Below are positions 1 to 64,000 of a stretch of DNA of 64,000 nt, one piece after another (position 1 is the first letter of the stretch; each line of letters opens with the position of its first letter). The stretch is from an uncultured Clostridia bacterium (lineage in GTDB: Bacteria; Bacillota; Clostridia; RUG12999), in assembly GCA_946555455.1 (NCBI GenBank), contig CAMNSU010000001.1, forward strand, positions 16,526 to 80,525, written 5' to 3'. The position numbers and the translations under genes are program-made. The notes below the pieces were generated by a model. It was not told the origin of the DNA, did not search any database, and was given only the letters and a program-made list of their open reading frames with translations.

Positions 1-2421
1 CACATAATGGTCGCATACAAAAGCGTCAAACGCCCGTTCATAGTCTGTGTTTTGGTTTTTTCCTGCATAAATGCGCGCGCCTGTGTGTCCGGTATAACAC
101 AGCGGTATCGCTGTCCGTTGCAAAAGCGGCGCCGCGCCACCAAATACATATCGTTTTCCCGCTTCCGATTCCAGCACCAAAATTTCATTCTCCCACCGAA
201 ATGCGATATCCTCCGGCAGCGCCAATCCTTGTATATTCCGCAAACGAACCGTGCCGCCGCAGCGGCAAAACAACTCTATCCGCACCGTTTTTCCGTCTTT
301 CCGCCATGCAGACACCTCCACGCCGCCTTTTGCCAATAGCCGCTCAAATGCGCAATCCCGCCATGTTTTAGGCAATGCCGGAAACACTTCTATCATGCCG
401 TCGCCGCTGCTTTGCAGCAGCAATTCTGTCACCGCGGCAACCGTTTCTCCGGTGCATTCCATCATTGCCGGATAATACATCGGCGGTTTGTTCACCAAGC
501 ATAAATTCAGCCAGCGGTTTGTTTCTTCTGTGCCCAATCCGTTCGCGCGCAAATGCAAATCATATCCTTTTTCGTAGAGCGTACGCAATGCCAGTTCGCC
601 CAGTCCCATACGCGCCGCCGCACATGCCAGCCAGCCGAATCCAAACACGCCCAGTTCCGTATGGTCTATCGCATAGCGCACCGTTGCTTCCGCAATATCC
701 CGCCGATTCTGTGGACTGAATCTGTTCCATTCCTCCGCCGGAAAGATTGGCATGAGCAGCGACGGGTGCCGCAAATGAATACCGGGCGCCGCTTCATGGG
801 AATCTTTTAAAATAACACCGTAATTTTGATATTCCGCCGTTTCATATTCCGGCAAACGCGCCAAAAGTGCGCCGCATATCTCCGCCATACCATCATCTGT
901 CCGTAAGATTTCCGCTGCACGCCGCGTGAAACGGAACAAATATTTTAGGCTGGCAATGGTAATCGCCGCATTATGTCCCAGCGGCCCCTGTTCCGGCGAA
1001 ACATCGGGAAACACCTCATAGGTTCCCGCTTCATTTTGTTCCAGCCGCGCCTGCCAAAACTGCACCTGTTTCACAAAATGCGGATATGCCCGCTGCCGCA
1101 AAAAAGTTTCATCTCCGCTGTATTCATATTGCCACCACAAAAACTGCGCGCACCACGGCCCTATACAGTTATAAAACGGGTGCGGATAGTCTCCCGCATA
1201 GCCAGACAGCCCATGAAATTCCTCCGCAAAACGGATACCTTCCGTTTCGTGCTGCAAGAATCCTTCGCAAAATACTTTTGACAATTCCAAATGATTTGCC
1301 GCATATGTCCCCCAGTAGGTCGCCTGAATATTCACATCCCAATACCACACGCTGCCCCACAGCGTCAAATGGCGGATATCCCACAGTCCGTTCAGTCCGC
1401 TTGCCTGTTCCCGCCGCACACCGCCGCGGCCGCTGCAACATTCCAACACATATAAATGCAAATACCAAAGATTTTCCAAAAAGGCGTCCGGTAAAATGAT
1501 GGAGGACTTTGCAAAAAATGTCTCCCAATGACGTTCATGCGCCGCGCACCGTTCCGGCAATGCCTGTGCATCTCGTCCGCTTTTTTCCTCCGCGGCGCGC
1601 CGGCAATCCTCCTGCTCCAATTCCGTTGCCACACTGACCAGCACGTCAAATTCCTGCGCCGCTTCCGACAGTTCAATTTCAATCTTATCGCCGCATTGTA
1701 CCGCTTTGCCCGCCGCGCCAAGCAGCCGCAGCGTTGTGCAAAACCGAAACGGTTCGTCCTGCGGATAGGCTTCCCAGCCAAACGACTGACACACAGAAAA
1801 CACATTGCCGCTTTGCTGTTTCAAAACTGGTTTTGTGTCTTTACTGTTTCTGCCGCGCGGCACTTCAAACACCAGCTTTGAAACGGTTCCCTGCTGCGCC
1901 TGACGAATATGGCACACCAACGAATCTGTTTCTTGCAAGACCTTTACGGTTGTTTCCACAAAATAAACGCCATGGTGCAGCCGGTAGGAAACCGCCGCAC
2001 GTTCCACCGACAGACGCATGTCCCGCTCCCAACCGTCCGTCTGCGGCGCATAGCAAATCTGAAGGTCACCCACTGCCGGCAGACTTTCTCCCTGCGCCAC
2101 ATGCAGGCGTTTTCCCTCCTGCAGCGGAAACAGCACCTTTTGATATGCCGTCGGCGGCTGTTCCACTGCCAACGCCGCTTTTGCGCGCTGCACAATATTT
2201 TCTTTTGTATCGCCGCCCGCCTTGTGATAGTGCCGCTGCGTTTTTTGCGCCGTGCGGCTATAGTCCGGCAGCCCGCTGTAATACACCTCGTAATGGTTCA
2301 TGGACAGCCGCATATGCCGGTCTTGCAAATATGCCATTGCGCCAAATGTCCCGTTTCCCAGCGGCAGCGCTTCCGTCCAATGTACCGCCGCATTTTCATA
2401 GCGAATTCCATGCCCCTCCAT
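1..2421 (-). CDS. GH95-like glycoside hydrolase (alpha-L-fucosidase family-like), C-terminally truncated by window edge; not in supplied ORF track because no stop codon lies inside the window
   Basis: Minus-strand frame from ATG at 2421 to position 1 verified codon by codon with no stop (807 codons). N-terminal W-EALPLGNG-FGAM and internal WDVNIQATYWG motifs typical of GH95. RBS GAGGAGAGAAAG a few nt upstream. No signal peptide. Confidence 0.6.
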   Translation of the reverse strand, partial: MEGHGIRYENAAVHWTEALPLGNGTFGAMAYLQDRHMRLSMNHYEVYYSGLPDYSRTAQKTQRHYHKAGGDTKENIVQRAKAALAVEQPPTAYQKVLFPLQEGKRLHVAQGESLPAVGDLQICYAPQTDGWERDMRLSVERAAVSYRLHHGVYFVETTVKVLQETDSLVCHIRQAQQGTVSKLVFEVPRGRNSKDTKPVLKQQSGNVFSVCQSFGWEAYPQDEPFRFCTTLRLLGAAGKAVQCGDKIEIELSEAAQEFDVLVSVATELEQEDCRRAAEEKSGRDAQALPERCAAHERHWETFFAKSSIILPDAFLENLWYLHLYVLECCSGRGGVRREQASGLNGLWDIRHLTLWGSVWYWDVNIQATYWGTYAANHLELSKVFCEGFLQHETEGIRFAEEFHGLSGYAGDYPHPFYNCIGPWCAQFLWWQYEYSGDETFLRQRAYPHFVKQVQFWQARLEQNEAGTYEVFPDVSPEQGPLGHNAAITIASLKYLFRFTRRAAEILRTDDGMAEICGALLARLPEYETAEYQNYGVILKDSHEAAPGIHLRHPSLLMPIFPAEEWNRFSPQNRRDIAEATVRYAIDHTELGVFGFGWLACAAARMGLGELALRTLYEKGYDLHLRANGLGTEETNRWLNLCLVNKPPMYYPAMMECTGETVAAVTELLLQSSGDGMIEVFPALPKTWRDCAFERLLAKGGVEVSAWRKDGKTVRIELFCRCGGTVRLRNIQGLALPEDIAFRWENEILVLESEAGKRYVFGGAAPLLQRTAIPLCYTGHTGARIYAGKNQNTDYERAFDAFVCDHYV

Positions 2422-2438
2422 TTGCTTTCTCTCCTCTG

Positions 2439-3149
2439 TCACAAATTTTTGACTGTTCTGTCGTCTTTGGGCGGCGCCGCCAACCCATATTTATACGCTG
2501 CCCGCCCCAAAATTTTCTGCCATGTACCGCCGCAGACCGCCAATAGCAGTACGTTGCACACGCCATGCGCCGCGTCCATGGGAAAACTCGTGATGCAGGA
2601 CGCGATAAATCCCACGCCAAACGCTGCGCCGTCCAGTTCTGCGAGATACCAGAGATTCATCATCCAACCGAACACCAGTCCCCACGCGAAAGCATATACC
2701 ATCTGCGGCATTTTCCGCCGCAGCAGCCATGTATCACGCAGCAGTCCTGTCACATAGCCCATCATGCCCCACAAAAACATTTGCCAAGGCGTCCACGGTC
2801 CCTGCCCCAAAAACAAGTTGGAAGCCACCGCCGCCACCGCGCCAATCATGAAACCGCTTTCGCCGCCCAGCACCAGCGCGGACGCCATAATCACAAATGA
2901 AGTGGGCTGTACGCTGGGAATTGCACCAAACGGCACGCGGCTAACCGCTGCCACCGCCGCCAGCACGCCCACCAGCACCACTTCCTCCGTCTGCACCTGC
3001 CGTCCCTCAAATCGCACCAAAAACGGCAGGGCGCATACGGCTATCATCGCAAAACTGAGCAGCAAAAACATGCCGTCCAGTTTCACTGCCAGCACCATCA
3101 GACCCGCGCACGCCACAAAACATATAATTGTCAGCCATTTCTGTTTCAA
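2439..3149 (-). CDS. ECF transporter S (substrate-capture) component, polytopic membrane protein
   Basis: 236-aa hydrophobic protein directly downstream of EcfA/EcfT, with a 4-nt overlap with the ATPase stop. Locus context (DUF4430, B12 riboswitch) suggests a corrinoid substrate. Confidence 0.65.
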   Translation of the reverse strand: MKQKWLTIICFVACAGLMVLAVKLDGMFLLLSFAMIAVCALPFLVRFEGRQVQTEEVVLVGVLAAVAAVSRVPFGAIPSVQPTSFVIMASALVLGGESGFMIGAVAAVASNLFLGQGPWTPWQMFLWGMMGYVTGLLRDTWLLRRKMPQMVYAFAWGLVFGWMMNLWYLAELDGAAFGVGFIASCITSFPMDAAHGVCNVLLLAVCGGTWQKILGRAAYKYGLAAPPKDDRTVKNL

Positions 3150-4687
3150 TGCTGTTCCTCCCGCAATTTATCATACGCCGTTGTATAAAAATAATTGTCC
3201 GCGAAAAATTCCGCCACCAGCTGCTGCGCCGTGATTCCGCCGCCGAAAAGCATGGCGCAGCGGTCTGCACTGCACTCCGCAAACGCAATGTCATGCGTCA
3301 CCATCAGAATGGTTTTGCCTTCCTCCTTCAGCTGCCGCAGCAGCTCCGCCAATTCCTCCTTGAACGCCGCATCCATGCCTTTTGTCGGCTCGTCCAGCAG
3401 CAAAATTGTGGGACGCTGCAACAATACGCTCAGCAGCGCCGTCTTTTGCTGCTGCCCGCCGCTGAGGTCATAAGGGTGTCTGTCCAGCACTTCCTCCAGT
3501 CCAAACCTCTGCACCAGCCGCTCCGTCTCCGCCGCGTCATATGTACCGATTTCCTTTGCATATTCATAAATTTCGCCGCGCACAGTGTCATGCGTGAAAT
3601 GCAGCATGGGGTTTTGCGCCAAATAGCCCAGCCGCTGACCATCGCCTATTTTCATCTTGCCGCGCTGCGGTTTTTCCAGCCCAAGCAAAAGTTTCAGCAG
3701 CGTCGATTTTCCTGCGCCGTTTGCACCCATCAGCGCCAACAGTTCCCCTTGATACAACGTCAAATCCAAATCTTGCAGCACCGCCGACGCGTGTTTTTCA
3801 TATCGAAAGGAAATACCGCGGCAGTTTAATACCTGCTCTGTTCCCGCGGGCACAGGCCGGTTCCGGCGGCTGCCTGTCACGCCACGCTGCCGCGCTTCTT
3901 TTACCGTAAACGGTACGCCGCCCTGTTTTCCGCTTTCCAAAAACCAAGCAGACACCTGCGGCACAAAAAGCCGCAGTTCCGGTTTTTCATAGAGCGCGCG
4001 GCAAACCGCTTCCGGTGCGCCTTGCGCAAACACCCGTCCGTCCTGCAAAAACACCACCTTGTCCGCCATAGCAAACACATTCTCCGTATGATGTTCCGCA
4101 ATGAGCACCGTGATACCGAATTCCTCGTTCACCTGTTTTAAAAACTGCAAAAAAGACCGCGCCGCCACAGGGTCAAGCTGCGCCGTCGGTTCGTCCAGCA
4201 AAATCATGGCGGGACGCAGCAGTAACACCGACGCAAGCGCCACCATCTGTTTTTCTCCGCCTGACAGCGCCTGAATCGGTTTGTCCATGAGATGTTCCAT
4301 ACCGAAAAAGCTCACCATTTCCGCAATCCGCCGCCGCATTTCACTTACTTGCGTCTGCTGATTCTCCAGCGAAAACGCCAATTCCTGCCACACGCTGCCC
4401 GTCACGCATTGCGCGTCCGGATTTTGGAACACCATACCGATTTCCCGCACCATGTTCTCACCATGGGCGTCAAGCGGTTTGCCGCGGTAGTATATGGTTC
4501 CGCTTTGCTGTCCCGCCGGACGGATTTCTTTTTTGAGCTGCCGCAGCAGCGTGGTTTTTCCGCTGCCTGTTGTTCCGCAAAGCAGCACAAACGCGCCCGC
4601 TTCCACGTCAAAAGAAATGTCCTGTAAAACAGGACTTTGAGAAAGCGCAAATGCAAAAGACAAGTGTTCTATTTGAAGCAGCGCCAT
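3146..4687 (-). CDS. ecfA: Energy-coupling factor transporter ATPase, fused EcfA1-EcfA2 (two ABC ATPase domains)
   Basis: Two Walker A motifs (GTTGSGKTT, GANGAGKST) and ABC signature motifs. Listed ORF starts at 4987, but the likely start is ATG 4687 (or 4696) with a GGAGG RBS. Confidence 0.85.
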   Translation of the reverse strand: MALLQIEHLSFAFALSQSPVLQDISFDVEAGAFVLLCGTTGSGKTTLLRQLKKEIRPAGQQSGTIYYRGKPLDAHGENMVREIGMVFQNPDAQCVTGSVWQELAFSLENQQTQVSEMRRRIAEMVSFFGMEHLMDKPIQALSGGEKQMVALASVLLLRPAMILLDEPTAQLDPVAARSFLQFLKQVNEEFGITVLIAEHHTENVFAMADKVVFLQDGRVFAQGAPEAVCRALYEKPELRLFVPQVSAWFLESGKQGGVPFTVKEARQRGVTGSRRNRPVPAGTEQVLNCRGISFRYEKHASAVLQDLDLTLYQGELLALMGANGAGKSTLLKLLLGLEKPQRGKMKIGDGQRLGYLAQNPMLHFTHDTVRGEIYEYAKEIGTYDAAETERLVQRFGLEEVLDRHPYDLSGGQQQKTALLSVLLQRPTILLLDEPTKGMDAAFKEELAELLRQLKEEGKTILMVTHDIAFAECSADRCAMLFGGGITAQQLVAEFFADNYFYTTAYDKLREEQH

Positions 4688-5535
4688 TTCTGCCATTCCT
4701 CCAATTCCAGCCAGACCGGCGTGATAAGGTAGCATCCGTAGAGCAAACAGGCGGTTGCCGGTTTCACGCCCCACAAAATCAAATCCATGCGCGGATACAC
4801 GGAAAAGACCAGTCCGCCCGACAAACGCAGATACAAAAGCGCCGCGCCGGTCAGAACAAAAAAGCCGCACAGTAGCGCATCTTCCCGCCGAAAACGGTAG
4901 GGAAAATAAAATGTCCGTTTTCTGTGCAGTCCATAGCCCCGCGCCCGCATAGACTGCGCCGCCAGCAGCGCGTCCTCCAGCGACCACGAAACCAGCGCGC
5001 CCAGTTCCCGCGCGCCGCGGCTTACCCTTCGGCGCAGTCCGCCCCGTTCTTCTTTATATTTCAGACGGTGGACGGCGTGCAATTGCCGCGCCCGCTGCCG
5101 CAGCACCGGTATCTCCCGCATACAAAGCAGCAGTGCAAAGGTTGTTTTTTGCGCCGCCCGCGAGAACAAATACATCCATTTATCTGCATCCAAATAAACA
5201 TTTCCTGCTAAAAATGCCAGCAATACACTCAACAGAGACAATGCCAGCAGTCCGCCATAGACCACCGATTCCAGCGTCACAGGATTTTCCCACAAATTGA
5301 ACAGCACTATCCGTCCCCGATGGGAAAACAGCGGATTGATGAGCAAAAACATTGCCGCCAGAATCAACATCATACCCAGATTGCGTTTCATCTGCCGCCC
5401 GCCGTCCAAAAGTCCGTTCACCAGCACCAACAGTATCACGGATTCCACCAAAACGATAGGGTGCAGCCACAGCATAGGAACTGCCGCCGTGCCCGCCAGA
5501 TAAAGCAGGCATGTGATAGGGTGCCGCTGTTTCAA
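4669..5535 (-). CDS. ecfT: ECF transporter transmembrane T component (EcfT/CbiQ family)
   Basis: 288-aa polytopic membrane protein with the C-terminal arginine-rich coupling region typical of EcfT. Sits immediately upstream of ecfA on the same strand. Confidence 0.8.
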   Translation of the reverse strand: MKQRHPITCLLYLAGTAAVPMLWLHPIVLVESVILLVLVNGLLDGGRQMKRNLGMMLILAAMFLLINPLFSHRGRIVLFNLWENPVTLESVVYGGLLALSLLSVLLAFLAGNVYLDADKWMYLFSRAAQKTTFALLLCMREIPVLRQRARQLHAVHRLKYKEERGGLRRRVSRGARELGALVSWSLEDALLAAQSMRARGYGLHRKRTFYFPYRFRREDALLCGFFVLTGAALLYLRLSGGLVFSVYPRMDLILWGVKPATACLLYGCYLITPVWLELEEWQKWRCFK

Positions 5536-5574
5536 CTGTTCCGCCTCCGTTTCTGTCTGTTTTCGGTTCTTCCG

Positions 5575-6255
5575 TTAAATGCCGCCGCCGACATCTTTTC
5601 CCAGTTCCAGCGTATAAATCCAGCGCACTTCATCACCGGCATTCAGTTTCATCTGCCCCGCACTGCGCTGCACAAAATTCCCGTTTACTTCCACCATCCA
5701 GCCGCTGCCCGCGCCGCGGTCAAATTCAAACAAATTGTCAATCCCCTCCACATAGGGGCTTTTGCTGCCGCCCGACGCGACCACCGGAATCCCTGCTTCT
5801 TTTGCCACGCGGCGCAGCACGGTATATGCCGTATCGCCGTCTTCCAGCGCCACAGCCGTCCGGCTGATGACGCTGGTGCCGTCGCTTGGGATTTCCACCG
5901 ACAGATAAACCACTTTTTCCTGCGTCGGCGCTTGTACCGGCGGCTGCTCTGCCGCAGGCTGCACGGGTGGTGCGGCAGGCTGAACGTCTCCCTGCGCCGC
6001 CGGCTGTGCCGCACTATTGCCCGCTTCCGCCGGTTTTTGCGTTGCTGCCGAATCGGTAGACTGCTGCGATTGCTGTGATTCTGCCGCTTCCGGCACAGTT
6101 TCCGTTTGCTGCGGCGGTTCCTCTGTCGGCGCGCCGCCCTGCTCCGTCACGGTCGGCGACGGGTCAGGCTGCGGCTCCGGTTCCTGTTTTCCGCACCCTG
6201 CCGCAAACAGCATACATAGACATAAAACGCCTATTATCCATTGTTTTTTGTTCAA
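5575..6255 (-). CDS. DUF4430-domain lipoprotein (putative surface corrinoid-binding protein)
   Basis: Lipobox LFAAGC after TTG start at 6255 (RBS GAGGTG 6 nt upstream). Listed ORF starts at TTG 6282. Has a Pro/Gln-rich linker, then a C-terminal GWMVEVNG...GDEVRWIYT DUF4430 signature. Confidence 0.65.
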   Translation of the reverse strand: MNKKQWIIGVLCLCMLFAAGCGKQEPEPQPDPSPTVTEQGGAPTEEPPQQTETVPEAAESQQSQQSTDSAATQKPAEAGNSAAQPAAQGDVQPAAPPVQPAAEQPPVQAPTQEKVVYLSVEIPSDGTSVISRTAVALEDGDTAYTVLRRVAKEAGIPVVASGGSKSPYVEGIDNLFEFDRGAGSGWMVEVNGNFVQRSAGQMKLNAGDEVRWIYTLELGKDVGGGI

Positions 6256-6285
6256 CTCAAACACCTCAATCCATGGAACCAAATT

Positions 6286-7809
6286 CTATTTCTGCCCTTG
6301 CAGCCGCATTCCCACAACTGCCACCATTTCCCGCGTCACCGTTCCCTGTGGGTCAAAATATCCGCCGTCTCCCTGCATGATTCCTGCCTGATAAACGGTA
6401 TAAACACCTGTTTTTGCCCATGCCGATATATCCGCATCGTCCGCTAACCGCGCTGATTCTGCTGTCTCAAACAATCCGCTGCGGCTTAAAAACACCGCCA
6501 TTTCCTCTCGCGTCAGCGGGTCGTTCGGACGGAAAGTATCTTGCGCATTCGGCGTAATCAGTCCGCCAGCCGCCGCGTTTTTCAGTTCCTCATAAAACCA
6601 ATCTGATTTTGTCACATCAGCATATAAATCGGTCGGTTCTATCTGTCCCGCTTCCGGCTGGTATGCCAAAATGCGCACCAGCAACGCCAAAAATTCCGCG
6701 CGGGTAATCGGTTTTTGCGGCGCAAAACTGCTGTCCGCATACCCTTTCACAATGCCCTGCCGCACCGCCTGCAAAATAGCGTCCCACGCCCAGTCCGACG
6801 CCGCTTCCAAATCGGTAATCTCCACCTGTGAAGGTGCTCCTCCTGCGGCATATTTTCGCTGCACGTCCCGCAAGTCAAACAATCTCGCCTTGCCGCCTCG
6901 CAGCCGCTCCCACGCACTCAAGGCATAGAGCACCTGCGTCGTCGCCATTTCGTTGGCCTCGGTATCTGCCATGAGATAGCGGAATCCGCCTTCCGGCGCG
7001 GTGCTGTCTGTTAAATAATCCACTATCGTGCGTCCCTGTTTGATAAACCGCGCGTCCTGTGTCGGGTCAATTTCCACTGCGCACAGCGCGGTCAGCACCT
7101 GCGCCGCGCTCATGCTGTTTTCCGCGCCCATTCCGGCGTAGCCCGCTGTGTCCAGCTGCACTTCCGCCAACCAATTTATCGCTTTTTCCACTGCCGCCGC
7201 TGCCGTCTCTTGCTGCCTGTGCGGCGCAAGCGCAGTGACTGCCGCCGCGGTTAAATCCACATCCGCGCCAAAGTTATCGGTAAAGACAAAATATCCTTTT
7301 TCCTTTTGCAGCGCGCATATTTTTTCCACCAGCTTGTCCGCCGTCCACAGTGCATCCGCCGGCAAGGAATAGTCTTGGCTATCCAGCACCAGCAAAGTAT
7401 ATATGTATCCGTTCAGTCCTTGTTTTTCCACCAAATCGCTTTTGCAAAGTTCCCCAATCAAGTCCACGCCCGCGACATTACGTGCGTCATATCCCAATGC
7501 ACCCGCAACCAGCGCCATACGCGCATAATCCGTGGCATAAGTCAAATGTCCTCTCGCACTGATGGTCTCCTGCAAATAGGTTCCCATGCGCTGCAAGTGC
7601 GCTTCCGCCGGTACATCTGCCGCACCGCTGCGCGCAAGTGCAAACAGATTCCAGTCTGCATTGGAGGAATATTCCTCCTCCTGCGCCATCAAATAAGACT
7701 GCGCTTTTTGCACCACGCCCGCTTCCTGCGCCTGTACGCCAAAGGCTCCCCATAATAGTATCATGCATAAAAGAAACGCCGTTTTTCTCCTGCGGCAAAT
7801 TTGTTTCAT
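6286..7809 (-). CDS. Secreted SLH-domain protein with N-terminal alpha/alpha-toroid (prenyltransferase/squalene-cyclase-like) repeat domain
   Basis: Signal peptide after ATG 7809 (MKQICRRRKTAFLLCMILLWGAFGVQAQ). RBS GGAGAGGGGA. C-terminal SLH repeats (SDWAWDAI, ITRAEFLALLV, DWFYEEL, LTREEMAVFL). Confidence 0.65.
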   Translation of the reverse strand: MKQICRRRKTAFLLCMILLWGAFGVQAQEAGVVQKAQSYLMAQEEEYSSNADWNLFALARSGAADVPAEAHLQRMGTYLQETISARGHLTYATDYARMALVAGALGYDARNVAGVDLIGELCKSDLVEKQGLNGYIYTLLVLDSQDYSLPADALWTADKLVEKICALQKEKGYFVFTDNFGADVDLTAAAVTALAPHRQQETAAAAVEKAINWLAEVQLDTAGYAGMGAENSMSAAQVLTALCAVEIDPTQDARFIKQGRTIVDYLTDSTAPEGGFRYLMADTEANEMATTQVLYALSAWERLRGGKARLFDLRDVQRKYAAGGAPSQVEITDLEAASDWAWDAILQAVRQGIVKGYADSSFAPQKPITRAEFLALLVRILAYQPEAGQIEPTDLYADVTKSDWFYEELKNAAAGGLITPNAQDTFRPNDPLTREEMAVFLSRSGLFETAESARLADDADISAWAKTGVYTVYQAGIMQGDGGYFDPQGTVTREMVAVVGMRLQGQK

Positions 7810-7843
7810 TGTTCCGTCCCCTCTCCGACCAAATTCTTTTCCC

Positions 7844-7872
7844 AGTATATCATCATCTTTTTCCAAAGTCAA
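7844..7872 (-). promoter_or_regulatory. sigma-A type promoter for the SLH/DUF4430/ECF operon (TTGACT-17-TATACT on minus strand)
   Basis: Minus-strand read TTGACTttggaaaaagatgatgaTATACT, about 35 nt upstream of ATG 7809. No riboswitch fits between. Confidence 0.55.
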
Positions 7873-7909
7873 CCGCCATTTTCTGATTTATTTTTTTTGC
7901 TTTTTTGTC

Positions 7910-7938
7910 TTGACTCTTTTCTGCGGCTGTGATATACT
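7910..7938 (+). promoter_or_regulatory. sigma-A type promoter (TTGACT-17-TATACT) driving the cobalamin riboswitch transcript
   Basis: TTGACT at 7910-7915, 17-nt spacer, TATACT at 7933-7938. Divergent from the minus-strand promoter. Confidence 0.6.
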
Positions 7939-7949
7939 GGTAATCACTA

Positions 7950-8262
7950 TTGGAAATATGAATTAGCGTGCGGTTTGCTTTTCGTCACAGAAAAGCGTTC
8001 AGGGAATACGGTGAAAATCCGTAACAGTCACTGCTACTGTAAGGAAGGACAACCTTTGCAAAAATCCACTGGCAGCTATACCATGCCGGGAAGGGGCAAA
8101 GGAAGGATGAATTCCGAGTCAGGATATCTGGACCGTTCGTTTGGCACAAATACCTTCTGTGTAAAGGGCATCGTGCGAATGGGCAGGGACGATAAAGCGT
8201 CCGGTCTATCACTCCAGATACGCACTATGCCGGTTCTTCAGACAGAACCGGCTTTTTGTATT
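7950..8262 (+). promoter_or_regulatory. Cobalamin (AdoCbl) riboswitch with terminator-type expression platform
   Basis: Hallmarks AGGGAAtacGGTGaAAATCCg (8001-8021), ACTGTAAGG, B12-box tCCACTGGcag (about 8066), GCCGGGAAGG (about 8085). Intrinsic terminator GCCGGTTCT-tcagac-AGAACCGGC plus T-run at 8229-8260. RBS AAGGAGGA at 8283. Confidence 0.8.
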
Positions 8263-8298
8263 TCTATTTCACTATCCATTTTAAGGAGGATTCATTTT

Positions 8299-10494
8299 AT
8301 GAAAACCAAATCTACTTTACTGCACAGAGCATGTCCATTGCTGGTGCTGTTCACTTTGTTTTGCTCGCTTTTCGCAGGTTCCATTGCCGCGGAAGAACAA
8401 ACAATAAGTGTCCAGATTGCCGTTGCGGGACAGTCGGACAGCGGTTTCGCTTTCCTGTCCCAACCGGCAGCTGTTGAACTGGAGAGCGAAAGCGCCAATG
8501 CGTTTGCCGCTTTGCAGACTTCCGGCATCACCTATGAAGCAACCGGCGGCTATGTGACTTCCATTTTGGGACAAGCTGCTTCCGGCATGGACGGCTGGCA
8601 GTTTACCATCAACGACACGCTTGTTTCCGTTGGCGCACAGCAAGCGGCGCTCTCTGACGGCGATGTTGTTCTATGGATTTATACCAAAGGCAGCAACGAT
8701 TATCTCATGCCGACTTGGCAAGCTATGACCGATACCGCGCCGGCAAACAAAACAGAATCCGAAGCGCTTATTGGCGACGGCACAGGTGTTACACTGGACG
8801 CGGACGGCACATTGCTGACGCTTTCCACTGCGCCCGCATCTATTACATACGCCAGCGCGGGCATTGGCGGCAGCGTGTTGTCTCAGGCATATCTGACCAA
8901 AGATGTACCTCTGGTTGTCAAAGACTATTCCATGACCAATGTAACAGGAACCCCCACCAATTTGCAGCTTACTTTAACAGAGGACGGTATTCTGGCGGCG
9001 CCTGCCGACCCTGAAAAACCGGTTCAGGTTGACGCATTTTTGCTGCAGGCGGACGGTGTGGTTTTCCGTCCCACCTCGATTACCTACACACCGGAGACTG
9101 TTTCGGCGGAAATCAGCGTTCAGTTTGCCATTGCGGGTCAAGATGACAACGGATTTTCTTTCCTTGTTCAGCCTGCTCCGCTCACTTTGACAGCCGAACA
9201 GCCACAGACCGTGCTTGGCACTTTAATTGCTTCCGGCACGGAATATGAAGCGACAGACGGTTTTGTCACCTCTGTAAACGGTATTGCAGCGGAAGGCATG
9301 GACGGCTGGCAGTTTCATGTCAATGACACGCCGGTTGCCACAGCGTCGGACAAAACCGCTTTGCAGCAAGGCGACACGGTTCTTTGGGTCTACAGCAAGG
9401 CGGATAACGGCTATCTCATGCCGACTTGGGAAGCCATGACCGGTACTGCACCGGTAAACAAACAACAGCCGGACGCAATGATTGGCGACGGCAAAACCAT
9501 TCAGCTTTCCGATTCAGAAACCAGACTCACGCTTAACCCTGCGCCTGCTTCTGTAACATTTGCCTGCGCAAGCGCAAGCAGCAGCGTGTTGGCGCAAAGC
9601 TGGCTGACTGCCGGCGAGCCGCTCGTTTTAAAAACCTTTACCCTAGACAAACTTTCCGGTACGGACACCAATTTGCAAGTCACGTTAAAAGACGGTGCAT
9701 TCTATCTTGCACCGGCAGATACCAAAAAAGCAGTAGATGTGAAACACTTCAGTCTGCAAGTGGATGGCGTGAACTATCGCGCTGCGGCGGTTTCCTACCG
9801 ACCGGCGACCAGTACGCCGACACCAACGCCAACTCCCACGCCCGGTCGTCCCAGCGGCGGCGGTCGCCCCAGTGGCAGCGGCGGTGGCGGAGGTGTTGTT
9901 GTGGTTCCGCCGACTTCCACGCCGGACGCTTCTGCCGGCGGACAACCTGCCCCAACTCCCGCGCCTGACGGCACAGAATTTTCACAGTCGGATTGGTTTT
10001 ATGCTCCGACGGTGGCGCTGATGGAGAAAAATATCATCAAAGGCGACGCGGATACCGGCGCAGTCCGTCCGAACGATACTATCAACCGCGAAGAAATCGC
10101 TTCTTTGCTTGTATCTGCTTATCAGTTGCCTGTTTTGACACATGAAAATGATTTTGCAGACAGCACCTCCTCCGAGTGGGCGCTGGATTTGCTCTATACA
10201 CTCAAAGAGCGCGGCGTGATGAACGGAGACGGCAGCGGTATGCAGGGACTGCAGCAGGCAACCCGCCTGGACGTTGCGGTGCTGTTGGCGCGCATGGAAG
10301 GTATCACCTCTGCGGACACCGCTGTGTTAGACCGGTTCAGCGACGCTGTTTCCATTCCGGACTGGGCGCGTGCTTCTGTTGCCGCAATGGTGGAAAAAGG
10401 ATATTTGTCCGGTTATGAAGATGGTACGCTGCGCCTGGAACAATCTATTTTGCGCTGCGAAACTTTTGCTTTGCTCTATCGCATGATTGGATAA
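8299..10494 (+). CDS. S-layer-anchored surface protein with two tandem DUF4430 domains, Pro/Thr-Gly linker and C-terminal SLH repeats (putative B12-capture protein)
   Basis: ATG 8299 (MKTKSTLL, signal peptide) with AAGGAGGA RBS. Listed ORF starts at 7975 inside the riboswitch. Two repeats carrying GMDGWQF-VND...GD-VLW-Y signature. TPTPTPTPTPG/GGGG linker. SLH motifs SDWFYAPTVALMEKNIIKG etc. Confidence 0.7.
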   Translation: MKTKSTLLHRACPLLVLFTLFCSLFAGSIAAEEQTISVQIAVAGQSDSGFAFLSQPAAVELESESANAFAALQTSGITYEATGGYVTSILGQAASGMDGWQFTINDTLVSVGAQQAALSDGDVVLWIYTKGSNDYLMPTWQAMTDTAPANKTESEALIGDGTGVTLDADGTLLTLSTAPASITYASAGIGGSVLSQAYLTKDVPLVVKDYSMTNVTGTPTNLQLTLTEDGILAAPADPEKPVQVDAFLLQADGVVFRPTSITYTPETVSAEISVQFAIAGQDDNGFSFLVQPAPLTLTAEQPQTVLGTLIASGTEYEATDGFVTSVNGIAAEGMDGWQFHVNDTPVATASDKTALQQGDTVLWVYSKADNGYLMPTWEAMTGTAPVNKQQPDAMIGDGKTIQLSDSETRLTLNPAPASVTFACASASSSVLAQSWLTAGEPLVLKTFTLDKLSGTDTNLQVTLKDGAFYLAPADTKKAVDVKHFSLQVDGVNYRAAAVSYRPATSTPTPTPTPTPGRPSGGGRPSGSGGGGGVVVVPPTSTPDASAGGQPAPTPAPDGTEFSQSDWFYAPTVALMEKNIIKGDADTGAVRPNDTINREEIASLLVSAYQLPVLTHENDFADSTSSEWALDLLYTLKERGVMNGDGSGMQGLQQATRLDVAVLLARMEGITSADTAVLDRFSDAVSIPDWARASVAAMVEKGYLSGYEDGTLRLEQSILRCETFALLYRMIG

Positions 10495-10652
10495 GTACAG
10501 CTATAGGTCAGAATCATACCATTCTTTTTTCTAACAGTATATTTTCTGTTTTATTCTGACTAGCGCCATTCGCACGAAAATGAATGAATCTATATGAGAC
10601 AAAGCCACTCCTTTTCAGGCGGTATCCAGATAAGTGATAACAATATGATATA

Positions 10653-10691
10653 AAAAATGCGTTCGGCAGACAATACCGAACGCATTTTTTA
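10653..10691. terminator. Bidirectional intrinsic terminator (GCGTTCGG-cagacaata-CCGAACGC flanked by A- and T-runs)
   Basis: Perfect 8-bp stem flanked by AAAAAAT and ATTTTTT, between convergent genes. Confidence 0.7.
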
Positions 10692-10780
10692 GCTTTCACT
10701 AAACGGTTCATTCTTATATCTTTTTTGCAAACCATTATATGATAATACCTAGGTATACTTATGGTACCATCTATGTTGTA

Positions 10781-11077
10781 TCATTTCTTTTCCTCTACAT
10801 AGCGTTCTACTCTCAGCTTCAATTTATATTTTTCCCGCAGGGCGGCTATCTGTGCCATTTGCTCTGATTTATGATGCAAGTCAAGTGCTTCCTGGCTCTG
10901 CCATCGGTCAATTAACAAAACTGTTTCTGTATCGTCCATTGGAAAATAATATTCATATCTTTCATTTCCCGTTTCCGCGCGTACTGCGCTCACAATCCCA
11001 CTCCGTACCATCTCTTCCGCAAATTTTCTGGCATTTCCGTTTTTTCCTGTATAATATAAATGAATGGTAATGCTCAT
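10781..11077 (-). CDS. Antibiotic-biosynthesis-monooxygenase (ABM) domain protein
   Basis: About 98 aa from MSITIHLYYTGKNG, with the ABM-like motif LIDRWQSQEALDLHHKS. Own RBS GAGGGAGGG upstream of ATG 11077. Confidence 0.65.
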   Translation of the reverse strand: MSITIHLYYTGKNGNARKFAEEMVRSGIVSAVRAETGNERYEYYFPMDDTETVLLIDRWQSQEALDLHHKSEQMAQIAALREKYKLKLRVERYVEEKK

Positions 11078-11338
11078 GGCGTTTCCCTCCCTCGATACAA
11101 TCCAATTTATTTTCACATCTTTTTTGGCAGCGGCAAACCACTTGACAGCAAACCGGTTCACGTTTTCGGAAATAGGCGTTGTACCGTCCGCTTGAGGCAA
11201 ACAAAAGTCGAATCTCATGCGGTTCCTAGGGCAGGAAAGCGACCTAAGCCACTGCTCCGTTTTCTCCACGAAATGCGCGGCGGCAAGCGTTGTTTTGCTG
11301 CTTCCGTTCGCGCCGCATATCACAATCCCCTCCGCCAT
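11078..11338 (-). pseudogene. In-frame N-terminal P-loop NTPase fragment (GANGSSKTTLA) fused upstream of the ABM ORF; probable gene remnant
   Basis: 87 codons with a Walker A motif but too short for an NTPase domain. Runs without a stop into the ABM gene, which has its own RBS and start. Confidence 0.4.
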
Positions 11339-11473
11339 ATTTATCTCCGCCGCTCATCAATTTGTCCTCTCATATAGGTGGAAATTTCGTCTCTTAGCAA
11401 TATTCTCTTTTTGACTAGTATACTGTAATAAATGTACTTTTTGGCGCAAAAGTACCAAACATGTAGAATCCTG

Positions 11474-11632
11474 AACTTTTCATTCATGAAATCTTCGGAC
11501 ATACCCTCTGGGGCACGCGCGTGCCGAAGATTTCATACCCTACAGCGTTCGGAGTGCCGCGTCACGCGGCGCGACACGCGAGTGAAGAACGGTGGCAGGG
11601 GGAATTCCCAAGGGGGGGATGAATCGACGGCG
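11474..11632 (+). repeat. R1 structured repeat, copy a (two more copies in tandem at 61364-61747)
   Basis: Shares CTTTTCAtTCATGAAATCTTCGG...CCGAAGATTTCATAC hairpin, GGAGTGCCG..GGCGCGACaCGCGAG core and G-rich 3' end with copies at 61.4-61.7 kb. Confidence 0.7.
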
Positions 11633-11696
11633 TAAGCCGGAGAGAATCCTTTCTTGGAAATCATTATACCATATCTATTCTTTTTATTGCAACAAA

Positions 11697-11735
11697 AAAT
11701 GAGATGCCGGATTATTCCATGCATCTCATTTCCTT
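11697..11735 (-). terminator. Intrinsic terminator ending the rpsM...rplQ (alpha) operon
   Basis: ATGAGATGC...GCATCTCAT stem followed by a T-run on the minus strand, just downstream of the rplQ stop. Confidence 0.7.
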
Positions 11736-11748
11736 ATCATACAAAATT

Positions 11749-12093
11749 TTAGTCAACCAGTTCCAAAATCGCCATGGGCGCTGCGTCTCCGCGGCGCGGA
11801 CCAGCTTTGATGATTCTGGTATATCCGCCATTTCTTTCTGCGTATTTCGGCGCAATTTCATCGAAGAGTTTCACAACTACTTCACGCTTTGTGATAAAGC
11901 CCAGCGCCTGGCGTTTTGTATGCAAGGTATTTTTCTTTCCAAGAGTAATCATTTTTTCAGCAAGCGAACGAACTTCTTTCGCTTTTGCTTCTGTCGTCAT
12001 GATTTTTCCGTTTTCCAGTAATGATGTTACCAGATTTCTCAGCATCATCATTCTGTGCGCGGTCGGACGACCCAGTTTTCTTGTACCTGGCAT
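11749..12093 (-). CDS. rplQ: 50S ribosomal protein L17
   Basis: Translation matches conserved L17. Confidence 0.95.
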
Positions 12094-12130
12094 ATCTCTT
12101 CAGCCTCCTTTGCGGGTTTATTTCGGAATT

Positions 12131-13078
12131 TTATTCTTCTTCTCTGCTCAGTGACAGACCCAGTGCATGCAGTTTTCCAATGACTTCTTCAAGGGATTTG
12201 CGTCCCAGGTTCCGAACCTTAATCATGTCCTCTTCGGTACGGTTGATTAAGTCTTCTACCGTATTGATTCCTGCGCGTTTCAAACAGTTATACGCACGAA
12301 CCGACAAATCCAGTTCTTCAATTGTCATTTCCAGCACTTTTTCCTTCTTGTTATCATCTTTTTCAATGATAATTTCCGTATTTTTCGCGTTGTCTGACAA
12401 TTCAATGAAGAAACTCAAATAGTCGCTTAAAATCTTTGCACTGATACTAACCGCCTCATCCGGCGACACAATACCATTGGTCCACACTTCAATGGTCAGC
12501 TTGTCATAATCGGTAATCTGTCCCACACGGGTGTTTTCCACCACGTAGTTCACTTTGTGAACCGGCGTATAGATGGAATCCATCTGAATGGTACCGATAA
12601 TGCCGCTGCCCGTTTTATTTTTCTCTGATGGCACATACCCTCTGCCTTTATCCACAGTCATATCCATCACCAGACTGCCATCGCTGCTTAATGTCGCGAT
12701 ATGCAAATCAGGATTCAGGATTTCCACATCAGCATCTGTTTTGATGTCACCTGCGCGAACTTCGCCTTCTCCGTTCATTTCCACAGAAAGCGTCCGCGGT
12801 CCTTCGCCGTCAATCTTTACAACCAGTTGTTTCAGATTGAGGACAATCTCAGTCACATCTTCTTTTACGCCATCAATTTTGGATATTTCGTGTTGAACAC
12901 CTTCAATTTTTACGGAAGTTACCGCCGATCCTTCCAGGGAGGACAGCATGATTCTGCGCAGGGAGTTTCCCAGCGTGATACCATATCCTCGCTCCAGCGG
13001 TTCTACGACGAACTTCCCATAGGTACCGTCCGAACTCAACTCCACCCGCTCGATACGCGGTCTTTCAATTTCTATCAT
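12131..13078 (-). CDS. rpoA: DNA-directed RNA polymerase alpha subunit
   Basis: 315-aa translation is canonical RpoA (NTD plus CTD). Confidence 0.95.
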
Positions 13079-13342
13079 CTCGTAACCCTCCTTATGACTT
13101 GAAGCAGAACATTTTCCTCTACTCGTATGTTTCGGGGCGTTTTCGCCGGCTATGCCGCAAACGCCTTGTCTGGTGGGAAAGAGTCTGCCGTCTTTCGCCG
13201 TTTCATCAACATTTCTAATAAGACCCTATTTCTGTTTGACCGGCATCCGGTCTGTGGAGACATTTTGCACTCCACATCCTTTCTACCTGCCGCGGCCTTA
13301 TATTCACTCACTTTATGAGGGCGATATACAGGCATCCTTTTA

Positions 13343-13969
13343 TTATTTGGAGTAAAGCTCAACAATCAAGTGTTCTTCCAGCGGGATTTCAACATCTTCA
13401 CGCGCCGGTGTGGAAACCACTTTTGCTTCCATCGCATCGCCGTTGTATTCTAACCAAGTCGGTTTTGTTCTGTTTGCATTCGCTTCCACGTTATTTTTGA
13501 ATTTATCCAATGCTGCACTCTTTTCAGAGAGTTTAATCACATCTCCGACTTTCAGCAGAATGGAAGAAATTGTCACTCTTCTGCCATTGATTTCAAAATG
13601 ACCGTGACGAATCAGCTGACGCGCTTCCGCACGGGACATGGTAAATCCCAATTTATAAACCGCGTTATCCAGCCGGCTCTCCAAAATTGCCAGCAGGTTT
13701 TCACCTGTAACACCTTTTTTGTTTGAAGCCATTTCAAAATATTTCCGGAATTGTTTTTCCAGAACGCCGTAGTGTCTTCTTGCTTTCTGTTTTTCACGCA
13801 ACTGCAGTCCGTATTCCGACAGTTTCTTACGGCTCATGCCATGTTGACCCGGCGCATATTTTCTTCTGTTAATCGCACATTTATCCGAGTAGCATCTGTC
13901 GCCTTTGAGATATAACTTATCTCCTTCACGGCGGCACAATCTACATACCGGTCCAGTATATCTTGCCAT
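13343..13969 (-). CDS. rpsD: 30S ribosomal protein S4
   Basis: [16 protein letters not shown]... canonical S4. Confidence 0.95.
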
Positions 13970-13998
13970 GTTTCGTTTGCACCTCCACTCTTTTCAAA

Positions 13999-14397
13999 TT
14001 ACACTCTTCTTCTTTTCGGCGGTCTGCAGCCGTTGTGCGGAATTGGTGTTGTATCCTTAATCATGGTAACTTCCAATCCAGCTGTCTGCAACGCACGAAT
14101 TGCCGCTTCACGACCAGCGCCCGGTCCTTTTACGAAAACTTCAACGGTTTTCAGACCGTGTTCCATTGCAGCGTTTGCTGCGGTTTCCGCTGCCATCTGT
14201 GCTGCAAACGGCGTGTTTTTACGGGAACCTCTAAAGCCCAGTCCGCCGGCGCTTGCCCAAGACAGAGCGTTGCCCGCTGTGTCCGTGATAGTAACAATAG
14301 TGTTATTGAAAGTTGAACGGATATGCACCGCACCTCTATCTACATGTTTTTTCTCGCGACGTTTTCTTGTACCTTTTTTCGTAGCCGTCTTTGCCAT
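13999..14397 (-). CDS. rpsK: 30S ribosomal protein S11
   Basis: Canonical S11 sequence. Confidence 0.95.
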
Positions 14398-14446
14398 TTT
14401 GCACTCTCCCTCCCCACTTATGGTTTTGGTTGATTCAAATCATCTA

Positions 14447-14815
14447 TTATTTTTTCTTGTTTGCAATTGTCTTTCTGGGACCTTTGCGGGTTCTTGCATT
14501 GGTTTTTGTTTTCTGACCGCGTACCGGCAGACCTTTTCTGTGTCTGATGCCGCGGTAGCAACCAATTTCCATCAGGCGTTTGATGTTCAGCGCCACTTCG
14601 CGGCGCAGGTCACCTTCCACCTGGTATTCTTTATCAATTGCAGCACGCAGTTTTGCGATGTCGTCCTCAGTCAGGTCTTTGACTCTGATGTCCGGATTGA
14701 CACCGGTTTCCTTCAGGATTTTCTGTGCGCTTGGTTTGCCAATTCCAAAAATATAGGTCAGCCCAATTTCCACACGTTTTTCTCTGGGCAAATCCACTCC
14801 GGCAATTCTCGCCAT
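14447..14815 (-). CDS. rpsM: 30S ribosomal protein S13
   Basis: [14 protein letters not shown]... canonical S13. Confidence 0.95.
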
Positions 14816-14937
14816 ACTTTTGCACCTCCTACTGCATCCAAATTGTAATATCTATTTCACTGAATCATACAAATACTTTTCTTTTATGGAAAGCATTTAT
14901 CAGCCGCTCATGATTCAACACTGAAATACGCCTATGT

Positions 14938-15051
14938 TTATCCCTGTTTTTGTTTGTGCTTCGGATTTTCACAGATTACCATAACTTTGCCTTTGCGTTT
15001 GATAATTCTGCACTTTTCGCACATGGGTTTTACAGATGGTTTCACCTTCAT
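14938..15051 (-). CDS. rpmJ: 50S ribosomal protein L36 (37 aa; below ORF-track length cutoff)
   Basis: Minus-strand read ATGAAGGTGAAACCATCTGTAAAACCCATGTGCGAAAAGTGCAGAATTATCAAACGCAAAGGC... gives [37 protein letters not shown]. Confidence 0.9.
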
Positions 15052-15102
15052 GTCGGGTACCTCCCTCATCTTCAAAGTATCTGCTTCTACTCTATGTTTC
15101 TT

Positions 15103-15321
15103 TTATTTCGCACGCCAGGTTATTCTTCCTTTGGTCAGGTCATAGGGCGACATTTCCACTGTGACTTTATCGCCCGGCAAAATCTTAATGAAATTCATTC
15201 TGAGTTTGCCGGAAATATGCGCCAAAATGGTGTGCCCGTTTTCCAATTCCACATGGAACATGGCATTGGGCAGTGTTTCTACCACTGTGCCTTCCAGTTC
15301 GATGATATTTTCTTTTGCCAA
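15103..15321 (-). CDS. infA: Translation initiation factor IF-1
   Basis: [22 protein letters not shown]... canonical IF-1. Confidence 0.95.
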
Positions 15322-15337
15322 GGAAACATCCTCCTTT

Positions 15338-15586
15338 TCAACGTGGCTGGGCAGCGCCCAGCAGAGTTCTGATTTTCTTATCCGTCAAATCGTCTGTAAT
15401 CGTGATGGGCTGCGCGTCCGTCAGACGCACATGCTTCCATTTCTTCCGTTTCGGTTTTTCCATTTTCCGCCGCTTACCGTCGGCAAGCAGAACATAGTCC
15501 CCCTCCTGCCGGAGCACCAGAAAAAGCGTTCCGCTGTCGTGCCCCGCCATTGATTTGACAATGCTTCCGGTTTTGATTTCTAGCAT
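15338..15586 (-). CDS. KOW-domain RNA-binding protein (common insert between map and infA in Clostridia)
   Basis: 82-aa basic protein with a KOW-like GxxV..AG..G motif. Confidence 0.55.
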
Positions 15587-16341
15587 GTTCCATCACCTAT
15601 CGTTGTGATTTCCGGTTCATCTTCCGTTATGATAATCGTGTTTTCATAATGGGCAGATAAACTTCCGTCTTTTGTCACAACGCCCCACCCATCTTTTAGC
15701 ACGCGTACCTCATAGTCTCCTGCATTGACCATTGGTTCTACCGCAATGGTCATGCCCGGTGCAAAACGGATACCGCGTCCCGGATTGCCGAAATTCGGCA
15801 CGTCCGGCGACTCGTGCAAATGGGCGCCGATTCCATGGCCGACTAAATCTCGAACGACTGAATAACCATGGGATTCTACATATGCCTGTACTGCGTGCGA
15901 TAAATCTCCCAAGCGGTTGCCCACTCGGGCTTTGCGAATGCCTTCAAAAAAGCTTTGTCGTGTCACCTCTATCAAGCGGGCTGCTTCCGGCGAAATCGTT
16001 CCGACCGGAAACGTTCTCGCCGCGTCCGCGTGATAACCGCAGTAGCAGACGCCAACATCCAGACTAATGATATCCCCTTCCGACAGTTTCATCTGTCTCG
16101 CGGGAATTCCATGCACCACCATCTCGTTCGGCGAAGCACAAATGCTTCCCGGGAAACCATTATAGTTTTTAAACGAGGGGGTTGCATTCCGACTGGTAAT
16201 GAAATCATATGCCAGCTGGTCCAGATGTTTCGTATCGACACCCGGGTGAATTTCTTCCCGCAGAACTTCAAATGTTTCCGCAAGAATCTTCCCCGCGTGC
16301 CGCATCAACTCTAATTCTTGTTTGCTTTTTGTTGTAATCAA
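15580..16341 (-). CDS. map: Type I methionine aminopeptidase
   Basis: Canonical MetAP. Listed ORF starts at TTG 16368, which overlaps the adk stop. The likely start is TTG at 16341 ((M)ITTKSKQELELMR) with RBS GAAGGAAGGTG. Confidence 0.9.
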   Translation of the reverse strand: MITTKSKQELELMRHAGKILAETFEVLREEIHPGVDTKHLDQLAYDFITSRNATPSFKNYNGFPGSICASPNEMVVHGIPARQMKLSEGDIISLDVGVCYCGYHADAARTFPVGTISPEAARLIEVTRQSFFEGIRKARVGNRLGDLSHAVQAYVESHGYSVVRDLVGHGIGAHLHESPDVPNFGNPGRGIRFAPGMTIAVEPMVNAGDYEVRVLKDGWGVVTKDGSLSAHYENTIIITEDEPEITTIGDGTC

Positions 16342-16357
16342 CCGGGCACCTTCCTTC

Positions 16358-16990
16358 TCATTTGTCAAGCGCTTGAAAGAGCATTTCAGTCGTATGCTCC
16401 ACTTCTTTCTGTCCCTTCACCGTAACCAGATTTCCTTTTTCACGATAAAAGCGAATCAGCGGCTCTGTTTGAGAATGATAGACCTCCAGCCGTATTTTCA
16501 CAGTTTCCTCTGTGTCGTCGTCGCGGGTCACAAGCGTTCCGCCGCATTTGTCGCACAGACTGTCTTTTTCAGATGGGTTGTCATCAATATGGTATACTGC
16601 TCCGCATTCGCCGCATTGTCTGCGTCCCGAAATCCGGCGGACGACTTCTTCATCCGCAACGTCAATCAAAATGACTTTATCAAACTGTATCCCCATATCG
16701 TCTGCAGCCTGTGCCTGCCGGAGCGTCCGCGGAAAACCGTCCAAAATGTACCCATTTTTACAGTCCTCCTCTGCAAGCCGCTCCCGCACGATAGCAATTG
16801 TCACATCATCAGGAACCAGCTGCCCTTTGTCGATATATTCTTTCGCCAGCTTTCCGGAAGGCGTCATCTGTTCCATCGCCTTTCGGAAAATTGCACCGGT
16901 GGAAATGGTTGGAATCCGGTAGCGTTCTACCAATTTCTCCGCCTGTGTTCCTTTTCCGGCTGCCGGCGGTCCTAATAATAAAAGTTTCAT
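16358..16990 (-). CDS. adk: Adenylate kinase
   Basis: GPPAAGKGTQ P-loop and the zinc-finger lid CDKCGG. Confidence 0.95.
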   Translation of the reverse strand: MKLLLLGPPAAGKGTQAEKLVERYRIPTISTGAIFRKAMEQMTPSGKLAKEYIDKGQLVPDDVTIAIVRERLAEEDCKNGYILDGFPRTLRQAQAADDMGIQFDKVILIDVADEEVVRRISGRRQCGECGAVYHIDDNPSEKDSLCDKCGGTLVTRDDDTEETVKIRLEVYHSQTEPLIRFYREKGNLVTVKGQKEVEHTTEMLFQALDK

Positions 16991-17050
16991 ATCGTCCCCT
17001 CTGAATCTCTTTTCTAAAATATCGTCCTCTTTGGTAAACGGAAGTTTTCC

Positions 17051-18346
17051 TTATTCGAGGAATCCTTTGTAATGACGCATCATGAGCTGAGATTCCAACT
17101 GACGGTAGGTTTCCAGTGCAACACCAACCAAAATCAGCAAGGAAGTTCCGCTAAATCCGATTGATACATTGGTTTTAGATGCCAACATCGGCAGTACCGC
17201 AATAAATGCGATAAAAATGGAACCCATTACTGTTACGCGGTTCATTACGCGGGAAATATATTCGCTAGTCGGACGTCCCGGGCGGATACCCGGAATAAAT
17301 CCGCCATTTGCTTTGATGTTGTTTGACATTTCAATCGGGTTGTACATCATCGCTGTGTAGAAGAATGTGAAGAAGATAATCAGGATGAAATACAACAGTG
17401 CATAGAACCAAGATGTTGGGCCAATGAATTTCAGAAATCCTTCCAGCCAAGACCCTTGTTTTGCACCGCCGAACAACTGCGCAATCGTTGACGGGAATGC
17501 CATCAGCGAGGACGCAAAGATAATCGGGATAACACCTGCCATTGCCACTTTAAACGGAATGTGGGTGCTCTGTCCGCCATACATTTTTCTGCCAACAACA
17601 CGTTTTGCATATTGTACCGGAATTCTGCGTTCTGCATCGTTCATCAAAACCACCAGCGCGAATACTATCAAAACGGCTGCGACAATAACAACGCCAATCA
17701 GCCAAGACATTGTTCCGCCCTGCACGGCAACGATAAACTGCTGAATCATACTCGGTACGCGTGTTACAATACCGGTAAAGATAATCATTGAAATACCATT
17801 GCCAACGCCTTTATCGGAAATCTGTTCTCCAATCCACATCAGGAATGCTGTTCCCGCTGTGAGCGAAATCACAATCGTTGCAAAACTCATGAATCCCGGA
17901 TTGGATACCAGACTGCTGTTCACCAGACCGACATAGATACCGGACGCTTGAATGAACGCCAGAATCACGGTGCTGTAGCGTGTCCATTTTTCAATGATTT
18001 TTCTGCCTTCTTGTCCTTCTTTTGCCAGACGTTCCAAAGCCGGAATCGCCACGGTCAAAAGCTGGATGATAATGGATGCCGTTACATACGGCGTAATACT
18101 CATAGCAAAGATAGATGCATTTTCCAGCGCACCACCGCCGATGATGTTCAAAAAGTTAAAAATCGACGCCTGACCAGCTTGTGTTGCACCAGCACCAATT
18201 CCCATGAGTTGGGCGATTGCATCGCTTTTTATGCCAGGGACGGAAATCACACAGCCCAATTGGAAGATTGCCAGCATTAATCCTGTAAAGAGCAGCTTCT
18301 TCCGCAGGTCGGGCACTTTCCATGCGTTAATTAAGGTTTTAATCAC
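17051..18346 (-). CDS. secY: Preprotein translocase subunit SecY
   Basis: 431-aa, 10-TM canonical SecY. Confidence 0.95.
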   Translation of the reverse strand: MIKTLINAWKVPDLRKKLLFTGLMLAIFQLGCVISVPGIKSDAIAQLMGIGAGATQAGQASIFNFLNIIGGGALENASIFAMSITPYVTASIIIQLLTVAIPALERLAKEGQEGRKIIEKWTRYSTVILAFIQASGIYVGLVNSSLVSNPGFMSFATIVISLTAGTAFLMWIGEQISDKGVGNGISMIIFTGIVTRVPSMIQQFIVAVQGGTMSWLIGVVIVAAVLIVFALVVLMNDAERRIPVQYAKRVVGRKMYGGQSTHIPFKVAMAGVIPIIFASSLMAFPSTIAQLFGGAKQGSWLEGFLKFIGPTSWFYALLYFILIIFFTFFYTAMMYNPIEMSNNIKANGGFIPGIRPGRPTSEYISRVMNRVTVMGSIFIAFIAVLPMLASKTNVSIGFSGTSLLILVGVALETYRQLESQLMMRHYKGFLE

Positions 18347-18347
18347 C

Positions 18348-18788
18348 TTACATCACCTCTACCTTTCCGCCTGCTGCTTCAATCTTTTCTTTCGCTCCTT
18401 TTGTCACGCGCGCTGCCTGGACAGTCAGTTTCTTTTCGATGCTGCCTGTTCCCAGTACAACCACGCCGTCATAAGTTTTGCGAATAACACCGGATTCTTT
18501 CAAAAGCTGCGGCGTTACGACAGTACCGTCTTCAAATTTATTCAAATCTGTCAGTTTTACTTCTGCATATTGTTTAGCAAAAATATTGGTAAATCCACGT
18601 TTCGGAATTCTTCTGTAGAGAGGCATCTGACCCCCTTCAAAACCCGGTCTTACACCGCCGCCGGAACGTGCATTCTGCCCTTTATGTCCTTTGCCGGCTG
18701 TTTTACCGTTTCCGCTTCCGTGTCCGCGACCTTTTCTCTTCACGTCTTTCGTGGAGCCGGGCGCCGGTGAAAGTTCATGTAGACGCAT
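18348..18788 (-). CDS. rplO: 50S ribosomal protein L15
   Basis: Canonical L15. Confidence 0.95.
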
Positions 18789-18816
18789 TTCCTTCGCCTC
18801 CTTTCGGTCTAATTTC

Positions 18817-18999
18817 TTATATCTCGCGAACGCTTACCAAATGCGTTACTTTATTTACCATACCTCTAATCTGAGGATTGTCAGGATGCACTTTCACATC
18901 TCTGATTTTTTTCAGTCCCAGTGCTTCGAGAGTCGCAATTTGATCTTTTTTGCGGCCGATTGCACTTTTGGTCTGTGTTACCTCAAGTTGTTTCGCCAT
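18817..18999 (-). CDS. rpmD: 50S ribosomal protein L30
   Basis: Canonical L30. Confidence 0.95.
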
Positions 19000-19017
19000 G
19001 ATAATTGCTCCCTCCTA

Positions 19018-19524
19018 TTACACTAACAGTTCTTTTACTTCTTTTCCTCTCAGCGCAGCAACTTCATCTGCCTGTTTGAGGTTCTTCAGCGCTTCGATGG
19101 TTGCGTTCACCACGTTGCGCGGATTGTTAGACCTCATGGATTTCGTTCTGATATCACGAACGCCGGCCAGTTCCAGGACCGCACGAACCGGTCCGCCTGC
19201 GATAACCCCTGTACCAGGACCAGCGGGTTTGAGCAGTACTGTACCTGCGCCGAATTTACCTACGATTTCATGTGTGATTGTGGTGCCTGCCATCGGGAAA
19301 GAAATCATGTTTTTCTTTGCATCTTCGATTCCTTTTCTAACAGCTTCCGGAATTTCAGCAGCTTTTCCCATACCGCAGCCCACATGACCATTTTCGTCAC
19401 CGACAACAACCAGTGCGCTGAAACGGAAGGTTCTACCACCTTTAACAACCTTGGCAACACGATTTATCGTAACAACTTTTTCTTTCAGTTCCGGTACGTT
19501 AGAATCCATCATTTTTTCCGCCAT
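19018..19524 (-). CDS. rpsE: 30S ribosomal protein S5
   Basis: Canonical S5. Confidence 0.95.
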
Positions 19525-19575
19525 TGTTTTCGCCTCCTTCTTGCAAACTATAGGGTCTATTTCAAAACAGTTCTA

Positions 19576-19938
19576 TTAGAATTCCAAGCCGCCTTCCCTG
19601 GCGCCTTCCGCTAAGGCCGCTACCCGTCCATGGTAGATGTAGCCGCCGCGGTCAAATACAACTGATGTAATTCCTGCCGCTTTTGCTTTTTCTGCGACCA
19701 GTTTTCCGACTTCTTTCGCCGCTTCGACGTTTCCGCCGTTTTTCCCTTCCATGGCTTTTTCCAAAGAAGAAGCCGCTACCAGAGTTTTTCCGGCTACGTC
19801 GTCGATTACCTGCGCATAGATATTGCTGAGCGAACGGTAAACGCACAGTCTCGGACGCTGTGCTGTCCCGCTGATATGTTTACGCACACGCGCGTGGCGT
19901 CTTTTTCTCGCAACATTGCTTCCAGCTTTTTTTATCAT
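19576..19938 (-). CDS. rplR: 50S ribosomal protein L18
   Basis: Canonical L18. Confidence 0.95.
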
Positions 19939-20003
19939 CTTGTTTTCGCCTCCTCCGCTACAAAATAAGGAAATTCAGGTTCGGCATGTCTCATGCCGCC
20001 GCA

Positions 20004-20549
20004 TTATTTCTTCGCTTTACCTGTTTTACCTTCTTTACGTCTGATGTGTTCATCCGCATATTTAATACCTTTGCCCTTGTAGGGTTCCGGCGGTCTTTTT
20101 TCCCGTACTTCCGCAGCGAACTGACCTACTTTTTGTTTGTCAATCCCTTTAATGATAATCTGGTTGGGAGAGGGCACATCAATTGTGATGTCGCCGTTTT
20201 CTTCCATTTCAACCGGATGGGAGTATCCCAGGCTGAGCACCAGTTTTTTGCCCTGTTTCTGGGCTCTATAACCAACACCGTTTACTTCCAGGACTTTTTC
20301 AAATCCTTCCGAAACGCCTGTTACCATATTGTTCAGCAGCGCGCGAGTCAAACCGTGCAGCGCTCTGTTTCTTTTTTCGTCATTAGACCGCGATACAATC
20401 ACTTCAGAACCTTGTACTTCCACTTTGATTTGTGAGTCAAATGTGTCTGTCAGTGTTCCTTTGGGACCTTTCACCGTCACATTCGCACCGTCGATTTTCA
20501 CATCAACGCCGGACGGAATCGCGATAGGCATTTTTCCTATTCTGGACAC
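20004..20549 (-). CDS. rplF: 50S ribosomal protein L6
   Basis: Canonical L6. Confidence 0.95.
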
Positions 20550-20584
20550 TGTTTACACCTCCTCGGCTTTCTCCATAATTTCTG

Positions 20585-20983
20585 TTACCATACAAATGCA
20601 AGAACTTCTCCGCCCACATTCGCGCTTCTCGCATCTTTGTCGGTCATGATGCCTTTTGAGGTCGAGATAATTGCAATACCCATACCCCGCAGCACTTTTG
20701 GAAGTTCATCCTTGCCGGCATATATTCTAAGTCCGGGCTTGCTCACTCTTTTGATTCCGGAGATCGCAGAAGATTTTCCCTGACCATATTTTAACGTGAC
20801 TCGAATGATACCCTGTACATTGCCATCTAACAGTTGATAGCCTTTGATGTAACCTTCATTGTTCAATATTTCGGCAATCGCTTTTTTCATGCCCGACGCC
20901 GGAATATCTACAGTATCATGTTTTGCAGCGCTGGCGTTTCTGATTCTTGTCAGCATATCTGCAATCGGATCTGTTATATTCAT
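20585..20983 (-). CDS. rpsH: 30S ribosomal protein S8
   Basis: Canonical S8. Confidence 0.95.
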
Positions 20984-21019
20984 GAAGTGTACCTCCTTCC
21001 TTCCTCTCGGTTTCTGTTT

Positions 21020-21205
21020 TTACCAGCTTGCCTTTTTCACACCCGGAATCTGACCTTTATACGCCAATTCACGGAAGCAAATACGGCAGATGCCGAATTT
21101 TCTCAAATATGCATGCGGACGTCCGCACAATTTACATCTGTTGTAGTATCTCGTTGAATACTTTGGCGTTCTCTGCTGTTTTAACACCATTGATTTTTTA
21201 GCCAC
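21020..21205 (-). CDS. rpsZ: 30S ribosomal protein S14 type Z (zinc-binding)
   Basis: 61 aa with a CxxC...CxxC zinc motif. Confidence 0.95.
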
Positions 21206-21221
21206 TTTTGTTTACCCCCTC

Positions 21222-21764
21222 TCAATTTTTACTAAACGGAGCACCCATCAGCGTTAATAACTCACGAGCTTCTTCATCAGTCTGCGCAGTCGTCACAAAG
21301 ATAATATCCATACCTCTGATTTTGTCAATCTTGTCGTATTCAATTTCAGGGAAAATGAGCTGTTCTCTCACACCCATAGAATAGTTCCCTCTGCCGTCAA
21401 AGGAGTTCGGGTTGATACCCCGAAAGTCACGTACACGCGGCAGTGCAACATTGAACAATCTATCCATAAATTCGTACATTTTTTCTGCACGAAGTGTTAC
21501 CTTAACACCGATATTCATGCCTTCTCTGAGTTTGAAGTTTGCGACGGATTTTTTCGCTTTTGTCACAACCGCTTTCTGCCCAGTGATGGCTTCGAGATCC
21601 GCTACCGCTGCATCCAGCGCTTTCGGATTTTCTTTTGCTTCTCCCATTCCGATATTGACAACGATTTTCTCAAATTTCGGAATCTGCATCACGCTTTTAT
21701 ATTCAAATTTTTTCATCAGCGCGGGAGCAACTTCTTTTGTATAAAACTCTTTCATTCTCGCCAT
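21222..21764 (-). CDS. rplE: 50S ribosomal protein L5
   Basis: Canonical L5. Confidence 0.95.
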
Positions 21765-21795
21765 TGCTGCTTTCCTCCTTCCTTTTCATAAGATG

Positions 21796-22119
21796 TTAGT
21801 CGTCCAGAACTTCTCCGCAATGTTTGCAGTATCTGGCGCGGGTTCCGTCGCCCAGAACCTTTCTGCCAATTCTGGTCGGCTCGCCGCATTTTCCGCAAAT
21901 CCGCATTACTTTGGACGCATACAGCGGCGCTTCTTGTTTCAGGATTCCGCCATCATCGCCTTGGCGGCGCGGTTTTGTGTGGCGGCTGACCATGTTGATT
22001 TTTTCCACCACTACTTTGTTCTGCGCCGGAAACGCTTCGATTACTTTTCCTTTTTTGCCTTTATCTTTACCGGAGATAACAATGACGTTATCGCCTGTCT
22101 TGATATGCATTTTACTCAT
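21796..22119 (-). CDS. rplX: 50S ribosomal protein L24
   Basis: Canonical L24 (KOW). Confidence 0.95.
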   Translation of the reverse strand: MSKMHIKTGDNVIVISGKDKGKKGKVIEAFPAQNKVVVEKINMVSRHTKPRRQGDDGGILKQEAPLYASKVMRICGKCGEPTRIGRKVLGDGTRARYCKHCGEVLDD

Positions 22120-22171
22120 TCTCTCGCCTCCTCGTCAGTCATTTGACTTGTGCTTTTCAAACAAACCGGGA

Positions 22172-22540
22172 TTATAATACTTCCGGCGCCAGAGACAGGA
22201 TTTTCATATATTCCTTGTCACGCAATTCTCTTGCAACCGGTCCGAAAATACGAGTCCCTCTCGGGTTTTTATCGTCTCTGATAATGACCGCGGCATTTTC
22301 GTCAAATCTGATGTAGGAGCCATCGCTGCGGCGGGTTTCTTTTACCGTCCGTACCACAACCGCTTTTACTACTTCACCTTTTTTAACAACGCCGCCGGGT
22401 GTTGCTTTTTTAACAGAAGCCACTACAACGTCTCCGATGTGTGCAATCTTTCTGCCGCTTCCGCCCAGCACACGGATACACATCAGTTCTTTTGCGCCGG
22501 TGTTATCCGCAACCTTCATGATTGTCTGCTGTTGAATCAT
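22172..22540 (-). CDS. rplN: 50S ribosomal protein L14
   Basis: Canonical L14. True start is [17 protein letters not shown] at 22540; the listed ORF extends to 22576. Confidence 0.95.
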
Positions 22541-22630
22541 GGATTTTGCATCTCCTTCCCACGCACTCCTCTGCATTATCTGCTTATGAAGCGCGACATA
22601 TAGTAACGTTCGGTATCAACCGACGTTGGA

Positions 22631-22888
22631 TTATTTCGCTTTCTCTACAATTTCAACAAGCCGCCATCTTTTGTCTTTAGAAAGGGGTCTTGTTTCCATC
22701 ACTCTCACGCGGTCGCCAATCTGACAGGTATTGTTCTCGTCGTGAGCTTTGAGTTTATATGTTCTGCGAACGATTTTTCCGTACAGTGGGTGTTTGACGT
22801 TTTCTTCAATTGCAACCGTGATGGTTTTATCCATTTTGTCGCTGACAACTTTGCCCACTCTTACTTTTCTGTAATTGCGTTCTGCCAC
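22631..22888 (-). CDS. rpsQ: 30S ribosomal protein S17
   Basis: Canonical S17. Confidence 0.95.
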
Positions 22889-22941
22889 GTTCCTTCCTCC
22901 TTTTTACGAAAATGTCTGTTTTTCGGAACATCTCTTCTGAT

Positions 22942-23142
22942 TTATACCGATTCCTTCAATTCCGTTTCCCGCATGACGGTTTTCACCCGTGCAATGGTGC
23001 GTTTCACTTCAACCATTTTCATGGGATTGTCTAACTGGTTGGTGGCATGTTGAAATCGCAGATTGAACAGTTCCTGTTTCAGTTCTTTCAGTTTCAGTTC
23101 GAGTTCATCCTGAGTCATATCACGAATTTCATTAACCTTCAT
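22942..23142 (-). CDS. rpmC: 50S ribosomal protein L29
   Basis: 66 aa from [31 protein letters not shown]. The listed ORF is over-extended to 23262. Confidence 0.9.
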
Positions 23143-23572
23143 TTGCCTCACCTTCCGTTTCCATGTCCTTGCGGACAACAAATTTACACTTAATCGGAAG
23201 TTTGTGGATTGCACGAGACATAGCAGCCTTTGCAACTTCTTCCGATACACCGGCGATTTCAAACAGAATACGATCCGGTTTTACAACCGCTACCCAATAT
23301 TCCGGAGACCCTTTTCCGCTACCCATTCGGGTTTCAGCCGGTTTTTCCGTAACAGGCTTGTCAGGGAAAATTTTAATCCAAACCTGACCGCCCCTTCTGA
23401 TATATCTTGTCATAGCGATACGGGCTGCTTCAATCTGGTTGGAAGTAATCCAGCCGGGCTCCAGCGCCTGTATGCCGAATTCACCATAAGTGATTTTGTT
23501 TCCGCGGGTTGCACGGCCTTTCATGCGGCCTCTCTGTACCCGGCGGTATTTCACACGTTTGGGCATCAACAT
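23132..23572 (-). CDS. rplP: 50S ribosomal protein L16
   Basis: [19 protein letters not shown] canonical L16. Confidence 0.95.
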
Positions 23573-23573
23573 A

Positions 23574-24239
23574 TTATTTTCCTCCTCCCTGTGCAGTTAC
23601 CTTCTTACTTTCCGGAAGGACTTCCCCTTTATAGATCCATACTTTTACGCCGATTTTACCATAGGTTGTATCTGCTTCATAGAATCCATAATCAATATCT
23701 GCACGCAATGTTTGCAGCGGAATGGTTCCTTCATGATAGTGTTCGCTGCGCGCGATTTCTGCGCCGCCGAGACGACCGGAGCACTGGGTTTTAATTCCCT
23801 TTGCGCCACATTTCATCACGCGTGCCATGGTAGATTTCATAGCGCGGCGGAAGGAAATACGGCGTTCCAGCTGAGATGCGATATTTTCCGCAACCAACTG
23901 CGCGTCCATATCCGGCGTTTTGATTTCCTTGATGTTAATGTTCACCGGTTTGTCAATCATTTTGATCAAATCGGTTTTCAGTTTTTCGATTTCACTGCCG
24001 CTGCGGCCGATGATGATACCCGGTTTTGCAGCATGAATATTAATGAAAACTTTATTTGCTTTACGTTCGATTTCAAATTTGGAAACGCCCGCTGCAAACA
24101 AACGTTTTTTCAGAAATTTTCTGATTTTCACGTCCTCAACCAACTGGTCGCCGAATGCAGAATCTTCTGCATACCATTTTGAATCCCAGTCTTTGATGAC
24201 GCCAACTCTAATTCCGTGTGGATGCACTTTTTGACCCAA
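23574..24239 (-). CDS. rpsC: 30S ribosomal protein S3
   Basis: Canonical S3. Confidence 0.95.
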
Positions 24240-24242
24240 TGA

Positions 24243-24584
24243 TTACACCTCCTCTTTTTCCTTCAAAACAATTTTCAAATGACTTGTTCTTTTGTTAATG
24301 CGGAATGCACGTCCCTGTGCGCGGGGCTGCACCCGTTTCATAATCGGTCCCGGATCTGCTGTCACTTCCGCAACATAAAGAGCGTCTGCGTTCATGCTGT
24401 GGTTGTTTTCCGCATTTGCAATCGCGGTTCCCAGAACCTTAATCAATAGTTCGGACGCTGCTTTGGGGGTGTTTTTCAAAATACCCATTGCTTCGCCGAC
24501 CGGTTTATTTCTGATTAAATCCATAACGATTTTCGCTTTACGCGGTGAAATACGAGCATATTTGTGTGTTGCCGTAGCTTCCAT
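24243..24584 (-). CDS. rplV: 50S ribosomal protein L22
   Basis: Starts at MEATATHKYARISPRKAK. The listed ORF extends to 24608. Confidence 0.95.
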   Translation of the reverse strand: MEATATHKYARISPRKAKIVMDLIRNKPVGEAMGILKNTPKAASELLIKVLGTAIANAENNHSMNADALYVAEVTADPGPIMKRVQPRAQGRAFRINKRTSHLKIVLKEKEEV

Positions 24585-24637
24585 GGCTCGCTCCTCCTTT
24601 CCCGTCACTTATACGTTCCATCTATATTTCGTTCTCA

Positions 24638-24913
24638 TTATCTTGCGTTGGATTTTCCGCCCTGGTGACCTTTAAAAGTCCGCGTCGGTGCGAATTCACC
24701 CAGCTTGTGGCCTACCATGTCTTCCGTGCAGTAGACCGGCACATGTTTGCGTCCGTCATGAACGGCGATTGTATGGCCTACCATTTCAGGAAATATCGTA
24801 GAGGATCTTGACCACGTTTTGAGTACTTTTTTCTCATTCTTTTCGTTGAGTTCAATTACCCGTTTCAGCAGTTTTTCCTGCACGAAAGGTCCCTTTTTCA
24901 ACGATCTGCTCAT
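24638..24913 (-). CDS. rpsS: 30S ribosomal protein S19
   Basis: Canonical S19. Confidence 0.95.
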
Positions 24914-24946
24914 TTCTTTCCCTCCTTCATCTAGGCTTTGACGTGA

Positions 24947-25780
24947 TTATCTGTCATGTCTGGATTTCACGATATATTTGTTCGTGGATTTCTTTTTCGA
25001 TCTCGTCTTCAGACCCAGAGCCGGTTTACCCCAAGGAGTAACAGGGCTTGGCATACCGATAGGCGATTTACCTTCACCACCGCCGTGCGGATGGTCGCAG
25101 GGGTTCATGACGACACCACGTACGGTCGGGCGCCAACCCATATGACGTTTACGTCCCGCTTTACCGATGGAGATGTTTTCGTGGTCGATGTTGCCGACCT
25201 GTCCGATGGTTGCTTTGCATTCCATGCGAATCAGTCTCATTTCACCGGAGGGGAGTCTGACATGGGCGAATTTGCTTTCTTTCGCCATCAGTTGCGCGCT
25301 GTTTCCTGCACTGCGCACCAACTGTCCGCCGCGTCCCGGTACCAGTTCAATGTTGTGAATCGTTGTACCAACCGGCATATCTGCCAAACGCATTGCGTTA
25401 CCAGGTTTGATATCGCTCTGCGGACCGGATTCCACTTTGTCGCCTACGCGCAGTCCCAGCGGCGCTAAAATGTATCTCTTTTCGCCGTCCTCATACTGCA
25501 CCAGCGCAATGTTTGCACTCCGGTTCGGATCGTATTCAATCGTCAGCACAGTTGCTGTCATGTTGTCTTTATCACGTTTAAAGTCGATTACTCTGTATTT
25601 TCTTCTGTTCCCGCCTCCTCTGTGGCGAACCGTGATTCTGCCATAGGAGTTTCTTCCGGCATTTTTCTTCATTGGTTCCAGCAAGGAACGTTCCGGTTTA
25701 TTGGTTGTGATTTCTTCAAAGGTGGAAACCGTCATAAACCGTCTGGCCGGAGAGGTGGGGTTATATTTTTTGATAGCCAT
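24947..25780 (-). CDS. rplB: 50S ribosomal protein L2
   Basis: Canonical L2. Confidence 0.95.
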
Positions 25781-25819
25781 TTAAGACCTACCTCCTTTAA
25801 GAATTTGTAGGGCGCGGTA

Positions 25820-26110
25820 TTAAACCATACCTTCAAAGAATTCGATTGTTTTGCTGTCTTCCGTCAGTGTGACAATCGCTTTTTTCCAGTCAGCGCGTTT
25901 GCCGCTGTGTGCACCCATTCTTTTGATTTTGCCGGTCATGTTCATGGTGTTCACGTCTTTGACTTTCACGCCGAACACTTCTTCCACGGCCTGTCTGATT
26001 TGTACCTTCGTTGCATTTTTCGCTACCTGGAAGGTGTACTTTTTGTTTTCCAACTGACCCATGCTTTTTTCGGTGATAATCGGTTTTACAATCACATCAT
26101 AAGCGTTCAT
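25820..26110 (-). CDS. rplW: 50S ribosomal protein L23
   Basis: Canonical L23. Confidence 0.95.
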
Positions 26111-26730
26111 TATGCGTACACCTCCTCAATTTTGGCAATCGCCGCTTCGGTGGTTACCAAGGTTTCATATTTCAAAATTTCATATACGTTCATTGTACCG
26201 ACTGTTGAAACCGCCACGCCTTTGATGTTACGCGCACTGCGGTATACCACGTCGTTTTTCTCAGGAAGCAAAATCAATGCTTTCTTCGCATTCAGGTTTG
26301 TCAGCATGTCAGCGATTGCTTTGGTTTTGATTTCATCCAGAGCAATGTTGTCCACTGCTATCAGTTCTCCGTCATTCACCTTTGCACTCAGTACGCTGCG
26401 CATTGCCAGACGTTTCACTTTTTTGTTCACGGTATAACGGTAGCTGCGCGGTTTCGGTCCCAGTGCAACGCCGCCGCCCGTCCACTGCGGTGCGCGGATA
26501 CTGCCCTGTCTTGCACGGCCGGTTCCTTTTTGTCTCCAAGGTTTTCTGCCGCCGCCGCGTACTTCCGATCTTGTTTTGGTACTCTGCGTACCCTGCCGTT
26601 GGTTTGCCAAGTAGTTCACAACCACTTCATGAATGGCGTATTGATTCACTTCGCATCCAAATACATTGTCGTTTAAAGTGATGTCTTTCACTTTTTCTCC
26701 CGCCATATTAACTAATACTGCGTTAGGCAT
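26110..26730 (-). CDS. rplD: 50S ribosomal protein L4
   Basis: Canonical L4. GGAGG RBS sits 9 nt before the ATG at 26730 (MPNAVLVN...). The listed start at 26739 abuts the RBS. Confidence 0.95.
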
Positions 26731-26755
26731 AATCTGCATCCTCCTTTCCTAATTC

Positions 26756-27385
26756 TTATTTTCTGTTGGTATCTTTTATATAAAGCAGTCCGCCTTTCGG
26801 TCCCGGAACTGCGCCTTTGACCAGAAGCAGATTTCTTTCGGTATCCACTTTTACAATGTCCAGATTCTGAATGGTAACACGTTCGTTTCCGAGGTGACCA
26901 GGCAGTTTCTTTCCTTTAAATACACGGGACGGAGAAGAACATGCGCCCAGAGAACCCACGCCGCGGTGGTATCCGCTACCGTGCGTCATTGGACCGCGGT
27001 GCGTACCCCAACGTTTGATGGTACCTGCATAGCCTTTTCCTTTGCTTCTTCCGGTTACGTCAACCGCTTCTCCGGCTTCAAACGTATCCGCTTTCACAAC
27101 GTCGCCCACGTTCAATTCTTCTGTGTTATCCAGACGGAATTCGCACAGGAACCGTTTGTAAGGCACGCCCGCTTTGTCAAAGTGACCTTTCAGCGGTTTT
27201 GTCATTTTACTTTCTTTTTTGTCTGCGAAACCCATTTGCACTGCACTATAGCCGTCGGTTTCCACAGTTTTCTTTTGTGTGATAACGCAGGGACCTGCTT
27301 CAATTACAGTAACCGGCGTTACTTTTCCATCTTCGGCGAACACTTGGGTCATGCCAAGTTTTCTGCCCATGATTGCTTTCTGCAT
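26756..27385 (-). CDS. rplC: 50S ribosomal protein L3
   Basis: Canonical L3. Confidence 0.95.
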
Positions 27386-27492
27386 TTTTCCTTACCTCCT
27401 ATGGTTATTGGTTGACACTTTCGCGCCAACATGACCTAAAACCCTGTTTATTCATGACATAAACGGATGTTCAGTGGTTGTTTTAACTGTTT

Positions 27493-27804
27493 TTATGCTA
27501 ATTTCATGTCGATTTCCACACCAGCAGGCAAATCCAAACGTTTCAGCGCTTCGATTGTTTTCGCGGTTGGCTCTACATCAATCAGCCGTTTGTGTGTTCT
27601 CATTTCGAACTGTTCACGGGAATCTTTATACTTATGAACAGCACGCAGAATCGTGATGATTTCCTTTTTGGTCGGCAGCGGAATCGGTCCGGACACTTTC
27701 GCGCCCGTTCTTTTCGCTGTTTCCACGATTTTCGCAGCTGATTGGTCAATCAGCGTGTGGTCATAAGATTTTAAACGGATTCTCATTTTCTGTGTGTTTG
27801 CCAT
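27493..27804 (-). CDS. rpsJ: 30S ribosomal protein S10
   Basis: Canonical S10; first gene of the cluster. Confidence 0.95.
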
Positions 27805-28127
27805 AACACTTGTCGCCTCCTATATATTGATTACTGCGTCTCTTGTGCGACTCTTTCCGTACACGGTTCCGGGTGTGTCATGAACACCCAAAATAAATAC
27901 CCGGAAGTACGCCTAGCATACAGTCCCGGGTACACATGACGATTCTTTCACAGGCGCGCAGGCAGACCACAGGCGTCCGCCGCTGCTTGTCAAACATTTA
28001 TCGTTCTCTTGTGTACAGTGACTATGCCGCCCGGTTTCTTGAATCGGACATTCTCCATGGAAATTTCCCATTCTCAGATGGAATGCAACCTCCCACTTCA
28101 TCGACTGCCTCGTCACAGCAAGTATTA

Positions 28128-28156
28128 TTATACCGCATTTCCGGCAGGATTTCAAA
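28128..28156 (-). promoter_or_regulatory. sigma-A promoter of the S10 operon (TTGAAA-17-TATAAT, minus strand), giving a leader of about 316 nt
   Basis: Minus-strand read TTGAAAtcctgccggaaatgcggTATAAT. Leader 27805-28120 is GC-rich with several hairpins. Confidence 0.6.
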
Positions 28157-28426
28157 CCTTTTTTTCTGTTTTTTCGTAGAAATTTGCAGAAATTACCTGT
28201 CTCATTTTATGCATTTTGTCTATACCATCTCCGGCGCACCCATCCATGCGCCCAATGCCCGCCGGAACCTGTTTTTATTCTAAACATTTCCATGGGAATT
28301 TATACAAAAATTTGCGTTTTTCCTCACTTTTTCCATCAAAAGCCACCGGCTTGCAGTAAAAACGCATACCACTTATATAGAAAGCCGCCTCCCATATAGG
28401 AAGCGGCTTCAGGTTATATAGTTTCA

Positions 28427-29329
28427 TTATCCTTTGACTGCGCCAATCATCACGCCTTTGGTGAAATATTTTTGCAGGAACGGATAAACAAGCAAAATCG
28501 GCACCGTTGAAACGATAATCGTTGAATATTTAATAATTTCTCCCAGCGCCTGCTGGTCTGCCGTCTTTGTCGCCATCACCATATCGTCCTGCTGGTTCTC
28601 TATCAATATCTGCCGCAGGAACAACTGCAACGGATACAAGTCGTCGTTACGCAGGTAAATCATTTCCTGGAACCATGAATTCCAGTGCTGCACAGCATAG
28701 TAGAGAATAATAACCGCAATGGTCGGCATTGCCAACGGGAAAATAATCTTCACCATGATACGGAACGGACTTGCGCCGTCTATCTTTGCAGCTTCCTCCA
28801 AACTCGCGGGCACTCCCGCAAATCCTGTCCGCAGGATAATCAGGTTGAATGTACTGATTGCCGTCGGCAATATCGGCGCCCACCGCGTGTCCACCAGTCC
28901 CAAATCCTGCACCAACAAATAGGTCGGAATCAGTCCGCCGTTGAAATACATTGTGAAGATAATCAACAGCATGATGGGTTTGTTCAGCAGCAGTCCCGGA
29001 CGTGACGTCACATATGCCAGCGAAATCGTGAACGCCATATTCACTGCCGTTCCAACTATCACATAAAAAAGTGTGTTGCCATAGCCCGTTAGGATTTCCG
29101 GTTTTTCCAGCACTACTTTATACGCGTCAAGCGAAAATCCCTGCGTCCAAAACAGCGGCCCTGTATGTTTCGCAAACAGTGTCGGATTGGAAAAAGAGGC
29201 AAGTACAACGTATAACAACGGATATAATGTCACCAGCGCCAATGCCGCCAATACCGCCGTATTGACAACTATAAAGGCGCTCTGTAATGGGGTACGTTTT
29301 ATCATTTTCTTTTCCTCCTTCCTTACCAC
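28427..29329 (-). CDS. Carbohydrate ABC transporter permease (LplC/AraQ-like)
   Basis: 6-TM permease with EAA loop (EEAAKIDGAS). Confidence 0.85.
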   Translation of the reverse strand: MVRKEEKKMIKRTPLQSAFIVVNTAVLAALALVTLYPLLYVVLASFSNPTLFAKHTGPLFWTQGFSLDAYKVVLEKPEILTGYGNTLFYVIVGTAVNMAFTISLAYVTSRPGLLLNKPIMLLIIFTMYFNGGLIPTYLLVQDLGLVDTRWAPILPTAISTFNLIILRTGFAGVPASLEEAAKIDGASPFRIMVKIIFPLAMPTIAVIILYYAVQHWNSWFQEMIYLRNDDLYPLQLFLRQILIENQQDDMVMATKTADQQALGEIIKYSTIIVSTVPILLVYPFLQKYFTKGVMIGAVKG

Positions 29330-30417
29330 AAACTGTTTTCACTGAATTTACGGCTGAAAAAGTTCGCTAAGAACACCAGTACACAGTTGATACCGGAGTT
29401 CACCAAGCCAACCGCCGCCGACAAGCTGTAATTAGACCGCTGCAAACCTTGCCGATAAATATAGGAAGAAATGATATCCGCCTTTTCATAGATAACCTCG
29501 TTGTATAACAAGATAACTTTATCCGCGCCCAAACTCATGATACTTCCGATACGCAGAATCAGCATAATCACAACGGTAGAGGCAATGCCGGGCAGTGTGA
29601 CGGCAAAAAGCTGCCGGATTTTACCGGCGCCGTCAATTTCCGCCGCTTCATATAATTCCATATCCAGTCCTGCCATTGCCGCAAGATAGATGATACTGTC
29701 CCAGCCAATCTTTTGCCAGACCTCCGAAATGACATAAATAGGTCGGAACATATTTGCATTGGACAGCAAGTTTCCGTGGTCGCCGCCCGTGAGAAAATTC
29801 AATAGTTGTGTGATGATACCGCGGTTAGACGTAAAGTCCACTATCATACCGCAGATAACTACCATAGATATAAAATGCGGCAGGTATGTAATGGTCTGCA
29901 CCGTCTTTTTGAACCACATTGCACGTACTTCGTTCAGCATCAGCGCCAAAATAATGGGCGCCGGAAACGTGAACACCAACAGCAAGAAGTTCAAAATAAT
30001 GGTGTTGCTGAACACACGCCCGAAAAATGGGCTGCCAAAAAACTCCCGAAAATTGTCCAGTCCAACCCAGGGACTGTTCCAAATACCGCCGGACGGCGTG
30101 TAATCATTAAATGCAATCAGTACGCCATACATCGGCCCATACATAAAGATAATATAAAATACAAGTCCCGGAAGCGCCAGCAGATAGGTCGACCAGTTTC
30201 TTCGCAAATCGCGTGCCAAGATATCCATTGCGCTCGCGAATTTCCCTTTTTCCGCTAACACTGCGCTTCCATCATGTGTTTTTAAATCCATTCCGCTCCA
30301 CTCCTTTTCTTCTATTTTTTTGCCGCAGGCAATGAGACCTTCCGACATTCTCTCTACTTCTACCATAACGGATTTTTCCGCCGTCTGCAATGGGCAATAT
30401 GTAAAATCCGTCTGCAT
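29323..30417 (-). CDS. Carbohydrate ABC transporter permease (LplB/AraP-like); start probably downstream of the listed one (about 30291)
   Basis: Permease with EAA loop (YEAAEIDGAG). The first 40-60 listed residues are a non-membrane extension. Confidence 0.8.
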   Translation of the reverse strand: MQTDFTYCPLQTAEKSVMVEVERMSEGLIACGKKIEEKEWSGMDLKTHDGSAVLAEKGKFASAMDILARDLRRNWSTYLLALPGLVFYIIFMYGPMYGVLIAFNDYTPSGGIWNSPWVGLDNFREFFGSPFFGRVFSNTIILNFLLLVFTFPAPIILALMLNEVRAMWFKKTVQTITYLPHFISMVVICGMIVDFTSNRGIITQLLNFLTGGDHGNLLSNANMFRPIYVISEVWQKIGWDSIIYLAAMAGLDMELYEAAEIDGAGKIRQLFAVTLPGIASTVVIMLILRIGSIMSLGADKVILLYNEVIYEKADIISSYIYRQGLQRSNYSLSAAVGLVNSGINCVLVFLANFFSRKFSENSLW

Positions 30418-30555
30418 TTTCAGATAAAAACCGATTTTGCCTATTGTCCTTTTATACTTCTCATACGTCTGCTCATTTTTTGCGGCGTGACATAGCCTGA
30501 CGCTATAGGTTTGAACCCGCCTAAAACGGCGATATTTCGGTATCTTTCGGATTGT

Positions 30556-30595
30556 CGTCTCCCGTAGGCATAGTTCGAGCCTATATACTTTCGCT
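30556..30595. other. Intercistronic stem-loop between the SBP and permease genes
   Basis: TTCGAGCCTATAT...ATATAGGCTCGAA 13-bp stem. Confidence 0.5.
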
Positions 30596-30621
30596 GCATA
30601 TAGGCTCGAAATGTTTTTTGA

Positions 30622-32238
30622 TTATTTATTCATCTCTCTGTCATATGCATCCTGACGGATTTTAATGACGTCTTCGATACCCATAGTTTTCAGTGTTTCA
30701 ATAAACTGGTCAAAATTGCTCAGCGGTTCTGCGCCGATGATGAATTTACCGGTCATTTCCGCAACATAGGAAGTGATGTCCGCTTCCTTGCTTGCTTTTT
30801 CGTCGCTTTCCTCCACCGTATATTTCAGCGGACGCAACAGCATACCTTTGTCTGCTTCCAGTGCATATTTCACAGAATCCGCTTTTACTTGTTTCAGTTC
30901 GTCAGACAAGTTGGATTCCAACTCATTTGCCGCGGCATATTGAATGATACCGGCAAATCCTGTATTGGTCATATACTTACAAATTGCTTCATACGGCGTT
31001 TTGCCCTCCGGATTTTTCTGAATCAAATCGGTGAACTTTTTAGTGCCGTCCGCTTCTTTGGTATAGGTTTCGCCTTCAAAGCCCCAGTTCATCATATCAG
31101 ACGCTTCTTCGCTGTAGAGATAATCAAAATAGCGTACAGCTTCCACAACATTTTTACAAGAAGTTGTAATCATTGCGCCGTCGCCGCGCATGGTCTGGAT
31201 AATGGCTGCATTCGGATAATAATTTTTGCCGCCGTTCCATGTCGGATAGGGCACTGCCGTCAGCTTGATGTTAGGGTTGAGCTGCATATATTTCGGCATG
31301 GAGTTGTTGTTGTCAATATAAAATGCACCCAACTGGTCGTTCAGCACCAGAGAATCCAGTTCTTTTCCGTTGGTGTTGAGAAAATTCTCGTTAATCAGTT
31401 TTTCGCTGTACCATTTGTTCATGGTTTCCAAATATGCTTTGAAGTTCGGACTTAAAACGGCATGGGTAACTTTGCCTTCCGCTTCATCATAATAGTATTC
31501 ATATTTACTAAATCCAAATGCACTGGTGAATGCTTCTTTGAACATCCAGTTGAGACTGCTGAACGGCACTTCGTCCTGCTGTCCGTTGCCATTCAAATCC
31601 GTCTCACGGAATTTTTTCAGCACATTATACCATTCGTCAATGGTAGTCGGCACCTTTTCGCCCACTTTATCCAGCCAGTCCTGACGAATGAAATATCCGT
31701 CATAGCACAGGAATTTCTGGTCGTCTACTGTTTTCGGGAACATCAGAATTTCACCGTTTGCCATCAGCAATTGTTCCTTGATGTCCGGTTTTTCTTCAAA
31801 TAATTTGCGCATATTGGGCGCTAATTTTTCTATATATGGCGCCAAATCCAGACAAACGCCGTTTTTCAGCTGTTTCATTCCTGTGTCCATCCAGCCGTTG
31901 AAAATAACATCCGGATAGTTATTGGACGCTAAAATAATGTTGAGCTGTTCTGCAGCCGTTCCTGTCGGATGCTGGAATTCCAGTTCCACACCGGTGATTT
32001 CTTTTAATTTCTGGAATGCCAACATGTCTCCATAGTTTTTCACATACCCTTGTGATTTGTTGTCCATCCAAACGGACAGTTTCACGCCGTCGTCTGTGAT
32101 AGGCATTTTGTTTTCCGTCAGCGTTTCCAGTTCATTCACATCCACTTTTGCTGTCTGTGTTCTACCGCCGCAGCCTGCCAGCAAACCTGCCGCCAACGTC
32201 AAAGCCAATGCGCCGCACAATACTTTTTTTGCTTTCAT
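30622..32238 (-). CDS. Extracellular solute-binding lipoprotein (family 1, LplA-like) of the sugar ABC importer
   Basis: Lipoprotein signal MKAKKVLCGALALTLAAGLLAGC after ATG 32238. About 540-aa SBP. Confidence 0.85.
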   Translation of the reverse strand: MKAKKVLCGALALTLAAGLLAGCGGRTQTAKVDVNELETLTENKMPITDDGVKLSVWMDNKSQGYVKNYGDMLAFQKLKEITGVELEFQHPTGTAAEQLNIILASNNYPDVIFNGWMDTGMKQLKNGVCLDLAPYIEKLAPNMRKLFEEKPDIKEQLLMANGEILMFPKTVDDQKFLCYDGYFIRQDWLDKVGEKVPTTIDEWYNVLKKFRETDLNGNGQQDEVPFSSLNWMFKEAFTSAFGFSKYEYYYDEAEGKVTHAVLSPNFKAYLETMNKWYSEKLINENFLNTNGKELDSLVLNDQLGAFYIDNNNSMPKYMQLNPNIKLTAVPYPTWNGGKNYYPNAAIIQTMRGDGAMITTSCKNVVEAVRYFDYLYSEEASDMMNWGFEGETYTKEADGTKKFTDLIQKNPEGKTPYEAICKYMTNTGFAGIIQYAAANELESNLSDELKQVKADSVKYALEADKGMLLRPLKYTVEESDEKASKEADITSYVAEMTGKFIIGAEPLSNFDQFIETLKTMGIEDVIKIRQDAYDREMNK

Positions 32239-32574
32239 ACTTTTCTCTTCCCCTTTCTTGTTTTGCACTCACAAACACATCTTTTCTTTGTGCATGGAAT
32301 CCGGATGGTATCCCGCCATGAACAGGCAGGGTACAGAACCACTTTTTATGTCTTTTATCCGGCTACATAAAACATCTGCCGGAAATCCGTACTAGTTCCA
32401 TCGCTTTTTCATTGTAGCACAGCTTTTTCCTGAAAATCAATATGCAATTTACGTTTTGATTGCTCAATTTATGAGATGTGGAGCGCAAAATTAGATACTT
32501 TTTTCAGAAAAAGCGGCGATTCTCTTGTTTTGCAAACAAATATCGGAAATTGCCTATCGCTGCGTCAGCAAAAA

Positions 32575-32625
32575 AAGAGAGGGCTATACTTTGCACAAAG
32601 TACAACCCTCTTTTTTCTCTATTAT
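32575..32625 (-). terminator. Intrinsic terminator after the AraC-family sensor gene
   Basis: AGAGGGTTGTACTTTGTGCAAAGTATAGCCCTCT followed by CTTTTTTT on the minus strand. Confidence 0.6.
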
Positions 32626-32633
32626 TCTATTTT

Positions 32634-34883
32634 TTAAAATTGTTCTCTATATTTTCCCGGCGTTGTTCCATAGCGTTTTTTAAAGGCACGGATAAAAGTT
32701 CCTGCGTCAATAAAGCCGCAGCGGTGCGCAATTTCCTCCAGTTTCAAATCCGAACGCAGCAGGGATTCCGCATTTTTCAGCCGGACATTTAAAATATAAT
32801 CCCGCAAAATTTCACCGGTCTGTTGTTTAAATGTTTTGGATAAATAACTGGAAGATAGCTTGAACACCCCCCCTAGTTCATTCACATTCAAATTCACATC
32901 TGCATAATTTTCCTGGACATATTCCATGACTTTATCACCAAGTGTCGTTTCTTTTGCCGGACGCTCTTTTTGGGGAATCCGACAAAGTTTTTCTGTCAGT
33001 GCTTGCGCCCTGCTATATAGTTCGTCCATGGTTAAGCAGGTTTCCAGCGCTCCGATTTCCTGTTCTTCTGCGCCGTCCTCTTCCATCGTACCGCTTCGCA
33101 GCAGTTTCAGGAAGGCACTCATCATATCATATTTCATGAATTTCAGTTCCTGCGCACTGCTCGGTCTGTCGCCATGTTGATGGAAAATTTGCCGGAGCAA
33201 CCCTTCCGCTTCTCCCTCCGCGCCACGGCGGATACTATCCAACAATTGTTGTTCCAGTTCTACCGTAAACTCATACCGGTTTTCGTTCCAATCCACATCC
33301 TGATATGCCAAAATATCCTGATCCATGGCATGGCGCCATGCAAACAAATCCATGGTCTGTGCATATGCCCGCTGCAATTGCTGCAAATCCGAAAACGATT
33401 CGCTCAGCAGCACAGAATAGTAAATACCGACACGCACTTTTGTAAATTCCTGCGCTTCACCAATACGGCTGCGTAAATCTTCACTGTTTTCCTGCTGCAT
33501 ACCAATCAGGCAAAGCAGCATGTTTTCATCAATCCGCACCGACAGCGTATGATATTCGTCGCCCAGCATTTCATCAAATACATTGGTAATTGCCAGTTCC
33601 ATCAATTCCTGTTCATTTTCATTTTCAAAATCTATCGTTCCGAAATAGTCGCTGAAATCATTGATGGACAGCAGTGCCGCGACATAAACAGGATATTCAA
33701 ATATCACATTATATTGACTAAACACGTCCTGCACTGACCCGCTGTCTTCCCGCAGGAACTTGATATAGGCATTGCGGAAAGAAATATTTTGATATTTCTT
33801 TTTCAGCAGTTCACTTTCTTTTGCACTTTTTAAAATGCCGCGCAGTGTTGTCTGGATATAGTCAAATTCATCCGTACGCGGCGCACCGGAAAGGGAATTG
33901 CCGGAAATCAGCTTCAAAATATTTTCTACCGGCGTATATTGCCGTCTGGCAAAAATATTCGCAAGCAAAATCCCCAGCACCGTAAACAGTGCGGCAAGTA
34001 ACGTCATTATCATAAGGAAAAAGTTCAATCCGCTCCAGTAGAGACCGGCGGACAGCGCATAAATACTTGTTAGATTGGCTTCATTCTCCGACACAAACGC
34101 CACAATTTTCTTGCCGCCCTGATTCAGCGTGTAGTTTCCTTCTCCCTTTTGAACCAGTTCCTCCACCGAATCTTCCAGCAGCAAAGAGGACTGTGATTGA
34201 TAGATAACAGCGTCGTCTACGCCCAGCAGCAGGAGTTCCCGTTCTTCATTCCAATTGATATCCGGAAACATGCGTTCAAATTGCCCTGCACTCATTTGGC
34301 ATACCAACACACCGGTTTTTTCTGCCGCCTCCATGGGAATGGACTGCAAATACATCACATCGCCGTTTTGATTTTTACACAACCGCTGGACATGCGGCTG
34401 CCGCATAAATGCTTTCCAAGATGCATAGTCCGCGTTTTCCGGCAAAATTTCTTCCGGTAAAAACTCCCGGTAAGCCGTTTGCATACGGTTTGCGCCATCA
34501 TAGTCTACCATCATTTCCTGTGCAATATCATAAATCGAAATGTGATCCATATTCTGGTTGTTGGCGGATATCGTACTGATTGCCTTACGCAAATTCTGCT
34601 GGTTCAACGCCTGATTTGCACCATCATTTTGGAGTGCCGCAATAATCTCTTTATCTAAGGATACGCGAATACCAAGTTTATCCAAATCATTTTTCAGCGT
34701 ATGACAAGTGGTATTCATGGTAGAGAAGGCTTCCCTGTTTGCTTTGGTAATTTCCTCCTGCACAATGCTCTTCGCCACCATTGTCATCACAAATGCAAAC
34801 AACATAAATAACAATACAAATGTCACATAGGAAATCAGCCAAGTATGGTACGGTTTCTTTTTGCCCTGCCAAAACAATCGCAT
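32634..34883 (-). CDS. Membrane-anchored AraC-family transcriptional regulator with large N-terminal sensor region (regulator of the adjacent sugar ABC system)
   Basis: N-terminal TM helix, large extracytoplasmic-like domain, second TM and C-terminal AraC HTH (...GTFIRAFKKRYGTTPGKYR). Start ATG 34883 with GGAGGA RBS. Confidence 0.8.
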   Translation of the reverse strand: MRLFWQGKKKPYHTWLISYVTFVLLFMLFAFVMTMVAKSIVQEEITKANREAFSTMNTTCHTLKNDLDKLGIRVSLDKEIIAALQNDGANQALNQQNLRKAISTISANNQNMDHISIYDIAQEMMVDYDGANRMQTAYREFLPEEILPENADYASWKAFMRQPHVQRLCKNQNGDVMYLQSIPMEAAEKTGVLVCQMSAGQFERMFPDINWNEERELLLLGVDDAVIYQSQSSLLLEDSVEELVQKGEGNYTLNQGGKKIVAFVSENEANLTSIYALSAGLYWSGLNFFLMIMTLLAALFTVLGILLANIFARRQYTPVENILKLISGNSLSGAPRTDEFDYIQTTLRGILKSAKESELLKKKYQNISFRNAYIKFLREDSGSVQDVFSQYNVIFEYPVYVAALLSINDFSDYFGTIDFENENEQELMELAITNVFDEMLGDEYHTLSVRIDENMLLCLIGMQQENSEDLRSRIGEAQEFTKVRVGIYYSVLLSESFSDLQQLQRAYAQTMDLFAWRHAMDQDILAYQDVDWNENRYEFTVELEQQLLDSIRRGAEGEAEGLLRQIFHQHGDRPSSAQELKFMKYDMMSAFLKLLRSGTMEEDGAEEQEIGALETCLTMDELYSRAQALTEKLCRIPQKERPAKETTLGDKVMEYVQENYADVNLNVNELGGVFKLSSSYLSKTFKQQTGEILRDYILNVRLKNAESLLRSDLKLEEIAHRCGFIDAGTFIRAFKKRYGTTPGKYREQF

Positions 34884-35028
34884 TCCGTTTCCTCCTATTC
34901 TAAATCCGGCATTCATCTTTGGTTAGTTCTTTTCTTTGATAACAAGGAATGTAAAAGCCATTTTACAAAATGAACTGGCTTTTGTCTGCTGCGCTGTATG
35001 CACCTGCCAAAATCGTCCCGCTTTCTCT

Positions 35029-35170
35029 CATGTGACTATTATATCATGTCCGCAGGGCGGACTGATATAATTTCGTGCATCTCCGCCGGTTGCCGCGTTT
35101 TTATGCGCGGCGAGGCGGAGGCACTTTTCAAATTCATATAATAGTCACTCATGTGACTATTATATCGCCT
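35029..35170 (+). repeat. R2 composite palindromic element, copy a (second copy at 57401-57532)
   Basis: 34-bp palindrome ATTATATCAtgtccgcagggcggacTGATATAAT (35038-35071). Nested GC hairpin CTCCGCCggttgCCGCG-tttttatg-CGCGGcgaGGCGGAG (35081-35120). Then CACTTTTCA and palindrome ATAATAGTCACtcaTGTGACTATTAT (35138-35163). Confidence 0.7.
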
Positions 35171-35255
35171 GATTCGCCATATGTCAATAGTTTCCATCTT
35201 ATTCCACCATACGCTTTTGAAATAGCGTCGCTGCTATTGTAGGCAAATATGCTAT

Positions 35256-35305
35256 AAAAAGAAAACGGCTGCCGTAGGGCGAGTACGGCAGCCGTTTTCT
35301 TTAGG
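35256..35305. terminator. Bidirectional intrinsic terminator (AAAACGGCTGCCGTA...TACGGCAGCCGTTTT)
   Basis: 15-bp stem flanked by A- and T-runs. Confidence 0.7.
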
Positions 35306-35506
35306 GGTGTTATAAAAGATGATTTTATACACTTCGTTAGACGGCAAAATGACAAAAAAGTTCCGGTTTCAGGGAGAAAAATTTTATTTTTCTCTGCCGC
35401 TTCCCACAGTCACCAACCCCTCCCTCCATTCATACACTATATTGAATCCTAAATTAGTTTTTTCCGGATTGTATACGAAACGTTTAAAATGGGAGGATGG
35501 AAAATC

Positions 35507-36373
35507 ATGAAAAAAATAGCAGTAGTCGGCGGAGATTTACGACTTGCAAAAGTTGCAGAATATCTGGCAGAAGATGGATATGTAGTCAAGATATATGGTT
35601 CAAACGCGCCTTTTTCCGGTGGTGTAAAAGTACATATCACACAGACACTGCGGGACTGTCTCCACGATGCACATGTAATTGTTCTGGGGCTTCCGGCTAC
35701 CTGTGACGATGAAACGGTCAGCACACCGAATTTTGACCAGCCAATTTATATCCGTGACATTCTCCGGTATATGCCCAAAGACGCGCTCTTGCTGGCAGGA
35801 CGCATCAGTGAAAAATTGCACGGCGAAATGATTATGCACGGCATACGCTGTGTGGACTATTTCCAGCGCGAAGAATTGACCGTCCGCAACAGCATTCCAA
35901 CCGCGGAAGGCGCCCTGCAAATTGCCATGGAGGAGCTGCCTATCACGCTGCACGGCAGCCGCAGTTTGGTTTTGGGGTTTGGACGGATTGGAAAAGTGCT
36001 TGCAAAAATGCTGCACGGAATCGGAAGTGACGTCACGTGCAGCGCACGCAAGCACTATGACAAAGCGTGGATACATTGCATGGGATATCATGCAATTGAT
36101 ACCGCGGACATTCTTCCGGTGATAGACCAGTTTGACGTGATTTTCAACACCATTCCAGTCAAGATACTTTCAAGCGAAGTCCTCAGCCGTGTCCGCCGCG
36201 ACAGCCTGGTGGTTGACCTTGCCTCAAAACCGGGCGGGGTGGACTTTGACGCGGCAAAAGAGCGAGGGCTGAATGTTATTTGGGCGCTTTCCCTGCCGGG
36301 AAAGGTTGCGCCTGCAACAGCGGGAGAAATTATTAAAGAAACCATTGTAAACATTATGAATGAAATCCTATAA
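35507..36373 (+). CDS. dpaA: Dipicolinate synthase subunit A (SpoVFA)
   Basis: MKKIAVVGGDLRLAKVAEYL Rossmann N-terminus and DpaA family features. RBS GGGAGGATGG. Candidate sigma-K -10 CATACACTA about 60 nt upstream. Confidence 0.85.
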   Translation: MKKIAVVGGDLRLAKVAEYLAEDGYVVKIYGSNAPFSGGVKVHITQTLRDCLHDAHVIVLGLPATCDDETVSTPNFDQPIYIRDILRYMPKDALLLAGRISEKLHGEMIMHGIRCVDYFQREELTVRNSIPTAEGALQIAMEELPITLHGSRSLVLGFGRIGKVLAKMLHGIGSDVTCSARKHYDKAWIHCMGYHAIDTADILPVIDQFDVIFNTIPVKILSSEVLSRVRRDSLVVDLASKPGGVDFDAAKERGLNVIWALSLPGKVAPATAGEIIKETIVNIMNEIL

Positions 36374-36497
36374 TCATTGGTATTTGGGAAAGCTGTTTTT
36401 GCCGCAGCAGTATATCCTTTCACGTTTTTTCATCTCCGTCCGTTTTGGCGGCGGCTGAAAAATCTCGCTATTTTTTGCGGCAGAAGGAGGGAATTTT

Positions 36498-37079
36498 ATG
36501 GATTTAAACGGCATTCGGGTCGGTTTTGCCATGACCGGCTCGTTTTGTACCTTTGCACAAGTCCTGCCGCAGGTGCAAAACCTTGTGGACATGGGCAGCA
36601 AAGTGACGCCTATTATGAGTGAAACCGCTGCCGGAACAGACACACGTTTTGGCAGCGCTGAATATTTCAGGTCTTCTCTGGAAGAAATGACGGGAACGCC
36701 TGTTATCAGCACCATCAAAGACGCTGAACCGATTGGACCGAAAAAGCTGCTCGATATTCTGGTGATTGCTCCCTGCACCGGCAACACCATATCCAAACTG
36801 GCAAACGGTATCACGGACAGCAGCGTTTGTATGGCTGCAAAAGCGCACCTGCGCAACGGTCGTCCTTTGGTGATTGCTGTTTCCACAAACGATGCGCTGG
36901 GCACCAGCGCCCGCAATATCGGACAACTGCTCAATGCCAAAAATATTTACTTAGTACCTTTCCGGCAAGATGACCCTGTCCACAAACAAACTTCCATGGT
37001 TGCGGATATGCAGCGCATTGCTGCTACGCTGGAAATGGCGCTGGAAGGAAAACAAATCCAGCCTCTTGTGATTACCTGA
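36498..37079 (+). CDS. dpaB: Dipicolinate synthase subunit B (SpoVFB, flavoprotein)
   Basis: 193-aa flavoprotein-family sequence immediately downstream of dpaA. Confidence 0.85.
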   Translation: MDLNGIRVGFAMTGSFCTFAQVLPQVQNLVDMGSKVTPIMSETAAGTDTRFGSAEYFRSSLEEMTGTPVISTIKDAEPIGPKKLLDILVIAPCTGNTISKLANGITDSSVCMAAKAHLRNGRPLVIAVSTNDALGTSARNIGQLLNAKNIYLVPFRQDDPVHKQTSMVADMQRIAATLEMALEGKQIQPLVIT

Positions 37080-37226
37080 TAAAACTATTGGGGGACGTTC
37101 CGCGTCATCTTAGGACAAGGAACTTACCCTTATTTTACAGAAAGAACCTGACATTTTGTTCCGTGTTCTTTCCTATATTTATAGATAAATGCTAATGTAC
37201 TATATACGTGAATCCTGTTTTCTCTT

Positions 37227-37260
37227 GACCCGCTGCTTTTTATGCAGCGGGTCATTTTTG
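37227..37260 (+). terminator. Intrinsic terminator after dpaB (GACCCGCTGC-tttttat-GCAGCGGGTC plus T-run)
   Basis: Perfect 10-bp stem followed by TTTTTG. Confidence 0.75.
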
Positions 37261-37341
37261 TGTGCAAACGAATTGATTTCTTGCCTAAAATGCGTTATAC
37301 TATAGATATTATCTTATCAACGACGAAAGGAATGACATACC

Positions 37342-37683
37342 ATGCCATTTATCAACACCAAAACAACGCTTTCCATGACACAGGAACAAAAAACTGCCGT
37401 GAAACAGCGGTTTGGCGAAGCTGTTACTTGTCTTGGCAAAAGCGAATCGTTTCTGATGGTGGGCTTTGAACCGACAGCCGACCTCTATTTTAAAGGCGAC
37501 AATTCGCAGCCGCTCGCGTTTGTGGAAGTGAAACTATTCGGCGACGCATCCCCCTCCGCCTATGACCGTATGACAGACGCAGTCTGCTCCATTTTACAGG
37601 AAGAACTCGGCATCTCCCCCGCCAACATTTATGTGCAATATTCCCCTTGTGACCATTGGGGCTGGAACGGGCGGAATTTCTAA
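37342..37683 (+). CDS. Tautomerase-superfamily protein (Pro1 catalytic, PptA/4-OT-like)
   Basis: Starts MPF... with about 113 aa in a two-repeat beta-alpha-beta pattern. Promoter TTGATT-17-TATACT at 37277-37305. Confidence 0.55.
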   Translation: MPFINTKTTLSMTQEQKTAVKQRFGEAVTCLGKSESFLMVGFEPTADLYFKGDNSQPLAFVEVKLFGDASPSAYDRMTDAVCSILQEELGISPANIYVQYSPCDHWGWNGRNF

Positions 37684-37755
37684 ATTCCCTCCGGCGCGCG
37701 GCGCAAGCATCGGCTTTTTGCCACTTATCTCAACGGACACAGAAAGGAGTTCCCC

Positions 37756-38655
37756 ATGTCATACCAAGAAATCACCTGCAACACCGCCATAGGGCGTTTG
37801 AAACGCCAATTTCCTTATGCATGGGACATGAACCCCTATCGCGGCTGTGCGCATGGCTGCCGGTATTGTTTCGCCATGTATTCCCACAAGTATCTGGATG
37901 GCGGCAGCAAAGACTATTTCAATGATATCTACGTGAAAACAAACATTGTAGACCGTTTGGAACTGCAATTGCGCCGCCCCTCTTGGAAGCGTGAAATTAT
38001 CAATATCGGCGGTGTGGCGGACTGCTACCAGCCTGCTGAGGCACATTACCGGCTCATGCCGGAAATTCTGAAATTGCTGATTCGCTACCGCACCCCCTGC
38101 ATTATTTGCACCAAATCTGCGCTGGTCCTGCGGGACTATGACTTGATTGACGAACTATCGCGGCTGACCTATGTGAACGTTGCCGCTACTGTCACTTGTA
38201 TGGACGAAACAATCCGTCAAAAGCTGGAGCCGGGTGGTGCGCCTTCCATGCAGCGTTTTTCCGTGCTGAAAGAATTTTCTAAAACAAATGCTTCCACCGG
38301 TCTGCATGTGATGCCGATTATTCCCTATTTAACAGACAACGAAGCAAATCTTCGCGCTTTATTTGCGCAGGCGGCGGACTGCCGCGTGGGATATGTATTG
38401 CCCGGCACGCTTTATTTGCGCGGAAACACCCGCCAAGTCTTTTTTTCTTTCATACAAGAGACTTTCCCTGCACTTTATGAACCGCTTACGCAGCTTTACA
38501 AAAAAGGCAGCGCCGGCAAGGACTACAAAGACCGTCTCTATCAAATGGTGAACAAACTCAGGCGGCAGTATGGACTTAGCAGCAGCTATTCCGCGCTCAT
38601 GCGTGAAAAGATGCCGCGCACGGAAAACCGTCAGCTTTCCATGTTTGACGACTAG
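37756..38655 (+). CDS. Radical SAM protein, SplB/DNA-repair-photolyase-like (COG1533 family)
   Basis: CxxxCxxC motif GCAHGCRYC near the N-terminus. About 300 aa. Confidence 0.6.
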   Translation: MSYQEITCNTAIGRLKRQFPYAWDMNPYRGCAHGCRYCFAMYSHKYLDGGSKDYFNDIYVKTNIVDRLELQLRRPSWKREIINIGGVADCYQPAEAHYRLMPEILKLLIRYRTPCIICTKSALVLRDYDLIDELSRLTYVNVAATVTCMDETIRQKLEPGGAPSMQRFSVLKEFSKTNASTGLHVMPIIPYLTDNEANLRALFAQAADCRVGYVLPGTLYLRGNTRQVFFSFIQETFPALYEPLTQLYKKGSAGKDYKDRLYQMVNKLRRQYGLSSSYSALMREKMPRTENRQLSMFDD

Positions 38656-38787
38656 GCATAAGATTCGACTTTTGCTTGCCTATTCTTGTCAAGTGATGGT
38701 AAACTTCCCTCTTGATTTTTATTGTAGTTTTTGCTATAATAAAGTCATATTATGACACTATTTGAAAACAGAAAGGAAGGGTCTTTT

Positions 38788-39300
38788 ATGTTAGACAAAA
38801 AAGTTGCTGAATTACTGAATGCGCAGATCAATAAAGAACTGTATTCTGCTTATATCTATCTGGAAATGGCAGACTACTACTCTGATGAAGGACTGGGCGG
38901 GTTTGAAAACTGGTTCTATATCCAGACGCAGGAGGAACGCGACCACGCCATGCTGTTCCGCGCTTATTTGCTGAACAACGGTGAAAAAGTGACGCTGGAT
39001 ACCATTGAAAAACCAGGGAAATCCTATGATAATTTCCGTGCGCCGCTGGAAACCGCGCTGGAGCACGAACGCTATGTCACTTCTTTGATTAACGCCATCT
39101 ATGACGCGGCATATAGCGTGAAAGATTTCCGCACCATGCAGTTTTTGGACTGGTTTGTGAAAGAGCAGTGTGAAGAAGAGAAAAATACGGACGATTTAAT
39201 CAAACGTTTTGATTTGTTCGGCAGCGACGCAAAAGGGTTGTATATGCTGGACAGCGAACTGGGCGCACGCGTTTACTCCGCACCGTCTCTGACGCTTTAA
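38788..39300 (+). CDS. Ferritin-like non-heme iron storage protein
   Basis: Ferritin diiron motifs (E...ExxH). Start MLDKKVAELLNAQINKE with RBS AAAGGAAGGG. Promoter TTGATT-17-TATAAT at 38706-38740. Confidence 0.85.
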   Translation: MLDKKVAELLNAQINKELYSAYIYLEMADYYSDEGLGGFENWFYIQTQEERDHAMLFRAYLLNNGEKVTLDTIEKPGKSYDNFRAPLETALEHERYVTSLINAIYDAAYSVKDFRTMQFLDWFVKEQCEEEKNTDDLIKRFDLFGSDAKGLYMLDSELGARVYSAPSLTL

Positions 39301-39324
39301 TCGTATTTCTTGATAGAATCTATG

Positions 39325-39355
39325 CAGCCGGAACGAAAATGTTCCGGCTGTTTTT
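39325..39355 (+). terminator. Intrinsic terminator after the ferritin gene (CAGCCGGAAC-gaaaat-GTTCCGGCTG-TTTTT)
   Basis: 10-bp stem plus T-run. Confidence 0.75.
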
Positions 39356-39426
39356 GTCTTTACAAAAATTCTATGATATGCTATAATAAGAACAAATGTT
39401 TTTGTATCAAAAGGTGGTGGAATCCT

Positions 39427-40767
39427 ATGCAGCAGCAATCCTTATTTGAACGGCAGCAGGAAAGCCCTCTTGCCAGCCGTCTGCGTCCCGAAACGCTGGA
39501 CGATTTTGTGGGGCAGCGTCATTTGCTGGGCGAAGGAAAGATTCTCCGACAACTGATTGACCGCGACCAAATTTCTTCCATGGTTTTCTGGGGGCCGCCC
39601 GGCGTGGGCAAAACCACGCTCGCGCGCATTATTGCAGGGCGCACCCGCGCGGATTTTATCAATTTCAGCGCAGTTACCAGCGGTATTAAAGAAATCAAAG
39701 AAGTGATGGGCAAGGCGGAACAACGCCGCGTGATGGGCGACAAAACCATTGTGTTTGTTGACGAAATCCACCGTTTTAATAAAGCGCAGCAGGACGCGTT
39801 TTTGCCGTTTGTGGAAAAAGGCAGCATTATTCTGATTGGCGCAACGACAGAAAATCCGTCGTTTGAAATCAACGCCGCGCTGCTCTCCCGCTGCAAAGTA
39901 TTTGTCTTGCAGGCGCTTTCCACCGCCGACCTCACCGCCTTGCTCCGCCACGCGCTGAAAGACCCGCGCGGGTTTGGCGGACAGCAAATCGACATTGGAG
40001 AAGATATGCTGGAAGCTGTCGCAGGCTTTGCAAACGGCGACGCGCGCGTTGCGCTGGGCACGCTGGAAATGGTGGTACTCAACGGTGAACTAAGCGGCGA
40101 AACTGTCCGCGTGACAAAAGAAACGCTGGAACAGTGTATCAGCCGGAAATCCCTTTTATATGATAAAAACGGTGAGGAACACTATAATCTCATTTCCGCC
40201 CTGCACAAATCCATGCGCAACAGCGACCCTGATGCGGCAGTTTATTGGCTGGCGCGTATGCTGGAGGCAGGCGAAGACCCGCTCTATGTCGCCCGCCGGT
40301 TGGTGCGGTTCGCCAGCGAAGATATCGGCATGGCGGACAGCCGCGCGCTGGAGCTTGCGGTCAGCGCCTATCAGGCATGTCATTTTATCGGTATGCCGGA
40401 GTGCGACGTGACATTGACCCACGCGGTTGTGTATCTGTCCCTTGCGCCCAAGTCCAACGCGCTCTATACTGCCTATGGCAGAGCGAAACGCGACGCCGCG
40501 GAAATGTTGGCGGAACCGGTACCGCTGCACATTCGCAACGCGCCCACTAAACTGATGAAAGAACTGCACTACGGCGAAGGATATCAGTATGCGCATGACG
40601 CCGCGGACAAACTAACGGACATGCAATGCCTGCCCGATACGCTGCTCACCCGCCGCTATTACCGCCCGGGCACGCAGGGGTCGGAGGCAAAAGTGCGCCA
40701 GCGCTTGATACAGATTGAGGATTGGCGCAGCAACCACGGCGCGCCGCCAAAAGAAACAGAACTTTAA
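39427..40767 (+). CDS. rarA: Replication-associated recombination protein A (AAA+ ATPase RarA/MgsA)
   Basis: Walker A GPPGVGKTT, Walker B VFVDEIHRF and the MgsA C-terminal domain. Start ATG 39427 with RBS AAAGGTGGTGG. Promoter TTTACA-17-TATAAT at 39359-39387. Confidence 0.9.
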   Translation: MQQQSLFERQQESPLASRLRPETLDDFVGQRHLLGEGKILRQLIDRDQISSMVFWGPPGVGKTTLARIIAGRTRADFINFSAVTSGIKEIKEVMGKAEQRRVMGDKTIVFVDEIHRFNKAQQDAFLPFVEKGSIILIGATTENPSFEINAALLSRCKVFVLQALSTADLTALLRHALKDPRGFGGQQIDIGEDMLEAVAGFANGDARVALGTLEMVVLNGELSGETVRVTKETLEQCISRKSLLYDKNGEEHYNLISALHKSMRNSDPDAAVYWLARMLEAGEDPLYVARRLVRFASEDIGMADSRALELAVSAYQACHFIGMPECDVTLTHAVVYLSLAPKSNALYTAYGRAKRDAAEMLAEPVPLHIRNAPTKLMKELHYGEGYQYAHDAADKLTDMQCLPDTLLTRRYYRPGTQGSEAKVRQRLIQIEDWRSNHGAPPKETEL

Positions 40768-40780
40768 TGAATATATAAAA

Positions 40781-40815
40781 ATGTCGCTGAGATAAAATTT
40801 ACCCCAGCGACATTT
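40781..40815. terminator. Bidirectional terminator between rarA and the RHH gene pair
   Basis: ATGTCGCTG...CAGCGACAT stem flanked by A- and T-runs. Confidence 0.6.
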
Positions 40816-40980
40816 TTATTTCTCTGATTTTTCTTGGTGAACCAAATACTCTTTTAAAATGATATTCACAAATTGTGACAACGACCTGTCATCTTCCTCC
40901 GCCAGTTTGCTTATCTTCTGCACAACCTCTGGGTCTAATGTTATGCTGATTCGCTGCTTCTTCGATTTCATTATATCCAT
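40816..40980 (-). CDS. Ribbon-helix-helix (CopG/Arc-like) small DNA-binding protein, 54 aa (below ORF-track cutoff)
   Basis: Minus-strand ORF MDIMKSKKQRISITLDPEVVQKISKLAEEDDRSLSQFVNIILKEYLVHQEKSEK. RBS GAAGGGA. Confidence 0.6.
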   Translation of the reverse strand: MDIMKSKKQRISITLDPEVVQKISKLAEEDDRSLSQFVNIILKEYLVHQEKSEK

Positions 40981-40982
40981 TT

Positions 40983-41147
40983 TTATTTCCCTTCTTTCTC
41001 TTTCTTTTTCATATGTTCTACATGTCGCTTTAATACTAAATTGATGTATTGCGAAAAACTTCTGCTATTTTTGTCTGCCAAAATTCTAATATTTTCGTCT
41101 ACCTCTTCGTCAATGGTAATACTCACTTTCTTTTTCAAAGGCTTCAT
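40983..41147 (-). CDS. Ribbon-helix-helix small DNA-binding protein, 54 aa, paralog of the downstream gene; apparently leaderless
   Basis: MKPLKKKVSITIDEEVDENIRILADKNSRSFSQYINLVLKRHVEHMKKKEKEGK. The TATAAT -10 (41153-41158) lies only 5 nt upstream of the ATG. -35 TTGACA is 18 nt further upstream. Confidence 0.55.
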   Translation of the reverse strand: MKPLKKKVSITIDEEVDENIRILADKNSRSFSQYINLVLKRHVEHMKKKEKEGK

Positions 41148-41550
41148 TCTAAATTATACCATTAAATCGTCTTTTGTGTCAATAAGTCATATAGAGTAGT
41201 ATAAAATAATATCATATGGTATATTTATTCACTAAAAAGTGCGCAACTACTTGTTGATTTCCGGACGGAATTTCCCCATGACGCGTATATCCGCGAACTG
41301 GGGGAAGCGGTGGATATTCCCCTATCCACAAAAATAACGAATGCGCGAAAAGCAGCGTAAAGAAAAAAGATACCAGAGAAAAAGTAAGAGGGGGAGGTGC
41401 CGCAGGCGACGGAGGACATTTTTCGTTGGTACTTTTTTCCTTATGCGGTCGTGGAAAACGCCCCGCACCATCATCAACCGGCAGGACGTATCCGAAAACA
41501 GAATGAAAAAAAATGACTGAATTTGTCGGATATTTTTGGCGCTAAAACAC

Positions 41551-41590
41551 TTGACTTTATTTAGTCTCCGTGCTATTATAATGCAGTATC
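41551..41590 (+). promoter_or_regulatory. Strong sigma-A promoter (TTGACT-17-TATTATAAT) followed within about 15 nt by hairpin CCCGCG...CGCGGG plus T-run (41603-41642)
   Basis: Consensus -35 and extended -10 elements. Predicted transcript is about 50 nt unless read through. Confidence 0.55.
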
Positions 41591-41692
41591 AGTCTTTCCC
41601 GCGTTCGCTTTTTTGCGGCGCGGGTTCTCTTTTTTTAACAATAAGCGATATGCTGCTTTGTCCATTCCTTTCTATCTTTTGCGCAAAATCAA

Positions 41693-41748
41693 AAGGGACT
41701 GCAAACGAAACGCCCTAAAAACCGTTTCATTTGCAGTCCCTTTCTATA
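41693..41748. terminator. Long imperfect inverted repeat (GGGACTGCAAAcGAAACG/CGTTTCATTTGCAGTCCC), terminator for the convergent metallophosphoesterase gene
   Basis: 18-bp stem with one mismatch, followed by a T-rich tract on the minus strand. Confidence 0.6.
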
Positions 41749-41800
41749 GGGGAATACCACTTTTCTTGTGAAATCCCAATCTATCCCGCCACTCTGCGTA

Positions 41801-42526
41801 TCACACAGACGGCGGCGTAATATGATACTGGTGATATGTCGCCGCCGCGCCCTCCGCTTGAATTAACGCATAGCAAAACGGCGCTTCACACAAAGCCGCG
41901 CCGGTGAGATACATCACACCGCCGCTCTGCATGGGCGGCATACCGCGGTGCAAATGTCCGCTGACGGACAGCAACACATGGTGTTCTTCATAAAACCGCA
42001 TCATCTGTTCCGCTTCCGCCAAATTATAGGGATATTCGTCCTCAATAGGCGGATAAACAGGGCTGTGCTGAAATACAATGACCGGCTGCTCCGGCGGCAC
42101 TACCGCAAACAGTTCCTCCATTTTTGCCCAGTCGCGCTGTCCCGGAACGCCGGGGCGATAGCAATCTGAGAAGCCCAGCAAATAATAACCGCCTGCCGTG
42201 ACCGGCTGCGTTTCGTCCGCAAACATATTTTGGAACAATTTCTCCGGCGCGTCATGATTGCCGCGCACCACCAAAACCGGTTTGTTCTGCGCTTTCATAA
42301 TTTGTTTCAGTTCCAGCAAATCTTCCTCTGCACCCGCGGCGTTGCCGTTGTCCGTAAGGTCGCCGCCCAGCACAATAACGTCATATGCTTCCGCCGGCAC
42401 TTGTTCAAACACTTGTTTTAACAACGTCGCCGCCAAATGTGTCTGCCTGACGGCAACATTGCAGGTATGCTCCGCCTTGCCGATATAATGCAAATCAGTG
42501 AGAAACAGTATCCGTAATTTTTCCAT
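41801..42526 (-). CDS. Metallophosphoesterase (calcineurin-like), cytoplasmic
   Basis: DxH(x)nGDxxD(x)nGNH[DE] motifs (LTDLHY...GGDLTDNG...RGNHD). Confidence 0.75.
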   Translation of the reverse strand: MEKLRILFLTDLHYIGKAEHTCNVAVRQTHLAATLLKQVFEQVPAEAYDVIVLGGDLTDNGNAAGAEEDLLELKQIMKAQNKPVLVVRGNHDAPEKLFQNMFADETQPVTAGGYYLLGFSDCYRPGVPGQRDWAKMEELFAVVPPEQPVIVFQHSPVYPPIEDEYPYNLAEAEQMMRFYEEHHVLLSVSGHLHRGMPPMQSGGVMYLTGAALCEAPFCYALIQAEGAAATYHQYHITPPSV

Positions 42527-42839
42527 ATTTAGGCTTCATTCCCCTCTGTAAAAACTCATTTTTCTCTGTTTTAGAACCATTTCTGCGAATCGTTTCATTT
42601 TCAGCAGTATCTCATCTTACCGTATTGGCACATAACCGACTTGCTCTATCAAACATTGCCCTTCTTCGGACAATATCCATCATGTTTTGCAGATCTGTTT
42701 GACTCCCCGACCTTTCCGGTCACCGGAACGCGATAATATTCGCCCGTCTGCTGGTTCAGTATTACCCAATGTGCCATATGAATGGTATATTTTCTTTGTT
42801 TCTGCGGCACCTATTTATACTTTTATTCATAAATATATA

Positions 42840-43508
42840 TCACGATATCGCTTTATCGTTGATTGTTTTTAGCGTCCGATATAGTTCCAATCCTTTTGTT
42901 CTGCCGAATATTTTCAGCGCCGTCAGATAGATTCCTCTGCCCGTCACGCCGTTTGCCGAAACAAAATCCATCATCAAATTCAATTTATCCGCATATTCCG
43001 CGCTTCCGCAAACCTGATGCAGTGCACGATAGATTCGTCGTTCCTCCAAAAACCGTTGATAGGTTTCCTCCAAATCCGCCGATTGCAGTTCCTTTTGAAT
43101 GTGGTGTCTTCTCTGTGAATTTTCGTTTAATGCAATAATACTTTCCTCGATATTTTGACGCATAACAACATTCCGACTTGGATTTGCGCATTGACTCCAA
43201 TAATCACAGACAGCCCGAAAATCCTTGTCTTTGCTGACAATGGCAACGTCTCCCTGATATCCGCTGCCATATAATTCTCCAATTTTCCCTGCTATGTAGA
43301 AATCAAGCGCATTTTTTCCGGACCGGACAAGTTTACAGATATCTATTTTACAGCCGGATTCAAATATTTTCCGAAGTTTGCCATATGCAACATTTTTACT
43401 GTTCTGGCTAAAAAAGAAAGTGATATTGTCCTGTGGACACAAATATTCCGCGCCCCTTAATCCGGCGCTGTGTGTATTTTCCAAATCTATCATAAAATAA
43501 ATCATCAT
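42840..43508 (-). CDS. NYN-domain (PIN-like RNase fold) protein with C-terminal helical/LOTUS-like region
   Basis: NYN-type acidic motifs FMIDLEN, GKNALDFYIAG and DVAIVSKDKDF. AT-rich context. Confidence 0.5.
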   Translation of the reverse strand: MMIYFMIDLENTHSAGLRGAEYLCPQDNITFFFSQNSKNVAYGKLRKIFESGCKIDICKLVRSGKNALDFYIAGKIGELYGSGYQGDVAIVSKDKDFRAVCDYWSQCANPSRNVVMRQNIEESIIALNENSQRRHHIQKELQSADLEETYQRFLEERRIYRALHQVCGSAEYADKLNLMMDFVSANGVTGRGIYLTALKIFGRTKGLELYRTLKTINDKAIS

Positions 43509-43756
43509 GCACTTCCCCTTTATGGAAAAATTTATGTCGTCTATCCTATAACAGTCAGTCTCTCTTCTTTCATGGAACAGCAGAAAATGAATCCATTTAT
43601 AAAAACACTGTTTACATTACCCATCTCGCTGTACACTTTACAGTTGCAGTATATCCTATCTTTAAACTGCTACATTTTTATTGTACATCAGTCCATCAGC
43701 AATGTCAACAGAATTTTATTTTAAACGCATACATGCAACACATTTCATACAAACGA

Positions 43757-43790
43757 AAAAATCCTATCTTACGACAGGATTTTTTTGTTT
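43757..43790. terminator. Bidirectional intrinsic terminator (AAAAAATCCTaTCttacgaCaGGATTTTTTTG)
   Basis: Stem flanked by A- and T-runs. Ends the DcdV-like/zinc-ribbon transcript. Confidence 0.65.
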
Positions 43791-43970
43791 GGGAAAGCCG
43801 AATGGTTTAGATGCCATTGGTTTTCATAAGTTATCTTCTTTGCTGAAAAATATTTTTTAAACAGTAAAACATCAATATTAAATTTATGTGTTATAATGTT
43901 CATATAATAAACAAAATTCAGTTTTTTTATATTTCATTGTTCTCAAATCCCTATAATTTTTATTTAACGA

Positions 43971-44153
43971 TTACACTTTACTTAAAGCATATTTCTTTTG
44001 ATTCGTAATGTCTTTTTTCTCAAAACATGAATATTTTTTAGAATCTTTTCTGGATATCATTTCACTTACCCAAGAACATTTTGTACATGTTACTCTTCCA
44101 TAATACGCATTGTACTCTGCAATGCTACCACATCTTTGACAAATTGTACACAT
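43971..44153 (-). CDS. 60-aa Cys4 zinc-ribbon protein, translationally coupled to the upstream DcdV-like gene
   Basis: CTICQRC...CTKC motif. RBS AAAGGAG 8 nt upstream of ATG 44153. 24-nt gap to the previous stop. Confidence 0.55.
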   Translation of the reverse strand: MCTICQRCGSIAEYNAYYGRVTCTKCSWVSEMISRKDSKKYSCFEKKDITNQKKYALSKV

Positions 44154-44177
44154 AATAATTACTCCTTTAAATTATAA

Positions 44178-45338
44178 TCATGCTTCATATTTGAAAAACT
44201 TAAAAAACGCTCTAAAGGTAACGCCTTCAAATGACTCCGTTTCAACTCCGCCTTTTTTTAAAATCTCTTTTGCTTCCTCAACGGGATATGGTTCAAAATA
44301 AACCACCTTTTTAATTCCTGCTTGAACAATCTTGTTTGCACATAGATTACATGGATATGTAGTAACATATATGGTAGAATCTGTTAAATCCACTCCTCTG
44401 CCCACCAAGTTCATGATTGCATTTTCCTCACCATGTAATGCTCTACATTTCTCTAATAATTTAATTTTCCCCTTAACCAGTTCTACAGCAGTATCTTCAC
44501 TTTCCAGTTGGAGTTCTCCGCACAATTCTTTTGCTAATCTTTCTCGTTCAATATCCCTGTAGCACTCACCTTTCATCGTTATGCATTCTTGGAGGGTTCG
44601 GGGAACGCCATTAAATCCAGAACTTATAATTCGATCATACTTATCAGCTATCACTGCCCCAACTTTTCTTTTAATACACTTAGAACGTCTGCCGCTTGTA
44701 TATGCCGCCGCCATCAATGTCTCCACCAAGGTTGGATTTGAGTTTATCGGTTCATCTAAAGATTTTAAATATGCCGTTATTTTAGAGTCCATTTCTTTAT
44801 ACGCTTCATTTGGATTTCCCGGATTAATCTCTTTATTATTAGATAATATTAAATCAGATTCAAAAAAACAATCTGAAATTTTTTGCCCATATTTAGGTTC
44901 TGTCTTCCCTTGATCTTTCCTTTCGTCAGCATCAAACAAATCCTTTGAGCCATTATATGTTTCTCTTACTCTTCCCCATCTAACATCATATTCCGCAAAA
45001 ATTCCTATTAAGATAAATTCGGTGTGGTTTTCTCTAAAATAATTTATCTCTGCCGGATTTCGTATACTTTCAATCACAAAGTTACTTTGAGAATCTTTAG
45101 CTATAATTTTATCAACTTCTTTAGCTAATATACTGGGATCATCCTCTCTTAACCTATTTCCAAACTCTTGCAGTGCTTTACGATTAGGAGCGTCTTCTCC
45201 ATGTTTTTCTTTATATTTTTCTCTTAAAAATTTAGATAATGAACAACATTCATACCCCTTGTTTTTAAAAAAATGCTCCGCTAAAAAACTGACCCCGCTG
45301 CCAAAAGCACCTGTTAAACCAATGATTTTCCGTCCCAT
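44178..45338 (-). CDS. P-loop kinase-like domain fused to dCMP/dCTP deaminase domain (DcdV / dCTP-deaminase defence-like)
   Basis: N-terminal IIGLTGAFGSGVS, a CoaE-like P-loop with Lys replaced by Val. C-terminal CMP/dCMP deaminase motifs VGAVIA..GFNGVP, HGEENAI and PCNLCA. Promoter TTGAAA-17-TAAAAT and RBS AAGGGTGGTGA upstream. Confidence 0.65.
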   Translation of the reverse strand: MGRKIIGLTGAFGSGVSFLAEHFFKNKGYECCSLSKFLREKYKEKHGEDAPNRKALQEFGNRLREDDPSILAKEVDKIIAKDSQSNFVIESIRNPAEINYFRENHTEFILIGIFAEYDVRWGRVRETYNGSKDLFDADERKDQGKTEPKYGQKISDCFFESDLILSNNKEINPGNPNEAYKEMDSKITAYLKSLDEPINSNPTLVETLMAAAYTSGRRSKCIKRKVGAVIADKYDRIISSGFNGVPRTLQECITMKGECYRDIERERLAKELCGELQLESEDTAVELVKGKIKLLEKCRALHGEENAIMNLVGRGVDLTDSTIYVTTYPCNLCANKIVQAGIKKVVYFEPYPVEEAKEILKKGGVETESFEGVTFRAFFKFFKYEA

Positions 45339-45627
45339 GTATATTTCACCACCCTTGTTGCATAAATTTTATCATAATCGGTAATATTTTTCAATAGAAA
45401 ATTAATAATTTATAATATTTATACAATAAATTTCTAAATATACTTAGCAAACTTTAATTTATATTATATTTATTATTCAATTTTTTAAACATCACTATTA
45501 TGTTGTTTTAATTCTCCTATTCTCCTTGTCCATCTTCATTCCGTTTGTTAAATCTGTATATTCTAATTTGCATATAAAAAGCGACAAACATCATTATAAG
45601 CATGTTATAAATAACGTTTGTCGCTTT

Positions 45628-45704
45628 TGGTGGATCCTCGGGGACTCGAACCCTGGACCGTCCGGTTATGAGCCGGATGCTCTAACCAACTGAGCTAAGG
45701 ATCC
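45628..45704 (-). tRNA. tRNA-Met (CAT anticodon; Ile2/lysidine type not excluded)
   Basis: Minus-strand read GGATCCTTAGCTCAGTTGGTTAGAGCATCCGGCTCATAACCGGACGGTCCAGGGTTCGAGTCCCCGAGGATCCACCA folds as a cloverleaf with a 7-bp acceptor stem, CAT anticodon and encoded CCA. A terminator-like hairpin GCGACAAAC...GTTTGTCGC lies downstream at 45590-45627. Confidence 0.85.
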
Positions 45705-45879
45705 CTATTCAATTTTTACCTATCTATTATACCAGTTCCGGCAGCATTTGTCAATGTTTTTTTGGAAGATTCCCATATGTAGGCAAAGAAATGGGACAGG
45801 CAAACAAAAGTCGAATCTCCTGATTCACAAAAAATGGGGTATACCAATTCCGTATACCCCATGCGTATTTACCAAAACA

Positions 45880-46002
45880 CTACCGGAACACTTTGCGCAG
45901 CGCTAAAATACAAAGATATATAACTGCAATCACCAGAAAAATCATGAGCATCCCTTTTCCCATCATGGGAAGCGTCTGCAAAAACAATTCTACTTGGAAC
46001 AT
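45880..46002 (-). CDS. OadG-like small membrane protein (sodium-pump decarboxylase gamma subunit), 40 aa (below ORF-track cutoff)
   Basis: MFQVELFLQTLPMMGKGMLMIFLVIAVIYLCILALRKVFR immediately after the oadB stop. Confidence 0.5.
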   Translation of the reverse strand: MFQVELFLQTLPMMGKGMLMIFLVIAVIYLCILALRKVFR

Positions 46003-46003
46003 C

Positions 46004-47143
46004 TTATAACACCGCCTCTACCAACATAATAATGAGTCCGCCGGCAATGACCGACGCAATCTGTCCGCCGACATTTGCGCCCGCCGCGTGCATGAGCAAA
46101 TGGTTCTCCGGATCCTCTTGAATCCCCATCTTGTGAATCACGCGCGCCGACATGGGAAACGCCGAAATCCCCGCCGCGCCAATCATGGGATTTACCTTTT
46201 TCTTGGTGAACAAGTTCATCAGTTTTGCAAACAAAACGCCGCCCACCGTATCAAAAATGAACGCAATCAGCCCCAGCAGCAAAATCATGAGCGTTTCCTT
46301 GGTTAAAAACATGCTTGCCTGCATTTTTGCCGCAACCGTAATCCCAAGCAGCAGCGTAATCAGGTTTGCGAGTTCCTTTTGCGCGCTTTCCGACAGGGAA
46401 CGCAGCACGCCGCACTCACGAATCAAATTGCCGAACATCAAAAAACCAATCAATGCAACAGACCGCGGCGCAACAATACCGGCAATGACCGTAATGATAA
46501 TCGGGAACAGGACTTTCACAATCTGCGGTACCTCGTTGCCGCTGTATCCCATACGGATTTTCCGTTCTTTTTTTGTGGTAATGCAGCGGATAACCGCAGG
46601 CTGGATAATGGGTACCAACGCCATATAGGAATATGCCGCTACGATAATAGGCCCGATGTACTTGCTGCTGAAATAGTTTGCCACGAAAATGGAAGTCGGC
46701 CCGTCCGCCGCGCCAATAATCGCAATAGACGCCGCGTCGCGGATATCAAACCCAAAGAGCGCCGCAACCGACAGCGTAAAGAAAATGCCAAACTGCGCCG
46801 CCGCGCCGAACAGCAGCATTTTCGGATTGGACAACAACGGCCCAAAATCAATCATTGCCCCAATTCCGATAAATAATAATAATGGGAATAACTCGTTGGC
46901 AATACCGGAGTTAAACAACACGTCCAGCACGCCCGGCTCCACTGCGCCGTGAATAGTCTGGGTAATCGCGCCCGACATGGGCAGGTTGACCAAAATTGCT
47001 CCAAATCCAATGGGGAGAAGCAACGACGGTTCCATATCCTTTTTAATCGCCAAATAAATTAGCAGCGCGCCAATTGCCCACATAACGACGCTTTGCCATG
47101 TGATGTTTGCAAAATTACTGAAAAATTCTGCCACCTCGTCCAC
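46004..47143 (-). CDS. oadB: Na+-translocating decarboxylase beta subunit (OadB/GcdB/MmdB family)
   Basis: 379-aa polytopic protein with the conserved OadB-family core. Confidence 0.85.
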   Translation of the reverse strand: MDEVAEFFSNFANITWQSVVMWAIGALLIYLAIKKDMEPSLLLPIGFGAILVNLPMSGAITQTIHGAVEPGVLDVLFNSGIANELFPLLLFIGIGAMIDFGPLLSNPKMLLFGAAAQFGIFFTLSVAALFGFDIRDAASIAIIGAADGPTSIFVANYFSSKYIGPIIVAAYSYMALVPIIQPAVIRCITTKKERKIRMGYSGNEVPQIVKVLFPIIITVIAGIVAPRSVALIGFLMFGNLIRECGVLRSLSESAQKELANLITLLLGITVAAKMQASMFLTKETLMILLLGLIAFIFDTVGGVLFAKLMNLFTKKKVNPMIGAAGISAFPMSARVIHKMGIQEDPENHLLMHAAGANVGGQIASVIAGGLIIMLVEAVL

Positions 47144-47206
47144 ACCTTTCTCTGAAATTGATGATACTGTCTTTTGATTAGTCTATGCAAAACTGCGAAA
47201 TCCACA

Positions 47207-47270
47207 CCTTTTTCTATAAAAAAAGAGACTTCACGTTTCACAGACGAATCCCTGAGAAACGAAAAGTCTC
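47207..47270 (-). terminator. Intrinsic terminator after proS (nested hairpin GAGACTT...AAGTCTC plus T-run)
   Basis: Minus-strand hairpin followed by TTTTTTTAT. Confidence 0.6.
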
Positions 47271-47504
47271 GCTTTTTACTGTACGCACCGGATTATGCTT
47301 TCCATAATCGTGATGACGAAACGCACCGCGCCAAAACCGGCGCCAAGCTACTCCCTTTTCCATACCAATAGTATACAAAAAAAGGAGAGAATTGTCAAGA
47401 GGGAAATGTTTTGTGGGCGAGGTACTTACTGTAGTCCACCGTGTCAATCGTCACAAACTTTTTTCCCAAATATGGAGAAACCGTATCAATGGATATGCGG
47501 TGGA

Positions 47505-49211
47505 TTATCCCAGTTGTCCTTTGATGTAATCCACTGCTTTTTTTACCGCTTCTTCCGGCGACAGTTCCAGTTTTTCGTCCGCTGTGCGTTCAACATATTC
47601 CACAATGCCGTCTCCGGAACTTCTGCCGGCAGTGATACGCACCGGAAATCCCATCAGTTCTGCATCTTTGAATTTCACGCCGGCACGTTCTGCGCGGTCG
47701 TCCAGAACCGCTTCAATGCCTTGCGCCAAAAGCTGTTCATACATCTGTTCCGCCAGCTGCATCTGCACCTCGTCTTTGTTGTTTGCAGGCACCACCACCA
47801 CATGATAAGGGGCAACGCTTACCGGCCACACAATCCCTTTTTCGTCGCTGTATTGTTCAATCACGGCAGCGAGACAACGGCTGACGCCGATACCATAGCA
47901 GCCCATCACAACGACGTTGGATTTTCCGTTTTCGTCCAGCACTGCCGCATTCAAGGCTTTGGAATACTTGGTGCCCAGTTTGAAAATATGTCCCACTTCC
48001 ACGCCCTGCGCTGTGCCAATTGGTTTGCCGCAGTGCGGGCACGCGTCGCCTGTCACAATAGTGCGCAAATCCAGCACTGCCGTCGGCGTGAAATCGCGGT
48101 TCAACTGTACGTTTTTATAATGATAGTCCGTTTCGTTTGCGCCGACCACAAAATTCTGCATTTGTTCCACTTCGCTGTCCATCAGCAAATCGCAGGAAAT
48201 GCCGATGGGTCCTGCGAACCCAACCGCCGCATGTGTCACTTCCTGCACCACTGCCGGTTCCGCCAATGCGAGTTCCTGACAGTTCAAATAGTTTTTCAGT
48301 TTCACTTCGTTCACTTCGCGGTCGCCGCGCACCATCACGGCAACCGGTTTTTCGTCCGCCGTATAGACAATGGTTTTCACGAACAATTCCGCGCCGCAGT
48401 TCATATATTGCTGCAATTCTTCAATCGTTTTCACATTGGGCGTGTGTATTTTTTCCAGCGGCAAATCTCCTGCCGGACACTCCACTTTAGTCGGTATGCA
48501 GGGTGCTTTTTCACTGTTTGCCGCATAGCCGCACGCATCACAAAACGCAATGGTATCTTCGCCCACTTCGCTTTTCACCATGAATTCCTGACTGCCGCTG
48601 CCGCCCATTGCGCCGGAATCTGCGTCCACCACAATGTAATCCAGTTTCATTGTGTCAAACGCCTGACAGTAGGCTGCATACATATTCTGATAGCTTTTAT
48701 CCAGCCCTGCTTCGTCTTTGTCAAAGCTATAGGCGTCTTTCATGATAAATTCGCGGCTGCGCATCACGCCGAACCGTGGACGGCGTTCGTCGCGGTATTT
48801 CGTTTGAATCTGGTATATGGTCATGGGGAGCGCTTTATAGGATTTCACTTCGTTTTTCACCAGTTCCGTGAACACTTCTTCATGCGTTGGTCCCAGACAA
48901 AAATCACGTTCTCCGCGGTCTTTCAGCCGGAACATATCGGGACCAAACACTTCCCAGCGTCCCGACGCCTGATAGGTCTCCGCCGGCAGCAGCGCCGGCA
49001 TTAAAACCTCCAGCGCACCATGCGAATCCATGGCGTCCCGAATGATTTGTTCCACTTTACGCAAAGACCGCAATCCCAGCGGCAGCCACGAGTAAATCCC
49101 CGCTGCATTTTTACGCATCAAGCCTGCCCGCAGCATGAGTTGATGGCTTTTGATTTCCGCTTCCGCCGGCACCTCCCGCAAGGTGGCGACCAACATCTTT
49201 GACATTTTCAT
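47505..49211 (-). CDS. proS: Prolyl-tRNA synthetase
   Basis: Canonical class II ProRS. True start [19 protein letters not shown] at 49211; the listed ORF extends to 49367. Confidence 0.95.
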
Positions 49212-49219
49212 ATCCTGTT

Positions 49220-49702
49220 CTACATCCTTTCTTTCCGTTCTATCAAAACCACAGCCAACGCGCTGATTCCTTCTTCCCTGCCGATGGATCCCAGCCGTTC
49301 TGTCGTCGTTGCTTTCACAGAAACGCTGCCGGTTTCCAAACCTATCTCCTGCGCAATGTTGCTGCACATTTGCGGCAGGTACGGCATGAGTTTCGGGCGC
49401 TGCGCTATGATAATACTGTCAATATTCACCACAGCATAGCCTTCGTTTTCCAAAAGCGCCGCCGTGTGCTGTAACAATTTCATGGAGGAAATGCCGCGGT
49501 ATGCTTCGTCCGTATCGGGAAAATGCTGTCCGATATCGCCCAGCGCCGCCGCGCCCAGCATGGCGTCCATAATCGCGTGCAGCAGTACGTCTGCATCCGA
49601 ATGACCGTCCAGCCCTTTTTCATGTGGAATTTCCACGCCGCCCAATATCAGTTTACGTCCCGCCGCAAAACGGTGTACGTCATATCCGTTTCCAATCCGC
49701 AT
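49220..49702 (-). CDS. ispF: 2-C-methyl-D-erythritol 2,4-cyclodiphosphate synthase
   Basis: [12 protein letters not shown]...[11 protein letters not shown] canonical IspF. Confidence 0.95.
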
Positions 49703-49717
49703 GATATCCCTCCCGCT

Positions 49718-50392
49718 TCAGTCTTGTCCCGTCCCGAAATAACGGCGGCAAATTTGTTCCGCCTGCATCAAATCGTCGGGATGGGTCAGCTTGATATTAT
49801 AATAATCGCCCTCTACCATGGCGACTTTCTCACCGCGTTCCAGCGCCAAAGAACACAAATCCGTCAGTCCTTCATGCGCATAGGGAAGCAGGCGTTTTAA
49901 GGTTCCGTATAAAAACGTTTGCGGCGTTTGCACGTGATAGAGTTTGCTGCGCGGCGGTACCTGTTTCAGCCACGCGCCGTCTTCCGACACCGCAATGGTA
50001 TCCACACAAGGGACAAACACGCCGCTTGCGCCGGACTGCCGCGCCGCCTGTACGGTCTGCGCCAGCACCTGCGCGCTCACAAACGGGCGCACGCCGTCAT
50101 GCGTGATAATCACGTCGCCGTCTGCGCAGTCCAGCGACGAAACCAGATTTTGCACGGTTTCCATGCGCGTCCTGCCGCCCGGCAGCACCGTCACGTTTTC
50201 CTGCGGAAACATCTGCTTGGTCTCTTTTACATAGTCCGGCGGGGTTCCGATTAAAATTTTGTCGCTTGCCGCTAAAAAACGGCGGACCGTATGCACCAGC
50301 ACCGGTTCGCCCAAAAGCGGCAAAAACTGTTTGGGCACAGCATGTCCCATACGCGTTCCGCTGCCGCCTGCCACAATACATGTAATGACCAT
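49718..50392 (-). CDS. ispD: 2-C-methyl-D-erythritol 4-phosphate cytidylyltransferase
   Basis: IVAGGSGTRMG motif. Canonical IspD. Confidence 0.9.
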   Translation of the reverse strand: MVITCIVAGGSGTRMGHAVPKQFLPLLGEPVLVHTVRRFLAASDKILIGTPPDYVKETKQMFPQENVTVLPGGRTRMETVQNLVSSLDCADGDVIITHDGVRPFVSAQVLAQTVQAARQSGASGVFVPCVDTIAVSEDGAWLKQVPPRSKLYHVQTPQTFLYGTLKRLLPYAHEGLTDLCSLALERGEKVAMVEGDYYNIKLTHPDDLMQAEQICRRYFGTGQD

Positions 50393-50399
50393 TTTATCT

Positions 50400-50876
50400 T
50401 CAGCCTGCCAATCGAATCAGCGTTTGCTCCATTTCATCTTTGGAACAATTTTTTGCCAAAATCAGTTCGCTGATGAGAATATGTTTTGCGCTGGAGAGCA
50501 TTTTTCGTTCAGAAGAGGAAAGCCCTTTCAGTTTGTCGCGGCACATCAGCGTTTTCACCACTTGCGCCACTTCATAAATATCGCCGCTTTTGATACGTTC
50601 CACATTTTCGCGGTAACGTTTATTCCAGTTTTCGCAGACATTTTCCTGATAATCAGAAAAATATTCCAGCACCTTTTCCGCTTCATCCATGCTGATGATG
50701 TAGCGTGTCAGCTTCGCGCCGTGCGGTTTGGTGGGCAGCATGACCGTCATGTCGTCATACGACATTTTAATCACATAATACCGCTGCACTTCACCCATCA
50801 CTTCTTTGTCTTCAATTGCTTCTACGATTCCAGCGCCATGCATGGGATAAGAAATTTTATCTCCAATGCTGTACAT
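50400..50876 (-). CDS. CarD/CdnL-family RNA polymerase-binding transcription regulator
   Basis: MYSIGDKISYPMHGAGIVEAIE N-terminal Tudor-like domain. The listed ORF is over-extended to 51071. Confidence 0.8.
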   Translation of the reverse strand: MYSIGDKISYPMHGAGIVEAIEDKEVMGEVQRYYVIKMSYDDMTVMLPTKPHGAKLTRYIISMDEAEKVLEYFSDYQENVCENWNKRYRENVERIKSGDIYEVAQVVKTLMCRDKLKGLSSSERKMLSSAKHILISELILAKNCSKDEMEQTLIRLAG

Positions 50877-51077
50877 AGGCTTTACACTTCCTCCCAAATT
50901 TCGCGGCTTTTGGTTTTTGAACCGACTTTTCCCATAGTTTATATTATACACCAGTTTTCTGCAAATGTCAAAGTAAAAAATCGCCGAAATCCTATTTAAA
51001 AAATAGGGCTGTGGAACAACACCGATTGGAAAATCGGTTTGCCACAGCCCGCCATCATTATTTTTTAACATATCTAC

Positions 51078-52172
51078 TTAGCCGCATCTTGCGAGAATCT
51101 CCTGTGCCTCCTGTTTATCCTGCACGCTCATAAAAAAGCTAATCCCAGTCGCATATTTTTCAAAATCCATGGTATCAAACTCGTTTCTCTCCAGCCCATA
51201 CCCCACCATGGGAACGCCTTTTTCCATGACCTCCGGCGCAAGAAAGTCCAAATATTCCTGTCCGAAGGCGACGTTCGGCATCCGAATATTGTTAAGCCCC
51301 ACCACATGCTTGGAATGCACCATATCAAACACCCAGTGGTCGGCTCTGCCGCAGAAATGAATAGACGCTTGCCCCAATTCCTGCATGATTTTATCGTCAT
51401 AGGCTTGTGCAAATTCATGATACATATCGGGCGACAGATTGACCGCGGAATCGTCCCGCAGCAAAATTTTTCCGGGGAATAAATCGTGCCAGTGGCAGCA
51501 AAATTCGTCATATTCGTCGTTCAGATAGGGTTTGATTTTTTTCATGCGTTTGATATAGGTTTCCGTCACGAGCGCCAAAAGTTCATGCACCAGCTCCGGC
51601 TCCGCATACATATCCACATAGATGTCGGGGCCGTAAATCAGATGCGCCGTGTCCAGCGGCCCCTGATAGTCCGGGTGATAGAGTTTAATGGCTTCATTGC
51701 ATTTGGGATATTTTGAAAGCGTTTCTCTGAAAAATTCATAGGTTTCCACGATTTTTTGTCCGAATCCGGTTTCATTCTCCGGCACGCCTTTGGCGATAAT
51801 CTCCCGCACCTCATCTTGGGAGACGTGCTCCACCCACGGCATGTTTCCGTTTATGATTTTAGAGGTCAGCCCAAAGGCGCAGGGCAGCGCACCCACACCG
51901 TAATTTGCCCGTATCATGGGAATTCCGCAGCTTTTTGTTTCAATGTCCGGCGCACAGGCAAGCAGTTCGTTGAACATCATTTTACCCATATCCGCATGAA
52001 TTTCTTCCATGGTATACGGTGTAAAATCCTTGCTCGGATAGGCAAACCGCATACAAATACGGTCAGTTTTTTCAAAGCGCATGACGCTTTTTTGAAACGC
52101 AATGTTTTTTCGGTGGTGGTCTACGTCGATAATTTCCTCATAATAGTTGAGGAGCCGTTCCAACTGTTCCAT
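51078..52172 (-). CDS. URO-D-family methyltransferase (corrinoid-dependent MT-II, MtaA/CmuA-like)
   Basis: URO-D (TIM barrel) family-like sequence, in an operon with a corrinoid protein. Confidence 0.6.
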   Translation of the reverse strand: MEQLERLLNYYEEIIDVDHHRKNIAFQKSVMRFEKTDRICMRFAYPSKDFTPYTMEEIHADMGKMMFNELLACAPDIETKSCGIPMIRANYGVGALPCAFGLTSKIINGNMPWVEHVSQDEVREIIAKGVPENETGFGQKIVETYEFFRETLSKYPKCNEAIKLYHPDYQGPLDTAHLIYGPDIYVDMYAEPELVHELLALVTETYIKRMKKIKPYLNDEYDEFCCHWHDLFPGKILLRDDSAVNLSPDMYHEFAQAYDDKIMQELGQASIHFCGRADHWVFDMVHSKHVVGLNNIRMPNVAFGQEYLDFLAPEVMEKGVPMVGYGLERNEFDTMDFEKYATGISFFMSVQDKQEAQEILARCG

Positions 52173-52184
52173 GTTTCTTCTCCT

Positions 52185-53195
52185 TTATGCGTTTTCGTTA
52201 TAAAATTCCTCTACCGCTGCAAAGAATGCATCAATATTCTCCCATGGACTGGCGGGCGGAATATCGCAGCCGGAGGAAATCACAAAATTCGGATATGCAT
52301 GGCATTCCGACAGAATGCGTTTCGTTTCCGCCTTGACCGATTCCGGCGTGCCGCTTCGGATTTGCCCCGCCGGGTCAACATTGCCCATCACAACCGTATC
52401 GCTCGGCACATTCCGGAGCACCTCTTTCATGGACACGGCATTGCCAAAATGATAGGCGGCGGCTTTGGTGGACAAAATAGAGTCCATCATCAGCAAAACA
52501 TTGTTGCCGCAGTTGTGGTAAATCACAAGAAAATCGTCTGTTTGCACGGCTTCCACAATCTGCCGCACATAGCCCTCGGAAAATTCTTTCGCCAACTCGG
52601 GCGACAGCATACCGGTCAGCGGCTCCGCCATCACAACGCCGTTCGCGCCGCTTTCTTTATATGCTCTGATATATTGTATCAAAAAATCAGTGGCTTTTTG
52701 CAAAACCGTATGTACCATTTCCGGCTCGGTATAGCAATAAATCATGGCTTCGCTGACGTCCATCAGCCGTCCGGCAAGCGAAAACGGGCCGATAACGCCG
52801 GCGAAAACAGGACGGTCTGTAATGAGGGTGCAGGCAGTCTGCGCCGCTTTGATATATTTGCCGCATCTTGCGGCTTTGATATCCGGCACTGTCAGCGCCT
52901 CCGCTTCTTGGGGCGACGTGACAAGCGCGCCGATAACCGTTGGCACCTCGTCGTCGGAAAACCGCACCTGCGCGCCGAAGGCTTCCGCTTCCACCGACAA
53001 ATCCATCATGCTCACGGACGCAAGCGTGTCTTTGCTGTCCGCAATCCGTTTCATGCCGTTTGCCTGAAGCTCGCTGCTGTCCGTCAGCTCCCTGACGGTC
53101 ACGTCCAGCAGACTGACGCTTGGAAACGACAAAATGGGCATTGGTTTTTTTCGGGGCGTTTGTTTGATAGTTTCCAGCCATTGTTTCATATTCAT
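52185..53195 (-). CDS. URO-D-family methyltransferase, second paralog (MT-I/MT-II of a corrinoid methyltransfer system)
   Basis: URO-D family. Likely start MNMKQWLETIKQ at 53195; the listed ORF extends to 53255. Confidence 0.6.
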   Translation of the reverse strand: MNMKQWLETIKQTPRKKPMPILSFPSVSLLDVTVRELTDSSELQANGMKRIADSKDTLASVSMMDLSVEAEAFGAQVRFSDDEVPTVIGALVTSPQEAEALTVPDIKAARCGKYIKAAQTACTLITDRPVFAGVIGPFSLAGRLMDVSEAMIYCYTEPEMVHTVLQKATDFLIQYIRAYKESGANGVVMAEPLTGMLSPELAKEFSEGYVRQIVEAVQTDDFLVIYHNCGNNVLLMMDSILSTKAAAYHFGNAVSMKEVLRNVPSDTVVMGNVDPAGQIRSGTPESVKAETKRILSECHAYPNFVISSGCDIPPASPWENIDAFFAAVEEFYNENA

Positions 53196-53209
53196 CACAA
53201 TAAATCTCC

Positions 53210-53854
53210 TTACGCAATTTCGCCGCAGCAAATTTTCAGCGCGACGTCGGAACAAGTCGCGGCGTCGGGCGTATAGAAATCCGCACCGATACTGTCGCAG
53301 AACTGCTGTGTCACAGGCGCGCCGCCAATCATGATTTTCACCGATTCTTGTATACCGGCTTCCTTTGCTTTGTCCACAACGGTTTTCATTTCATTCATGG
53401 TGGTCGTCAACAGCGCGGAACAACAAATGATATTCACGTTATGCTCTTTTGCCTGTTCAATGAACCGTTCCGGCGGAACATCAACACCAAGGTCAATCAC
53501 TTCCAACCCTTTTCCCTCCAACATCATTTTCACAATGTTTTTGCCAATGTCATGCATGTCGCCTTTGACGGTTCCAATCACAACGGAGCCTCTGTTTTTC
53601 ACGCCCGCGGAAATCAAATGGGGGCGGAGGATTTCCACACCGGCGTTCATTGCCCGCGCGGCAATCAATACCTCCGGTACAAATACCTCGTTCTTTTTGA
53701 ACTTTTCGCCGATAATAGACATGCCGCTCAGCAGTCCTTCCTCCAGAATCTCCTGCGGCGCAATCCCTTCCGCAACCGCCTGTTCCACCAATTCTTTCAC
53801 TTTGGGCGCTCTGCCTTTTTGCAGTAGCGTACTGATTTCGTTTAAAATACTCAT
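53210..53854 (-). CDS. Cobalamin-binding corrinoid protein (MtaC/MtbC-like)
   Basis: B12-binding DxHxxG motif (GDMHDIGKN) in a Rossmann-like domain, after an N-terminal helical cap. Start MSILNEIS at 53854. Confidence 0.8.
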   Translation of the reverse strand: MSILNEISTLLQKGRAPKVKELVEQAVAEGIAPQEILEEGLLSGMSIIGEKFKKNEVFVPEVLIAARAMNAGVEILRPHLISAGVKNRGSVVIGTVKGDMHDIGKNIVKMMLEGKGLEVIDLGVDVPPERFIEQAKEHNVNIICCSALLTTTMNEMKTVVDKAKEAGIQESVKIMIGGAPVTQQFCDSIGADFYTPDAATCSDVALKICCGEIA

Positions 53855-53873
53855 GGCTGTTCTCCTTGTTTTT

Positions 53874-55004
53874 TTATGTAACCGCCGTGTGCCGTTCCCT
53901 GAATTTTTTCGGAGAAAGACCCGTTGCGGTTTTGAACTGTTTGGTAAAATAACTTTGGTCTTCAAAACCGGTCAAGGCTGCAATATCGGCAATTGTCATG
54001 GAATCGTCCAAAAGCAGATGTTTGCTTTTGTCAATGCGGACTTTGCTGATATAGGAAGAAATACTCATATGCATTTCTTCATTGAAAATCTTACTGATAT
54101 AGGATTTGCTCATATAGACATGTTCCGCAATGTCGCCCAGCGAAATTTTATGCATATAGTTGCTTTTGATAAACGCCGTGATTTTGTGCATGGTATCGGC
54201 GTGTTTGACGTCGCCGAACTCAAAAACATAGCTGACAAAACGGTTGATGACGCTGGACAGCCAAAGACTCAGTTTTTCCAGACTGTCAAACCGGTCGATT
54301 TCTTTGATATAGTTATTATTCAGGTTGAATATCTGCGCCGTATCCGCGCCGCCTTCAATCGCGGAACGCGAAAGCAGCACCAAAAGCTCCAGCGCACGCG
54401 CTTTAATCACATTAAAATCGCCGTTAGACTGAAAAAAGATTTCACCCAAAAGACGGTTCAGATAGTCCCGCGCACTCGTTCCGTCGCCGCCGGCAATCGC
54501 GGATTGCAGTTTTTTCTCAAGGTCAATGGGATAATCGCCGTTTTCCGGCAATATTTCCAGTTCCCGATAAATCGTGTTGAGAAAATCGGCGGTCGTGTCC
54601 GGCATGGATTCCTCCCAAACGGTGCAAAACACAGCGGAAGCAATTTCCGCCAAATCGTTCACCTTGGCGGTTTCCATGTGCGGCAGGGAATACGTCTCTT
54701 CAAAATCCTCAGGGTCGCCCATCAAAATCGGGCCGAGAATCACGCCGCTGCTTAAAATATCAAATTCGCCGACTACCGGAACGGCAACAAAAATAAAGTC
54801 CATGGGACAGTAGTAAATATATTTGTTGTCCCAGCGCACCGATTCATAGCAGCCATAGAGATGTGTGTTTTTATAATCGCAGCGGTGGGGACAACGGCTG
54901 CAAAAGGTGTTGCCAAACGCCGAAAATTCTTTCAGCCGAACGTCAAAAAGATTCGTGTCAATGCCGAGCAGCGCTGAAAAATGCTGCATACGCTTGTGAA
55001 GCAT
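53874..55004 (-). CDS. AraC-family transcriptional regulator
   Basis: C-terminal AraC HTH (...LTGFEDQSYFTKQFKTATGLSPKKFR). Confidence 0.75.
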   Translation of the reverse strand: MLHKRMQHFSALLGIDTNLFDVRLKEFSAFGNTFCSRCPHRCDYKNTHLYGCYESVRWDNKYIYYCPMDFIFVAVPVVGEFDILSSGVILGPILMGDPEDFEETYSLPHMETAKVNDLAEIASAVFCTVWEESMPDTTADFLNTIYRELEILPENGDYPIDLEKKLQSAIAGGDGTSARDYLNRLLGEIFFQSNGDFNVIKARALELLVLLSRSAIEGGADTAQIFNLNNNYIKEIDRFDSLEKLSLWLSSVINRFVSYVFEFGDVKHADTMHKITAFIKSNYMHKISLGDIAEHVYMSKSYISKIFNEEMHMSISSYISKVRIDKSKHLLLDDSMTIADIAALTGFEDQSYFTKQFKTATGLSPKKFRERHTAVT

Positions 55005-55106
55005 AGCGTGTTCATCCTTTCAAGTCTTATTTTATTCGTTTTGGGCGCCAAATGATAGAAACTTGTTATTCTTTTTTGTAAAATATTTGATTCTTTTTGC
55101 AATAGA

Positions 55107-55140
55107 ATTGAAAAATATCAAAAAATCTAGTATGATAGAA
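55107..55140 (+). promoter_or_regulatory. sigma-A promoter (TTGAAA-17-TATGAT) for the RACo/DUF2284 operon
   Basis: TTGAAAaatatcaaaaaatctagTATGAT. Confidence 0.5.
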
Positions 55141-55153
55141 GAAAGATTGCGAG

Positions 55154-56569
55154 GTGCCCGATTTGTTTACAGTAACCATTCAAACGAAAGACCAATGTTT
55201 CACGCAAAAATATGAGCAGGCGGTGCTTGCCGCACAGGCGCTTGCCGACGCGGGTATCGTTCAGTCAAAACCCTGCGGCGGGAGGGGCGTTTGCGGCAAA
55301 TGTACTATCCGTTTGAACGGCAGAGAGGTTCTGTCCTGCAAAACCATGATTGATTCGGATTCCACTATTGATTATACCACCGCCGCCCATGACGTTCAAG
55401 GGATAACCGCCGGTATAATGCGGCATTTTCCCAAAAATCCGCTGGTACAGGAAGGATTTGGCGCGGCAATTGATATTGGTACGACCACCATTGCCGGATA
55501 TATTTATCGGTTCCCGGCGTGCGAACTGGTGAAAACCGCTTGCGTTCCCAACGCACAGAGCGAATTTGGCGCGGACGTTATTTCGCGTATTGATTGCTTT
55601 GCTGCCGGCGGTGCAGAAAAACTTTTCCGGCGTGTCCATGAAGCGATTCGCGAACTGACAGAGGGATTTCCTATCCAAAAATACGTCATTTGCGGCAACA
55701 CGGCAATGCTGCATTTGCTGACAAAAACCAATCCGTCCTCTCTGGCAGTCGCGCCCTATGTTGCCGAAACGCTGTTTGGCGCATGGCGGGAAAATGCATA
55801 TCTCATGCGCTGCATTTCGGCATTTGTCGGCGCGGATACGGTGGCGGCAGCGCTGGCAAGCGGCATGATGGAACAAAAAACCGGCTTGCTGATTGACATT
55901 GGAACAAACGGCGAAATGGTGCTGAAACATGGCGAAAAACTGCTGTGCTGTTCCACGGCGGCAGGGCCTTGTTTTGAGGGCGCAGGGATTTCCTGCGGAA
56001 CGCCGGCGGTGTCGGGGGCAATTCAGAAGGTTTTTGTCAAAGAAAACGCGCTTTCCTTCACCACCATTGACGCGCGGCCGCCGGTCGGCATATGCGGAAC
56101 AGGATTGGTGGACGCTGCCGCGGCGCTGCTGCAACTTGGTGTGATTGACGAAAGCGGCTATATGGAAAACGCGTTTTATTTCGGCGCAAGCAGCGTCTAT
56201 CTGTCGCCGGAGAACGTACGCAAATTTCAACTCGCAAAATCCGCTGTCCGCGCCGGAATGGAAACGCTGCTGCACGCGGCGGAGGTGCGCTATGAAGATA
56301 TCGACGCTTTTTATATCGCCGGCGGATTCGGCAGTTTTTTAAACATCAAAAGCGCTGTAGCAACGGGGCTCATTCCGGCGGCGCTGGAAGAAAAGGCGGT
56401 TGCTATCGGCAACGGCGCAGGCATTGGCGCGGCGGCGGTACTGCAAAGCAAAGAATGCCTGTCGCTGTCCGAAAAAATTGCCGCGCAGGCGGAAACGCTG
56501 ACGCTGACAGACAATGCCTATTTCGCAGACCAATATATTGAAAATATGATGTTCGAGGTGGCGCCATGA
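55154..56569 (+). CDS. ASKHA-fold corrinoid reductive activase (RACo-like) with N-terminal 2Fe-2S ferredoxin domain
   Basis: N-terminal CxxxxC..C ferredoxin-like Cys cluster (CGGRGVCGKC...C) plus actin-like ATPase domains. Listed start is GTG 55154; TTG 55163 with a GAGGTG RBS is also possible. Confidence 0.7.
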   Translation: MPDLFTVTIQTKDQCFTQKYEQAVLAAQALADAGIVQSKPCGGRGVCGKCTIRLNGREVLSCKTMIDSDSTIDYTTAAHDVQGITAGIMRHFPKNPLVQEGFGAAIDIGTTTIAGYIYRFPACELVKTACVPNAQSEFGADVISRIDCFAAGGAEKLFRRVHEAIRELTEGFPIQKYVICGNTAMLHLLTKTNPSSLAVAPYVAETLFGAWRENAYLMRCISAFVGADTVAAALASGMMEQKTGLLIDIGTNGEMVLKHGEKLLCCSTAAGPCFEGAGISCGTPAVSGAIQKVFVKENALSFTTIDARPPVGICGTGLVDAAAALLQLGVIDESGYMENAFYFGASSVYLSPENVRKFQLAKSAVRAGMETLLHAAEVRYEDIDAFYIAGGFGSFLNIKSAVATGLIPAALEEKAVAIGNGAGIGAAAVLQSKECLSLSEKIAAQAETLTLTDNAYFADQYIENMMFEVAP

Positions 56570-57090
56570 TATTGCAAGAACTCGAAAAAATGGGGTTTGA
56601 CCGCACGGCGGAAATTGCCGTATCCGAAATCGCGTTTGAACCGTCTTTGATTGATTTGTGCAAGATGAACACCTGCGGCAACTACGGAAAAAACTATACC
56701 TGTCCGCCGCTGGTGGGCGAACCGCAGGAATTGATCCGCCGCGCCAAAACGTATCAAACGGCGGTGGTGTTTCAAAAAATCTATCCGCTTGAAGATTCGT
56801 TTGATATTGAAGGAATGGACGCCGCCCGTCGCCGGTTTCGCAGCGCATTAGAGGACGTTCAGGCGGTCTGTCAAACCAGATTAACCGACTACTTACTGCT
56901 GGGCGCAGGCGGCTGTAGCTGCTGCGACTGCTGCGCGGCACAGACGGACGAACCCTGCCGGTTTCCGGAAAAAGCCATTCCATCTCTGGAAGCATATGCC
57001 ATCAATGTGTCGTCTCTGGCGGCGGCGTGCGGCATGAGGTATATCAACGGCGCAAACACCGTGACCTATTTCGGCGCTGTGCTTGTTTAA
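56566..57090 (+). CDS. DUF2284 metal-binding (Cys-rich) protein associated with corrinoid methyltransferases
   Basis: Cys clusters CGNYGKNYTCPP and CSCCDCC. Overlaps the RACo stop by 4 nt. Confidence 0.6.
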   Translation: MILQELEKMGFDRTAEIAVSEIAFEPSLIDLCKMNTCGNYGKNYTCPPLVGEPQELIRRAKTYQTAVVFQKIYPLEDSFDIEGMDAARRRFRSALEDVQAVCQTRLTDYLLLGAGGCSCCDCCAAQTDEPCRFPEKAIPSLEAYAINVSSLAAACGMRYINGANTVTYFGAVLV

Positions 57091-57099
57091 AAAATTCAC

Positions 57100-57150
57100 A
57101 AAAAAGAGCAGTCGGTAAAACAACTGTTTTACCGACTGCTTCTTTTTTAT
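57100..57150. terminator. Bidirectional intrinsic terminator (GCAGTCGGTAAAACA...TGTTTTACCGACTGC)
   Basis: 15-bp stem flanked by A- and T-runs. Confidence 0.75.
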
Positions 57151-57400
57151 ATTTCATGTATCATTTGTATCAAAAAAACCCCGCTCTGCCGTTGCACATA
57201 ATCACCCTCAAACCTGTATTAACCAGGTGGGTACCACCTCCGGAGATTCATACGTCCCCTGGCACCGGACATAGCGTCCGGCGGGGGCATGTACTACAAA
57301 CCGGAAAGCCGGTTCCCTTGAGAATTCATTGGTTTAAGTAATTCCTGTGTTCGCACATCGCAGGGATTTTCCCATATCCAAAGCGCTCCGCGCTTCCCTT

Positions 57401-57532
57401 TAATAGTATTATATCATAAACGCGAAGCGTTTTGATATAATTTCGTGCATCTCCGCCGGTTGCCACGTTTTATGCGTGGCGAGGCGGAGGCACTTTTCAT
57501 TCTATAATAGTCACTCTGTGATTATTATATCA
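57401..57532 (+). repeat. R2 composite palindromic element, copy b
   Basis: ATTATATCAtaaacgcgaagcgtttTGATATAAT (57408-57441), where the central hairpin differs from copy a but stays self-complementary. Identical core ttcgtgcatctccgccggttgcc.cgttttatgcg.ggcgaggcggaggcacttttca. Right palindrome ATAATAGTCACtctGTGAtTATTAT. Confidence 0.7.
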
Positions 57533-57580
57533 TATTATGCTACTAAGTGCAATGGATTATGCGAATTTACCATAAATTTT

Positions 57581-57928
57581 TTAATCTTCAAAATCAAAAA
57601 CATCGCTGTTTTTCTCTTTGAAAATTGCATACACTTCTTCTGAAATCATGGGGTCGTTGATTTGCAGCAGCGATTCTTCGCCATCTTCCGTTTCTTCCAG
57701 TTCCATAATCAGCACGCCATTGTCATCCGGCGGCAATAAAATCACATAAGTTGCGTCTCCATATTCAATACTGTCGAGAAATTCAAATTCTACTTCATTG
57801 CCTTCTTCATCTGTCAACACAACGAAATTATCCATTTCCTCCTCGCTGTGGTCATGCCCGCAAGAGCAATCGTGTCCATGTACATGTTCTTCTGCCATTT
57901 GACATACGCCTCCTTCCTTTTTCTCCAT
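57581..57928 (-). CDS. DUF1292-domain acidic protein
   Basis: Highly acidic C-terminal domain of the DUF1292/YrzB-type. The start may be the internal MAEEHVHG (57898), which has a GGAGG RBS. Confidence 0.55.
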   Translation of the reverse strand: MEKKEGGVCQMAEEHVHGHDCSCGHDHSEEEMDNFVVLTDEEGNEVEFEFLDSIEYGDATYVILLPPDDNGVLIMELEETEDGEESLLQINDPMISEEVYAIFKEKNSDVFDFED

Positions 57929-58040
57929 TATAACAATATTCTGTTTCTTTTACAAGAGAATATGTATAATTTTTTTGAAACATTTTTTGTCGGTTCTCAT
58001 ATACTGGTAGTAATCATAGAATGGAAGCAGGTGGAAAATC

Positions 58041-58295
58041 ATGAAACGAGTTGATATTAATGCGCTGCGCGGTTTGGCGAACATGCCCAGCGGAGAAATG
58101 GAACAGAAACTTGCCGATATGCTGCAAAAATCCGGCAACGGCGCGTTGGCAGGCAAAATCAATGCTTCAGCGATAGACCAGCTCAAACGGCAGCTTACCG
58201 CAATGGACCAGTCGCAGCTGGACGCGCTGGTTTCCCAAATGCAGAACATCGACAGCGGCACACTGCAAAAACTGCGGAACATGCTGAACAAATAA
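58041..58295 (+). CDS. Small protein, possibly SpoVIF-like (stage VI sporulation protein F family)
   Basis: 84 aa. C-terminal ...SGTLQKLRNMLNK resembles the SpoVIF C-terminus. Weak. Confidence 0.35.
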   Translation: MKRVDINALRGLANMPSGEMEQKLADMLQKSGNGALAGKINASAIDQLKRQLTAMDQSQLDALVSQMQNIDSGTLQKLRNMLNK

Positions 58296-58329
58296 AACCG
58301 CGCCATACAGAACAGGAGGTATCACACGA

Positions 58330-58740
58330 ATGGCAAATCAAGATTTATCTACTGCAATCGAAATGTTGAAAAATCTGTTGGGTTCGGACGCGGGCGGCAA
58401 AGTGGACGAAATTGTGGAAACGCTGGGTCTGGGCGGCGCGGCGAACAAAAACAGCGCGCCGGTGCAGCCGGATTTCACCGCGGAGCCGGTGCAGGAAGTG
58501 TCCGCACCGCCGGCAGTAGCGCCGGCTGTACCTGCGCCGACCAATAACACGCCCATGGATCTCTCCGGACTGCTTTCGGGGCTGGGCAACATGGCAAACG
58601 TGCAGAATAACCCACATATGAATTTGCTTGTGGCTCTAAAGCCGTACATGAACCCACTGCGTGCGTCTAAAATCGACAGCGCCATGAAAATCATACAGCT
58701 TGCTCAAATCACCCGCGGTATGGGATTGTTTGGCAAATAA
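58330..58740 (+). CDS. Hypothetical Ala/Pro-rich small protein
   Basis: 136-aa ORF with an RBS. Low-complexity central region. Confidence 0.45.
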   Translation: MANQDLSTAIEMLKNLLGSDAGGKVDEIVETLGLGGAANKNSAPVQPDFTAEPVQEVSAPPAVAPAVPAPTNNTPMDLSGLLSGLGNMANVQNNPHMNLLVALKPYMNPLRASKIDSAMKIIQLAQITRGMGLFGK

Positions 58741-58775
58741 GAAAAAGGGCTGGCTGGAAAGGGGACGACATTTTT

Positions 58776-59066
58776 ATGGAAAAGGCATACTACAAACACT
58801 ATGGGGCGGCGGGCGGTTCTCCTGCACCGGAGACGCCGCCGTCCGCTTCGGGGAAACAGGCGCATACCGCCGGACTGGGCGGGTCGCTGGGCGCGCTCAG
58901 CGGCGGACTGGGGAATACGCTGCGCAATTTCGCGCTGGACGACATTATTCTGTTGGCGCTGATACTGTTTTTAATCAACAGCGACATAGACGATAATCTG
59001 CCGGTTATTTTGCTGATTATTTTGTTCATGGTCGGTTTTAACAAGAGCGAAGAAGAAACGGAATAA
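58776..59066 (+). CDS. Hypothetical small membrane protein
   Basis: Gly-rich N-terminus and a C-terminal hydrophobic helix (IILLALILFLINSD...VILLIILFMVGF). Confidence 0.4.
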   Translation: MEKAYYKHYGAAGGSPAPETPPSASGKQAHTAGLGGSLGALSGGLGNTLRNFALDDIILLALILFLINSDIDDNLPVILLIILFMVGFNKSEEETE

Positions 59067-59074
59067 CTCTTGTC

Positions 59075-59105
59075 AAAACGCCGGAAATAGGTTATAATAC
59101 ATAAT
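59075..59105 (+). promoter_or_regulatory. sigma-A promoter (TTGTCA-16-TTATAAT) with an about 100-nt structured leader ahead of the pfkB-family kinase gene
   Basis: Consensus elements present. The leader contains a GCCGCA...TGCGGC hairpin. Confidence 0.5.
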
Positions 59106-59207
59106 ATACAAAACGATAGATTCATCTGCGAAGATATCCCGCCGCACAGCAAGCGTATTTGCCTTTTGCGGCAGGGAAAATGCATAGGATAAAGGAGGCT
59201 ACATATC

Positions 59208-60242
59208 ATGTTAGACCAAATGAAAAACACACCGTTTGACGTGCTGGGCTTTGGAGAAGTTATGCTGCGGCTTTCACCTGTCGGCAAGGAACGTATTTCT
59301 CAAAGCGAAACGTTTGACAAACGTGCGGGCGGCGCGGAACTGAACGTTGTCAGCGGCATTTCCCAGCTTGGCTGCCGCACCGGTATTATCACAAAACTGC
59401 CGGACAACGAAATCGGAAAATTTATCAAAAACAAAATCCGCTACAGCGGTATCAGCGACGATTTCATTACCTATGATAAGAGCGCGGAAAAACGCCTTGG
59501 CATTTACTACTACGAAAGCGGCGCATATCCGCGTGTGCCGACCGTGGTCTATGACCGCGCAAATTCTTCGTTTGCGGCTTGTCATGTGGAAGATGTGAAC
59601 GAAGCGGCATATGCCAGCACCAAGGTCTTTCACCTCAGCGGTATCACGCTTGCGCTGAATCCGACCATTCGCGAAACGGCGCTGGAAATGATTCAAAAGT
59701 TCAAAAAACAGGGGACGTTTATCTCTTTTGATGTGAACTACCGCGCCAGCCTTTGGGACGAGGATACCGCCCGCGAATGCCTGATGCAGGTCATGCAGGA
59801 CGTGGACATTCTGTTTGTGTCGGAGGAAACGCTGCGGCGCATGTTCCGGCAAACGGGCGATATTCATGAAATTCAGCGAAAATTTGCGCGGCAGTTTGAC
59901 AATGTGAAGGTGATTGCCAGCACGCGCCGCGTGGCAAAAACGCCGACGCGTCACACATGGCAGTCTCTCGCCTATTCTGTGGAAGAGGACAGTTTTTTTG
60001 AAGAAGCGCCCTATGAAGATATTGAGGTGGTAGACCGTATTGGCAGCGGCGACGCTTATGTGGCGGGCGCGCTCTATGGTCTGATTCAGCACCGGACGCT
60101 GGAGGACGCTGTGCGCTACGGTAACGCCATGTCCGCACTGAAAAACACCATTCCGGGCGACATGACCGCTTGTGACGCCGGCGATATCCGCCGCGTGATA
60201 GACGCGCATATGAAAGGACAAGCAAGCGAAATGGTGCGCTGA
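59208..60242 (+). CDS. PfkB-family carbohydrate kinase (KdgK/ribokinase-like)
   Basis: GG motif near the N-terminus and a C-terminal GSGDAYVAG (DTxGAGD-like) anion hole. Confidence 0.8.
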   Translation: MLDQMKNTPFDVLGFGEVMLRLSPVGKERISQSETFDKRAGGAELNVVSGISQLGCRTGIITKLPDNEIGKFIKNKIRYSGISDDFITYDKSAEKRLGIYYYESGAYPRVPTVVYDRANSSFAACHVEDVNEAAYASTKVFHLSGITLALNPTIRETALEMIQKFKKQGTFISFDVNYRASLWDEDTARECLMQVMQDVDILFVSEETLRRMFRQTGDIHEIQRKFARQFDNVKVIASTRRVAKTPTRHTWQSLAYSVEEDSFFEEAPYEDIEVVDRIGSGDAYVAGALYGLIQHRTLEDAVRYGNAMSALKNTIPGDMTACDAGDIRRVIDAHMKGQASEMVR

Positions 60243-60357
60243 CTTTGGCAAATGACGCATTGTGGGGCGATATTTTCCGGGAAATGTTCCCCCAATTGTC
60301 GCTACGGGTATATCCCTCGTGAAAAATGTCCTCCGGATTTGGGCTATGCCCAAATCC

Positions 60358-60515
60358 TCCCCCTCTTACTTTTTCTGAGGGAAATACCCTCCGCTCCTTG
60401 CCCCCCATTTTCTCCTCCTTTACTTTTCTTGGGGGATATAGCTTCCGCTCTTTGCCCCCGTCTGCTATCCCTTTTACTTTTTGGGGGCGGGAGGTGCTCC
60501 GCGCTTTGTCCTGTC
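60358..60515. repeat. Three tandem direct repeats of about 54 nt (CT-rich...TTACTTTT...GGGGG...CTCCGCTC.TTGCCCCC), each with an internal hairpin, in a convergent intergenic region
   Basis: Units start at about 60358, 60412 and 60466. Preceded by perfect hairpins GGGTATATCCC and GGATTTGGGC-tat-GCCCAAATCC (60343-60365). Confidence 0.6.
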
Positions 60516-60553
60516 TGCTCCTTGGTTTTTGTTTTGCATAGGTGGCAGCGGAT

Positions 60554-60835
60554 TTAGAGTGCGCCCATATATTTAAGCGTGCGTATTGTATTGCGCAGCA
60601 TACACCGGCGGTGATAGTCAACCTCCAGCGATTCGCCATAGGACATGTCCTCCAGATATTTCTGCGCCTGTTTTCTGTCTTCCGGACGGACAAGCTCTAG
60701 GAGTTTATCACGGCTTTCCTCATAATGTATCTGATATTCATATTCGCTGGGATTATCACATTCAAAATTATTGCAATCCAATACATATAACTGCTCCATA
60801 AATCCCTGAAATACCGAATCAAATGTTTCTCGCAT
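60554..60835 (-). CDS. Hypothetical 93-aa acidic cytoplasmic protein
   Basis: ORF with RBS AAAGGATGA. No recognisable domain. Confidence 0.45.
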   Translation of the reverse strand: MRETFDSVFQGFMEQLYVLDCNNFECDNPSEYEYQIHYEESRDKLLELVRPEDRKQAQKYLEDMSYGESLEVDYHRRCMLRNTIRTLKYMGAL

Positions 60836-60927
60836 ATGTTATCATCCTTTCTAAAACACTAACTAATATTACGGTACTAGTATACCATATCTTTTAGAGT
60901 ATGTCAAGTCTTTTTGGGGGGACAATT

Positions 60928-61362
60928 ATGAAAAACATGTCACAACACTTAATCGAATTGCGCAAAAACTATCAGTTTACGCAAAAACAGGTAGCAGAGA
61001 CTTTAAAAATGAAAGAAAATGCATATCGCCATTACGAGAAAGGACGGAGTATTCCTAATATTGGTTGTCTCATTCAATTAGCTGAATTATACCATACGTC
61101 CATAGAATATATTGTTAGAGGAAATAAGTTGGATAACATATATATTTCTCACAAAATAACGTCGTTTCCGAAACGTTTGAAAGAAATCCGTAAAAGAAAT
61201 CATATGACACAGCTGCAACTAGCCAAATTTTTAGGATTAGAAGAGGTATCATATCAATATTATGAATATGGCACGCATGAACCCAAACTAGAAAATTTGA
61301 TAAAATTAGCAGACCTGTTTCATGTAACGCTGGACGAATTATTGGGACGAAATGAAACATAA
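60928..61362 (+). CDS. XRE-family transcriptional regulator with two helix-turn-helix domains
   Basis: Two Cro/C1-type HTH units (QKQVAETLKMKENAYRHYEKGRSIP; QLQLAKFLGLEEVSYQYYEYGTHEP). Start MKNMSQHL with RBS GGGGGGA. Confidence 0.75.
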   Translation: MKNMSQHLIELRKNYQFTQKQVAETLKMKENAYRHYEKGRSIPNIGCLIQLAELYHTSIEYIVRGNKLDNIYISHKITSFPKRLKEIRKRNHMTQLQLAKFLGLEEVSYQYYEYGTHEPKLENLIKLADLFHVTLDELLGRNET

Positions 61363-61363
61363 A

Positions 61364-61557
61364 GCTGACGGATACGTCACTTTTCAATCATGGAATGTCT
61401 GGACATGCGCCAGACATTCCATACTTTGCGGCGTTTGGAGTGCCGAGGAACGAGGCGCGACGCGAGAGCGAAAAACGCCGTCAGGAGGAGCCCACGAGGG
61501 GGACGCAGTGACAACGACCAACGGGAGATGGAACAAGTCCCTCTCGTGAAGATATGG
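61364..61557 (+). repeat. R1 structured repeat, copy b (tandem unit 1)
   Basis: Begins 2 nt after the XRE stop. Hairpin ATGGAATGTCTGGACATgcgcCAGACATTCCAT. GGAGTGCCG...GGCGCGACGCGAG core. GGGGGAC...GTCCCTC 3' stem. Confidence 0.7.
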
Positions 61558-61747
61558 GCTGACGGATACGTCACTTTTCAATCATGAAATCTTCGGACAT
61601 GTGCCGAAGATTTCATACTTCTCAGTCGCCAGCGTTTCGCTAGGAACGCTGCGCGAGCGAAGGCGACTGCAAAGGGGGATTCCAACAAGGGGGACGGTAT
61701 GACAGCGACAAAGGGAGCTGGAAAGAGTCCCCCTTTTGACCACAATA
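61558..61747 (+). repeat. R1 structured repeat, copy c (tandem unit 2) ending in a terminator-like hairpin immediately upstream of the phosphoesterase RBS
   Basis: Hairpin ATGAAATCTTCGGACATgtGCCGAAGATTTCAT. 3' stem GGGGGAC...GTCCCCC followed by TTTT (61690-61737). Confidence 0.7.
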
Positions 61748-61765
61748 CACGCGGAGGTGGTTTTT

Positions 61766-62575
61766 ATGACTCCTTGGACATGGATTTTATCAGCGGGCGG
61801 GCTTGCCGCCGCGGGCGCAGGCTATGGCATCTTGGAAGCAAAAAGCCTGCGCGTGCGGCGCATTACCATCACCGGCGCGCCTGCGTCGTTGCACGGCAAA
61901 ACCGCCGCCGCATTTTCAGACGTGCATTTCGGGCGATTTGTCACGCCGGCGCAACTGCGCCGCTGCGTGGAAAAAATAAATGACTTGCGCCCCGATTACC
62001 TTTGGTTTTTGGGCGATTTTTCCGACAAACACCGCAGTCACTATGACCTGCAAACGCGGGCGGCTGTGGCAAAACTGCTGCGCGGCTGCGCGCCGCAAGC
62101 GGAAAAACTCGCCGTGCTGGGCAACAACGACTTGCATATGCCCGCCGCGCGTGCATTCAGCGCGGAACTGTTGGCGGCGGGCGGTTTTCGCGTGCTGCAA
62201 AACGAAGCCGTCCGTTTGACAGAGGACGCGTCTGTCATTGGACTGGAGGAATGGAAATATGGAAAGCCGGACGTGCAAAAAGCCTTAAACGGCGCCGCGC
62301 CCTATGTCATTTGTCTCATGCATCACCCTGATTATGCGGATATCAGCGCGCAGCATCAAATTCCTGTCCAGCTATCGGGGCATTCCCACGGCGGGCAGGT
62401 GAAACTGCCGCTGCTTTACCGCTATATGCTGCCGCACGGCGGACGCAAATACCACACGGGCGAATATCAGGTCGGTGCAACGCGCCTTATTATTTCAAAC
62501 GGCGTTGGCGTGCACACGCTGCCGTTCCGTTTTCTTGCCCCGCCCGATATTTTGCATATCACATTTACCGAATAG
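61766..62575 (+). CDS. Membrane-anchored metallophosphoesterase (YkuE-like)
   Basis: N-terminal TM helix MTPWTWILSAGGLAAAGAGYGIL. Calcineurin-like motifs SDVHFG, GDFSD, GNND and HHP. RBS GGAGGTGG. Confidence 0.75.
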   Translation: MTPWTWILSAGGLAAAGAGYGILEAKSLRVRRITITGAPASLHGKTAAAFSDVHFGRFVTPAQLRRCVEKINDLRPDYLWFLGDFSDKHRSHYDLQTRAAVAKLLRGCAPQAEKLAVLGNNDLHMPAARAFSAELLAAGGFRVLQNEAVRLTEDASVIGLEEWKYGKPDVQKALNGAAPYVICLMHHPDYADISAQHQIPVQLSGHSHGGQVKLPLLYRYMLPHGGRKYHTGEYQVGATRLIISNGVGVHTLPFRFLAPPDILHITFTE

Positions 62576-62678
62576 ACATAAGAGCGGACGCCATATAGCG
62601 CCCGCCCTTGTTTTATGTGGAAGTATCTCTTATGTAGTTCCCTGTTAGGCGACCGGTTCCTACGTTGTTTTATCACCT

Positions 62679-63488
62679 CTAGTCAAAGGTCAGCACTTTG
62701 ATGTTCACGTTTGGCACGGTCAGCGCTGCATATTCCTCAAGCGCAGGACGCACCCGCCGCTGCACCATTTTCGCTGTTTCGCGGATATCCACACCGAATT
62801 TTAAAATCACGTCGATTTCCACCGTAACGCCCGCACCCGTTTTCAGCCGCGTTACCCGCACGTCTTTGACTTTCACGTCCCGCACCTTGTGCGCTTCATG
62901 TTTCACGATATCCACAATGACCTTGGTGGTCAGCTTATAATCGCCCATGTAACTATAGGTCGGTCGAATAATCGTTTTGTCCGCTTCAAAAAAGTTTTTG
63001 TCCTGCATACGGAAAAACACTTTCAGGGAATCGAGAAAATAGCCTGAAAAATGTTTTTTCACTTCAAAGGTGGGCGCGGGAATGACGTGTTTCCCCTGCG
63101 TTTCGCGCATTCGTTTCGCGAGAGCGATTTCCTCCGGCGAAGCAATATCCGTCAGCAAAATAATTCTCTCCGGCGGCGGCAGTTCCAGCCGCTGCGCAAT
63201 CCGCTGCACCATACGCTCCGACGTTCCCAGCAGCAAAATGGAAATATCCCCACGCGCGCGAATGGCGTCCCGCATGGGAATGGCGTCCTTGTCATACATG
63301 AAAATTGCGTGTTTCACAGACGCAATCATGGTCTTTTCCGATTTGGCGGACTTGCCCGCCACGATATGCCCTTTATAAATCAGCAATCCGTCGTCGATAA
63401 TATAATCCAGATTGTTTTCTTTTGCAATCCATTGGGCGCGGAAACTTTTTCCGCTGCCGCTTTCTCCAACCAACGCAACTACTTTCAT
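62679..63488 (-). CDS. P-loop NTPase domain fused to Asp23/Gls24 (alkaline-shock) domain
   Basis: Start MKVVALVGESGSGKS (Walker A) with RBS AAGAGGGA. C-terminal Asp23-family region (YKLTTKVIVDIV...VTVEIDVILKFGVDI...). The listed ORF is over-extended to 63641. Confidence 0.6.
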   Translation of the reverse strand: MKVVALVGESGSGKSFRAQWIAKENNLDYIIDDGLLIYKGHIVAGKSAKSEKTMIASVKHAIFMYDKDAIPMRDAIRARGDISILLLGTSERMVQRIAQRLELPPPERIILLTDIASPEEIALAKRMRETQGKHVIPAPTFEVKKHFSGYFLDSLKVFFRMQDKNFFEADKTIIRPTYSYMGDYKLTTKVIVDIVKHEAHKVRDVKVKDVRVTRLKTGAGVTVEIDVILKFGVDIRETAKMVQRRVRPALEEYAALTVPNVNIKVLTFD

Positions 63489-63514
63489 TGCCTCAATCCC
63501 TCTTTTCTCTGTTT

Positions 63515-64000
63515 TTATACCAACGGCTCTATCAGCCGGCAAATCCCTTCGCATATTTTTTGCAGTCCGTTTCGTTTCCGGTGGTTTTCCAGCGTGAGTT
63601 CGCGGCTGTTTTTCACGTCCGCTAAAAATGTATTTCTGCATTGCCGCGCAAACGTTTCATCATAGACCAGCGCATTCATTTCATAGTCCAGCCGAAACGA
63701 CCGCGAATCAAAATTCGCAGACCCCACCGACGCAACACAATCGTCCATCACAACTGTTTTGGCGTGCAAAAACCCTTTGTGCGTATAGACCTTGATACCG
63801 CAGCGGAGCAATTCTTCCACATGGGACAGTGTAATATAATATACAAATTTTTTATCCGGTATGCCAGGTATCATCACCCGCACGTCCACGCCGCCGCGCG
63901 CCGCCAGCCGAAGCGCTTCGGTCAGCGATTCGTCCGGCACGAGATAGGGCGTTTGAATATAGATATATTTTTTCGCACTGTTTACCATCTTCACATAAGA
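63515..64000 (-). CDS. Cardiolipin synthase / phospholipase D family protein, C-terminal part (N-terminus beyond window)
   Basis: C-terminal PLD HKD motif (HAKTVVMDD...GSANFD). Confidence 0.75.
   Translation of the reverse strand, partial: SYVKMVNSAKKYIYIQTPYLVPDESLTEALRLAARGGVDVRVMIPGIPDKKFVYYITLSHVEELLRCGIKVYTHKGFLHAKTVVMDDCVASVGSANFDSRSFRLDYEMNALVYDETFARQCRNTFLADVKNSRELTLENHRKRNGLQKICEGICRLIEPLV

What the first reader, a model, noticed from the sequence alone, without database searches (positions are those of the whole stretch)
61364..61747. R1: tandem pair of about 194-nt structured repeat units with compensatory stem mutations, between an XRE regulator gene and a membrane phosphoesterase gene
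Each unit starts with a near-identical GCTGACGGATACGTCACTTTTCAATC and then a 12-13-bp perfect hairpin. The hairpin sequence differs between copies, ATGGAATGTCTGG versus ATGAAATCTTCGG, but stays fully paired. That covariation argues for a selected RNA or DNA structure. Each unit then has a conserved GGAGTGCCG...GGCGCGAC.CGCGAG core and a G-rich 3' stem. Only the second unit ends in stem GGGGGAC/GTCCCCC plus TTTT, a terminator, placed 20 nt before the phosphoesterase RBS. This layout resembles a tandem cis-regulatory leader or attenuator. I could not match it to a known riboswitch class. A 65-codon ORF that the track reports on each strand here has exactly the repeat period and is an artefact of the repeat.
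Basis: seen in the sequence. Interest (0 to 1): 0.7.

Follow-up and report, generated by a model that had tools for sequence, protein, structure and literature searches.

The report
Tandem structured RNAs on XRE cassette
Two back-to-back copies of an uncatalogued ~180-base folded RNA lie at the edge of a small acquired regulator cassette in a gut Clostridia genome; the fold is real and conserved, but it is not a dedicated switch for the neighbouring phosphoesterase gene.

Summary
Window 61364-61747 carries two tandem units (194 and 190 nt, about 72% identical). 20 of 48 base pairs differ between them, and 18 of those stay paired in both. A third copy lies at 11472-11662. Homologues in at least four other lineages of gut Clostridia keep the same three-domain fold: 96.7% of cells paired against 84.9% in shuffles, 27 of 48 pairs with changes on both sides, and 88 G-U against 7 A-C cells, so the structure is specific to the + strand. 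Nothing in Rfam 15 matches.

The leader/attenuator reading is only partly right. A sister species with the same pfkB-phosphoesterase synteny has a 139-nt spacer and none of this. So the units belong to a 1.5-kb AT-rich accessory block holding a second structured element "B", an orphan 93-aa gene, a double-HTH XRE gene and the two "A" units. Elsewhere A precedes addB or no gene at all, and its copy number varies between strains.

Best reading: paralogous genes for a new structured non-coding RNA that travels with this cassette. It is probably made by read-through from XRE or from its own promoter. The last unit's P4 stem plus U4 incidentally terminates or insulates transcription. Function is unproven. 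A modular intergenic-repeat origin is the main rival.

The parts
61364..61389 (+). Spacer before unit 1: 14-nt palindrome TGACGGATACGTCA (61366-61379) followed by CTTTTCAATC. It is a weak hairpin plus U-run directly after the XRE stop codon.
   Evidence: -7.9 kcal/mol. In L028 the same AGACGGATACG is the 3' arm of an 11-bp hairpin followed by UUUUUC (-16.2 kcal/mol). The hairpin is not kept in L005/L032.
61376..61553 (+). Unit 1 of RNA element 'A' (full-length match to the covariance model).
   Evidence: cmsearch 191.1 bits, E = 2e-51. Fold -81.9 kcal/mol, z = -6.0.
61390..61422 (+). Unit 1, P2: perfect 13-bp hairpin with loop ACAUGCG.
   Evidence: I5. In the family alignment 7 of 13 pairs show changes on both sides (helix 1).
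61424..61487 (+). Unit 1, Y-shaped domain. P1' is CUUU/GGAG, P3 is CGGCGUUU/AAACGCCG, P3a is GUGCC/GGCGC with a GAGGAACGA loop, and P3b is CGC/GCG.
   Evidence: RNAalifold consensus. Helices 2-5; P3 has 7 of 8 pairs with changes on both sides.
61496..61545 (+). Unit 1, P4: GAGGGGGAC/GUCCCUCUC outer stem, conserved internal loop (UGA / GGAA) and a small inner stem. No U-tract follows.
   Evidence: helices 6-7; -24.8 kcal/mol.
61558..61583 (+). Spacer before unit 2, identical to 61364-61389.
61570..61743 (+). Unit 2 of RNA element 'A'.
   Evidence: cmsearch 183.9 bits. Fold -79.5 kcal/mol, z = -7.5. Against unit 1, 20 of 48 pairs differ, 14 on both sides, and 18 remain paired in both.
61584..61616 (+). 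Unit 2, P2: perfect 13-bp hairpin with loop ACAUGUG.
   Evidence: I6.
61618..61677 (+). Unit 2, Y-shaped domain. P1' is CUUC/GGGG, P3 is CAGUCGCC/GGCGACUG, plus inner hairpins.
   Evidence: (I7).
61687..61737 (+). Unit 2, P4: AAGGGGGAC/GUCCCCCUU followed by UUUU. This is terminator-like and lies about 15-20 nt upstream of the phosphoesterase ribosome-binding site.
   Evidence: -24.6 kcal/mol. The first G-run (61671-61682) can also pair with the same C-run (I8).
11472..11662 (+). Third, solo copy of element A. It sits between an ABM-domain gene (10781-11338, - strand) and rplQ (11749-12093, - strand). It lacks the GCTGACGGATACGTCA spacer and carries an insertion in the P2 loop.
   Evidence: (160.7 bits). 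The same site holds A in L044 and L051, but an unrelated 573-aa gene in L042, L043 and L050.
11441..11469 (+). Sigma-70-like promoter TTGGCG-17-TAGAAT, 15 nt upstream of P2 of copy 3.
   Evidence: 9 of 12 matches. This is a consensus match only.
60928..61362 (+). XRE-family gene with two HTH_3 domains (144 aa from the ATG that homologues use). AT-rich (33% GC). Its stop codon abuts unit 1.
   Evidence: (only 7 protein clusters among 5.8 billion).
60554..60835 (-). Orphan 93-aa gene, divergent from the XRE gene and always paired with it.
   Evidence: no family match; 8 clusters; four-helix model, pLDDT 70, no fold match.
60285..60412 (-). Second structured element 'B', a long nested hairpin downstream of the 93-aa gene. 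Its 5' half is repeated as 54-nt tandem sub-units across 60360-60513.
   Evidence: D1; 30 pairs, 18 with compensatory changes. In L017 and L028, B is inserted into A between P3 and P4.
61766..62575 (+). Metallophosphoesterase gene (YaeI/LpxG-like), the host gene downstream of the array. Listed as context, not as part of the element.

Best explanation
The two units are tandem paralogues of a previously uncatalogued structured non-coding RNA, called 'A' here, about 175-190 nt long. It folds on the + strand into three domains:
- P2, a 13-bp hairpin with an ACAUGYG loop.
- A Y-shaped P1'-P3-P3a/P3b domain.
- P4, a long G/C-rich hairpin with a conserved internal loop.
Purine-rich, Shine-Dalgarno-like runs (AGGGGGAUUCC and ACAAGGGGGAC) link the domains.

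Shown:
- The fold is conserved by compensatory change, both among three diverged copies in this genome and in other lineages.
- It is strand-specific.
- The tandem pair is the right-hand edge of a 1.5-kb AT-rich accessory block (element B, 93-aa gene, double-HTH XRE gene, A, A). This block sits between pfkB and the phosphoesterase gene and is absent from a syntenic sister species.
- The family is not tied to any particular downstream gene.

Inferred:
- The tandem copies are transcribed as a 3' extension of the XRE mRNA, by read-through of the weak TGACGGAUACGUCA-CUUUUC hairpin. Solo copies use their own sigma-70-type promoter.
- Each unit folds independently into a stable RNA.
- The RNA acts as RNA, in trans. 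I would guess a riboregulator or protein/ribosome-site decoy working through its exposed G-runs, which resemble the XRE gene's own UUGGGGGGAC ribosome-binding site.
- P4-U4 of the last unit doubles as a terminator or insulator. This makes the array a de facto 5' leader of the phosphoesterase gene in this genome only.
For: Real and non-random.

Conserved structure:
- RNAalifold on 8 sequences gives 48 pairs, 22 of them compensatory.
- On 19 model-aligned copies, 96.7% of cells are paired against 84.9% in shuffles (0 of 500 shuffles reach it). 27 pairs show changes on both sides against 15.2 in shuffles. Slid controls give 44-49% paired.
- Unit 1 against unit 2: 20 of 48 pairs differ and 18 remain paired in both. 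Paired columns diverge more (35%) than unpaired ones (25%).

Strand: 88 G-U/U-G cells against 7 A-C/C-A. The + strand also folds 9-15 kcal/mol better.

Non-coding.

Paralogue family: exactly 3 copies in the window with filters off. Homologues are in L007/L022, L017, L021, L028, L032 and L044.

Cassette linkage:
- A lies downstream of the XRE gene in the window, L001-L005, L021, L023, L028 and L032.
- It lies downstream of the 92-aa gene in L007-type loci.
- Cassette genes are 33% GC against about 55% in the flanks.
- The empty site in L036-L038 is shown.

Own promoter for solo copies: TTGGCG-17-TAGAAT before copy 3 and TTGTCA-16-GAAAAT before the L021 copy. No promoter-like site lies inside the tandem array.

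G-run / XRE ribosome-binding-site resemblance: read directly. In L002/L003 the 3' flank of element B is the ribosome-binding site of an XRE paralogue.
Against: - No transcript data exist. Promoter hits are weak consensus matches (9 of 12), at roughly background frequency.
- P4 is followed by a U-tract in only some copies, so there is no consistent sRNA terminator.
- No target, seed or protein partner was identified. The trans-acting step is inference only.
- In two assemblies (L002, L004) the P2 arms are chimeric, with 2-3 mismatches. Selection on P2 may therefore be relaxed, or recombination frequent.
- A and B form mosaics: A5'-B-A3' in L017 and L028, partial A fused to B in L002/L003, and a B-like insertion in the P2 loop of copy 3. 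Contigs often break at these elements. Both behaviours are as typical of repeat elements as of RNA genes.
- The covariation alignment was fitted to the model and holds only about 6-7 independent lineages.
Confidence: 0.45

Rival explanations
1. Modular intergenic repeat. A and B are two families of structured, transcribed, non-autonomous repeats, comparable to pneumococcal BOX or enterobacterial ERIC elements. They spread or recombine between intergenic sites. They have no dedicated trans function and at most affect mRNA stability or termination of their neighbours.
For: - Modularity and mosaics: A5'-B-A3' composites, partial A fused to B, 54-nt sub-repeats of B in 2.3 tandem copies, and unit number varying from 1 to at least 3 between strains.
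- Additional B-like core at 41355-41440 and an A-5'-like fragment at 35120-35170.
- Assemblies break at the elements.
- Occupancy of intergenic sites differs between strains.
Against: - Copies within one genome are only 65-72% identical, yet 18 of the 20 pairs that differ between units 1 and 2 stay paired. This looks like long-term selection on each copy rather than a recent burst or decay.
- No terminal inverted repeats and no target-site duplication at unit ends.
- Very rare: one GTDB species carries the 26-mer, and there are 4 true hits in 241 million metagenome records.
- Conserved unpaired nucleotides in loops and junctions.
Confidence: 0.25
2. The units form a tandem cis-regulatory leader (riboswitch or attenuator) that senses a signal and controls the phosphoesterase gene through the P4-U4 terminator.
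For: - The array sits directly upstream of the ribosome-binding site, and P4-U4 is terminator-like.
- No promoter-like site lies between XRE and the ATG.
- G-run 1 and G-run 2 can both pair with the C-run (I8).
- In L021, P4-U5 also precedes a ribosome-binding site.
Against: - Absent upstream of the syntenic orthologue in a sister species and of more distant orthologues.
- Downstream genes are unrelated (phosphoesterase, addB) or absent.
- Unit number is variable.
- The U-tract is not conserved.
- The alternative pairing swaps one stem before the U-run for another, so it would not switch termination.
- No Rfam aptamer match.
Confidence: 0.1
3. DNA-level sites. The palindromes would be operators for the XRE paralogues, or recombination or single-strand DNA sites used to move or amplify the cassette.
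For: - The P2 hairpin and TGACGGATACGTCA are perfect DNA palindromes next to a gene for a DNA-binding protein.
- Co-varying half-sites could track paralogue specificity.
- Cassette and unit copy number vary, and the cassette sits at unrelated sites in different genera.
- P2 arms are chimeric in L002/L004.
Against: - 88 G-U against 7 A-C cells means the structure exists on one strand only. That excludes double-stranded operators for most helices.
- Neither palindrome occurs in the XRE/93-aa promoter region.
- There is no integrase, transposase or HUH gene in the cassette.
- P3 and P4 have bulges, junctions and wobble pairs typical of RNA.
- A strand-specific single-stranded DNA form cannot be fully excluded, because G-T wobble pairs are tolerated.
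Confidence: 0.07
4. A self-processing or processing-signal RNA. Each unit would carry a self-cleaving ribozyme or RNase site that cuts the XRE-A-A transcript into unit-length RNAs.
For: - Head-to-tail units with an identical 29-nt junction.
- No consistent gene association, a complex conserved junction and internal loops. These features are shared by several self-cleaving ribozyme classes; that comparison rests on my own knowledge.
Against: - No match to any ribozyme family in Rfam, even at E = 10.
- Solo copies lack the junction sequence.
- Nothing computational can show cleavage.
Confidence: 0.05

Closest known systems
Sibling (multicopy) small RNAs, such as Listeria LhrC1-5 with lhrC1-4 in tandem, Pseudomonas PrrF1/2 and E. 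coli OmrA/B (from my own knowledge)
   Same: Several diverged paralogues in one genome. Two sit head to tail and one is solo. All are intergenic and non-coding, with structure kept by compensatory change. Some copies have promoter-like sites and a terminator-like 3' hairpin.
   Different: About 180 nt with three elaborate domains, against roughly 100 nt for LhrC. No conserved Rho-independent terminator. The exposed motifs are G-rich rather than C/U-rich. The tandem copies lack their own promoters. No sequence relation: LhrC scores 32.6 bits against a 110-bit threshold on one locus only.
Modular structured intergenic repeats: BOX elements of Streptococcus pneumoniae and ERIC/IRU of enterobacteria (from my own knowledge)
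   Same: Built from modules that occur in variable number and combination. They are strongly folding, lie in transcribed intergenic regions, and show presence/absence polymorphism between strains.
   Different: BOX and ERIC are present in about 100 or more copies per genome, with high similarity between copies. Here there are only 3 copies in 64 kb, at 65-72% identity, with compensated stems. The element is tightly linked to one two-gene cassette and is extremely rare in public data.
Tandem riboswitches and leaders, such as tandem glycine aptamers and tandem T-boxes (from my own knowledge)
   Same: Two similar structured units in series upstream of a gene, the last ending in a hairpin plus U-run.
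   Different: No conserved association with the downstream gene, no conserved expression platform, variable unit number, and no aptamer match.
Non-coding RNAs of phage or plasmid immunity and control regions with an XRE-type repressor, such as P1/P7 c4 RNA and the pCF10 prgX/Anti-Q system (from my own knowledge)
   Same: A structured RNA encoded next to, and probably co-transcribed with, an XRE-family repressor that is divergent from a small partner gene.
   Different: No phage or plasmid context: no blastn match in 50,697 phage or 72,556 plasmid records, and no IMG/VR pattern hit. No antisense overlap with a target is evident. The Rfam C4 model does not match.

Membership tests
Riboswitch / cis-regulatory leader | Conserved position upstream of orthologous or functionally related genes | tested here: not met
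   The syntenic sister locus and more distant phosphoesterase orthologues lack it. Other copies precede addB or no co-directional gene.
Riboswitch / cis-regulatory leader | Conserved expression platform (terminator/antiterminator, or sequestration of the ribosome-binding site) | tested here: not met
   A U-tract follows P4 only in unit 2 and L021, and partly in L032. It is absent in unit 1, L005, L004, L007 and copy 3.
Riboswitch / cis-regulatory leader | Match to a described aptamer or leader family | tested here: not met
   Rfam 15 at gathering threshold and at E-values of 1-10 on units 1-2, copy 3 and four homologous loci gave only chance-level hits.
Riboswitch / cis-regulatory leader | Ligand- or signal-dependent conformational change | not testable with these tools
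   Needs in-line probing or reporter assays.
Trans-acting / sibling sRNA | Intergenic, non-coding, with several paralogous copies per genome | tested here: met
   Three copies at two loci. The ORF frames are not conserved.
Trans-acting / sibling sRNA | Own promoter | tested here: inconclusive
   Sigma-70-like sites lie 10-16 nt before P2 of copy 3 and of the L021 copy. None precedes units 1 or 2.
Trans-acting / sibling sRNA | Rho-independent terminator at the 3' end | tested here: inconclusive
   P4 plus a U-run is present in a minority of copies.
Trans-acting / sibling sRNA | Conserved accessible seed with identifiable targets, or a protein partner | not tested
   Conserved unpaired G-runs and the P2 loop were noted. 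No target prediction was attempted, for lack of an annotated genome.
MITE / IS-derived element | Terminal inverted repeats and target-site duplication | tested here: not met
   No inverted repeat joins the unit ends. No duplication was seen at the copy-3 site when compared with L043/L050.
MITE / IS-derived element | Many near-identical copies, or a related transposase-bearing master element | tested here: inconclusive
   Three copies at 65-72% identity in 64 kb. No transposase or integrase domain in the cassette genes. The rest of the genome could not be scanned.
BOX/ERIC-like modular intergenic repeats | Modules combined in variable number and order, with strong stem-loop potential | tested here: met
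   A5'-B-A3' composites, 54-nt sub-repeats and 1 to at least 3 units.
BOX/ERIC-like modular intergenic repeats | High copy number dispersed over the chromosome | not testable with these tools
   Only 64 kb plus fetched loci are available. Rarity in public collections argues against it.
Type III toxin-antitoxin (ToxI-like RNA) | Short (~36-nt) tandem repeats followed by an endoribonuclease toxin gene | tested here: not met
   The period is 194 nt, and the downstream gene is a metallophosphoesterase. PADLOC gives only generic HTH hits.
Retron msr-msd / reverse-transcriptase-associated ncRNA | Adjacent reverse transcriptase gene | tested here: not met
   None of the neighbouring genes scanned against Pfam has a reverse-transcriptase domain.
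Intrinsic terminator | G+C-rich hairpin immediately followed by a U-run | tested here: met
   Met for unit 2's P4 only (61687-61737). This explains 50 nt of a 384-nt feature.

The most novel reading that the evidence does not exclude
A and B could be the cis-acting, strand-specifically folded ends of a new kind of minimal mobile or amplifiable cassette: B, then the 92-aa gene, then the XRE gene, then A. The cassette has no recombinase of its own. Its ends would be recognised in trans, or the RNAs themselves would guide the rearrangement.

This reading would account for several observations:
- The cassette sits at unrelated chromosomal sites in different genera.
- The cassette and the units are tandemly amplified.
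- Breakpoints fall in hairpin loops (chimeric P2 arms).
- B is inserted at the G-runs and loops of A.

A related variant is that the RNAs are decoys carrying copies of the XRE ribosome-binding-site motif, forming a three-part RNA-protein switch with the XRE and 92-aa proteins.
Probability: 0.12. Interest if true: 0.8.

Novelty: new member of a known kind. Interest (0 to 1): 0.5.

Why it matters
- It adds a well-supported, uncatalogued structured RNA family, and a second one (B), to the orphan RNAs of gut Clostridia, a group with very few characterised non-coding RNAs.
- The family is tied to a tiny two-gene XRE cassette of unknown function. The cassette varies in copy number between strains and sits at different sites in different genera. 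That makes it a compact system for asking how small accessory regulators and their RNAs spread and act.
- It is also a cautionary example. A structured tandem element directly upstream of a gene, ending in a terminator, looks like a riboswitch. The comparative data show it arrived with a neighbouring insertion.

Tried and rejected
**Searches that found nothing**
- Rfam at gathering threshold and at permissive E-values: chance-level hits only.
- blastn against phage and plasmid collections: no match.
- Three pattern scans of IMG/VR for the P4, P3/G-run and B cores: no match.
- Literature search for a described XRE-linked structured RNA in Clostridia: nothing relevant.

**Searches that were limited**
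- The exact 26-mer scan of GTDB genomes found only the same species.
- The metagenome pattern scan gave 4 true hits and 2 chance hits, L019 and L020.

**The 92/93-aa protein**
- No match in Pfam, PHROGs, PADLOC or NCBIfam.
- The AlphaFold model is a four-helix bundle (pLDDT 70) with no PDB fold match at E < 1. The afdb50 library was unavailable.

**Ideas dropped**
- A 10-mer, ACTAGTATAC, is shared by the XRE promoter and the region upstream of copy 3. It looked like a possible operator but is absent from the homologous loci, so I dropped it.
- A K-turn reading of the P4 internal loop: the non-bulged strand has four extra nucleotides, so it is not a simple K-turn. This was judged by eye, not tested.
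- CsrA-sponge, RNase P-like and group II domain V resemblances were considered from memory. None is supported by any search.
Full report
**1. Observation**

Window 61364-61747 holds two head-to-tail units of 194 and 190 nt.
- The 26-mer GCTGACGGATACGTCACTTTTCAATC starts both units. It occurs nowhere else in the window and in none of 100 shuffles.
- The units align over 196 columns. The first 29 nt are identical, and BLAST gives about 72% identity overall.
- Each has a perfect 13-bp hairpin whose arms differ between units at five positions but stay complementary (I5 and I6).
- Each then has a long stem of different sequence: GCGGCGUUU/AAACGCCG in unit 1 and CAGUCGCC/GGCGACUG in unit 2. A G-rich 3' hairpin follows.
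- As RNA, the + strands fold at -81.9 and -79.5 kcal/mol (z = -6.0 and -7.5). The - strands reach only -67.0 and -70.6 kcal/mol.
- Only unit 2 ends in GGGGGAC/GUCCCCC plus UUUU, about 15-20 nt before the phosphoesterase ribosome-binding site.
- The 65-codon ORFs are not conserved between units.

The description is correct apart from details. The GGAGTGCCG...GGCGCGAC core belongs to unit 1 and the third copy, not to unit 2.

**2. A family with a conserved fold**

BLAST and a covariance model found a third copy at 11472-11662 (+), between an ABM-domain gene and rplQ. With filters off, nothing else in the 64 kb matches except a 17-bit partial at 35120-35310.

Homologues outside this species came from three routes:
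- One GTDB MAG of the same species (L001).
- Proteins neighbouring the element.
- A metagenome pattern scan.

The homologues are:
- L021 and L023: downstream of an XRE gene, and in L021 upstream of addB.
- L032: between XRE and the phosphoesterase gene in another species.
- L017 and L028: A with a second element inserted.
- L044 and L051: at the rplQ site.
- L007, L009, L012, L013, L016 and L022: another genus, next to gyrA.

RNAalifold on eight sequences gives 48 pairs. P2 has 13 bp, P1' 4 bp, P3 8 bp, P3a 5 bp, P3b 3 bp and P4 9+2+4 bp. 22 of the 48 pairs are compensatory.

On 19 model-aligned copies:
- 96.7% of cells are paired, against 84.9% after shuffling (0 of 500 shuffles reach it).
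- 27 pairs show changes on both sides, against 15.2 after shuffling.
- Structures slid by 1-3 columns give 44-49% paired.

Further support:
- G-U/U-G cells outnumber A-C/C-A cells by 88 to 7. The structure therefore exists on the + strand only.
- Between units 1 and 2, 20 of 48 pairs differ, 14 on both sides, and 18 remain paired in both.
- Paired columns diverge more than unpaired ones, 35% against 25%.

Caveats: the alignment was fitted to the model and contains only about 6-7 independent lineages. In L002 and L004 the P2 arms are chimeric, with 2-3 mismatches.

**3. Context: an accessory cassette, not a phosphoesterase leader**

Upstream lie a double-HTH XRE gene (60928-61362) and a divergent orphan 93-aa gene (60554-60835, - strand).
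- Both are about 33% GC, in a genome region of about 55% GC.
- Both protein families are extremely rare: 7 and 8 clusters among 5.8 billion proteins.
- They always occur together.

Downstream of the 93-aa gene, on the - strand, is a second structured element. I call it B (60285-60412, with 54-nt sub-repeats to 60513). It has 30 consensus pairs, 18 of them compensatory.

A sister species has the same gene order and a phosphoesterase 73% identical to this one. There the stop codon of pfkB is followed by 139 nt and then the phosphoesterase ATG. It has no A, no B and no cassette genes. More distant orthologues also lack A. The 1.5-kb block at 60243-61765 is therefore an insertion.

Within the species the block is fluid.
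- It carries one to three XRE paralogues and one to at least three A units.
- In another genus the cassette lies beside gyrA. There A sits on the 92-aa gene's strand, between two cassette copies, and is absent when there is one copy.
- Copy 3 has no co-directional downstream gene. In other strains its site holds an unrelated 573-aa gene.
- In L021, A precedes addB.
- The U-run after P4 is not conserved.

These facts rule out a dedicated riboswitch or attenuator for the phosphoesterase. No promoter-like site lies between XRE and the phosphoesterase ATG. In this genome the array is therefore probably part of that gene's 5' untranslated region by accident of insertion.

**4. What it is not**

- No Rfam 15 family matches any copy or B, even at E-values of 1-10.
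- No phage, plasmid or IMG/VR sequence matches.
- Unit ends are not inverted repeats, and no target duplication is seen.
- The cassette genes have no transposase, integrase or reverse-transcriptase domain.
- PADLOC gives only generic HTH hits.
- The 92-aa protein models as a four-helix bundle with no informative fold match.

**5. Most likely mechanism**

Shown: a strand-specific, three-domain fold is maintained by compensatory change in diverged paralogues and orthologues. The element travels with the cassette.

Inferred:
- The spacer hairpin TGACGGAUACGUCA plus CUUUUC after the XRE stop codon is weak (-7.9 kcal/mol). In L028 it is replaced by a stronger 11-bp hairpin (-16.2 kcal/mol).
- The tandem units are therefore probably made by read-through of the XRE transcript.
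- Solo copies have sigma-70-like sites 10-16 nt before P2.
- The conserved unpaired segments are purine runs (AGGGGGAUUCC and ACAAGGGGGAC). They resemble the XRE gene's own ribosome-binding site UUGGGGGGAC. In L002/L003 the 3' flank of B actually serves as the ribosome-binding site of an XRE paralogue.
- I therefore favour an RNA that acts as RNA, as a riboregulator or decoy linked to the cassette's own control. P4-U4 of the last unit would act as a terminator or insulator towards the host gene.
- I put this at about 0.45.

**6. Rivals**

- **Modular intergenic repeat, 0.25.** A and B would be BOX/ERIC-like repeats. The mosaics, sub-repeats, strain polymorphism and contig breaks support this. 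Low copy number, deep divergence with compensated stems, and extreme rarity argue against it.
- **Leader or attenuator, 0.1.**
- **DNA-level operators or recombination sites, 0.07.** The 88:7 wobble asymmetry argues against this, as does the absence of the palindromes from the XRE promoter.
- **Self-processing RNA, 0.05.** This is untestable here.

**7. Novelty and verdict**

This is a new, well-supported structured RNA family, with a companion element B. It belongs to a known general kind: orphan bacterial non-coding RNAs or sibling sRNAs on accessory DNA.

It is worth an Rfam entry and a transcript check, but it is not a new riboswitch. Interest is 0.5.

The most novel reading still open, at about 0.12, is that A and B are the folded ends or guide-like RNAs of a minimal mobile or amplifiable cassette. 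A related variant is that they are ribosome-binding-site decoys in a three-part switch.

Noticed in passing
window 60285-60513 (- strand): Second structured element 'B' lies downstream of the 93-aa gene. It is a long nested hairpin whose inner stem is hypervariable but always paired. Its 5' half is repeated as 54-nt tandem units. It is present in every cassette-bearing locus of two clades. In L017 and L028 it is inserted into A.
   Followed up: yes
window 41355-41440 (+): A B-like core in an unrelated intergenic region, including a 21-nt exact match CAGAAAAAGTAAGAGGGGGAG followed by GGAGGACATTTTTCG. B is therefore also dispersed.
   Followed up: partly
window 35075-35170 (+): A long hairpin is followed by CACTTTTCAAATTC and then a 12-bp perfect hairpin (ATATAATAGTCA/TGACTATTATAT). 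This is the same layout as the 5' end of A. The covariance-model hit is weak (17 bits, E = 0.002).
   Followed up: no
L002:4733-6435, L003:2933-4635, L001:6501-7534: Arrays of two or three XRE paralogues, about 50% identical as proteins. Their last ~55 nt are nearly identical at the DNA level. By eye, the window's single XRE gene looks like a recombinant between paralogues.
   Followed up: partly
L002:6455-6700, L004:617-870: The P2 hairpin arms are swapped between unit types: a left arm of one type with the right arm of the other, giving 2-3 mismatches. This suggests recombination with breakpoints in the hairpin loop. Assembly error is not excluded.
   Followed up: no
L023:1-430 (- strand) and L021:640-1000: Between XRE and A lies a 23-codon hydrophobic ORF (MKYILRILGIVLIILVVFSIKAQ, read in L023). 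In L021 a perfect TTGACA-17-TATAAT promoter lies on the opposite strand. The layout resembles a type I toxin-antitoxin.
   Followed up: no
window 11340-11670; L042/L043/L050: The site between the ABM-domain gene and rplQ is polymorphic. It holds A plus about 120 nt of AT-rich upstream sequence in some strains, and an AT-rich orphan 573-aa gene (no Pfam or PADLOC match) in others.
   Followed up: partly
window 11414-11423 and 60876-60885: The exact 10-mer ACTAGTATAC occurs only upstream of copy 3 and in the XRE/93-aa divergent promoter, where it overlaps a -10 TATACT. It is not conserved in homologous loci, so it is probably coincidence.
   Followed up: yes
window 11500-11525; L034:1915-1944; L023 (start of the truncated A copy): The insertion in the P2 loop of copy 3 (ACCCTCTGGGGCACGCGCG) matches a sequence in the B-like region of L034 and in the A copy of L023. 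This is further mosaicism between A and B.
   Followed up: no
window 7956-8149 (+), 57174-57369 (-), 28024-28109 (-), 45631-45704 (-): Ordinary Rfam features: a cobalamin riboswitch, 6S RNA, the S10-Clostridia ribosomal leader and a tRNA.
   Followed up: no
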